Of a stretch of DNA of 64,000 bases, positions 1 to 64,000 are shown in pieces. Positions within the stretch are counted from its first letter, which is position 1. The number at the start of each line of letters is the position of its first letter. The notes beneath the pieces are model-generated. The model made no database searches, was not told the origin of the DNA, and was given only the letters and a program-made list of their open reading frames with translations. Source of the DNA: Eledone cirrhosa (lineage: Eukaryota); contig OZ024741.1 in the NCBI GenBank assembly GCA_964016885.1, forward strand, positions 326,740,001-326,804,000. Reading direction: 5' to 3'. The translations under genes were made by a program, and so were the position numbers.

Positions 1-1079
1 TAAATAAATAAATAAATAAATAGAATCAACCGGAAATTAAAAAACAAGAACAAAAGTATATACTTAGGTCTCACATACAGTTAAGTAAAAACTTAGGAAA
101 CAACCCCTGTAAATGACTCGAAAACCATATTTGATAAATTAATATTAAAAATATTTAAAATATCTAATAAGGTAATACAATATTAGCTATGGTTTAAGTA
201 ATCAAAATTTATAAACGTTAGTATTTAACTACAAATATATATATAAGGAATGAAATTTTCTACTATCATTTACATAACGATATCCAAAAAACTGACCTAA
301 GCAGAATTATGGTAGGCTAATAGGGACAGAAAAAAAGAAATATATGGAGGATACAAAGGAGCATAAAATCAGTCAATATACTATATTAAATAATAGAAAG
401 GAGCGTAAAAGAGGGGGGGGGATTAAATATAATCATAATCCCCATGTACATCTACTTTTGGTATATTTGCCTTCAATTACTTAGACTACATTACACCACT
501 ATATAATTAATGTAAACTTTAAACACTGAATTGGTTGTGCTAATGTTGTTCTGTGTATGGAGTGCCATCATTGGATAAATGGAAGATTAATTAATTTATT
601 AACATAAAAGAGCTATATAACCTATATGCTCAGTGCAATGAATTATGTACAAGTGATGTATGAGTTATACATACATGTATGACTTGATGGTCAGATTAGT
701 GACATTGTAAGTGAGAATTGATCTCTCGTCTACCCTAGTGATATTTAACTTTGCCATGCAATCAGACATGCACTGACCCAGAGCTTACCAGGAGTTATAT
801 ATAGAAGGGATCCTAATAAAACCCTGCCAGGTTCTGCGGGTAGACTACACTTACAAAGATCATTGATTTGGGGATCTGACGCTTCATGTAGAATATTCAG
901 TTGTGGCACTCTATAATAGAAGGTAATCATCCTAATATGAACACCTTTAGTACTTCTTGATAGACTACACTGTAATTTATAGATAAGATACTTAAATTTA
1001 GAAACTGTTTATAACCTTATATGATAGGGACTCATTTGAGACACCATTTAATGTACATTAGGATAATAAATTTAGTTAT

Positions 1080-2020
1080 AGAAATCAGCTAGTTACCTCC
1101 CCTCACGCATTAACTCCCCTTAATCACACACACACTTCCAGAAAATAATACGATGTCAATTCTCGCAACAAAAACAACTTGCTCTATAAAATTGGATTAA
1201 AGAACAACAAGCTGTAACATTCTAACATAATTCATCAAGCATCCAATATTGAATCATCGTAGATGATGTGAAGGACATATAATCTATATATTACGTTTCC
1301 TGGATTGTGAAAATGGTGGTGTATACGAAAACCATAACATTGTTTTGCTTCTCATTTTTAATATTTTTAATATTTCTCTACACACAAGCTTCTATATCAT
1401 ACATATAAAAAAATACTTTACCAATACAACCCCCATAATAGTCTTGATTGCCCGCTTAAAGTGCTTGTATTACATATAACACCCTGCCGCACTATAATCT
1501 TATAGTGCATGACCCACGTGCATGCCCCACGTGTAACTATTGCATACACTAACTACTTCAAACTATCCTCTTGCTTTATCTTCGTAAACTGCCAATGTTG
1601 TATTTTAACTTTAATTTTGTTCTTTAATATGACTTTAATCTTAGAATGTAATTTGCCATGCTAAAATATTATAATGGATGTCAACCCACTGTGCATCAAT
1701 ATATACATATGTTTCTGTATGTCTCTTGTGTTGAAAAAGAGGTCATGAATGTAAACAATCATTGAAAAATTGCTCCGAAGACTCGAAATCTCGGTTTGGA
1801 AGGAACAATTGTAAGCGAATAAATGGTTTAAACAGAACTTCGATTCATGTAATTTCTATATAACTGCTCTGTAGAACAACTGATGTTATTACATTGAGCT
1901 ATTTATCTTACTGGTAATAAGGTAGTAATAAATTACTGTCTTTCACTATTTAGGGTTTAAAATATATATAACTATAAAAGGTTTTAGTATATACATAACC
2001 ATAAATAGTATCCTTAATAC
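1080..2020 (+). mobile_element. Highly decayed PLE 3' end (GIY-YIG remnant plus pseudo-LTR)
   Basis: Faint resemblance to Hydra-type linker/endonuclease coding sequence (NKNNC..NIIHQ-like, 1160-1240). Followed by an HHR-like motif at 1770-1818 and ends at (TA)n. Confidence 0.3.
1770..1818 (+). ncRNA. Decayed type I hammerhead ribozyme
   Basis: TTGCT-CCGAAGA-...-GGAA-CAATTG-TA-AGCGA. Helix I pairs TTGCT/AGCGA, helix III is palindromic (ACAATTGT), site is GUA. Two core substitutions. Confidence 0.45.
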
Positions 2021-2700
<680 letters not shown>

Positions 2701-2706
2701 ATATAT

Positions 2707-2760
<54 letters not shown>

Positions 2761-2764
<4 letters not shown>

Positions 2765-5232
2765 CTTCTTTTGGGGGACTTCAATGCACATCTCAGTAAG
2801 GAGGGCAGTGAAGATCCTTGCTTGTACTTCCATAACAACACCACCCGAAATGAAAGACTACTGAGAGACTCCCTGCTGGAGGCGAACTTGATTGCGACCA
2901 ACCTAAGGTTTAGGAAGAATCCGGGGAAGATGTGGACCTACATCTCAGATATGCACCTGCCCAAGTCCCAGATTGATTTCATTCTGGTGAGGAAAAAGTG
3001 GCAGAATAGTGTTCTGAACACAGAACCATACAACTATTTCAGTACACTGGGTAGTGAACACCGGCTTATTATGAGTGAGATCCGGGTGAGCTTAAGAAAG
3101 AGCAAGGCTCAGCCTCGGAGAGCAATCTATGACTGGGGAGCTTTCAAGAAAGATGATAAGCTACAGGAGAGGTTCACAGTGGAAGTGAGGAACAGGTTCA
3201 GCGTCCTGTGTGGAGAGACGGAGGAGAGAGAGATTAGATGGACTGAGGAGAGTGTGACGAGGAGGTACGGGCACTTCACCAATGCAGTGGCGGGAGCAAG
3301 CGAAACCCTGGGGCCGAGGAAAAAGAACAAAAAGAAGCAGGTCAGCTCTGCAAATCCAAAAGTGTGTGCAGCCAGAGAACACATGAAAGCTGCCAAGGAC
3401 TAATACAATGCTGATCCTACGGAGGAGAGGATGGAGGTGATTAGGGAAGAACTCTGTACCGCTTACACTGAGGCCAGAGAGGAGGCACTGATAGAGAAGA
3501 TCAGAAGTGTGGAGAGAGCGGTTGACTGATCTGGATGTAAGGAGAGCTGGATGATCATCAACGAGATCACATGGAGGAAGAGAAGGTGTTCAAGTCAAAT
3601 CTAGGGAACAGGGCCCGAGGATAGGAAGAGGAAATGGCTAGACCATTTTAGAACCCTACTAGGAGAACCACCCTCCACAGCCCAGAGAACTGGGGAGATC
3701 AGGCGTCTGTTTGAGGAACTGGATATTGAGACAGAGCCCTTCAGCAGAGAGGAGCTTCAGAGAACGAAGAAGAGGATCAAGGAGGGCAAGGCTCATGGAG
3801 AAGATGGAGTGTCATCAGAGGTGATGAAGAGGTGTGATTTTGATGATATCATCCTGGGGTTCTGCAACCAGGCACTGGAGAAAGGAGTTGCCCCGAATCA
3901 GTGGAGGATCAGTAAATCGTCCCAGTGCCAAAGAAGGGAGATCTCTCTAACATCAACAACTACAGGGAGATCTCACTGACGTCACTTGTAGCAAAGACCC
4001 TCAACAGGATGGTTCTTAACAGGATCCAGCCAGAGATGGAGAAGAAGCTCAGGCACAACCAGAACGGTTTCAGAGAGGGAAGATCAACCACCCGTCACAT
4101 CCTGATGTTGAGGAGGATATTAGAGGGAGCTAGAGCAAAGTGCCTTCCTGCGATCATGGTTTTCATTGACTTTAGGAAGGCCTTTGATTTTCTGGACCGT
4201 CACTGCTTGATGAAGATCTTACAGGCTTATGGAATCCCCAAGAAGATAGTGGACCTGATATCACTGCTCTAGACAAGCACCAAAGCCCAAGTCATTACAC
4301 CTTTGAGATAGTGGCTGGAGTGCTCCAGGGAGATACATTGGCTCCCTACCTTTTTATCATCGTAGTGGACTATTGTATGCGCCTTGCACTGGTGAAACAC
4401 CAGGACTCTGGCTTTACTGTAGCACCGGTTCAGAGCAGGAGAGTTACGGCGAAAAAGGTATCAGATGCTGAATTTGCCGACGACATATTTTTGGTGACAA
4501 ATACAGTGAAGGAGGCAGAGGATTTGATGCAGGAGATTGAGACTGTGTCTATGAGTGTGGGGCTGAGAATGAATGAGACTAAAACAAAATATCTGATAGA
4601 GAATGTTGAGAAGCCAGAGGAGATCACTAATGTAGGCGGGTAACCGCTAGAATTGGTTCAGGACTTCCTGTATTTGGGAGCAAAGATTGGGAATACGGAA
4701 GATGATGTGGTTGAGAGGAAGAGAAAAGCCTGGGCGACGTGCCACAGCTTGATATCGATGTGGAAGTCGGACCTTCGTAAAGACCTGATAATACGCCTCT
4801 TCATTGCTGTAGTGGAGTCTGTGCTCCTGTACTGGTCTGAGACTTGGACACTGACCAAGAAACTCACTCAGATGGTGGATAGGTGCTACACGAGAATCTT
4901 GAGGATGGCTCTGAACATTAATCAGTATACACTGAGGTTGAAAAACTCAGAGCTGTATGGGAGCCTCCCAAAGGTCAGCTCAAAAGTGACACAGAGGAGA
5001 CTGAGGTTAGCTGGACATGCTCACCGACATCCAGAGTTGACATTGTACTCAGTGCTCCCATGGGAGTGCCTAAATGGACATACTGGAAGGGGAATACCAA
5101 GGTTAACGTATGCTGATGCCCTAAGGACAGACACTGGTCTGTTAGAGATGCAGGACATGGCCGCGATAATGAGGGACAGAGACCGCTGGAGAGAACTCGT
5201 CCATGGATCTCGGGAATTTTACCCGCCCTATA
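2761..5232 (+). mobile_element. 5'-truncated, disrupted RTE-clade LINE (APE endonuclease + RT)
   Basis: ORF pieces contain LLGDFNAH, SQIDFILV, GSEHRLI (APE); NYREISLTS, QNGFREGRSTT, FIDFRKAFD, GVLQGDTLAPYLF, EFADDI (RT); and RRLRLAGH. Stops and frameshifts lie between the pieces. Confidence 0.9.
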
Positions 5233-6192
5233 TCTCTCTCTAGTGTGTTACCTTTTCAACATATTGTATTTTAAAATGCCGTTTTAAAAATTCTCTTAGT
5301 GTTGTCTGAAATGTATAGCCTAACACACGCTGATGAACCTGGGTCATTCCATTTCCGTCAACAACTCACTGGCGAAACAGATCACTTTGGATTTGCACGT
5401 CTGTTATATAGTTATAGAGGTATTTAATTACGCTTTAATTTATATTTTTAATTATCGTGTCTATATTCTGCCTTTCATAGGTTGTAGATTCCATACACTG
5501 GTGGTTTTTCCCTGTTTTCATGACGGCGCACTGTATCTCTCTCTAGTGTGTTACCTTTTCAACATATTGTATTTTAAAGTGCCCATGATTTCACCTCCTT
5601 TGAGCACATTATTTACAGGGAACGGGAAGAGTCTATGGCTCCGTTAATGTATCGTGATATTTTGCTCTTTATAACAGTCTTTCTCCTCTTTCTCTGTTTG
5701 GTTGAGCACACTTCTCTGAGTGGTTTGGGGCTTCCCTTTCTAGCAGCTCGTCCCTCAGAGGCCACTGGTTCACTGCCCTTAAACAAGCTGTGACTTCCCT
5801 CTCCCATGTGGAGTTGGACGGCCTCTTTAAAAATGATTTTAGTGTTGTCTGAAATGTATAGCGTATCACACGCTGATGAACCTGGTTATTCCATTTCCAT
5901 CAACAACTCACTGGCGAAACAGATAACTTTGGATTTGTACGTCTGTTATATAGTTATAGAGATATTTATTTACGCTTTAATTTATATTTTTGATTATCGT
6001 GTCTATATTCTGCGTTTCATAGTTTGTAGATTCCATACACTGGTGGTTTTTCCGTTTTATTGCTGGCGCACTGTATCTCTCTCTAGTGTGTTACCTTTTC
6101 AACATATTGTATTTTAAAGTGCCCAGGATCTCCTCTCCTTTGAGCACATTATTTATAGGGAACGGCGAGAGTCTATGGCTCCGTTAATGTAT

Positions 6193-6197
<5 letters not shown>
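5230..6197 (+). repeat. Retrozyme-like family A: ~543 bp tandem non-coding unit with one decayed HHR core per unit
   Basis: CTGATGA at 5330 and 5873 (period 543), each followed by a stem, GGC-GAAA-CAGAT...GTCTG-TT. Ends in (TA)n. Confidence 0.65.
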
Positions 6198-6249
<52 letters not shown>

Positions 6250-6261
<12 letters not shown>

Positions 6262-9246
6262 GGTAGATGTCTGTCTCTGTGTGTGTATGATTTTTATGCA
6301 TTTCCACTTTTCTCTACCGATTTTGATGATTTATTTTTCCAATGTGCTCCAGATTTACCAGGGCTGGTCAACGTGTAATTATTTTTGCCAGAAATTTCCT
6401 GTTTCTATGAAAGGAAAAAGATAAAACTAAATACATACTGTAACCCTCTCTCTTACACGCTTCATTCCTCTCACTACTACCATCAAAAATATATGAAACT
6501 ACATACATGTTGCAACTCTCTTTAAAAGGTTCATCCTTTCTTCTACTCCACTCTCAATCTCCTCTGCAACTCTCTTTAAAAGGTTCATCACTCTCTCTAC
6601 TCCCCACTCAATCTCCTCTGCAACTCTCTTTAAAAAGTTACTTCCTCCGTCTACTACTCTATCACCATTACAATTTAGAACAACGACAAAACTTATTTTG
6701 AAGGAACGCGACACAAACTTTTAAACCTAAGCAACACAACAACCATAAATTTACTCTCTCCGTCGCTCTTCCCTCTCTCTACAATATATTATTCCCCCTC
6801 TCTATAATTTAACTGCTTTACTCTCTTCATGCCTCCAGATTTAACACTAGCTTCACTCTATCCGTCGCTCTTCTCTCTATATATAATAGATCATTCCCCC
6901 TATTTGTTCGGGAACGCGAAAGAAATTTTGATAACTAAGCAACGCATTTTTTTATACAACAACACTTATACATCAAATATCAAAATTTAAAAAGCCGATG
7001 ACACTAAATACATACTGCTCTCTCAACGTTATATTTTACACACTTACATTTTACATCAAATAACAAATAGTCAAAAGCAACAGATGAATTTATAACACAA
7101 CAAATGTAACAATAACGACGCTTAAGCATTTATTTACATGAAACTCAACAAAGACATTATATTTTATTGTTGTCCTTTTTGTAATTTTCTTTGTTTTTCT
7201 CAATATGAGACAAAAAAATTAATGAGAACTTTTTCACGGGATTCTATTCAAAGTCGGGACAATTATTGCTTTTGGTCAGGTGAAGGTCATGAAGCAAACA
7301 AATTTCAAATCAATCAATAAGGGCAAAACTCGATAATGATCACTCCCCCTCTCTATAATTTAACTGCTTTACTCTCTCTGTCGCTCTTCACTCCCTATAT
7401 GACAACACTGCAGTGGAGCGTTCCGTTTTGACATGCGGCTTATATGGGGCATTTTCAATCGGCTTATTGCAAATAAAAACCCGCAAAATAACACTTCATA
7501 TAACAGATTAATGCTATAGACATATGAATCGGAATGTAACCCGTGAACCTTTTCCTTGGCAAAATTATTCGAACAGACATGACCTCATTGCCAGAGTCTT
7601 CACACTGAAACTGGCTAAACTCATGGCTTTAATCAAAAAGGTCAGGTATTTGGAGCTGTAAAATGTGACATGTTCACCGTCGAATGGCAAAGACGAGGGC
7701 TGCCACATGCTCACATTTTGATTTGGTTAGCTGATAAAATCAATTCAAATGCCATAGACAGCTTCATTTCGGCTGAAATCCATAACCCAGCTACTGACCA
7801 GGAATTACATGACATCGTCAAAGGTAACATGATTCATGTTCCGTGTGCGTCGGGTCCTAATGGCATCACACGTGTCTGAAAGGAGGGGGGGGTCGTGCAG
7901 TAAGGGATACCCCCAAACATTTGTTGACCATACTCAGACTGGTGGCGATGGGTACCCCCTGTACAGGCGGAGACGGCCCGAGAACGGTGGCTTCACCACA
8001 ACAGTAAGGGGAGGTCAAATCGACAATAGATGGGTGGTCCCTTACTGCCCACTTCTCTTGAAGATGTTCAACGCCCACATCAACGTTGAGTTTTGCAACT
8101 CCGTCAAGTCGAGAAAATATATATGCAAATATGTAAATAAGGGCTCTGATGCCGCAATGTTCGCATTTCAAGCTGAAAATAGCAGGGACGAGGTCACAGA
8201 ATACCTGGCAATGAAGCTTTTTGGTGCCTATCTGGTTTACCCCTACACCAACGTCACCCCGTCATCGTACATTTGGAAAATGGGCAAAGGGTTTACTTTA
8301 CGGACCAAACCGCCGCCAAGTTGGCCGCCGATCCGAAAGAGACCACTCTGACGGGTTTCTTCAAACTTTGCCAGTTCGATACATTTGCGCAAACAATTGT
8401 GTACTCCCAGGTTCCATCCTACTTTATATGGTCGAAAAACACTTGGGTGCGAAGAAAGTCAGGTCAGGCTGCTGAAAGCCATCCTGGTGTAAAATTTGAC
8501 AGCTGTCTTGGAAGGGTTTACACTGTGCCCCCAAGTCAGCATGAGTGCTTTCATCTCCGCCGCCTTCTGCATGAAGTTATATGCCCACAAAGTTTTCAGG
8601 ACCTCAAAACTATTGATGAAGAAATATGTGATACGTACCGAGAAGCCTGCTTTAAGCATGGTCTTTTGGAAGATGATTCGCAATGGGATTCCACTTTAGC
8701 AGAGGGTACTTTGTTGAAATCACCTAAAGCTCTACGGGAACTCTTTGCTATTTTGCGTCAAAAGTGTGAATTGGGTGATCACAGATCTTTATGGGTCAAG
8801 TACAGAGACTTCATGTCTGAGGACTTCCTGCGCCTGGTTCATCTGCAGTATACTTCAGTGGAGTTGGTTACAGCGTCATTAACTACAACATGGCTCTCAT
8901 TGATATCGAGGACGCCCTCCTCAAAATGGGTGGGAGTGAGTTGGCGACGTATGGCTTGCCGTCAACCGTCAGAGAGGAAGCTAACACGTTTGCCCCGGAT
9001 TTGTTGCGGGAAACGGCATATGGCATCGAATCTCTTTCCCAATACTTAGAGGAAAATGAGCCCAAATTTCTGTCGGACCAAAGGTTGGCCTATTTTACTA
9101 TCATTGACGCGGTTCCAATGAGACTGGGGGTATTTACTTTCTAGATGTTCCTGGGGGTACCGGAAAATCTTATATAAAGAAATTGATTCTCTCTAAGATT
9201 CTTCAAGAGAAAAAAATTGCGTTGGCCATTGCATCGTCCGGGATCA
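6250..9246 (+). mobile_element. Decayed Helitron (Rep domain and start of Pif1 helicase), 3'-truncated
   Basis: VEWQRRGLPHAHILIW (HUH motif, 7670 ORF), IDNRWVVPYCPLL, NAHINVEFC, KYICKYVNKGSD, and Walker A FLDVPGGTGKS near 9138-9170. Helitron-like 5' sequence at ~6255. Confidence 0.85.
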
Positions 9247-9430
9247 AACTAGCAGTTTAGCCCGGCGTTGCTCAGGTTTGTTCACTTGCTATGAAAAGTT
9301 ACAAACAGGTAAACGTAGCTTGAAAGCGCATAAGGTTATCAATTAAGGGCATAAAGCAGTTGAACCTGTTATTAATAGTTACGAACCAATTAGCATTTTG
9401 GACAACCAATGATGGGTTAATAATCTTCCA

Positions 9431-9516
<86 letters not shown>

Positions 9517-9635
9517 AATGCTGGAGAGAACAACAAAGATTTATGAATACATATGTAATTAATGGCTGACAAGTTGTTTCAAATACTGCACAGTAATCTG
9601 CGTAACTAATCACTTTTCTCTTGCTTTTTACTCTG

Positions 9636-9748
<113 letters not shown>

Positions 9749-9974
9749 TTAGAGTTTGAAACTTCAACCCAAGTATATTTTCTATGAAAAATAATCTATC
9801 AAATTGGCATATAATCTGTTGGAGACGGAAATAGTGGACATCGTTACAAATTATGTAGCCACTCAAAGTTTCTGAAGATGCACACACACATACACACAAA
9901 CATGCACACACGCGCACTCAGAAACACACAAACACACACATACATAATTATATGTATGCGCATTATGGAAATCT

Positions 9975-10731
9975 AGTCGGTATCTGTCAGACAGAGGGAA
10001 CTGGCTGATTAAGTACTTGAGGCGTTTGCACCCCACACTCACATCGGCTACTCCTACACAATCCTAGCGTGCGTCTAAGATGCCGTTCCATTTGGAAGCT
10101 CGATGATATCAGGAATCTTTCTTAATTTTTGCTGATTCATTTGGAGTAGAAGCTCCATCCCAAAACCGCTCCAGCTCTCCTGGCATGATGTTTGAATTTG
10201 AAGGATGTTTTCAATATATTCTACGTCTTCCAAGATGACTGCTACTGGCCAGGGTATTTTCATCTCGTGCGAAACATTTTTTATTGTAACTTATGTTACA
10301 TATTTGTCCAAGTATCTTGAGATCAGCAGGAAATTCGCACTCTTTAAAGAGTTGACAGAGTGAACCTTCGCTTCTATTTTCGATGCAGATCCCAATTCAA
10401 TCATCCCACACCTTTTCCCTCTCGAGACAAATATCGTTTTCTCTATATCTCACTTAAGATATGTAGCATAAAGGTCCGCCTCCAACATTTGGTACGCAGA
10501 CCTACACATTTATAGGATAATTGTACATTTATGTACATTGGAAATTATCTCCTCCGGCAGTGCTATTTGTACTTTGCTGCCGTTTCTTTGAATAAGAAGC
10601 TTCGCTTTTCTCAAAGTAGCTATGTCCACATTGTTGCTTGCGGCTGCCTTTGCTGCGACACTGTTTTGGCTTTTTCCAATAACATTGGCTGGATTTGAAC
10701 TTGGACCGTAAAGGACGAAGAAAAAACACAA
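9975..10731 (-). pseudogene. Possible decayed ORF1/gag-like protein of a non-LTR retrotransposon
   Basis: ORFs 10510-10731 and 10075-10263 read as one stop-interrupted frame (FVSRGKRCGMIELG..VTIKNV..IPDIIELPNG) ending in an eroded Zn-knuckle-like stretch. Confidence 0.35.
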
Positions 10732-11095
10732 TGGTAATATTAATAGGCTGCCGTGTGTTTCTAAAGCGTATTGTATTTATGTATATATGTATACATAAAC
10801 ACACACACACACACAACGAAGGATCAGCCATCATGTTTGTATGTATGCATATATATATATATGTGTGTGCGTGTGTGTGTATATAAATGTGTGTTTGTGA
10901 TTATGCACAGAGGCAAAATTGTGAAGGAGAATGTTTTATAGAGATTAATAGATAAATAATAAGATGGATTTGTGTAGTTACTGTGGTTGTTTTAGCTGCT
11001 ACTGCTGTTGTGCTCGTTGATGCTGTATCAAACAAGATAACAGGCATGTACATTTGCCCACAAATCCACCTCTTCTCCACTCTCTGAATAATCAT

Positions 11096-11272
11096 GGATT
11101 GGCAGTATCGGTAGAGCGTTAGACACCCTGATTTGCAGCATAGAATTACGTCTCTTTATGGACTGAGTTCAAATCCTGCCGAGGTTAACTTTCATCCTCA
11201 CAGGGTAGATAAACTAAAGTACCAGTAATGTACTGGGTAATTGCTGGCCTTGTGCCAAAAGTAGAAACAACT
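11096..11272 (+). mobile_element. tRNA-derived SINE (window family 1)
   Basis: Box A TGGCAGTATCGG, box B GAGTTCAAATC. Similar to the copies at 17891, 35932, 36134 and 56970. Confidence 0.8.
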
Positions 11273-11445
11273 ATTCTTCTTTTTAACACTTTCCTTTCTT
11301 CTGTCAATCAATTTTATTTTTACTTCCTTCTCCCTCGCTTTCCCTGCTGCCAAATTTCTGATGAAGGATTAACGTCCAAATCTTAAACTATATTTCAAAC
11401 TAATAATATGTATTCTACTATTTTATCCGATTTTATATATATATA

Positions 11446-11525
11446 TGGCGCGGGTAAGGTATTATCAGCCATTGAAAAGAACCATGGAGAGTGGATTTAA
11501 ATCTCGGGAATTTTACCCGCCCTAT
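11446..11525 (+). mobile_element. Tiny RTE-LINE 3'-end fragment with short 5' inversion, in (TA)n
   Basis: Ends ATCTCGGGAATTTTACCCGCCCTATAT, identical to the LINE end at 5207-5233. Begins GGCGCGGGTAA, close to the inverse of TTACCCGCCC. Confidence 0.6.
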
Positions 11526-12075
11526 ATAATATATATATATAGTTCAGAATACAAAAAACAGACAACGCAGAAGTACATGTTACAAATAGTGGTTTTGCAT
11601 TCGATTCTTCCAGCTCACTAGCCTATCTCATACTCATGGCGCTAGAAATAACGGCTAGAAATAACGGCTAGAAATTTGCCAATATGAGTTTGTGTATATT
11701 GATTTTTTTTTTTTTAAATCGATACAGGCAGGCTATATTTATTTAAATTAGTTTGTTTCATTCTAGCTAATTTTTGTCTTTTACAATACAAACACTTAGG
11801 TGTTTATCATATATTAATTTATATTAACTTGTATTGCACTGCTCAGAAATGCTTCTTTCTTTGAGCTAATTAATTGTAAATGACTCTAAATATAATATAT
11901 TACTGCTCCCTCGGTTGAGCTGATTTTTAATCCCATATAAACGACTGTTATTTCTAGCGCCATGAGTATGAGATAGGCTAGTGAGCTGGAAGAGCCGAGT
12001 GCAAAACCTCGTGCGTTTTTGCTCGTAAACCAGACCTTCAACATTTTTTCGAGGTGAAGTAACCTAATTTTTCTG

Positions 12076-12210
12076 GGTACCTATTGATAAGCACAGAAAA
12101 TTGATTATTTCACTTTTATACCATCGTGTGCGAAACCTATTTTGATTTTGAGGTTCAGATTGATCTGCGGAAAAGGTTTGAATTTTGAAATTTAAATTTG
12201 TCTAGGTACC
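12076..12210 (+). ncRNA. Type I hammerhead ribozyme, U3-A8 core variant
   Basis: GGTACCTA-TTGATAA-GCACA...TGTGC-GAAA-C...long G.U-rich stem...G-TC-TAGGTACC. 8-bp helix I and 5-bp helix II. GUC site predicted after 12202. Confidence 0.8.
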
Positions 12211-12633
12211 ACGGCTATTTGCCAATATGAGTTTGTGTATATTGATTTATTATTTTTTAAATCGATACAGGCAGGCTATATTTATTTAAATTAGTTTACT
12301 TTATTCTAGCTATCTTTTGTCTTTTAAAATACAAACACTTAGGTGTTTATCATATATTAATTTATATTAACTTGTATTGCACAGCTCAGAAATGCTTCTT
12401 TCTTTGAGCTAATTAATTGTAAATGACTCTTTGAGTGTATACTCTAAATATAATATATTACTGCTCCCTCGGTTGAGCTAATTTTTAATCCCATATAAAC
12501 GGCTGTTATTTCTAGCGCCATGTGTATGAGATAGGCTAGTGAGCTGGAAGAACCGAGTGCAAAACCTCGTGAGTTTTTGCTAGCAAACCAGACCTTCAAA
12601 ATTTTTTCGAAGTGAAGTAACCTAATTTTTCTG

Positions 12634-12751
12634 GGTACCTATTGATAAGCACAGAAAATTGATTATTTCACTTTTATACCATTGTTTGCGAAACCTATAT
12701 TGATTTTGAAGATCAGGTTTGAATTTTGAAATTTAAATTTGTCTAGGTACT
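12634..12751 (+). ncRNA. Hammerhead ribozyme (U3-A8), unit 2
   Basis: Same fold. TTGATAA at 12642, GAAA at 12690, GTC at 12741-12743. Apical deletion in helix III. Confidence 0.75.
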
Positions 12752-13172
12752 ACGGCTATTTGCCAATATGAGTTTGTCTATATTGATTTATTATTTTTTA
12801 AATCGATACAGGCAGGCTATATTTATTTAATTAGTTTGTTTCATTCTAGCTAACTTTTGACTTTTACAATACAAGCACTTAGGTGTTTATAATATATTAA
12901 TTTATATTAACTTGTATTGCACGGCTCAGAAATGCTCTTTCTTTGAGCTAATTAATTGTAAATGACTCTTTGAGTATATACTCTAAATATAATATATTAC
13001 TGCTACCTCCGTTGAGCTAATTTTTAATCCCATATAAAAGGCTGTTATTTCTAGCGAAATGAGTATGAGATAGGCTATTGAGCTGGAAGAACCGAGTGCA
13101 AAACCTCGTTCGTTTGTGCTCGTAGACCAGACCTTCAACATTTTTTCTAGGTGAAGTAACCTAATTTTTCTG

Positions 13173-13306
13173 GGTACCTAGTATAAGCACAGAAAATTGA
13201 TTATTTCACTTTTATACCATCGTTTGCGAAACCTATTTTGATTTTGAGGTTCAGATTGTTCTGGGGAAAAGGTTTTAATTTTGAAATTTAAATTTGTCTA
13301 GGTACC
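13173..13306 (+). ncRNA. Hammerhead ribozyme, unit 3 (core damaged)
   Basis: Same helices, but the core reads GTATAA instead of TTGATAA. Confidence 0.6.
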
Positions 13307-13471
13307 ACGGCTATTTGCCAATATGAGTTTGTGTGTATTGATTTATTATTTTTTAAATCGATACAGGCAGGCTATATTTATTTAAATTAGTTTGTTTCAT
13401 TCTAGCTAACTTTTGTCTTTTACAATACAAACACTTAGGTGTTTATCATATATTAATTTATATTAACTTGT

Positions 13472-13519
<48 letters not shown>

Positions 13520-13632
13520 AATATACATATGTGTGCGTGAGCGCGCGTGTCTGTCTGTCTGTCTTTGTCAGTGAGTCTATGTGACGAATGCGAGTCGTTT
13601 GAATTTATTTGATTGTGTTTTGTAGAAATGTG

Positions 13633-13633
<1 letters not shown>

Positions 13634-13703
<70 letters not shown>
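13634..13703. repeat. (TAA)n microsatellite
   Basis: Directly visible. Confidence 0.95.
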
Positions 13704-13705
<2 letters not shown>

Positions 13706-13839
13706 GTACTAACACTAGACAAGGGAGAGGCTAACAAAAGATATAAATAGACTGACATAGTGACTCGGTCAAACGTTAACGGCTATGGCAATGAAGAGGC
13801 AACTTCAAGAAAAAGTATATTACATTATTAATAATAATT

Positions 13840-16800
13840 TCTTTCTCGGCCACGAAGGGCTCACATTAAGGAACCACTCATGATAATAACAATTTAAAAA
13901 ACCCCAAAAGAAAAACCCGTGACCAATGAAATACCGGGATGGCGGCCGGCGGGGAATAGCCGTGTCTCTAGGGGAGTACGACCCCTCTAGTCTTGGTTGA
14001 CACTCGTCCTAGAAGTGGTAACACGAAATGATTACCCCTTGGCGGTTAAGGATAAAACGCAACAAAATAAAGCCAATGTCAAATGATAAAATCTCATACC
14101 GGATCGGCCTTCACCCGGGTCAAAAAGGGCCGCGTCCTTCAGAGAGGAACCAGACTGGGGTCGAACTATCAGCTAATGGTTCAAACCTTCCCATCAATTC
14201 GGAGCTGGAGACCTCCCATAACCGGAATTCTCCTACTGTTGTCCCTCCCTGCTCACCACCAAGAAATCCAAAGAAAAAGAGAGAGAAATGGTCAAGGGAA
14301 GACAATAAAGAAGTGCTTAAGGCTTTCTACACTGCCATGTACTACCCATCAAATAGATCGAATACAGAACAGACTTATATCAATGGGAAAAAGAAACATC
14401 CCGAAAATAGAGACTATATTGACAGTAACAAACTAGCCAATATACGAATAAATATTGTAAAGAAAAAGTTACTAACTGATATAGAAATTGATCAGATCAA
14501 GCAATTAGCTCAAAGTCAGCGAAGGGAAAATGAAACGTGTCAGTGAAAACGAGGTAAATTGTAACATTTCAAATCCCAGAGCTGGGGCGGAATGACTGAC
14601 AGCAGAACAAATTAAAGAAAGAATCTAAACAGTGGAAGGAGTGTATGCTAAAGATGAAACTCAAAATGAAAAAAAATGAGATCGTCAATGATAAAGAAAT
14701 GAATGAGAATGAACTCGCCGACTTGAAGAATGAAATTATGATCAAATATATGAAAATGAAAGAATCTGACATGGGGGAACGAGACACTCTCCCTAAGATC
14801 CAGAACTCCAAACAAAACCAAAGGATAATACACAAGACTAACATAACTCTCAAAAACATTATCATCACAAATATAGTCAATATTATTGATCTAAATCATC
14901 TCTATTATGCATCGGCTAAAGTCACCACTCACTTATGTGTAGTGAAAATGAATAAAACAAAGGAATCCCCCCTCAAAAACCTACTTGGAACATCAATCGC
15001 CAAATAAACCTTCTCCGGTTTAGCAAACTATAAAGTAGGTGAAGATGTTAAACAAACTAAACTTAGAAAATTGAAAAGAAGAAGATACAGTATAAAATCA
15101 ACAAGTGGCATAGACATGCTGATAGAAACAATCAAGCAAAAAGTGTCGGTTAAAGCTGCTCGTATAAGCCACTTTAAAAAACGATCTAGATTCTATAAGG
15201 ACAATAATATGTTCAAAAACAACCAAACTTCTACAGAAAAATTGGCAAGTCAACAATAACTGCTAAATCAATATTACCCAAGAAGGAAGTGCAAGAATTC
15301 TGGGAAAAGATCTGGGCCGAAGAAAAAGTTCATAATATACATGCCACATGGATAGACAGACAAATGAAAGATACAGCTCATCTTGAGGAACAAACATGGG
15401 AAAATATTACAGTTGATCTTCTGCATTTAGCTCTTAGAAAATCCAGCAAATGGAAATCCCCAGGGAAAGACAAAATACCATATTTTTGGATAAATGCTTT
15501 CACAGAGTCTCATGAGCTGTTAGCCCAACTTTACAATGAAATGGTTAAGGAGCCAGAAAAGATACCATCATGGCTAGTAAACGGCATTACATTCCTATTT
15601 CCAAAGAATGATGAGACAAACAATCCCCCAAATTACAGACGGATAACTTGCTTGACCACAATGTATTAAATTTTAACATCAGTTCCAACTGAATCTACAT
15701 ATGATCACCTGAGGACAAATGATCTATTTCCCAATGATCAGAAAGGGTGTAAACGAGGCTTATATGGCTGTAAGGATCAGCTTTTGGTTAACAACATAAT
15801 ACTGGAAGATTGTCATAATAGACACAAACATCTATCAATTACTTGGATAGATTACAAAAAAGCATTCGATTGTTTGCCACACAGTTGGATTGAAAACTGT
15901 TTAGAGATTTTCAAAATATCTCCCGTTGTCAGGAGGTTCCTGTCATTCAGTATGAAGACATGGAAAACGACAATCATGTTGAATAGTGAAAACAAATCAC
16001 TAGAAGCTGGAGAAGTTAATATTAATTGTGGAATTTTTCAGGGTGACTCTTTATCACCGCTTTTATTCTGCATCGCACTTATACTATTAAGTAAAATGCT
16101 CAATGATGTAAACATGGATATAAAGTCTATGACAAAACCATTAATCACTTGCTCTACATGGATGACCTGAAACTATTTGCAAAAAAATGATAAGCAATTG
16201 CAAGGGCTATTATCCACTGTGAAGCAGTTCAGTGATAATATTAAGATGGAGATTTGAATAGACAAATGAGCCAAAGCCACGTTCACCAGAGGAAAGCTGC
16301 TGAAAAGTTCAGCCATTAATCTTGATCGGGGGAATATGATAAGAGAACTTGATCAAGAGGAAACTTACAGATATCTAAGTGTTTGTGAAGGAGACGGAAT
16401 CAAGCACTCGACAATGAGGGAAAGGATGAGGAAGGAATGTTACCGCGGAGTAAGAGCAATGTTAAGAACGGAATTGAATGCAAGGAATAGGATCAATGCC
16501 TTAAACACGCTTGCCATACCAGTAGTAACCTACAGTTTCAATGTCATCAACTGGTCAAGCACAGAGATCCGTAGGCTCGATACCAAAATTAGAAATTATT
16601 TAAACATGCACAGAATTCATCACCCTAAGGCATATACAAATAGATATATCTCCCTAGGAAAGAAGGAGGATGTGGTTTAATCCAGTTAGATATTGCTTTG
16701 AAAACTGCAACAATTGGATTATCTACATATCTAAGGGAATTACATGATTGGATGATTAAACTCGTTTTGAAACATAAAAGCATCAAAAGATCATATTCTA

Positions 16801-17840
16801 TTATAAAAGATGCACAACGATACAGTAATGAACTACACATTTCAGAAGTTCCATTTACTGCTGAAATGAAAAACACTGGAAACGCAAAACAGGTAAAAGT
16901 AACTGCAAAGAAAGAACTGCTACAGAAACTTGCTAAGAAATGGCAAAACAGCCTCTGTATGGAAAATACCCAGAAAGAGCTAACAATCCTGATGTTGACA
17001 ACACTTTAACCCATCAGTGGTTGGCATCCTCTGGCCTGAAATCGGAGACTGAAGGATTAATTATATCAGCACAAAATTAGTGTCTGCCAACAAAAAATTA
17101 TCAAGCCAACATAATAAAACTTGGATGCAACCCATTATGCTGTGTATGTAAAAAACAACCAGAGACCATTGATCATATAATTTCAATGTGCAGTCTAACC
17201 GAATACCTAAACAGGCACCACAGAACTGCACAATACACACATTGGATAATGTATAAGCATTTTGACCGCCCCATTAAAAGAATTGGTTGGAGCATCAACC
17301 ACCCCCCGTACTTGAAAAAGATCACATCTCAATCTTGTAGAACTTTAGCATCCAAACAGACCGAAAAATAGATGCAAATAGACCTGATATAATACTGAAG
17401 GACTTTAAAAAGAGGGTATGTCTGCTAAGTGATATGTCCGTCCCAATAGACAAGAATGTATCTATAAAAACATTTGAAAAATTGAACAAGTATAAAGACC
17501 TAGGGATAGAAATTGGACAAATGTGGGAATTGAGAACTAAAACAATACCAGTGGTTGTAGGCGCTCTATGAATGACACCTCAGGGGTCTAATGATTACTT
17601 ATCGCAAATCCCAGGAAACCCGCTTATAGGAGAAATACAAAAGATAGTACTAATGGGAACTTCCCATATACCAAGGAAGATTATGTTAATATACGTACAT
17701 CACAAGTCTAAACACCTAAAGATGCATGTGTGTGTATGTATGTTCTTTCTTGAACATGGCGGACCTTGTTGTCTCTTGAGGTCACTGGTTGTGACTTGGT
17801 GATTACTCGTATGAACATAAAGCAAGATAAATGCAACTGT
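13840..17840 (+). mobile_element. Near full-length disrupted Dong/R4-type non-LTR retrotransposon (RT + CCHC + RLE)
   Basis: N-terminal KREKWSRED; WKSPGKDKI, NYRRITCL, WIDYKKAFD, GIFQGDSLSPLLF and YMDDLK (shifted); C-x2-C...ETIDHI..C near 17140; NRPDII..D..VP..EK..KY.DL. Flanked by (TAA)n, the known Dong target. Confidence 0.85.
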
Positions 17841-17890
17841 AATAATAATAATAATAATAATCGTTATTATCATCATCATTATTATCATCA

Positions 17891-18068
17891 TTGGCAGTAT
17901 CGGTAGAGGCTCGGACGCCATGCTTTCCAGCATAGTTACGTCCCTTTACGATCTGAGTTCAAATCCTGCCGAGGTTGACTTTGCCTTTCATCCTTACGGG
18001 GTCGATAAAATAAAGTACCAGTAATACACTGGTGAATGCTGGCCTGGTGCCTAAAGTAGAAACAATTA
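17891..18068 (+). mobile_element. tRNA-derived SINE (family 1)
   Basis: Near-identical to 56980-57160. The central GCCTTTCATCCTTACGGGGTCGATAAAATAAAGTACCAG resembles a conserved SINE core (Meta-like). Confidence 0.85.
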
Positions 18069-19724
18069 TTATTAATATTCTTGTTGTTGTTACATTATTG
18101 ATATTAAATCCTAGGTTTCATTATTGAGTGACAAAAGATTTACTTGGGTAATATTCCTTACAATAGTTCCCTTTCAAACATTAAATGCATTTATGTTCTT
18201 CATCTATCTTGCATATCAATGGCAGCGAAAGGAGCGAAACAGAACCGTCGAATGTTATACCCGAAAGTGAAAAAAAAGTGAAGAAACAGGAGAAAGAAGA
18301 GAAAAACGAGAATACCGTTGCAATGTGAGAGGGCGAGATGATATGAACCAACTAAAGCGATTATTTATGGCGGCCATAAGCAATAAGCTACACATTAATC
18401 TTCTGACATGCTAGCAAAATGTCACATTAATAGAACAGGCACAATATCAAAAAGAACGGCAAAGTAGAGGAAATCAGTTCTTAAGATGTAATTAGCTTCA
18501 AATCAGTGATTTATGTACATTCATTTAGTAATTAACTTGCAGAGAAATTGATTGTAAAGATGAGGCCTGAAAAGATCAATTTGTAATTACATTTATTCAA
18601 GTGCTTAAGACAAGTCGTGACCAAATGCTAAACGTTAATAGCTGTAGACCAAAGGCTTAGCGATTACGGTTTTCGACCTATGATGATATGATCGTGCGTA
18701 CGTTTCCCGGCGGCACGATTTGTCTATGAGCCTGACACTTTACTGTCACGTTGTTCCAGTCAGTTCAGATGGATAAATGAGTTGTACTTGTTGATCAAAC
18801 AGCCAGCCTTGTAACATTCTGTGTCATGCTGGATCATCATCATCATCATCACCGTTTTACGTCCATTCTTCTACGCTAGCATGGGTTAGACGGGTTGTCC
18901 TGTTGTGGACAATGTTAGGTACGTTGACCTTGCCTTGCTCATACGGGCACTGATTTTGGCTTGATTGCTACAGCTGGATGCCCTTCCTAACACTAACCTC
19001 ACTTACAGTAAGTGCTGGATGCTTTTTTCCGTAGCGCCTACATGTTCACTTTACACTGTGGTATGGGTGCTTTTTATATCGTAACACCTCCACGACCACT
19101 TTGCAATAGGAGGGGAGGGGGTATATTGTCTATATGCTTCGGCTTCCGCTTGTTCCCGTGGGAAGTCGGATCTTCTGGATCTCCCTGAGAATTACTTTAA
19201 GGGTTCGCTTATTCGCTAAATGCTCAGGCACATGCTCTCTAATTACACATCCAGTGCGTCATGTTGATGGAACGATTGGCACACATGTTGTATTGACAGA
19301 CGGAAGTCCAATAATAACCGTTGAATCCCCTTTACATCTTTTCTACAAGCAACTATTGACACAGCATCGCAAGAATCCCAGGAAGTTCAATTCACACTTA
19401 TTCGTGATCGTATTCTTTCTGGCATTACCCGAAATTAATAGTGCCGGCAATACCACACAATGCCTTTCTGAGTCTACAACAGAATTACATTATCAGTACA
19501 CGTGTTTGTGCCACACTCGATCACACGCATGTTAGTTTCTGGAATAGACAGTTCAGTATAGCTGTAACATTGATCGTTGAAATGGGAGGGGGGCCTCACT
19601 GTTTCGTAATTTCTATAAGCTTCATGTGAACAACTTCAAATCAAGTAATAGTAATTAGACAAACATAAATATTTTCGTCTTTTCACCTTTGGTACAATTT
19701 TGAGGAATCCGTGAATAAGTACTT

Positions 19725-20600
<876 letters not shown>

Positions 20601-20612
20601 TGCATATATATA

Positions 20613-20695
<83 letters not shown>

Positions 20696-20703
20696 TGAAT
20701 ATA

Positions 20704-20769
<66 letters not shown>

Positions 20770-20779
20770 AACGAGTAAG

Positions 20780-20873
20780 ACCCCGACAGCTGAGCTCAAG
20801 CCGTTTCGACGGTTAATTCTGGACTAAATGAAAATTTATCCTGGTATTTAAATAGCCGATCTTCTCAAGGGGT
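20780..20873 (-). ncRNA. Hammerhead ribozyme (U3-A8) in the inverted pLTR
   Basis: Reverse complement of 23860-23953 with one helix II change. Confidence 0.8.
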
Positions 20874-21224
20874 AATTCCATATATGGTCAAAGTGATTGT
20901 CAAAAATCAGTAGTAATTCTGTGGTTGCAAATTAGTAGGGGAGATGGTGGCTAAACCAGCCAGTAGGAGAAAGAGGGGAGGGGGTGGAGTAGCCCCAATC
21001 AAGCGTTTGTAGTGCCAGCTACAGCTGGGCATGAGGTCAAAGAAGATTCAAGGGAGGGGGAGGGGGAGGAAGTCGGAACGGTAGGTAGAACACTGGGGGG
21101 TAGAAATATATAGGAAAGAGAGTGAAGAAAAGCAAATAAGTGTAAAGAAAAACAAATGAGTGTAAAGAAAAAAGTAAAATAAATTAAATTCTACGACCTA
21201 GGTCTCTAGATACCAAAAGTCCGC

Positions 21225-22745
21225 GTGATACCAAAAGTCAAGCAACACACCCGACTTAGCCTATGGATCAACACCCAGGAAGTAATCTCCTGGTTCAGCA
21301 ATATGGAGGATAAACGAGAAACTAAATTCATACAGTTCGACATAGAGAGCTACTATGCTTCAATCACCTTACCGCTACTTACTGCCGCCTTGGACTTCGC
21401 CGAAACACTTGTGCCCATCACCGACCAGGAAAGAAAAATCATCCTCCACGCCAGGAAGACAGTCTTACTCTTTGACGACTCTAAATGGATAAAAATAGCT
21501 CCCGACTCACCCTTCGACGTCAGCATGGGCGCCACGGATTCGGCGGAGGTCACAGATCTTATAGGATTATTCCTAATAGCCAAACTCACTGATATGTTTC
21601 CTGCATTCGGTGGTGGATTGTACCGTGATGATGGGCTCCTTACCCTTAAAGGGTACAACCCTAGTAGTACAGATCGGGTCCGGAAACAATTAATCAGATT
21701 CTTCCGCGACTGGGGATTTAAAATAACCATACAAACGTCCCTGACCAGAGTAAACTTCCTGGACGTGACCCTCGACCTCGAAAACGACCTGTACTACCCA
21801 TACAGGAAACCTAATGACAATCTGCACTACATCCACCGGCGATCAAACCATCCTAGGAACATCACAAACAACCTGGTCAAAAACATCTCCCTCCGCATAT
21901 CCCGTTTGTCAGCTAATGAGCGGATATTCGATGAACATGCGCCTTATTACAACCAGGCCCTCAAGCGGAGTGGTTTCCGGGAGGAAATATCCTACTGTCC
22001 AGCTCCCATTAGCGGAACCAGCAGGAGACACCGCCGCTCACGCAATGTAACATGGTTCAATCCTCCCCACAACGCAGAGGTGACAACTCCCATCGGGAAA
22101 CTATTCTTTAGGCTCATTGAAAAACACTTCCCATTACAACACCGCTACCACAACATAATTAACAAAAATACCATCAAACTCTCTTACAGCACTACACCAA
22201 ACTTCGAACAAAACATCGTCTCCTCTAACAAAAAAAAACTCAACCCCGATGGCAGAAATAACCTAAATAGCAGTGGAGAACCGACCAGGAGGTGTAACTG
22301 CCCGGATAGATCTATCTGCCCACTCGACAATAGATGCAGAGACCGTAATGTGATCTACCAGTGCAACGTGAGGACGGATACCTCCAACAAAGCCTATATA
22401 GGACTTACCGCATGTGACTTCAAGACCCGGCTATACCAACATAGACATACCTTCCGAAACCCGGCCCGGCGTCACGCCACTACACTCTCGGGCCACATAT
22501 GGGACCTCAAGGACAACAACATCACCTATGATCTCACTTGGAGATTACTGTCCAGAGCCAATTCTTACACGGGAGGACGCCGTCCGTGCAATTTATGCTC
22601 GGAGGAAACTTTACAAATGCTGTTTTCGACGGACCAACTCCTAAACAAGAAAGATGAACTGGTTACTGCATGTAAACATAGATTGCGTAGGACTTACCTC
22701 GCCCTCAAACCCCATAATGACCCGGGGGGTAGACTAGGGCTATAA
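21225..22745 (+). CDS. PLE RT + C-terminal GIY-YIG endonuclease (5'-truncated at the inversion junction)
   Basis: FIQFDIESYY, FDVSMGATDSAE, LYRDDGL, VNFLDVTLD, WFNPP, CNC-x5-CPL-x3-C, VIY...YIG and CNLC. No CCHH, which fits the Hydra clade. Confidence 0.88.
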   Translation: MIPKVKQHTRLSLWINTQEVISWFSNMEDKRETKFIQFDIESYYASITLPLLTAALDFAETLVPITDQERKIILHARKTVLLFDDSKWIKIAPDSPFDVSMGATDSAEVTDLIGLFLIAKLTDMFPAFGGGLYRDDGLLTLKGYNPSSTDRVRKQLIRFFRDWGFKITIQTSLTRVNFLDVTLDLENDLYYPYRKPNDNLHYIHRRSNHPRNITNNLVKNISLRISRLSANERIFDEHAPYYNQALKRSGFREEISYCPAPISGTSRRHRRSRNVTWFNPPHNAEVTTPIGKLFFRLIEKHFPLQHRYHNIINKNTIKLSYSTTPNFEQNIVSSNKKKLNPDGRNNLNSSGEPTRRCNCPDRSICPLDNRCRDRNVIYQCNVRTDTSNKAYIGLTACDFKTRLYQHRHTFRNPARRHATTLSGHIWDLKDNNITYDLTWRLLSRANSYTGGRRPCNLCSEETLQMLFSTDQLLNKKDELVTACKHRLRRTYLALKPHNDPGGRLGL

Positions 22746-23859
22746 CACCCCACTTGCTGACTTTGCAATGGGTAACCCCTGCTTGCCAAGGGAGACGTAA
22801 GATCTTCTTTGTATTCTTTTATCGCTTCCTTTATTTCCTTCCTTCCCCCCTCTCTCCTTAGTCCTTCTACCCCAGCACTTCTCCTTTGTCGACGTCTTTT
22901 CTCGCCCACCCGAGGCTGCCCTTTGGCCCCTTGTAGCCTTAGTACCCCTACCCCCTCCCCTAGTCTAGGATAGATTTGGCGGACTCCGCCCTTTATAGCA
23001 GTTGGTTTAGACCCCGGATACTTGTCCCCTTTTTCCGACCGCTCCCACTATTCTCTGTGCCCTCTATATTTCTTAGTGGCACTTATGCCTTATTTTTTCG
23101 TTTCAGTATTTCTTTCTTCGCTTTTCTTTTGGGCGGGGTGGATTCTGAATTTATTCTTCCGTATTCTACTTTTACTTCGTACGAACTTTCATGTAGCTTG
23201 TTTTAGATCTTTTAGAGTTAGCATTAGTATACATTTTTCTCGGGACTCAGAATTATTATCTCGTATTAGTTCACTTTGCTGCACTGGGTGGTGGCTGGAA
23301 TTGTACCCGGGATGGAAACCTTTATTGTCTATTTCGTGGTAGTCTCTTTAGTATTTTGGCCCCTTTTGTTGACCCGTCACCGTATCATTTACGTACTTAT
23401 ACCTCTTAAAAGGGTCCTCGCCTATACCCTCCCACCTAGTTCTTTTACTTATTTCGTTATTTCTTTATTTCTTTCTCTACTTCTTTCTTTCTTTATTTAT
23501 TTATTTATTCCAGACTAACAATAGCTAGAGACCTAGGTCGTAGAATTTAATTTACTTTACTTTTTTCTTTACACTCATTTGTTTTTCTTTACACTTATTT
23601 GCTTTTCTTCACTCTCTTTCCTATATATTTCTACCCCCAGTGTTCTACCTACCGTTCCGACTTCCTCCCCCTCCCCCTCCCTTGTATCTTCTTTGACCTC
23701 ATGCCCAGCTGTAGCTGGCACTACAAACGCTTGATTGGGGCTACTCCACCCCCTCCCCTCTTTCTCCTACTGGCTGGTTTAGCCACCATCTCCCCTACTA
23801 ATTTGCAACCACAGAATTACTACTGATTTTTGACAATCACTTTGACCATATATGGAATT

Positions 23860-23953
23860 ACCCCTTGAGAAGATCGGCTATTTAAATACCAGGATAAATT
23901 TTCATTTAGTCCAGAATTAGCCGTCGAAACGGCTTGAGCTCAGCTGTCGGGGT
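23860..23953 (+). ncRNA. Hammerhead ribozyme (U3-A8) in the 3' pLTR
   Basis: ACCCC-TTGAGAA-GATCGGCTA...TAGCCGTC-GAAA-CGGCT(TGAGCTC)AGCTG-TC-GGGGT. GUC site after 23948. Confidence 0.85.
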
Positions 23954-24070
23954 CTTACTGGTTCCTATTATCCACTCTACTACCTCAAGTATTGAGTACT
24001 TTGGTGCGTTATGGTCCACCTGGTTCCTTACCACATTTCCTTCGGTATATATATATATATATATATATAT

Positions 24071-24274
24071 ATAGGAAAAGAGTCAGGAACCCGACGGCTG
24101 AGCTCTGGCCCTCCGGCAGGTAGACCTGAACGCGTTCAGGTCTAGCTGCCGAAACGGCCGCAGCTCAGCCGACGGGGTCCTGACTCTTTTCCTATTACCC
24201 ACTCTACTACCCTAAGTAACGAGTACTCTGGTGCGTTATGGTCCACCTAGTTCCTTATCACACTTTCTTCGTTT
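24071..24274 (+). mobile_element. Mini palindromic PLE-end element (diverged subfamily)
   Basis: Inverted repeat 24071-24195 plus a tail homologous to 23969-24045. Confidence 0.85.
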
Positions 24275-24279
24275 TACAG

Positions 24280-24325
<46 letters not shown>

Positions 24326-24413
24326 ATATATATATACATGCACACACACAGAGAGGCAGACAATTATGTATATTATGTATATATACATAATTTAATTTAA
24401 GTGAAAGACCAAA

Positions 24414-24917
24414 GATAATATTTCAAATCATTATATGAACATCTACGTTCGTTTCAATTTTAATGGAATCGCCGCAGGAAATCAATATAAGACTTGGAGA
24501 ATGCATTACCAAACTATGGTCAATAAATTATAGATATTAAAAAGTCTTAAAAGAAAACAAATATGCAGACTATTGAATAGATGGACGAATGAAATCGTTA
24601 GTATCTTTAAATATCATGCAATTAGATTAAAGTCATAAAATGCCCCACATTAGACATTTTATAGCTTTAATCTAATTGCCAGATACTTTAAAAAAAACAA
24701 CTAACAATCATATTAGTCTATCTAGTCAACTGTCTTCTATATGTATGTGTTTTATAAAGAATGTTTAATATGTAGCGTTCATTTACCATGGCTTAGTACC
24801 TTTAAGGATATGATTTTTGAGGTCTTATATGGATTTGCTTGGGATATTCTAATGTTATCTAATTGCATTAAAATTGAAATGAACGTAGAACTTAATACAA
24901 TGATTTGAAGTATTATC
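24414..24917. repeat. ~500 bp degenerate foldback (inverted repeat)
   Basis: GATAATATTTCAAATCATT... pairs with ...AATGATTTGAAGTATTATC. Inner arms GCAATTAGATTAAAG/CTTTAATCTAATTGC. Centre ~24648. Confidence 0.75.
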
Positions 24918-24979
24918 ATTGCTTTTTCACTTCTCTCTGACTCTCTCTCTCCCTCTCTCTTTCTCTCTCTCTCTCTCTC

Positions 24980-25099
<120 letters not shown>

Positions 25100-25330
25100 G
25101 AAATAAAATAGCTTTCAGCGTATTTTTGACTAAAGAAATTTTAGACTCATAATGGGATTTAGAACCCTCAGATAAATGGAAAAAGCTGGGTATTGTCAAT
25201 ACTCATCTTTTTCCATTTATCTGAGGGTTCTAAACCTCATATCAGGCTAAAATTTCTTTAGTCAAAAATACGGTGAAAGCTATTCTATTTCAAATATCAA
25301 ACTTGGTCACTGTTTCAAAACATACTTACT

Positions 25331-25332
<2 letters not shown>
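25100..25332. repeat. Palindromic element (~96 bp arms plus ~40 bp tail) between (TA)n runs
   Basis: 25100-25291 is an inverted repeat centred ~25196. Same arm-plus-tail layout as the PLE mini elements. Confidence 0.75.
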
Positions 25333-25407
<75 letters not shown>

Positions 25408-25448
25408 GTTTGGATTCTGTCGATCGATTGGTTATTGATTAGGCGATA

Positions 25449-25547
25449 CCCGCTGATGAAGCCGCATAAACCGATTGTGCATTGTTGCATAATATATGCA
25501 GACGGATGGTGCAGTGCTCATTAGTGCGGCTCAAACTCGAGCCCAGG
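25449..25547 (+). ncRNA. Decayed hammerhead ribozyme
   Basis: CCCG-CTGATGA-AGCCGCA...TGCGGCT-CAAA-CTCGAG-CC-CAGG. Helix II is intact; GAAA and the cleavage site are mutated. Confidence 0.55.
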
Positions 25548-26229
25548 AACTATAATAGGCACCCGTTTTACGTGTGTTGTATTGAAATCAATAACTATGT
25601 GTATACTCTGGGAATGTATCTTACATTGCCCATTGAGTACGCTGAGATGCAACCGGTCCTGGCATTGATAAATATGCTGGGTCCGTCAACTCCTTATATA
25701 TATATATAAATATATATTTGTTTGCTGTTGTTGTCGTTGTAGTTGTTGTCTATATGTGATGGTCAACAAAATACATACCCCCCCCCCCATTCAGAGCTCC
25801 ATTTATTGCTTCCACTGTCTACTGGGTTTTGGCTGCACACAGTTCTTCGTTCTTTTCGTATTTTTTCGTAGATAGTTTTTCTAGCAAACACGACGGCTGG
25901 CAAACCCTTCAAGGAACTCATATGTATGCTTGGCACACAGGCATTAGGACGTGTGTTTTCCTGCCAGCGACATATCAAACATATCGATATTCATCTGAGG
26001 TTACCGTTCTCATAATCAACACCAAATGCATGAAAGGCATCTCGATTGCATGGAGAACCGTGGAAATAATTATTATGATTAAACGATATATGTAACCTCA
26101 CCATCTTATTTTGTTATTTTTATAAAATTCTCCATCGTAATAAAAACAACGATTGGTGAGAGCTTTCTCCTGCTTACTACTGTTTTTACCAAAAAATCTT
26201 TTCCGAACACATGCAGCTCCAGCACTGTT

Positions 26230-26895
26230 GAGCACTTTGAGAATAAGCAGCTGAAAATAGGATGCTATCTTCTAACATCTCCGAGTCCATGAAGGACATT
26301 CCCTTACCCACCAAAAAGGAGTACACCAGACAGCTAATCCTTCAAACAGACTCGTTTGTACGCAGAATGCAGTGGAAGGCTTTATACTATGATAGGAAAA
26401 TTCTACGAATGATGTGGACACTGGCAACCCAGACTCTACGTTCGGTTTTAAATCTAGAAAAAACCCACCACAAAACAAACTTATGGAGGGCTTTGAGAAA
26501 GAGATGGCCAATATTATTTCAGGCGTCAAATTCAATAGGTCCCCATCAAAGGAGCAGCCTCACCTCAGGAAACTAGCGATTAGGGTCTCTGCACTAAAAC
26601 GCTCAGACGGAATTCTCGTTCATGCGGATAAAACGGGTAACCTCTACAACTTGGATGCAGCAACTTATATTAAACTAATACTTAAGGAACTTAGAAAGAA
26701 TTACAGACAAACTACACAGGCTAACCTTGACGACATTAACAAGTGGACTAATAGAATAGTGAATAAACTCAGCATTGCGGTTAGGACCGGACGTACCAAC
26801 CCAAAGAACCCCGTATCTTGCTGAAGGATCACAAACCGAACTTTGGAACGGAACTCCCATTCAGACTTATAGTAACATCAAAGTCTGACATCGGT
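26230..26895 (+). pseudogene. 5' coding fragment of a Hydra-like PLE
   Basis: SMKDIPLPTKKEY..FVRRMQWKA, FGFKSRKNPP, HADKTGNLY, LKDHKPNF..FRLI. Homologous to 38406-39070. Confidence 0.75.
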
Positions 26896-28390
26896 TTTAA
26901 AAGTTAATGGGTATTTGTATAATTATGTTAAATTTCTAAAATTCAAATTTTATGAAGACATAACTTTGATTCAGATCTTTATTTTCCTTTCTCTGTTTTA
27001 AATATATAGTTTAGATATCTAACCGGTAAATTTACTGATTATAATTTGAACTGTGGATCATTCATGCGTTTGCATATTTTATATATATATATATATATAA
27101 TTTACTCATTTTGAGATGGATTTTGGAGACTCAGAAAATTGGATTTGCGCTTTGATTTTTTATGTATATTTAACAAACCATAATAGCTGACAAATATTGG
27201 TCTATTTATCCACTGAACTGGAGGTAAAACTTCTAACAATGATTATAATTGCTATTTTTTATTGAATGTATACCATTTTCATTAATACCTAGTATATCTA
27301 TATATAGTTTGTACAAATATCTTTATCTAGTGTAATAACATAATCGTAGTTGCATTTATATAAAACTACTAACAGTCATTATAATTATTATTCTTTATTA
27401 AATGTATACCGTTTCATTAATACCTAGTATATCTATATATAGTTTGTACAAATATCTTTATCTAGTGTAATAACATAATCGTAGTTACATTTATATAAAT
27501 AATTTAAACACTCAAATGACATTATTATAAGTGTTTGGTTTTCCCTGGAAGGTCGAACTTATTTAATCATTTAATACAATATATGAACAAATAATAAATT
27601 ATAGTCTTGGTATATTATGATCAATACATATATATATATAGTTGAACATTCTGTCTTCTTTAAGTTTAATTATTAGACCTGTTAATACTTTAGGCACTCA
27701 AACTATTTAACAATGAATTCTTTAATAGTTATAACTATAAATATCTCATAAATTACATTATAGAAACTATTGTCAATATTATAAGTAATTATGGTAAATA
27801 TTACCTTTGTGGGGATATCAAACATTATATGTATATTTTCTTTCTTTCGCGGGTTTGGTAAATCCTTTGAATTTGTGTTCATAAAATTTGAATTGTAGAA
27901 ATTTAACATAATTATATTATAGTATTAATACAAATACTCATTAACTTTTAAAACCTAAAATTTGATTCTTTACCCTGAAATAACATAAATTAAATATTTT
28001 GAAAATTAACCGCCAACTTTATATGAATATGTGTATGTAGAAACTTGAGCATAAATTACTCCCCTTTGTCTCTCTCTCTCTTTATTTATCTTTCATCTGT
28101 CTTCTCAAGCTAAATACTAAATAAGTTATAACATCAGCTACTTCTTCCTCTATGCTTTCCTCTCCCGCATATTTCTCTAGTAGTTTTTTAAATATTAAAA
28201 ATTCTAGAGCTGTTATATTGATGCCATATATTTCTTAAAATATATTACTCACACTCTCTCTATTGATTGTATTACGTTTTCTCATGTTCTCAATATTAGG
28301 GTATAAATATTGAGTTTTCTCATAGGTTAATCACTACCTTGATTAAATCTTAACCATCTACCATGTCAGGGTATGTCATGTATCATTTTA

Positions 28391-28453
28391 TTTTATCTGA
28401 TGAGAACATATTGTTGAACTTAATTCAGTACCTCTGAAATATGTATAATAAAA
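28391..28453 (+). ncRNA. Hammerhead ribozyme at the 3' end of an old AT-rich PLE remnant (~26900-28500)
   Basis: TTTTAT-CTGATGA-...-GAAA-TATGTA-TA-ATAAAA. Helix I is identical to that of the HHR at 38229. Confidence 0.65.
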
Positions 28454-28495
28454 TATAATTGATCACAAGAATATCTATTTTGTTAATATTTGGAA

Positions 28496-28598
<103 letters not shown>

Positions 28599-28779
28599 GG
28601 AGATATACACACACACAAACACACACACAAACACACACACAAACACAGACATATATATATACATACATTTCTTATGCATAATTCATATATAAATTGTATT
28701 ATGTATATTATACTACATTTTACAGACTTAAAGTAGGCAATCCTACATTTGAATGAACATTTTTCGCAAATTATACAAA

Positions 28780-29200
28780 AGAGAAGACAACGAAATTTAA
28801 TTTAATAGAATTGAAATGGTGATAAGATATTTGAGAATGGCTGTCAAACATATTTGGTAGTTATAGAGCTCCTCCTAGAAATGTAGTTGTCAGACTTAAA
28901 GATGACTTCTCAGGTAGCTGAAAATGAAAGTTCCTGCAGATTTAGCTGAATTCTCACAAGGCTGTATGATGTAGAGGGTTCCATGGTTGTTTTATTCCAA
29001 TCATGAAAAGCAGCATGAAATAAAGTTCTTTCCCGAGAACAAAAACACGAACCACGCGGTCCAGAAATCATTTAATTCATGTGTCAAACATAAAGTCCCT
29101 TCACAATGTCTGGTGTATATAGTTTTGATATTAGAATAATTCACGAATTAAGCAACCCATGACATAGGAAATCTTCTCTTGAGTGCCTTCTGTATGTAAT
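28780..29200 (-). mobile_element. Possible very decayed mariner transposase fragment
   Basis: Weak resemblance to the WE.L.HPPYSPDL..DF..F..L region on the minus strand. Confidence 0.25.
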
Positions 29201-30429
29201 ATCTGTAAGAAAATGATGTTCAGAAAATATATATATTTATGTCATAGATTGGAGGGTTTTTTTTAATATCAAGAAAAATGTGTTTTGGATAGGATATTGG
29301 AATGAAATGATCATATTAAACGATGTATAATAAAAAGGCGAAATAAGAAAGAACATTTTTAAAAAGCACTCAAAATGGAAATGCTTCAATATCAAATCAC
29401 ATCTGGTTCTTGATAAGATATAGTACGGAAATAAGAACATTATTATCTTATTAGCCAAACATATGATACAAAATAAATACATGAAGTAAATAAAAATCTC
29501 TTTCTATATATATATATATATAAGAGAGAGAGAGAGAGAGAGTATAAGAGAGAGAAAGTAGAGGAGATTGGAGCTATGTAAGGAGAAATATAAACATTAC
29601 GTAGAGATATACAGTGCGTAACAATATGAATACACCGCCGAATGATTACGGGGTTGGCTTCGTATTCATTCACTTTTGAGCTCGATATCACTGCGTAGCA
29701 TCTGGGGCATGTCTCATATACCTTTGTCTTAGGGCCTCCAATGCATTGTGAGTGAAACTGAGTAGAAACTGAGTGGAAACTCTTTTAGAATTTTATCAGG
29801 CGGCCTGTATCTGCAGTTCAAGGAGACAGCTTTGTAACATAGTATGTTATACTGAATCTCTCTGAGAATTATGTGTTTGACGATTGTTCAGTCACTTACA
29901 TGTTATTTTTAATGGTCAGACTGTTCCATTGATCGGACAACTGGAACACTCATAGTTGAAATAGATAAAAGCCCATTCTACACTGTGTAGAGAATCGAAA
30001 AAGAAAAGGAACGAAGAAGAAAAAAAGAAAATGGACAGATGAGAGAAAAAGAAAAAAAGTAAGGAAGCGTGATACAGATAGTGAAATAGATGGAAGAATG
30101 GTGTAGAAACAGAGGATATGAACAAATGAGAAATTATCACTATAAGTATGTACGCAATATATGAAAAACATCTTATAATGAGGGAGTACGGATGACTGAC
30201 ATATACATATATATGAATATTCGAAGATATATATGTAAGGCAGGTAAATGTGATTAAAAACAGCAGAGAAAGAATATATAATATCGTTAAAATTATAATT
30301 GAAATTAAGTTGAAAATGAAAATTAAGAAAAGATTAGAATATATAAAACGATAGAAAAATAACGTATTAGAAGTAAACGTTTTCTAATGGAAAATAAAAT
30401 AAAATAGAAAATAGCCAGAGATAGCAAGG

Positions 30430-31420
30430 ATATATTATTCTTTTAATCGTCGATATAGGAAGGGTCGTTGTAAGTTACCATTGTCCAAAGGGAAAGAGAA
30501 ATTAGTCATTATAAAATGAAACGATACGCACCAAATAATTTGAGGGGTACCTATAGGGATTTAATAGTTCAGACTATTCATTTAGCACGTATGTGATATG
30601 GAACAGAATAAGATTTGATTACAGATTGCAACACAAACTTGAACAAACGACCCGTGTTAATGCGGTTTACTAGGCTCAAATATACGGCAATTTATTTCCA
30701 ACATGGCGGAACTGGATTCATTTATGAACAAAAGCAACCTAGATGCATTTATTGAAAATACGTTATTTTTTATTTTGCTTTTATCATTGAATGTGTATAT
30801 AGGTATGCACGTCAATACGGTGCAATGTTTACATGCAACGATATTGTCCATCTGCACGTTCGCGTAATAAAAAAAATTGTTTCGCTAGGCAAATGCCAGA
30901 TAGAGAACATTTGGTAGGATCAATGCAATTAGAGGTCGGAAGAGAGGCAATGTTATCGGCAATGGAGATGTAGCAAATAAACCGCTGGCACCAAGGAAAT
31001 CTCTGTTTAACTAAGCTTCCGTTAAAACGTTTGTGATATCTATGGCTTCGAAGAAAGTGAAAATAGATTAAATTAAGGAGTTTTCTGTTTATATTTAGTC
31101 TTATATTGAATTTAACGATTCGATTAAATGACACAATGTCGCTTTGTGGCGTTAGGGCTGACAATACATCGGTGGATATTTTGCTACTCTATATCAATAT
31201 ATTTTTTATCTACTCGGTTTGATGGTGGATCTTTCTGAAACAAAGTAGGCAAGTCCTTATATTTTTTCAATAAGGGCTTCTAATTAATTGATTAAAAATT
31301 ACAGATAACATTTTTTCAGATGGAATACAGATAATTTTGTTTTACAGTGTAAATATCAGTGCGTACTATTCCATATTTAGTTGATATGTATCCGTCTCTA
31401 TACAGTGAGTACTCATCTAT
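30430..31420 (-). pseudogene. Decayed Hydra-like PLE linker/GIY-YIG region
   Basis: Minus-strand ORF pieces HRYHKRFN and SNCIDPTKCSLSGICLAK match HRYHNIIN and CNCPDRSICPLDNRC of the 21225 ORF. Confidence 0.55.
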
Positions 31421-32310
31421 AAAGTGTAGAGACATTGTGTAAACATGGAACAGAAAAGTGAATGCTCAATAATAACTGTAGTATATGTAATACTTTTAGT
31501 AGGTGATGTAACTCCACAAATTCTTATTCGTTTACGGTCTTTCATAAATCTTGTGAAAAAACAAAAATGAAACAAGAAGAATATTCTTGGGAGAGTTTCG
31601 AATACCAAAGAAAATTTGATTAGATAATTTATAGCAACAAAATAGGAACGGAAAGATATTAATGGTTTGCTATATATTCGTTGCACATAACAGAAAATGA
31701 TAAAAATGAAGAAAATTAAGTGGAGAAATGAAAAAAAAAAAAAAAGCTTAAAAGAAAAAAAAGAAGAATAAAAATAGAAAAAAACGAGAGGGGACACCAG
31801 AGTAGAAAAGCAAAGAATGAAAAATGTAGGTAAACTGATAAGAATTGAATATTTTCGTTGAAGAAACGAAAGAAATCTCTAAAAAATTCTATAAAATGTA
31901 CTGTAAATATATTTATAGTGAGCGTCAGCGCAAGCCAGAAAAATCTATGAATATATGGATGCGTATAAAATTCACAAAAAAGGAGGTATATAGAAGATAT
32001 CTAAATACATATGTGCTAAAACGAAAGACAGGTCATATGCGTTAACTGAAAATCCGAGCAGTTTATTTCTACAGGCACGTCTCAAAATGTTTGTTGTGTT
32101 ACCTGTCAACGCTTAATGACAAGCTTCATTATCTTCGGACAATTCGATTTTACACTGTTCATAACATTTCACTGTTTGGACATTTATCACACAAGCTTGC
32201 CGTATATTGCATTCATTTGTATTTTTGCTGGCAAATTTTTCCCTCAACTAATACTTTTTTACTCTTTTACCTATTCCAGCCATCCAGCTGAGGCCATGCT
32301 GAGTCACCGC

Positions 32311-32369
<59 letters not shown>

Positions 32370-32789
32370 ATCTAACGACCCTGACAATCTACCAGCCTAC
32401 ACACACACGCATGTATATATAAATATATATTAACACAGATTTAAAGTTTACATACAGGATATTTCATTTCACACTCACAAAGGAAATACTGAACCATATA
32501 TATATATATATATATCTGTAGACGCAGAGACAAATATTAAAAAAATATTACAATATTACAATATCACGTTTAAGTATAGTCACACAAATACCAACACACA
32601 CAGACTCACACATATATATGATGATGTCCTTCGAATGAAACAGTACTAGTCTTGTAGAAGCCATTTCTATATTAAATATTGTATATACTCTACTATGTAT
32701 TGAGTACCTTATTTACTGTGGTTACCCCCGGTTGGACCCGGGATACATAAATATATATATATATATATATACATATTTAATATAGAAGT

Positions 32790-32840
32790 GGCTTCTACAG
32801 CACTAGAACTGTTTCCTTCGGGAGAAATAATCAGGAAGCC
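32790..32840 (-). ncRNA. Minimal hammerhead ribozyme (G8 mutated)
   Basis: Minus strand: GGCTTC-CTGATTA-TTTCTCCCGAAG-GAAA-CAG..CTG-TA-GAAGCC. Confidence 0.65.
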
Positions 32841-32891
32841 GGCTCCCTGATGATTTCTCCCGAATGAAACATTTCTGGTCCTGTAGAAGCC
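32841..32891 (+). ncRNA. Minimal hammerhead ribozyme
   Basis: GGCTCC-CTGATGA-TTTCTCCCGAAT-GAAA-CA..TG-TA-GAAGCC. Confidence 0.75.
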
Positions 32892-33026
32892 ATTTCTATA
32901 TTAAATATATTAAATATTTATACATTGCTATGTATTGAGTACCTTACTCACTGTAGTTACCCCCGATTGAACGACGGATAAACTTATACACACACACACA
33001 CACACACACACAAATACACACACACT

Positions 33027-33734
<708 letters not shown>

Positions 33735-34634
33735 TATATAATGATGAAATATATGGAGAATAGAAATGGCTGTGTAGTTGCTATTTAAGGTAACTTAAAA
33801 TGCAATGGGAATACGAAGCAAGAACAAGGGGAGGGTGTTTTCCTCATCAGTTGTCTACTGGGGGTCTACGATATTTCTACGCTTTAAAGACAAGATACCA
33901 CTTCACCCCAGGGCTTCAATAACTGGTAAGTTATTGGGAAAACGAAGGAAGGACGGAAGGAAAGCAAAGGGGAATAAAGAGAAACAGTAACAAAAATGCG
34001 AAAAAAACCCCCCACAAACCGAGCAATGTGTGAGCAACTATAGGTAGGAAATCCAAGACCACTCGATAATAGAACTTAAGTTCCAGACCGAGTATCGAGA
34101 GAAAAGACACACGTCCGATCGCCGCAGTTGTGAGTGAGAAAAGAACTGCTAAACGGTCAGACGAGGGGGTGAAATTGAGAGGGAGAAATGGGGAGGAATA
34201 AAGTGGGGTAAGAGTAGATAGGGAGAAACGGAAGAGAAGAAAGAGGGGTGAGAGTAGAAAGTGGCGAAAGAGGTACTCATATATAATATATATATGAAAT
34301 AAATATATATATATATATATATATGTAGATGAGTAACCCGACTGTTCTTCCCCCCCTCTCTCTCTCTCTCTCGCTATCCATCTATCTATCTATCTAACTA
34401 TGTATATATAGTAGTGTATCATTTCTTAGCCTCCTCCACTATATTTTTCTTTTTCTCCATTCTTCTGTCTCTCTTTCTAAATCTGTAAGATACCATTGAC
34501 TTACAACCACTTGCAATTTCTATAAAACACGTTTCCCAGATATTTCTTCTTCTATACTACAACACTGTAGGTTCTCACTATCGAGAACATTGCAATCAGT
34601 TTTGCATTGTAAACATCAATCTTCAACTATATTC

Positions 34635-34960
34635 TAATTTAGGCATAAGGCCAACAATTCTGGGCAAGGTGAAATTGAATCAATTTCAATGTGTTACCGG
34701 TATTTTATTTTATCGAACTCGTAAAGATGAAATGCAAAACTACCGCGGCAAGATTTGAACACAGAACGGGTTGTAAAGGGCTGTAACTTTAACCTGAGTA
34801 TTCCTAAAAATAAAGTGTTCTAATTAAGGTACAAATCAGCAGTTTTGACGGGAGGGTAAATCGTTTATATCGATTCCATTACTTGACTGTTACTCTGATT
34901 AATCAATTCTAGATGCATAAAAAATTTGACCAAGATGCTGTTTGAACAGGCCCGGTGTAA
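34635..34960 (-). mobile_element. Two diverged SINE family 1 relatives in tandem
   Basis: AGGCATAAGGCCAACAATT..GATGAAATGCAAA..GATTTGAAC matches the reverse complement of the SINE. Confidence 0.55.
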
Positions 34961-35931
34961 ACGCTAGGAATAAATAGCTCCAAGTGTTTAAAATTTTACA
35001 ACTTGTTCATGGTGAAATCACATATACGAGTGTGAGCTAAATAGCTGAATAGTTAATAGGCTGACGGTGAATGGGGGATGCTAGTGCTGTGAAATCCTGC
35101 ATGCATTAATTTCAACTCTTCTTATTAATGACGACATTATTTTTTTCCAGGGTCTCTGTTGAAAAAAACCCACCGCATTTGGTCATTCCATGAGAGTATC
35201 TTGGTCAGCTTATGAACTCTTCAGCCGATCCTCGTTTCATATTGCTATCATGGTATACTCCATCCTAATTCATGCATTCTGTTCGGTGCTAATGTAGTTC
35301 TGGTTCTTAGAATTGATACATTAGATACGTTGCTTCGTTTGTAATTACTACTCACATATCTGAGATGCTGATATGCTCTTTTGAATCGATACACCCTGTC
35401 CCCGAGTATCGTAAGTATGGTGGAGCCACAAAGGCATTCGACAATAAAATACAACTTCAAAGAGAAGCTCATAATGAGAATGTTTGAGCTTGCCATTATG
35501 CCGGCGCAATACTATCCCTTGCTTTAGTAATGAATACAACAATTAGACTTATGAATATATTACATATAATTCTGTTTTATGAAATGTAAACCAGCTTTTC
35601 ACAACCTTTACTTCCTTGAGGCCCATTTTTGGTGTCGAAACAATTTCACGCCCACATAAGCAAAACATAGAAATTCCATGTAACAGGAAATACATTTTAT
35701 TTACAAAAGCAAAATACAGTAGTAAATATAAATCCTGAGCAAATAACTAAATTGCTCCTGGTATCTATGTATCAGCTTGCCAATAGAAAAAAAAAAGAAT
35801 TTCAAACCACCCATCTTCCTTCAGCCAAGTCCTGCCCATTTTGAAATCTCTCATGTCAAATGAGAGACATAAGGGCCTACGTTGAGAATCATTGATTTAA
35901 ACGATGTTTTGTCATTTTGAGTGATATATAA

Positions 35932-36314
35932 TAATTGTTTCTACTTTAGGCACAAGGCCAACAATTACCCAGTGGATTACTGGTACTTTATTTTATCGAT
36001 CCCGTAAGGATGAAAGGCAAAGTCAACCTCGGTGGGATTTGAATATAGATCGTAAAGGGACGTAACTATGCTGGAAAGCATGGCGTACGACCCTTTCCCA
36101 TACTGACAATCCACCGCCATTTTGATGATATATAATAATTGTTTCTACTTTAGGCACAAGGCCAGCAATTATCCAGTGCATTACTGGTACTTTATTTTAT
36201 CGACCCCGTAAGGATGAAAGGCAAAGTCAACCTCGGCGGGATTTGAACTCAGATCGTAAAGGGACGTAACTATGCTGGAAAGCATGGCGTCCGACCCTCT
36301 ACCGATACTGCCAA
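35932..36314 (-). mobile_element. Tandem dimer of tRNA-derived SINE (family 1)
   Basis: Two ~190 bp reverse-complement copies (35932-36119 and 36134-36314). Each is preceded by the same TTTTGA.TGATATATAATAATT flank. Confidence 0.85.
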
Positions 36315-36904
36315 ATCATCAATAAAAACAAAATTCTTCAGCTCACGTGTGTCCTGTGTTCCTTGTAAACTGAAGTGGTGATAGAGAAGGATTTACATGT
36401 GTTACATAAAAGCAAATTTTACGCAGCAAGCTATTTTGGCTGATCGCAGAACTTGATACTTTATCGTCTAAACCGACGGAGATCCATTTCTTTACATTCC
36501 AATGTAGTTCCATCCAACGCGTGTCTTTCGAAATTGATGTCATGATATAGAAGGGAAAATTAAGTAATCTTGAATATGTGGAGTCGTTTCGGATTATTAA
36601 ACTGGACATTTCCCCATGGTGATATTATTATATCAATATCTAAAGCTAGCGCTAACTAGATGAATGGCAAATATATTAGTTCCTCCTCATAATGTAATGC
36701 GTTTGGACAGAGAATGACGTATCATGATTATATATATATATATATATATAGATAGATAAATGCACATCTTTATATACACATATACACAAATATATATTTA
36801 CACACACAAACACACACATACACTCACACACATATATATCTTATATATATATTTTATATACATACATAGAGATACATATGTATATTTGTATGTAAATATA
36901 TACA

Positions 36905-36986
<82 letters not shown>

Positions 36987-37301
36987 TGTATAAATTATAC
37001 AATTATCAAAGTTGTGTTCAAATCATTTAATAGCTGACAATCGTTTCTTCCAAACTCTCGTTAGGAGTCATCGGAGCAACATCACAACTTACAATTAAGG
37101 ACAAAATGAAAACACACACACACACATAGAAAACAACAACCAACCAGTAACATGTAAATAAACAAATAAATAAATGAACATAAACACACACAGACACCCG
37201 GATGTGGCGCATGCGCAGACTGAGCACACAACACACACACAGAAACAAAATGGCGTAGGACAGAACAAAGGAGAGGCACAGAAACAAAGAAAGGAATCCC
37301 C

Positions 37302-37346
37302 AGTCACTGAAGAGGTCACAGAGTGTGTGACGAAAGAACTATGACT
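37302..37346 (+). ncRNA. Minimal type I hammerhead ribozyme in a solo pLTR-like segment (~37000-37560)
   Basis: AGTCA-CTGAAGA-GGTCACA..TGTGAC-GAAA-GAAC-TA-TGACT. Confidence 0.8.
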
Positions 37347-37556
37347 ATATATAAACAACTATCTGGTTGTGGAACCAACCAACCAACCAGAAATTTATAA
37401 ATTTATAAATTTATTATAAATTTATTATAATAAATTGAAGTGAAAGCAACTGGTGCGTGTGTTTCTTATTGGCAACATGACCCTCCCAAAGTATAACAAT
37501 ATCGGTTTCAACACACGATTTCAGATAAAGAATCTTGCTAAACAAATTCAGAAACG

Positions 37557-37584
<28 letters not shown>

Positions 37585-37589
<5 letters not shown>

Positions 37590-37776
37590 AGAAAGTATGA
37601 CCCCGACGGCAGAGCTCAAGCCGTTTCGACGGCTATTTCTGGATAGAAATACCCGTCGAAACGGCTTGAGCTCTGCCGTCGGGGTCATACTTTCTCCTAT
37701 TGCCCACTCTACTACCCTAAGTATTGAGTATTCTGGTGTGTTATGGTCCATCTGGTTCCTCACCACAACTCCTCCG

Positions 37777-37778
<2 letters not shown>
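37585..37778 (+). mobile_element. Mini palindromic PLE-end element (third subfamily)
   Basis: Inverted repeat 37585-37700 plus a tail homologous to 23969-24045. Inserted in (TA)n. Confidence 0.88.
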
Positions 37779-37819
<41 letters not shown>

Positions 37820-38228
37820 GTAGGAGGTGAGTTTTATTGTAGTACAATAAAGCAATGCAGATATCTCCACCTTCACTCTCATCTCCTCCCCCTTTTTTCA
37901 TCCTTCCCCCCCCTCCCTAAATAAAATATTTTTTCCTCGTACATATCTTTCCCTTCGTTAATTTTCAAATTCTTTTAATTTATACATTATCTTCCAACGG
38001 TTTTCAACCTCTCTATGTAAAACAATATATCTTCTCTCAGTTATAAAAACTATCTCTTTCTCTCTATCACCCATCTCTCCCTCTCATCTCCTCCCCTTTT
38101 TCATCCCCCCCCCTCTAAATTAAATATGTTTCCCAATATCACACATCAATCTAAAACCACTTTTCATATGTTGATTTAAAACTGCACTATCCACAAGTGT
38201 TTTTTAGCCTTCATATTATGTTCTCCTG

Positions 38229-38295
38229 TTTTATCTGATGAAAACACAAATATTATTGCATGATGATGTTTGTTTTTGAAATGCGCATAATAAAA
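38229..38295 (+). ncRNA. Type I hammerhead ribozyme in a pyrimidine-rich pLTR (37820-38340)
   Basis: TTTTAT-CTGATGA-long helix II-GAAA-TGCGCA-TA-ATAAAA. Helix III is palindromic (ATGCGCAT). Confidence 0.8.
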
Positions 38296-38337
38296 TACAT
38301 GGAACTCCTTTAACCATCTTTTGATCTTATATTATAT

Positions 38338-38405
<68 letters not shown>

Positions 38406-38414
<9 letters not shown>

Positions 38415-41150
38415 CTGTATAACCGTGCTCCTTTTGTAGAGCATATCAACTTATTTGCCATTATGTTGGAGAACCAGCCGTTACCCATGTCTCTGAATTG
38501 TATCCCCTTACCCAGCAGAAAAACCTACCTCAAACTGCTCATAGACGCTACTAACTGGTTTATACGGAGAGTCAGATGGAAGGCCTACCACCTGGATAAG
38601 AACACCCGTAACTTTTCTGAACCAAAAGAGAGGTATGGCTTCAAAACATACCGAAACCCACCCACAACACCTTACTGGACTCCTTTGAGGAGGACCTGCT
38701 GAAAATGATCAAAAACGTTAAGTTCAGAAAGAAACACCAATGCAGCAATCCATTCTTAACGTCCCTTGATACACTAATAACTAAGATCAAGAATGACCCG
38801 CACCTCTTCGTCACCTCCGACAAAACCAAGAAGTTGTACAAGATGGACTCGAGTAAGTATAAAAAATTCATTTATAAGGAACTACACAAAGACTACAAAA
38901 AGACACCCTCTAGTACCCTAAATGACATAAATAGAGTAGGGAAGGATATAGTTACCAGCTTAGAAATAGAAAAGTACAGTAAGCCGTACGTCCCTCTGAC
39001 GCCTAGATTCTCTCTTAAGGGTCACAAATGTAACTTTAATGAAAGCCCCTCTATTAGACTAATATGCCCCTCTACATCTGATATAGGTAAGATTATTAAA
39101 GTTATCCTCGACAGAGTACTACTGGAGCTTAATAGAAAGGCTAAGGTCTGCCTTTGGGGCAACACCGACCAGTTCATAAATTGGTTCACCGAGTTGCCGG
39201 ATAAAGCGACCCTGAAGTTCATCCAGTTTGACATAGTTAGTTACTACGCCTCAATCTCCCCCATACTCTTAAATAAGGCACTCACCTTAGCTAAATCTAA
39301 CACTAGCCTCAGTAAAAAAGAAATAGACATAGTTCTAGCGGCGCGTAGAACCATTATCCAGTTCGGAGGCTCCCACTGGACCAGAACCAACCGTCCTGAT
39401 AACTTCGATGTCACGATGGGGTCCAGTGACTCAGCGCAAGCAACTGACCTGGTTGGGATATACCTCCTACATAATCTTAGGGACGAGATACCGGCCCTAC
39501 AAGGAGGTGTATATAGAGACGACGCCCTGTTTACCGTTAGGAACCATAGCCCTCGTAGGATAGAGAACCTTAACAAACATATACACAGGTTCTTCAAGTC
39601 ATACGGCCTATCCGTAACTATGGACCTCAACTTCCAGGTTGTCAACTTCCTGGACGTGACCCTGGAGTTGAGCATGGGCTTATACAAGCCATACCATAAG
39701 CCTGGAGAGTGCCTACCTTATATTAATTATGCCTCCAACCACCATAAGCAGACTCTCAACTCCATAGTCTATAGTATCTCACATAGAATCTCGAGGCTAT
39801 CCGCCAATGAGGATATCTTCAACCAAGCGGCAGATTACTACAATAAGGCCTTGATAAGCGCCGACTTTAACCGAGGAATTTCCTACATCCCTAACGCTAG
39901 CTCTAGAAACCACCCCCTCATAAAACGAACGTTATAGTAAACCATTCCTATAACCGATCAGGCGGCGACCTCGTTGGAATCGGATATAATAGAATAGATA
40001 ATCGCACTAAAGATCACGACCCGGTGACATTGACCACTGTAGCTTACTCGAACTATTCCCCTACTACAAAATCAACAAAGGCGACGGCCTACTACCAACG
40101 CCTTCCAACCAACATCTTCCTGTACATAAACATGGAAGAAGGAAGAAAAGTGCCCCCCGAGCATAAAGAGAAAGGGGCACCTAACGGGCTATAGCGCATT
40201 AACATACATAAGAACGGTCACCTAGATGGAACCACCCGTAGCAAACGTACAAGGACACGTAATCGCCACCGTAACGTCCTATGGTCCCCCCCCCCTTCCT
40301 ACTCTCGGAGTGTGGCCTCCAACATACCACGGATATTCTTCGAAGCCTTAGAGAAGAACTTCCCGCCCAACCATAGATATAGAAAAATTCTTAATAGGAA
40401 CAATATAAAAATATCCTTCTCTACTACTCCTAACCTAGCAGACATCATAGGAAAAACGAACCACCATAAGATCACCAAGACACAACACCTTAGCACAGAC
40501 GCACCTACACCTGACAATAACTATATCGGCGTTAACAACTCCCTAGCAGCATCCAATAGTGCTGGCAACGGCCTCCGCAGACGCAACCAGCATAACCGCG
40601 AAATAACTGGGGAACATGAAGGACATGACATGCGGAATAATAATCGTACCACCCCGCGCGCTGTGGGTTGTAATGGTGCTAACGACAGCTGCGGGAGCGT
40701 AGATTGCAACGTAGGCAGCAACAATGATAGCCTTACCGTGGGAAATGGATGGAACCGCGACAGAAATTGCAACTGCCGCGACAGGGAGCGCTGCCCCCTT
40801 AGAGGATAATGCTTGACTGATAGGGTTATATATAGATGCACTGTAACTAGCCACAATAGCGTTAAACAGGTTTTAACCACATCTTGTAACGGATAAAAAT
40901 TTGTCCTGGAAAGACTGCCCTAACACCGGCCAGCGTTACCTCCCTTGACCTGCTGCAAAATCAAAAGAAGCTATTTTTGCGAGCAAAGAATCTGGACGTG
41001 AACCTAACCCCCAAAACTCTTTCCGAGCAATGTAAGGAACACTTTTGGTTATTTATGCCCTTGAAATGCCCAACTGGCCGAAACGTACGTAGGTGGTGTT
41101 TTAAATAAACATGTTTTAACGGTCTATTCTCCGATTTTTTACTTTTCCAC
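38406..41150 (+). mobile_element. Hydra-like PLE, disrupted, with intact N-terminus and truncated endonuclease
   Basis: SLNCIPLP, FIRRVRWKA, TSDKTKKLY (DKT motif), FIQFDIVSYY, FDVTMGS, VYRDDA, VNFLDVTL and CNCRDRERCPL. Contains frameshifts and a stop. Confidence 0.88.
41056..41096 (+). ncRNA. Decayed minimal hammerhead (U3-A8 type)
   Basis: GCCC-TTGAAAT-GCCCAACTGGCC-GAAA-CGTACG-TA-GGTG. Helix III is palindromic. Confidence 0.55.
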
Positions 41151-41153
41151 GTA

Positions 41154-41192
<39 letters not shown>

Positions 41193-41401
41193 GTGTGTCC
41201 CTAATTGATTATATTATAATGTACATATGTGTTTATGTGCTGACATATGTGTGTGTATATACTATAATAAACAGAAATGTTGAAAGTATTCGTATAAACA
41301 CTAGTGTAACTGTGGTGTCAATCAATCATTTAATTATACACTTGTTCTCACATACACAGACATATTCATCTATATGTATGTGCCTATATGTGTGTGTACA
41401 T

Positions 41402-41446
<45 letters not shown>

Positions 41447-41459
41447 AACATGTATGTGC

Positions 41460-41508
<49 letters not shown>

Positions 41509-41543
41509 TATATATATATGTAGATATATATATATATATATGT

Positions 41544-41592
<49 letters not shown>

Positions 41593-41634
41593 AATGTCTA
41601 ATGGTAGCTAAGATGCTTCCATGGACATCCATTC

Positions 41635-41709
<75 letters not shown>

Positions 41710-42746
41710 TCATATATACAATGTTTCACAGCTTTTATTCATGGACACAGACTAATGTATTCTACAATTGCTACATTAATTACCTGATAATTAAATAGTG
41801 TTTGAAAAGATCTTCCTCTTTGAACCTGTCAGAAAAATCACTGTTTTGTTACCGATTTACGATCAATGTATGGCGCCTTAACGCTATAAATGCTATATAT
41901 ATACTGCATTGAGGCGCCAGGAACTGGCTGTAAATTAAACGTTATATACACGTGACAGTGCTGGTGTCTCCGTGATGTTCACCATGCTAGAAATAAGAGT
42001 AAAACATCCCCCAGTCAGTACTTTAACTGTTAATGATTTTAATGTATAGTGTAAGGATAGTTCTAGATATATGTCGGGAATATAACATTGCTTCGTGAGA
42101 GTTAATATGTGAACATGCATCGTGGGTTGTATACACTTCTTTTGGCTGAATATAGAATATATATATAGCATATTAACGTTGGCGCCATTTTATCTTTTCT
42201 CAATGATATTCAGAAGTCTAATGAAAAATATAAATATTTAAAACAAGAAACAAACAAAAAGCAAATAGGATATATGAAATTTGCACGTCGAATCTTTTAT
42301 AAATTTACATACATTTCTGTAAAAAGAAATAAAATTAAAAAAAAACAATATATCATCTAGTGCAGACTTGTATCCCACAAAATGTTCTTGTCTAAAGTTA
42401 TTTTTCACCAAGCCTGGTGAGTACGGCTACAGTATTGATGACATGACCAAAATCAAAAGCGGAGGAAGTTAACATGGGATATGTTCCTCCAACAAAATTG
42501 AAAAGAACCTAGAAGGATTCGAAAATTTTATACGGTGGCCCGATACACTATCGTTACAACAATTTATATCACGTCAACATTTCGTGTTAATTAATTCATT
42601 AGCGTTATGATTGTATATAAACTGAGGCATTGGTGGATTATTAGATTGATTGATTGATTCATTCATTGGGTGATCTTTTGATCGATTCTTTAAACTTTGG
42701 CTGTTCATGAATTCATATATATATCAGAAGACAGGTAGCAATAAGT

Positions 42747-42882
<136 letters not shown>

Positions 42883-42950
42883 CAAGGTTTAGCAAATAGA
42901 GAAAACATTTTAAAATAAATTTTAAAAAGTTTACTCTACCTACTATATTT

Positions 42951-43034
42951 ACCCTTACCGCGCGGTTCCAAGTCTCAAAATAAGTGGATAATCTATGCAG
43001 AACACCTTTGAGACGGAGACTTTCATCAGAGGGT
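42951..43034 (-). ncRNA. Hammerhead ribozyme (GAAA changed to GGAA)
   Basis: Minus strand: ACCCT-CTGATGA-AAGTCTC...GAGACTT-GGAA-CCGCGCGG-TA-AGGGT. Confidence 0.75.
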
Positions 43035-43436
43035 TCTTCTCACTCGGAGAATATAAAATACCCGAGTTCAAATCACGATCTGGCGCCATACAGATCTTTC
43101 CCGGATGAGAGTGTATGATAAAGAAACAATCTTGTCTAGTGCCGTGTGTAAATATAGAAGGCAAGGGCGGAAAGGTCAATGTCCTGCCACTAGAAATAGC
43201 AGCAGTTAAAACGACCAAAATATTATCTCGACCTTAGGGGACATTGATAATAATAAAGTATGTTTTCCTATGTGCAAAAAATGCATATAGGGACACATGT
43301 ATTATCCAACCGTATGCCAATATGGTTCTATGGCAGGTTAATAAATTAACGAACCAGAACATATATAATCAAGGTTTAGCAAACAGAGAAAAAGTTTTAA
43401 AATAAATTTAAAAAGTTTACTGTACCTACTATGTTT

Positions 43437-43520
43437 ACCCTTACCGCGCGGTTTCAAGTCTCAAAATAAATGGATAATCCATGCGGAACACCATTGAGAA
43501 GGAGACTTTCATCAGAGGGC
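43437..43520 (-). ncRNA. Hammerhead ribozyme, intact core
   Basis: Minus strand: GCCCT-CTGATGA-AAGTCTC...GAGACTT-GAAA-CCGCGCGG-TA-AGGGT. Confidence 0.88.
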
Positions 43521-43689
43521 TCTTCTCACTCGGAGAATATATAATTCCCGAGTTCAAATCACGAACTGGCGCCATACAGAACTGTTCCCAGATGAGGGTG
43601 TATGATAAAGAAACAATCTTGTCTAGTGCCGTGTGTAAAGAGAGAAGGCAAGGGCGGAAAGGTCAATGTCCGCCACTACATATATATAC

Positions 43690-43725
<36 letters not shown>

Positions 43726-43775
43726 TTATTAAAATAACATTAAAGTATAAGCAAAGAATCGCTGCTTTCACCCTT

Positions 43776-43811
<36 letters not shown>

Positions 43812-43993
43812 TAATTTAATATATCTACTAACATAAGCGCACAGATGTAAGCTAATGCCAGCAAATACACAGGTTATGTCATAGTACCTAGGTGGTTCAA
43901 TGCGGGAGGATGCAGAACAATAATATAAAAGATAAAATAAGAAAATTAAAAAAAAAATTGTTTATAAAATTAACTTACTTTCTTAAATTTTCA

Positions 43994-44073
43994 CTCCAAC
44001 TAATTAGTTTCTGCAATGGGATAAAGACAGTTACGCAATGAACTGTTGAGAATTTCATTGCGTCATCAGGGAG
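43994..44073 (-). ncRNA. Hammerhead ribozyme
   Basis: Minus strand: CTCC-CTGATGA-CGCAATG...CATTGCA-GAAA-CTAATTAG-TT-GGAG. Confidence 0.8.
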
Positions 44074-44546
44074 GTCTATTCTCAGCCAAGTCTCCAGGCA
44101 ATGCGCGGACACTGGGGACTCATATAAAAATAATAATAATTCGGTAAATGGAACAGCTATCGAGGACTGGATTCCAGGCACTGAAAATTCTCACTGCTAC
44201 TGGTCAAATGGCCGATTCTAAAGAATCAATCACGTGACACAGAGGCTAGTCAGTAGGAATGGCATGGTAAGATGACAGATGCCTACTAACACCCCCCAAA
44301 AAATTAGTAGTGGTTTTGGCAGGTTTGCTCGACAAATCAGTGATTTGGAGATAAATATAGATAATTAAATATATCTACTAACATAAGCGCACAGATGTAC
44401 GCTAATTCCAGCAAATACACAGGTTATGTCATAGTACCTATGTGGTTCAATGCAGGAGGATGCAGAACAATAATATAAAATACGTAAAACAAGAAAATAA
44501 AAAAAAAATAAAATTTTTTAAGTTAACTTACTTACTTAAATTTTCA

Positions 44547-44626
44547 CTCCAACTAATTAGTTTCTGCAATGGGATAAAGACAGTTACGCAATGAACTGTT
44601 GAGAATTTCATTGCGTCATCAGGGAG
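44547..44626 (-). ncRNA. Hammerhead ribozyme, unit 2
   Basis: Identical to 43994-44073. Confidence 0.8.
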
Positions 44627-44864
44627 GTCTATTCTCAGCCAAGTCTCCAGGCAATGCGCGGACACTGGGGACTCATATAAAAATAATAATAATTCGGTAA
44701 ATGGAACAGCTATCGAGGACTGGATTCCAGGCACTGAAAATTCTCACTGCTACTGGTCAAATGGCCGATTCTAAAGAATCAATCACGTGACACAGAAGCT
44801 AGTCAGTAGGAATGGGATGGTAAGATGACAGACGCCTACTGACACCCCCCAAAAAAATTAGTAG

Positions 44865-44896
<32 letters not shown>

Positions 44897-45388
44897 GGTG
44901 TGAGAGGCAGCACGATTATACCAGCTATGAGTCGTAGTTGACCACCAGGCCAAAGTCTCCCAGGTTGGCCACAACTACTTTCCCTATTTTTCCACGGTTA
45001 CGTTTTTGAATGTTTCTTTCACCTGTGTCTTCCTACGATGGGACCTGTACACTTTTTTTCCTCCTATTCCTTTCCTATTTTTCCCCTGCCCCTCCCCCTG
45101 GCTTCCACTCTCTTCATCTTTTTCCCCCTGTTCTTCCTCCTTTCCCTCTCTTTCCTTTTCTCTCCTTTTTTTCTCTCCCCTTTTCCACCTGTCCTTTTTT
45201 ATTAATAAAAGGCCTCGGGCGCACCGGACTACGCCGATGTCCTGTAATTCAGCGCCGAAACATCGGTTCAGGAAACATTTACAGCTGACGATGGAAACAC
45301 CTTTCTTTCTTTCTCCTCCTGTTCCGTCCTAACCACCATTCTAAACCTTGTTTTTAGTAACCACACAGCTCCTTTCGTTTCATAACGT

Positions 45389-47383
<1,995 letters not shown>

Positions 47384-47471
47384 AGAGTATTGAAGTTTGC
47401 TTGAAGCATTGTGGAACAATAAGTCAATATTTGTAAGTCGTTTGGAAGCCTCGACAATGCAAATGGGTAAC

Positions 47472-48896
47472 TTAAACCAGCCATTTCATTTCGCTTCTCT
47501 CTAATCGGTTGTTTATTTGCGGTTGCAGTTGTTTGATAAGAAGCGCTTCCTTAATACGTAACGTGCCGACGTTTCTTTCAGTCGCTAGAATTGTGACAAT
47601 GGGCCTTCCGTCTTTGTTTCCGCATTTGTCTATGTGTTTCCAGAAAGGCGAGGCCCTGGTTTTAATGTGTTCCTTGATCCGGATGTGCAAAGGTCGAATT
47701 GTGCTACCTATGTAGTATTGGTTGCACCTGTCACATTCTATCTTATACACGACGTATGTGGGTAGGCAACAGTTAGCATGGCGTATCGGGCAGTCTCTGA
47801 GGGAGCATGCGTCAGTAGATTTTTCGGGTTTTCTGGAGAGGCATCTTCGCAGGGAGGGGCCCGAGTGGGCCAGGTGGATGTCGAGGCCCTCCCTCCGTAT
47901 AGCCTTGCGGATAGCGTTGGTGGTTTTCTCGCCCAGGTGTGGCATTTTAAGGAAGCACTTGCCTTGTGTGCTTCTCTGTCTCTTGCGTCTGGTGTCTCCT
48001 ATTCTGTCTGTGATCGAGGTAGGGTACCCGTTTGTCTCCAGCACCTCGAGGAATCGCTTGGTATGAGTGACACCACTGGCGGGATCGCTGCATCTGTTTG
48101 TGATTCGCGCGATCTCGTTCGTGATGTATCCTCTTTTGGCACTGTTAGGGAGGGCGGACTTGTAGTGAACGAATAGGTCCCTGCAGGCTGCCTTTCTGTA
48201 GAAGTTGCAGTGGATCCCTCCTTGTTCTGTGATGTTGATCCGGAAGTAGAGGAGGGCAAGTGACCCGTCTTCGTTGGGGTGTTCAACACTGAAGTCAATG
48301 TTCTCGTCCGTGTTGTTGAACGTCTCATAGATTCTGTTCGCCGTGTCTTGGGAAGATGTGAGGATGAGGACATCGACCACGTATCTTGAGAAAAAGGCTA
48401 CGGCGTTGGGGTGGCAGGCGTTGAGAGCCTTTCGTTCGAGGTTGTCCATGTAGGAGATCGCTAGCACACCTGATAGACTTGATCCCATGGGCAATCCCGA
48501 GGTTTGTTGGTATATTTGGTCAAGGAATCCGAAGTAGGTGTTGTCGACGACGATGGATAGGAGTTGGTGGATGTCAGTGGTGGTGAGCCCGAAGCAGTGT
48601 AGGTCGGTGGATTGGACGCGTTCCATTAGTATATTGACGGCCGGGAGTGCCGGGACCGAGGTGTAGAGAGCGACTACATCAAGGCTGAAGGCATATCTGT
48701 TATTCTTTCTGGTGTCGGGATCCATTTGATGCAGGCGCTTCAACACCTCCTCGGAGCTGTTAACGTGTCGCGGCAAGGTGTCTAAGATGGGTTTGAGTAT
48801 TCTGGCTAGGAGCCATGAAATTTTGTAGAGTGGTCTCTCCACGCTCGATATGATGGGCCTGATTTTCAGGTCGGGTCCCTGTTTGTGTGTTTTCAC
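47472..48896 (-). pseudogene. PLE RT + GIY-YIG (catalytic YVDD reads YVVD)
   Basis: IRPIISS, FSLDVVALYTSV, YQQTSGLPMGSSLS, SRYVVDVLI and VVYKIECDRCNQYYIGST..RIKEH..WKH (CCHH). Upstream SDKG lies in another frame. Confidence 0.85.
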
Positions 48897-50022
48897 GAGG
48901 TGGTAGAAGGCGGGTAGTCTGCTGTTTCTCGTGAGGAGGTTGTATCTCAGCTTCTTCGGGAGCTTCCGCAGGTCGCAGATGTTGGTCCAGGCGGTTTTGA
49001 TGTGTTCTTCTATCTGCGCGGGCGTGATTCCCGTGACCTTGGAGTAGAGGTTGTCATCGTCAAGGTGTTGTACGCCTCTCTGCTGATGACGCAGAATTAT
49101 TTTCCCTTGTCGGAGGGGAGATAGATGAGGTTCTTCGATTTTAGGTTGGAGAGAGTGTTGAGATGAGATTTGGTGAGGTTATGTGTTGTGCGTGTGTGTG
49201 TGTGTTTGTGAAGTATATCCGAGATAGAGTGTTTAAGCCTGATGAGTTTGGTGTCGAGTTCGTGGTTGGTGGGTGGGGGGGGTGGAGAGGGTTGTCGGGG
49301 TGGTAAGCACATACGTCGTGTATAAGATAGAATGTGACAGGTGCAACCAATACTACATAGGTAGCACAGTTCGACCTTTGCACATCCGGATCAAGGAACA
49401 CATTAAAACCAGGGCCTCGTGTTTCCGGAAACACATAGACAAATGCGGAAACAAAGACGGAAGGCCCATTGTCACAATTCTAGCGACTGAAAGAAACGTC
49501 GGCACGTTAGGTATTAAGGAAGCGCTTCTTATCAAACAACTGCAACCGCAAATAAACAACAGATTAGAGAGAAGCGAAATGAAATGGCTGGTTTAAGTTA
49601 ACAAGCGATGCAACAACACACAACACACGCACACACACACACAAACACGCAAACGAGACAACTACACACACACACACACACACGCACACACACAGTAGCA
49701 TTCCACCATACGAACATACTACACTGCCAGTACAGATGAACAAGGCAACAACACACGCACACACACACACACACACACACACTCAAGCGAGACAACAACA
49801 CACGCACACACAATCACAGTAACATTTAACAAACAGGCAGAGAATGGACTGACAGCTAGCGCCATCCCACTCCCTCATTCGGACGCTGACCTCTGTACGA
49901 CCGACCCCATTTCACGCGCACGCGCGCTCGGCCGAATACCTCAGATATTCAAATCAACAGACAGCGAAAGACGCATTCTGAGTTGTCCGACAGACAACCT
50001 TCTCCTCCACCCCGGAAAAAAA

Positions 50023-50059
50023 ACCCTGTTGATGGATGTGAATCCGAAATATATAGGGA
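50023..50059 (+). ncRNA. Decayed minimal hammerhead in pLTR
   Basis: CC-CTGTTGA-TGGATGTGAATCC-GAAA-TATA-TA-GG. Confidence 0.55.
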
Positions 50060-50276
50060 CTATTAAATCTCTCCCAAGGTAACTCTCTCTCTTGTGTTGT
50101 TATTATTCTTTTTATTCTTTTACTCTTCCCTTCATTCTACACATCTCACACATCTTATACACACCACGCATCTCAACGTACACCCACTTACATATCTCTC
50201 GCTCCACCACCGGACCTTGTTACCCGGAGATTTACCCATTTGCATTGTCGAGGCTTCCAAACGACTTACAAATATT

Positions 50277-50426
<150 letters not shown>

Positions 50427-50594
50427 CATATATATATATACATATATATATAAACATATATATATACATATATATATATAGATATATATATATACATATA
50501 TATATACATATATATATATATACATATATATATACATATATATATACATATATATATACATATATATATATATACATATATATATATACACATA

Positions 50595-50756
<162 letters not shown>

Positions 50757-50763
50757 TATATAC

Positions 50764-50852
<89 letters not shown>

Positions 50853-50861
50853 CATATATAT

Positions 50862-50893
<32 letters not shown>

Positions 50894-50894
<1 letters not shown>

Positions 50895-51517
50895 CTCGAT
50901 CTTTCTAATATTTTTAGCTCTGGACCTAGCTATCCACCAGTTAATTTTATTGCTCATTTTTTGTCGATTGTCTTGAGTGATGAATAGCTCCTGTTTTATT
51001 TTAACATGTCTATTGAGCACTCTTATTCGATATGTGTACTTCCACATTTCCTCGAATAGTTTTCGCGGATGTAGAGGTTATCTCCCTTGCCTGATTCCAT
51101 GTGCGTATTTCGCTTGTAGTTAGCCTCTTATCCGCTAGGAAAAAGCCCGTTGATGAAGTAAACTTCCATTCCGCTTGCTCTAGAAGCCTTATATATTTAT
51201 ATGTGAGCTGATAGAGTACAGTCTAAGGATTTACAGAAACCCAAGAAGCTAGATTTAACACCTTTCTAGTGGGTCCGGGTATGATTTTACATTCAGTTAA
51301 ATTATTGATGTATTGTTTTATTGATATTTTTTATCTGTTTGTCCCGAATCTTCTATTATCGATTTTTTATCGTATGGTTGATTTTAGACTTGTTCTATGT
51401 GTGACGGTATTTTAACGATAGTTATAGCTCTGATTCATCTGAATTATTGAGCCCTCTGCCGCTCATTTCGAATATTGTTTATCGTGAAATCGTGCGCTGA
51501 TTTTTTGATACTCGATC

Positions 51518-51526
<9 letters not shown>
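50894..51526 (+). mobile_element. Retrozyme-like family E: single 616 bp monomer with 17 bp terminal redundancy
   Basis: ACTCGATCTTTCTAATA at 50894-50910 and 51510-51526. (TA)n on both sides. One internal HHR. Confidence 0.75.
51145..51280 (+). ncRNA. Hammerhead ribozyme with extended helices II and III (U3-G8 core)
   Basis: GCCCG-TTGATGA-AGTAAA...TTTACA-GAAA-CCCA...TGGG-TC-CGGGT. Confidence 0.78.
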
Positions 51527-51582
<56 letters not shown>

Positions 51583-51642
51583 CACAAATGTAAGTATGTA
51601 TGTATACGTACATACATATATGTATACAGACGTACAGTAGCA

Positions 51643-51684
<42 letters not shown>

Positions 51685-51836
51685 CAGGTACACATACATA
51701 TATGTACGCATCAATTTAGCGGACGCTTATTATAGCGCCGACTTTGTTCGTTTGTAAACAAACTGAACAGCCTGAATTTATGCCGCACGGTGTTAAGGCA
51801 ACCACGTCATCTTTTTTTTCAACACTGACACAAGAA

Positions 51837-51877
51837 CGATGTACTAGTTTCAAGCTTGTTAGCTATCATCAGCACCG
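51837..51877 (-). ncRNA. Minimal hammerhead ribozyme
   Basis: Exact reverse complement of 52013-52053. Confidence 0.85.
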
Positions 51878-52012
51878 TATACCCATCTACCAGATAGTTG
51901 AACGTTCCAAAGTATATACTTTCCTTGAACGTTCGAAAGTATATACTTTCCGTTAATTTTCATAAGGAAAGTATATACTTTCGAACGTTCAACTATCTGG
52001 CAGATGGGTATA

Positions 52013-52053
52013 CGGTGCTGATGATAGCTAACAAGCTTGAAACTAGTACATCG
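52013..52053 (+). ncRNA. Minimal hammerhead ribozyme
   Basis: CGGTG-CTGATGA-TAGCTAACAAGCTT-GAAA-CTAG-TA-CATCG. Helix III is palindromic (ACTAGT); site is GUA. Confidence 0.87.
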
Positions 52054-52204
52054 TTCCTGTGTGAGTGTTGAACAAAAAGGTGACGTGGTTGCCTTAACAC
52101 CGTGCGTCATAAATTCAGGCTGTTCAGTTTGTTTACAAACGAACAAAGCGGGCGCTATAATAAGCGCCGCTAAACTGATGCGTACATATATGTATGTGTA
52201 CCTG

Positions 52205-52324
<120 letters not shown>

Positions 52325-52561
52325 TGCTACTGTACGTCTGTATACATATATGTATGTACGTATACATACATACTTACATTTAAGTAAGTGCCGTTCTAAG
52401 AGTGAGAAATGAAATTTCGTTTTGATTTTATTACAACTCATCGTTTTCGGTGCGCCTGACCGATTTAACTCACTCGATATGCAAATTAGGCTGCTCAGCC
52501 GTTAATTTTCATAAGGAAAGTATATACTTTCGAACGTTCAACTATCTGGCAGATGGGTATA

Positions 52562-52602
52562 CGGTGCTGATGATAGCTAACACGCTTGAAACTAGTACAT
52601 CG
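52562..52602 (+). ncRNA. Minimal hammerhead ribozyme, unit 2
   Basis: As 52013 with one helix II change. Confidence 0.85.
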
Positions 52603-52758
52603 TTCCTGTGTCAGTGTTGAACAAAAAGGTGACGTGGTTGCCTTAACACCGTGCGGCATAAATTCAGGCTGTTCAGTTTGTTTACAGACGAACAAAGCGG
52701 GCGCTATAATAAGCGTCCGTTAAACTGATACGTACATATATGTGTGTGTACCTGTATG

Positions 52759-52837
<79 letters not shown>

Positions 52838-52953
52838 ATACTACTGTACGTCTGTATACATATATGTATGTACGTATACATACATACTTACATTTAAGTA
52901 AGTGCCGTACTAAGAGTGAGAAATGAAATTTCGTTTTCATTTTATTACAACTC

Positions 52954-53062
<109 letters not shown>

Positions 53063-53167
53063 TGTATATATATATACACACACATATAGATAGATATATA
53101 CACATATATATATATATATATATACACACACATATATATATATATATACACACACATATATATATAT

Positions 53168-53234
<67 letters not shown>

Positions 53235-53238
<4 letters not shown>

Positions 53239-53479
53239 TAAAAGGAAAAGAAAATGCTTACAAATTGTTCCCAGTGAAAAATAGTTTAATTAGGAATAAG
53301 CAAAAATCAGTAATAGTATTGGTTAGTATTCAGTTTTGGTTTTAAGTTTTTACCGGTTCCGCATTCCTAATGCTTTTCAAAAATAATTTTGAGATAGAGC
53401 GCCCGTGATGTTTGCTCTAATCTGATTAGAGCAAACATCACGGGCGCTCTATCTCAAAATTATTTTTGAAAAGCATTAG
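53235..53479 (-). mobile_element. Neptune-like PLE terminus with a perfect 113 bp palindrome and a U3-A8 HHR
   Basis: Palindrome 53367-53479 centred on 53423. Minus strand 53347-53384 reads TTT-TTGAAAA-GCATTAGGAATGC-GGAA-CCGG-TA-AAA. Confidence 0.7.
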
Positions 53480-53639
53480 ACATAAAATAAAGTTGATATA
53501 ATGCTGATAGAAACTCTATCCTTCTAATGAATATCATTTAAGATGTTTCTTTAGTATTCTTTCTTTTACAAGTATGTTTTATGATCATATATAGATAATA
53601 AAACTTTATCATGTAATGGAGCTATTAAGTTGACAAATT

Positions 53640-54700
53640 AATGCAGGGTTTTTACTTCGAAATGTCATATCTCAATCCAGAATGAACTTTATTGATCGAA
53701 ACAAAAACCATTAGTATCTACACATATCTGAATACAAGACTCAAGTTAAATTTTTCCGGTAGCATATAATTCTAAAGTTATCTGGCCGATGAATTCTTCG
53801 GAAGCATTTTTTCCTGCTGTTTTGTTGTGGGAGGCCGTTTCTTCCAAGACGTTGTCCCAATTCATTGATAAATGGTGGCCGGCTGGTGAATGATCCGGTG
53901 ACTGTGTCGGTTGGGGCAGAGTTTCGTAGCCTAATTCCTTCAAACTGTAGAGCGTTGGTTGTGTGATGTGTTGTAGAGTGTTATCATGCAAGAAGATTCA
54001 ACGTATTCTGTTGCTGGACTCATACATTGCATTCATTTATGCATTTCATCCATTTAATGATAATGATTCTATACTGTGATTATTTCACCATCATTCATAA
54101 TGCTGTAACAGATTAATCTTGGTAGGACCAACAAAGAACCACCAGAACCTTACTTTGTAACAACCTCTATTTTAGAAGATTGATATGGGTTTAACTGCTA
54201 TGATCAACGTGGTAGGTCGTTGCGCATGATCCACATTCCGTCACACGTCACAACGCGCTCAATAAATGTTCGTCTTGAGAATGGCAGTCTTCATTGTGGC
54301 GATTTTTCTGGTTTTCGTTCAATTAGTGTGGCACCTACTTACCTAGTTACATTGACTCTCCAATTCGATTCAGAAGTTCATAATTTGTTCCAATACTTAC
54401 ATCTAGCCCTCGACTAGTTGCACAATGATTTTATATACAAAAATCTTTATTTCATCTTTGTTAATGGCAGAAGGACACCCGAGACCTTCATTATATTCAA
54501 CAGCGAATTTACAACGATGACGTTTTGAAATCAACATTACACTGAGCATTCATTCATTAACGCATCCTTGGCCACAAACGTGAATGCGTAACCGTGATCG
54601 TGTTTGAATTTATAGAATTAAATTCAGCGTAGATTCTGTTCAACACCATTAATTCAATGATCTGAAAATTGACAAATCACCAATTCATATTGCGAATAAA
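53640..54700 (-). mobile_element. Decayed mariner transposon
   Basis: HDNTLQH...LKELGYETLPQPTQSPDHSPAGHHL resembles the mariner HDNARPH...LPHPPYSPDLAPSDYHL region. Confidence 0.8.
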
Positions 54701-55971
54701 TTTCATAGAGAGAAAGAGTCTAAAATTCACTTTAAGATTATACATAATTTTACACAAGTTGCTTTATATTTCATTCTTAAAAATTACTGAAACAATTGAA
54801 AGCATAAATGCTGCATTAATTCGTGAATAACCTTGTTTATTAATTATCTAAATTCTCTATAATTCATTTTCTACAATTAAAATCTTTCCAAACCTTAATT
54901 TCTTTATCATTAGTAAATAAACGTTAAATGATATAGTTTTATATTGTATACATAAACGTGTTTGGACAGGAGTAAAAATAATGAAATAGATGTTAATATT
55001 TCGATAATTACAGTTTTGATGAATGTAATTTAGTTAATACTTTTTCGTTGTATTAATTATATTAATATATAATAAATTGTTAAAAATAATTAATTAATAT
55101 CCTATAATTATCGCTGATATTCATGTAATATTTAATCTGGTTTGTATCGTTTAATAGCTTTATATTAACGTAATAATTTTCATCTTTCTCTGTACTAGAT
55201 ACACTTGTACCCGAAGATGCGTTCACTAATAGAATTTAGATTAAGCATATAAACAATTCTCATGCACAAGAAAGAGTTATAAAAAAAATATTTACTTTAC
55301 AATATTAAGACTCGATTTACACATGAATGCAAATTATTCTCTTTATATTAAATATTTTCAACATATTAACTTCTTTATTTATTGACAATAGTTTATTCCC
55401 GATATTTCCGCAATTCCGTATTAAGTATACTATGTTAACTAGCTATTTTATTAAATATAATCGTAAATATATCTTCTAATATCATATCTAAATATTCACT
55501 TTTATTTTTCTAATTAGTCTATGTTATATAGTTTTTGTTATATAGAAACACAATGTATACATACTTCGATCACAAATGTTGGTTTAGTCATTTCGTCTAT
55601 TTAATCGTTTTTTTTTTTTGTTCATTCTTTCCTTTTTTATATTAGTCGAAACAGAGCAATACGTAACTTTTGTTTAGCTAAAGAGATGTTATAGTGATTA
55701 CGTATGGTCCACACAGTTATGACTTTTATAATTACTATATATATGCAGATATAACCATCTCTCTCTCTCCCTCACTCTCTAATATTTTCTCTATTCCCTG
55801 TTTGTTTTTCCCGTAATTATTTTATTGATTAGGTAATTATGCAATCTACACCCAGTTATGTCGCCATTATCTTACGTAACCAGGTCATTGAAACATATAG
55901 TGCTTTTGCAACAATAAAACTTTCAATGAATATCATCAGTCCGCCCTCCTGTTATTTTAATCTAGTTATTT

Positions 55972-55974
<3 letters not shown>

Positions 55975-56003
<29 letters not shown>

Positions 56004-56060
56004 TGTATGTATGTATGTATGTATGTATGTATGTATGTATGTATGTATGTATGTATGTAT
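55975..56060. repeat. (TATG)n microsatellite
   Basis: Directly visible. Confidence 0.95.
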
Positions 56061-56089
56061 CTATGTATATATATATATGCAATATAAAT

Positions 56090-58970
56090 GACAAAGAGTG
56101 TTTAAACTGTCAAACATTTAATCATTGGCGATTGTTTTATCCTAGCACAAGGCCGGATTCATCAGAGTTGATAACAAAAATCAAAGAAATATGAGATCAA
56201 AACTTTGTCACAAGAACATTAGGAGGATACATAATATGGGAGGTTAGATAAACATAAGCATCAAAATTTATATAAGGTAACTGAGGCAGAAAGAACTTGA
56301 AAAATAGGAACAGATAAATGCAATAAAATTAAAAGAAAACAAAAAGAAACATGCTATTACAGATAAGTTAAGTACAGTGAAACTCTTGCAATTCAAATAT
56401 AAATTTTAAAATATATCTCCAAAACATATTAAAAAAAAGAACATTAAAAAATAGATTAAAAAAACATTTCAAAATGTTTAGATGCACGTGTAGCATAGCC
56501 AGGGATTACAGAAAGGTGAAACACTATAAGCTCCACTACATAATTCAGTCATAATAATAATTACTTTTCAAAACGTCCAAAGGAGCTAATGTAATATTGA
56601 GTAAATAAATACAAACATCAAAGTAAACAATTCCAATACAGATGGAAGTATTATCAGTTAGGTACTCAAGACACCTCATCTAAACCACGATATATTTGAA
56701 TAAAAATATCCAGGGCTACTGATTGCAAAACTAAAGAACTTTAAAAGAATAATAAATTTACAAATTACAGAGAAAGAAATTATACTAAACATGTTAAGCA
56801 ATATTAAAGGATAAAGAATTTTCTAAGTTAATTTTACTAGTATTGAATAGTTAATATTAGATAAAAATAGAGGGTGAGGCAATGGTTTTTATGAAATTAT
56901 TAGCCAAAAATAAATATAAGCGAGGCTTGTCAGATAAGGTCTGTAAATAATGTATTATTAAGTGGCCTAGGGCGGTGGATTGGCAGTATCGGTAGAGGGT
57001 CGGACGCCATGCTTTCCAGCATAGTTACGTCCCTTTACGATCTGAGTTCAAATCCCGCCGAGGTTGAATTTGCCTTTCATCCTTACGGGGTCGATAAAAT
57101 AAAGTACCAGTAATGCACTGGGTAATTGCTGGCCTTGTGCCTAAAGTAGAAACAATTATTAAGTGGCTTAAATGTGATGTGGTGGTTATAATAAAATGTA
57201 GCGGTAATAGAAGGGATCAGAGAGGGGGTGCAAAGAATGGTAGACACTATATAGTAGTTAAATATATTATAAACATTTAGATTTAAAAGTGCAATTAAAT
57301 AATTATTATACAGTGATACTAATGGAACTACAAAAAAAAAAGGTATATATCTACATTGCTATAAATTATTTAATATGTCTAAAATAGTGAAAAGATTAAT
57401 ATGAGGACAAGTGGAAAAGATTTCAGATATCCTATTTGATAAATTTAGTTTAGATTAAATAATCATATGCGACTCCAGAAGGCAAAGGTTACACATTTTT
57501 AATAGGATGTTTATAGGATGAAGTTTTGGCACTGACCTTCAAGGTAAGGGTATCAAAAATGATATAAAACTAGATAATGAAGTCGCATGCTTAAACTTAG
57601 AGTTGTTGAAAGTATTAATATGGGAATTATACCTCGTCTTAAGTGGCACCAATATAGATTTTGGAGCTTATGGAAGTGGTGATAGTACAGGAATAAACAG
57701 TATTCTTAACGAGGCAATTTCCATTAAGAGGGCATACATTATTAAGTCTACAATTACAGTTATGGTTATTGATTAAGCAGTTTTGTGGGTAAAGATGTGA
57801 AGAGTTATTACAGATAGATATATGAGTGCTGCAATTACTATTAATATTCCTATAAGTCCTAGATATTAATGTATTATGAGAGTGGTTACTAGTATTATTA
57901 GGTGCAATATTGTTAAACGTATCTGCTGATTGTCAATTGTTATTTAAGTTACAATAAGTAACATAGTTATTAATTTTCCTATGATTACTATGCGCTATGT
58001 GATTAGCAATGTCAGGTGTAGTTGAATAATAGATTTTAATGGTATTTCTATTAATTAAATTATGGTATTTGTGATTAGTGGGATTTTTTTTCTCAATAAT
58101 AGAGAAGAATACTCTAGGTGTATTAGTAGATATATTTAAGTTGGAAGGTGGATTAAAATATGAATTAAGCCTTATATGATTTTTATTTTTGTTACTAATA
58201 AGTGTATTATTAAAGTGATTAGGATTAAAACAATTTTGATTATTACCTTCAGTTTAACATTATAGATGTTTGGTTTAGTGTTATTACTATGCTTTTTATT
58301 CAAAATATTTGTTTTTATCATTAAGATGTTTTTGTTATAGAGAAAATGGTCATTAGTGCTATGGGGAATTTTAGAAGGGTGCGTGTCATTATTTAAACTA
58401 ATGTTTCCATTAATTATATTATTATCATCTTTATTAGTTTGTATATTTCTGGATCTTTTCATAGCCATATTGTGTGAAATAATATTAGGTTGTTTATTGT
58501 AGTAAGCAAACGAGTTTTCAGGCATAAACTTAATTTCTTTTTTATAGCCTGAATGTCATAAAACTTCATTATAATAATGAGCATTATGGTTAAAAATAGA
58601 TTCATTATAGGATAAATTACTAATTCTATTAGATACATCTTTAATAATTGAATTTAAGAGAAATCTCGAGTGGTTAGGGTGGTTAGAATTGGTATCAACA
58701 TAAAAATGTTTTTCACTAGGTTTATGGTAAGGTGTAAAGGTATTCGTATCTAAGCATAGGGTAACGTCAAGGAAATTAACAGTTTTGGTGTTTTTTATCC
58801 AAAGTAATACTTAGGTTTAAACTTTTGAATAATTTATCCTAGTTCTTTCAATATTATATTTTTTATAATCGAAAATGAATAATGCATCATCACGATATAA
58901 TCCATCTTTCAGATATGGTAATATTTTATGTATATCGTTTAAAGGATATAAGCCAACTCAATGAGTGACA
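56090..58970 (-). mobile_element. Old AT-rich Hydra-like PLE with a decayed HHR (56105-56169) and a nested SINE
   Basis: Minus strand has GLYRDDA (~58882-58903), VNFLDVTL (~58758-58781) and PYHKP. HHR reads AACT-CTGATGA-ATCC..GGAT-AAAA-CAA..TTG-AC-AGTT. Confidence 0.65.
56970..57160 (+). mobile_element. Full-length tRNA-derived SINE (family 1) with probable TSD
   Basis: Box A and box B present. ATTATTAAGTGGC occurs on both sides (~56954 and ~57155). Confidence 0.88.
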
Positions 58971-59130
58971 ATCGTAAGGTTGTGATTTCGATTCCCGACG
59001 GGGTGATGCGTTATGTCCTTGTGCCAGAAATGTTATTTCACGTAGCTCCTTCTACCTGGAGTTGCAACTGATAGATAGTACAGTCCGATTTTGCGAAAGT
59101 CGATCTACTATCTATCTATCTATATATATA

Positions 59131-59186
<56 letters not shown>

Positions 59187-59433
59187 TGAAATTAAAAGAA
59201 ATGGAGTTAGAGACTCACATTAATCCCCTATAATTTAATGAGCTCAATGCATAGATACTGGGCTATTTATAAGACAGCATATAGAGAAAAACACACAAGG
59301 GACCTTATTTTAAATAAAGGGGATATAATACGACCAGAGTAAAAAATCATATTATCAACGAACGGAATGAAAAATACATAAAAATTAAAACGATAAATTA
59401 ACATGTATAGACCATTTGTTTTATAACTATATC

Positions 59434-59508
59434 TCCTGGAAACGTTCTCAGCATGTTTAGTCACGACAAAAAGTGTAGAAACAAACCACCGAGGACTTAT
59501 CAACAGGA
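59434..59508 (-). ncRNA. Decayed U3-A8 hammerhead in a ~460 bp non-coding segment between microsatellites
   Basis: Minus strand: TCCTG-TTGATAA-GTC...GAC-TAAA-CATG...CGTT-TC-CAGGA. Confidence 0.5.
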
Positions 59509-59653
59509 AGTACGACAGCATGATCCACACTTCTAATAATATATCACATATATTTATAGTTGGATGAGCCATGGATTCAAGAGACAGGCGCGATCGATAC
59601 CTCGTTCCTACTCCTACTTCATCTTATATTACACACTTACAGACAGACAGAAT

Positions 59654-59705
<52 letters not shown>

Positions 59706-60450
59706 AGCAAATAGTCCAGAAGTGACAAGAGTAATTAAATAATTTTTGCATTAATAGATATGCAATAGGTATGTACATACTTATTATTAGTCCAGTTGCT
59801 CACTCCAATATCAAAGATCATATGTAGGAAATAAAGTATGGTTTGATAAAATCTTGCATGCAGAGGTAGAATTTCTTGCGGCAAATTTACATTACCGAAG
59901 CGGTGTATTGTAGCGTAACGTAGCCTGTTTAATTTTGGGCCCATGTTAGAGCGTGGTTATTTAAGATTATGTCAATTAATAATAAAAGATCACCGTATCA
60001 TTAGTGGTTTAGGAATATGTTTTACAACCGATCAGGTTCTTAATATGAATTACATATGCAAAATAGTGTTCACATGTGTACATATATACACAGACTCATA
60101 TATGGTCGCGTATATTATTACACTTATAAGTTAAAGATATATGGGGTAATCTGCGTAGGTCTCAAAACGTAATATTATAAGAATATCAGACATATTTAGT
60201 TATTGCCTCATTGTGTTAATGTAATTAAATGTGAGGACGTTCATGTTAGGCTTAAAAGAATAAAACTAATAGATAATTTAGTTGGTATTCAACTGAGGTT
60301 GGAATGTTAGGTTTTTAGTTAACCACACATAAAACTACCAAAGTATGCATTTACATATACACATACATACAAACATACATACAAATACACACGGACAATC
60401 AAATACTCACATACATACACATACACACACACACACACACGCGCAAAAGG

Positions 60451-60531
<81 letters not shown>

Positions 60532-61279
60532 GACAGGGGGGAAGAAAAAATGGCTTCACTTGTGCTTTCAACAAATTTATTTTCTTCACAAAATCCAAAA
60601 AGAATTTTTTTCCGGATTAGAAAAAATTTTTTTCTTAGAAAAAATAATTTTATAAATTAAGTTGTTGGTTGTTGGTTAGGTCTTAGGAGTTCTTGGTTAC
60701 CGTAGAGGTATTGTTTCGTTTTTTGAACGACCTTTCACGCTGAGGTGCGCTTGTCAAACTGATGTGTATGTGGTGTGTTGTTCTATATATAGGGATTTAG
60801 CATGTCTGTGGTGGGATGGTGGTTTCTTTTCTCCCCCTTTAATAAGTGTATGGGTGTAGGTGTGTTGAAAAAGTGTTAATAGCAGTAATGAGTTGAGACG
60901 GTGAGAAATGTAGCAAGTGCGGCCTGCCCCGGTCATTCTCGAAAAATTCCTTTATTCAGGGGAAAAAAGCTTTTAGTATTCCTTTTGTGTTGAGAATGGT
61001 CACAGGCAAATCGCACCTGCTAAGTTTGTAAATAATTATTTTTTTATGAAGAATTTTTCTACGTCCATCCCAAAATTAGTCCTTTTTTCAACACACACAT
61101 ATGTGCGTATATACGTACATACACACACGGACATATGTAGGAATATATAGGCACACACCATCAATCACACACCCATGTACAAATACATCCACATACATAA
61201 ACAAAAACATGTAGAGACACATATAAAAACACACATACAGATACGTACACACACGAATATGTACTCATACCTCCACATG

Positions 61280-61345
<66 letters not shown>

Positions 61346-61468
61346 CATATACATATACACACATATACACATATATACACATACACGCACACATACACAC
61401 ACACACACATATACATATGTCCGTATATATACCTCCTTTCACACATACATGCATACACACACACACAT

Positions 61469-61545
<77 letters not shown>

Positions 61546-61628
61546 TATACATACACACACACACATACACACATACATATATACATATATATATATATGT
61601 GTACACACGAGCCCATAAAGACACATAT

Positions 61629-61726
<98 letters not shown>

Positions 61727-62149
61727 CTACATACATACATACATATACACATACAGAAACATACACATATGTGAACACATATATACATATATGCACATAC
61801 ATATACACACACACATATATATAGGTACATACATATACATACACACACATATAAACATATATATCTATCTATATATATATATATATACACATATATATAT
61901 ACAAACATACACATACATACATATACATATACATACATATACACACATACACACATACACGCATACATATATATATATATATATACACACACATACAAAC
62001 ATACACACATCCATACATATATATACACACACACACACACACACATACACACAGCCACATACATATATACCCACACGCACATACATACATACCTACACAC
62101 ACATATGTGTGTGTCTCACCGTTCACTCAGATATTCATGTGTATACTTA

Positions 62150-63596
62150 AGAAGAGGGGGGTGGGTAGTGAAATGGAATTTTACCTCCGAGTGTTAATTC
62201 ATTTTTTCGTGTTCAGTAGTGGTTTAAATTTTTCAATGAAGAATTCTTCTTTATATCTGCGGAAATGTTCGTTATCCGACCATTTCTTGAAGAAAGGGAA
62301 GATTGTGAATTTTCCCTTCCCGCATGATGCAAAGTGTGCGCTACATGTGGTATTTCTGACTGTGGGGTCTTAAATTTGTTGTTTATGTACCCGGACTCTA
62401 TCATGTAATCCCGTTCCGGTTTCCCCAATGTAATACTCTTTACACTGTGGACATGTTGCGCAATATATTAGGTTTTTCGTTTTGCAGTTCATGTTAGCAT
62501 TGACCTTGAAATTATCATGGTTTTTGAAGGACAACTGTTTGCCCTCTTCGATGAGTTCACAGATTCCACATCTAGGGTCCCCGCATTTCGTCACTTGCAT
62601 TGATTCCATGTTGGTCGTAAATTTTGCCTTGGTAATTAGATTTTTAAGGTTGGGTGCTTGGCGTCTGCTATAAATTATCTGTGTGTTTTTTAAGAGTGCA
62701 TTCATTTTGGTAGATTGCTGTAGAATCGGGAGATACTGCTTAGCAGTTTTCACAATGTTGATGTTCCCTGAGTTGTGAGTGAACAGGGTTTTCTTTTTTA
62801 TGTTGTGGGTTTGGTTTTCTCAGTGTTGTTATTGGGATGTTCTTAGCCTTGGAGATGGCTGCGTTGATGAGTTTCATCGGGTATTCTTGTTTTTTAAGAA
62901 ATTTTTTCAGGTCACATAATCTTTTTTCTTGTAGTACGGGGTGTGTTGCCATAGTGCAGATGCGCCTTGCCATGTTGAAGGGGATGTTCCTTTTCGTATG
63001 TGAGGGGTGTGCTGACCGGAAATTTAAGTATTGGTGTGTGTCAGTGGGTTTGCAAAATAGGTCCGTTATGATATTTTCCCCTTCTTTAATGATGAAGGAT
63101 ATATAGAAAGGGCAGTTCCTTTTCGTTACATTCCATAGTGAATTGTATAGCTTCATGAAGCCTGTTTAGGATCGAATAAAATTTTTGTAGATCTGTTTGG
63201 CTTCTGTTCCAGAAGATGAAGCAGTCATCTAGGTAACGTTTCCAGTTTTTATTAATGTAGAAGGCGAAGTCGTGACTGAATGTTATCTGTAGTTGGGAAT
63301 ATAATTTTGCCTCTAAGTGACCCACAACGAGCGTTGCATATGTAGGGGCCACTTTGGTACCCATGGCTGTTCCTTTTATTTGTAGATAAAGTTCGTTGTC
63401 AAAGAGGAAGTGGTTGTTTTCCAATACTAATTTTAAGTCTTTCGGTTTTGGTGCTTCGATGTATGATGTATTTTTCCCTTTTATGTTGTTTTGGATTTCT
63501 ATGGATTTGGGAATTTTTGGTAATCCATAGAAATTGCTGGTTTTCATTTCGAAGTTGGTTAGGTAATCTACTTCTTTTGGTGTTAGGTTGTTTTGG
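62150..63596 (-). mobile_element. Disrupted Neptune-like PLE (RT + GIY-YIG)
   Basis: FYGLPKI, QIKGTAMGTKVAPTYA, WKRYLDDCFIFW, KPTDTHQYL..HPSHTK, CGDPRCGIC and NLIYCATCPQC..YIGET..RVRVHKQQI. Has an internal deletion and frameshifts. Confidence 0.88.
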
Positions 63597-63627
<31 letters not shown>

Positions 63628-63722
63628 GCCTCTCTCTATATATGTATATATATATATATGTATGTGTGTATCTGTGTGTGTGTATGCATGTATGTGTGAA
63701 CGGAGGTATATATACTGACATA

Positions 63723-63762
<40 letters not shown>

Positions 63763-63846
63763 CGTGCGTGTATGTGTATATATGTATATTTAGTTATGTA
63801 TCTTTATGTGTGTATATGTATGTATGTGTATGTATGTATGTGTATG

Positions 63847-63901
<55 letters not shown>

Positions 63902-63956
63902 ATATATGTGTATATATGTGTATATGTGTGTATATGTATATGTATGTGTATATATG

Positions 63957-63994
<38 letters not shown>

Positions 63995-64000
63995 CATGTG

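Follow-up and report, generated by a model that had tools for sequence, protein, structure and literature searches.

An abundant non-coding hammerhead retrozyme of Eledone cirrhosa with two-armed Penelope-type insertions and a partial 5′-end barrier beside its predicted cleavage site

Animal non-LTR retrozymes are described, in the available text of two accounts, as non-coding, low-GC tandem units that carry one type I hammerhead each and are dispersed as monomers to multimers; the same sources propose that they are non-autonomous derivatives of Penelope-like elements (PLEs) (PMC7229834; bioRxiv 10.64898/2026.07.22.740005). PLEs in turn, in the available portions of the papers on them, display partial tandems, an inverted 5′ copy, a tail at one end and AT/TA targets (PMC8557442; PMC3846280), and the role of the hammerhead in Penelope-type elements is given there as unclear (PMC8557442). 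In vitro work on an anole PLE reports, in the sections accessible, a tail lying between two internal start sites of the reverse transcriptase (RT), nicking and extension of both target strands, and insertion for which cleavage is dispensable (PMC11167929). With regard to the ribozyme, the accessible text of Perreault et al., 2011 (PMC3088659) presents U3-A8 covariation as natural and active in vitro, with U4C and a weak stem II tolerated. Parts of further papers record the U3-A8 variant in Schistosoma PLEs (PMC4209133) and describe fungal and protist PLE hammerheads whose helix III is large (PMC4209133; PMC8557442; PMC3846280; PMC11167929).

The locus considered here lies in a window of 64,000 nucleotides, the whole stretch of DNA that was analysed (Eledone cirrhosa, GenBank assembly GCA_964016885.1, contig OZ024741.1, positions 326,740,001 to 326,804,000 of the forward strand), and is one insertion of an abundant non-coding hammerhead repeat, a non-LTR retrozyme. 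This dispersed repeat shares with the described animal retrozymes all of the features listed above and is a new member of that group, for which expression as linear and circular RNA would be expected. Its 555-nt unit compares with 170–400 nt in the available text of PMC7229834 and falls inside the 51–972 bp given in that of bioRxiv 10.64898/2026.07.22.740005. It further differs from the animal retrozymes, as far as those texts describe them, in its U3-A8 core and its helix III of about 26 bp, and in that no matching pLTR was found among the 30 GIY-YIG loci compared. The partial tandems, inverted 5′ copies, one-end tail and AT/TA targets are shared with PLEs, as are the two proposed internal RT start sites; however, compared with PLEs that bear pLTR hammerheads, as the accessible sections present them, the repeat has no ORF, a tail of 81 nt rather than 30–40, and a full-size rather than a minimal hammerhead. 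An autonomous PLE would carry an ORF with RT and GIY-YIG domains; no ORF of at least 120 aa was found across 11591–13475, and none within the unit or in phase with it.

The array comprises about 3.3 units of 541–555 bp, and every unit bears a hammerhead motif of type I. Its direct part occupies 11674–13475 on the forward strand and consists of unit 1, 5′-truncated at +15 from the predicted cut (11674–12202), unit 2, measuring 541 bp from cut to cut (12203–12743), unit 3 of 555 bp (12744–13298), and a 177-bp partial unit 4 (13299–13475), which ends at the family's fixed short 3′ end (unit position ~175) and abuts the (TA)n target microsatellite at 13476 (13476–13530; TRF). To its left, a piece that corresponds to unit positions of about 300–363 lies inverted, on the reverse strand, at 11591–11652, or to 11655 by match; blastn aligned 11591–11655 with 11947–12008, 12502–12566 and 13041–13105 at 91–95% identity. 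The junction (11641–11674; located from the sequence, TRF and motif positions) is a 13-nt microduplication in which TRF counted 2.7 copies of GCTAGAAATAACG, bearing out the proposal of the initial annotation that an inverted unit piece is joined through a duplicated microhomology. The same annotation had the direct array begin with ACGGCTA at about 11664; this motif (+9..+15 from the cut) is indeed present there, as well as at 11651, but four extra nucleotides (GAAA) intervene between its second copy and the remainder of the array, whose continuous run begins only at +15/+16 after the predicted cut (11674/11675). The junction could have arisen if copying switched repeatedly from the inverted piece to unit positions +9..+15 and back, via AC, GCTA and A/AT microhomologies, and the inverted 65-nt piece would be either the remnant of a second arm after a later deletion or a short templated insert. 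As its inverted arm is only a 65-nt remnant, the window copy is atypical of the family.

Three hammerhead motifs, all on the forward strand, were located in the array. The first (12076–12210; predicted cut 12202/12203) is of type I and is the only one that is fully intact; the second (12634–12751) has an intact core, giving two consecutive intact cores (units 1–2), and a 17-nt deletion in helix III; and the third (13173–13306) has a broken core, with position 3 changed and one core base lost. In unit 1, helix I is formed by GGTACCTA (12076–83) and TAGGTACC (12203–10) and reaches +12 with a 3-bp extension, the core TTGATAA (UUGAUAA, with U3 and A8) lies at 12084–90, GAAA at 12132–35 and GTC (GUC) at 12200–02, and a long, G.U-rich helix III of about 65 nt is capped by what we take to be a UNCG-type loop. 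The 8-bp helix I, the U3-A8 core and the long G.U-rich helix III first annotated were recovered, and the 149-nt hammerhead stretch folds with a z-score of –3.5 (0 of 200 shuffles as stable). The annotated loop II of ~30 nt folds into a further hairpin; the 5-bp helix II beside it is private to unit 1, that of the family being about 3 bp.

The unit is dispersed through the 3.0-Gb genome, and the family comprises hundreds to thousands of copies: a first look returned 2658 candidates, and exact patterns gave 118, 491 and 692 matches, as against 0 for reversed controls. In an alignment of 58 copies taken across subfamilies, pairing reaches 99% in helix I (extension included), where 4 pairs have changed on both sides, and 97% over the 26 pairs of helix III, where all changes affect one side only; helix II is weak, 10.1–11.1 being unpaired in 20 copies. 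The 3–8 pair is U-A in 25 of these copies, C-G in 22, U-G in 11 and unpaired in 0. Likewise, the first 100 of the 692 matches, for which positions 3 and 8 had been left free, show 90 U-A, 7 U-G, 3 C-G and 0 C-A, while G8 is present in 70 of 73 C3 matches and C3-G8 in 77 of 77 U4C matches. Across 189 cores, G5 and A6 are each retained in 188 and A9 in 189, with position 7 variable, and GTC is found in 177 of 200 rows. Since related sequences may beat shuffles even without structure, we place weight on several distinct fixed double changes. The core order, the helices with covariation and the paired 3–8 position are those of a type I hammerhead, a reading well supported by covariation, with cleavage itself being predicted. 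Inactivity of the RNA combined with a lack of helix covariation had been named at the outset as a point that would count against the hammerhead; both the doubly changed helix I pairs and the covarying 3–8 pair speak to its presence.

For the mapping of ends, we used only insertions picked by their 3′ patterns, to avoid a bias towards full units; the sample of 2658 candidates was excluded because its query favoured such units. The sample combined the 100 matches listed of the 118 with the 100 listed of the 491 (the latter all from one chromosome), covered alignments of at least 85% identity from all but the oldest subfamily, and retained 133 insertions after removal of 3 segmental duplicates. 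Among the matches listed, these 133 mapped insertions comprise 71 that are head-to-head and two-armed, 51 single-armed, 4 of other forms and 7 without a patterned terminal arm. In 69 of the 71 two-armed insertions, the two arms terminate at different unit positions, ~175 and ~256, which lie 81 nt apart, and the oldest subfamily keeps this 81-nt offset; an A/T-rich flank adjoins 188 of 202 arms (again among the matches listed). The arms have a median length of 254 nt and exceed one unit in 53 of 202 cases. Either arm may be the one that reaches further (30 versus 29 of the 69), which rules out a simple fold-back from the long-tail arm. Of alleles that are otherwise private, 78 are shared within one insertion, 46 of these across both arms, and 677 are unshared; the alleles common to both arms point to one template lineage for the two, be it a circle or a multimer. 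A-to-I editing as the origin of the G.U pairs was considered and rejected, as the private alleles show no significant A>G strand bias (p=0.19–0.86). The inverted junctions are spread all along the unit, and since the second arm meets the target at a fixed 3′ end of its own, it reflects separate priming rather than a switch at an RNA end. The inversion is the family's standard two-armed Penelope-type integration rather than a one-off switch at the end of an RNA. Neither two-armed insertions nor a mapping of 5′ ends relative to the cut appears in the available text of the retrozyme descriptions (PMC7229834; bioRxiv 10.64898/2026.07.22.740005).

Before the 5′ ends were counted, three corrections were made by hand, in which two arms were reassigned and one was removed. 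Ends fall in +1..+30 in 32 of 160 passes, as against 39 of 608 in the four neighbouring 30-nt windows (p=1.6 × 10–6, the window being post hoc); with 11 symmetric fold-back joins removed, the figures are 22/146 versus 39/572 (p=0.003). Counted by insertion, 26/101 end at +1..+30, compared with 14/104, 12/107, 8/91 and 5/87. In the same sample the ends peak at +14..+20, with 4 of the 32 in +1..+8 and 0 at +1, and 128 of the 160 passes (80%) continue across the predicted cut. About one in five copying passes likely stops just after the predicted cut, and the rest read through. The link between 5′ ends and the GUC site suggested in the initial annotation is therefore seen as an excess just 3′ of the cut but not as ends at the cut itself. 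Other hot spots of 5′ ends lie at unit positions 226–258 (19 of 69 passes) and 121–140; the former, about one unit upstream and at the long-tail priming site, would fit a circular template on which cDNA synthesis runs into the priming duplex, or else the annealing of TA-like sequence.

Taking these observations together, we hold with considerable confidence that the repeat is a ~555-nt non-coding non-LTR retrozyme, likely copied into (TA)n by a borrowed Penelope-like RT/GIY-YIG endonuclease. Under this reading, the PLE protein would nick both (TA)n strands and prime cDNA at unit positions 256 and 175, with RNA from one template lineage serving both internal start sites. Each arm would then run a variable distance, usually across the ribozyme site, and the two cDNAs would be joined by microhomology or short overlaps, or by repeated template switching. 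As most passes cross the ribozyme site, the usual template would be a sealed circle or an uncut multimer. In a minority of passes (an excess of ~14 points over a 6% background), copying would stop at the ribozyme, most likely on cut or nicked RNA, and the stopped ends may be trimmed to +8..+24 during joining.

The cause of this excess is where the principal competing explanation arises. Stalling of the RT at the folded ribozyme, or palindrome-assisted joining at +14..+24, might produce it in place of cleavage, a possibility that we consider substantial yet short of probable. The peak at +14..+20 lies immediately 3′ of the extended helix I, as stalling would predict, and 5 of the 11 symmetric joins fall at +9..+20 on a near-palindrome, as expected of palindrome-assisted joining; moreover, the accessible sections of PMC11167929 present uncut RNA as the main substrate, with no reads beginning at the cut. 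Against this stand the long helix III, which lies just upstream and gives no excess, and a comparison between core types in a third sample (98 rows from the 100 listed of 180 matches). Here, 7 of 34 ends in the canonical-core group lay in –2..+24, as did 3 of 27 in the U4C group and 0 of 25 in the U3-G8/C10.1 group. The last group has a C-C mismatch at 10.1–11.1, but matches the canonical-core group in the length of helix I (8 bp) and in the palindrome; it differs from that group at p=0.017 (1/26 and p=0.12 with the window extended to +30). This contrast, drawn with post hoc windows, leads us to favour cleavage over stalling; the U3-G8/A10.1 group nevertheless shows the barrier (3/9) despite a weak-looking core.

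The mechanism first proposed for the locus, in which RT would generally copy a multimeric RNA up to a 5′ end made by the ribozyme, the inversion then resulting from a template switch, is unlikely and is largely refuted as a general rule. It draws on a real excess after the cut, and the window copy does start at +9/+15; however, the passes crossing the cut, the scatter of inverted junctions and the separate priming of the second arm all run counter to it. With the peak at +14..+20, only 4 of the 32 ends in +1..+8 and 128 of 160 passes crossing, run-off from cut RNA would account for a minority of copies at most. For the window copy this mechanism is inseparable from our preferred explanation: the copy probably belongs to the minority that stops at a ribozyme-linked barrier, and that its stop was due to cleavage as such we suggest more tentatively, as a little under probable. 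We regard as highly improbable that the repeat is a satellite, or consists of decayed pLTR fragments, amplified at the DNA level with a hammerhead-like motif under no selection. An Rfam scan yielded 0 matches at gathering thresholds, and the window units diverge by 7–9% with private changes, both of which would suit such an origin, but the short dispersed insertions have fixed ends and TA targets, compensatory changes were fixed in successive subfamilies, and G5, A6 and A9 hardly vary, in contrast to position 7.

We also looked for the autonomous element from which a borrowed enzyme might come. A check of 30 GIY-YIG loci (of 150 listed, among 10595 candidates) and of about 330 loci of the family recovered no autonomous element that shares sequence with the unit, and alignment scores of the unit against the 30 GIY-YIG loci stayed within those of shuffles. 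One GIY-YIG PLE family (loci L338–L365) carries a minimal U3-A8 hammerhead in 13 of the 30 loci, ~450 nt downstream of the domain, conserved with a GUA site and a palindromic CCGG helix III, and has two TA-flanked 3′ ends; copies of the retrozyme family adjoin the 3′ TA run of that PLE in 3 of the 30 loci (L340, L358 and L365). This family was rejected as the partner, having no sequence in common with the unit. Two same-strand hammerheads 2.5 kb apart proved to be a segmental duplication without an ORF, and the tblastn candidates were only neighbouring PLE fragments.

Several other elements were noted in the window. A Penelope-type ORF with RVT_1 and GIY-YIG matches lies on the reverse strand at 47472–49178 and ends at a TA run ((TA)n at 45389–47381), and its 3′ part recurs in inverted orientation at about 49340–49600; a GIY-YIG fragment between two TA runs (19949–20476, forward strand) is probably a 5′-truncated PLE of another family. 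Left of the array, at about 11340–11445, a minimal-hammerhead-like motif (CTGATGA, with a short hairpin) occurs in a piece that ends at a TA run and is probably another PLE-type fragment. On the right, directly after (TAA)n at 13634–13704, is a decayed non-LTR retrotransposon (about 13705–17000, forward strand; RVT_1 at 15670–16167), presumably akin to the TAA-targeting R4/Dong elements. LINE fragments with Exo_endo_phos and RVT_1 matches lie at 2642–5243 on the forward strand, and a short interspersed repeat, whose head gives the impression of being tRNA-like, occurs at about 11095–11270 and 35913–36314 (a 204-bp dimer by TRF).

The history of the core was reconstructed from a tree of 69 of 129 copies (at most 5 per core type; 447 columns, with masking of the core and of 10.1) in which the compact subfamily served as the root. 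This oldest subfamily has terminal branches of 0.048, as against 0.014–0.028, and a compact, canonical hammerhead, in which helix III measures 6 bp and the fold of minimum energy is that of the ribozyme; many of its copies (loci L308–L337) show U4A (CAGAAGA) and a further compensated helix I variant. The long helix III consists of two degenerate direct copies (26–28 of 37 positions identical) of a self-complementary segment. All 33 U3-A8 copies form one clade (UFBoot 100), nested in a U3-G8/A10.1 grade (clade of 40, UFBoot 100) that itself lies within C3-G8 grades, the inner branches of which are poorly supported; U3-G8 has a second origin, with C10.1, and G10.1 was regained in the U3-A8 clade. 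Template switching between subfamilies could distort this tree. The ribozyme would thus derive from a compact C3-G8 hammerhead whose helix III was lengthened by tandem duplication, with the 3–8 pair passing from C-G through U-G to U-A. Subfamilies with impaired-looking cores (U4C, or a broken 10.1–11.1) still reached dozens of copies. It is conceivable, though rather doubtful, that the family as a whole preserves, in fossil form, the passage of a ribozyme across a fitness valley, from C3-G8 via impaired C3/C4 and U3-G8 cores with a broken 10.1–11.1 to a repaired U3-A8/G10.1 core with the largest expansion. The share of copies stopping at the cut would then be a readout of in vivo cleavage in each subfamily, and the insertions would stem from sealed circles and cut RNA through a Penelope enzyme with two fixed starts.

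The U3-A8 variant has already been published; the present analysis contributes the ordered C-G, U-G, U-A series and the measured partial barrier to 5′ ends. In the variants presented in the accessible text of PMC3088659 we find a point of comparison: here, a single lineage contains C-G, U-G and U-A, each as an amplified subfamily, and their order can be resolved. A literature search, with supplements and most subscription papers outside its scope, returned no C-G > U-G > U-A path within a family and no mapping of 5′ ends relative to the cut. The family offers two handles, neither of which alters how the element is classed. One is the excess of cDNA ends at the ribozyme, which can be measured and varies among subfamilies with different cores; the other is an ordered set of natural core variants (C-G, U-G and U-A) suited to parallel assay.
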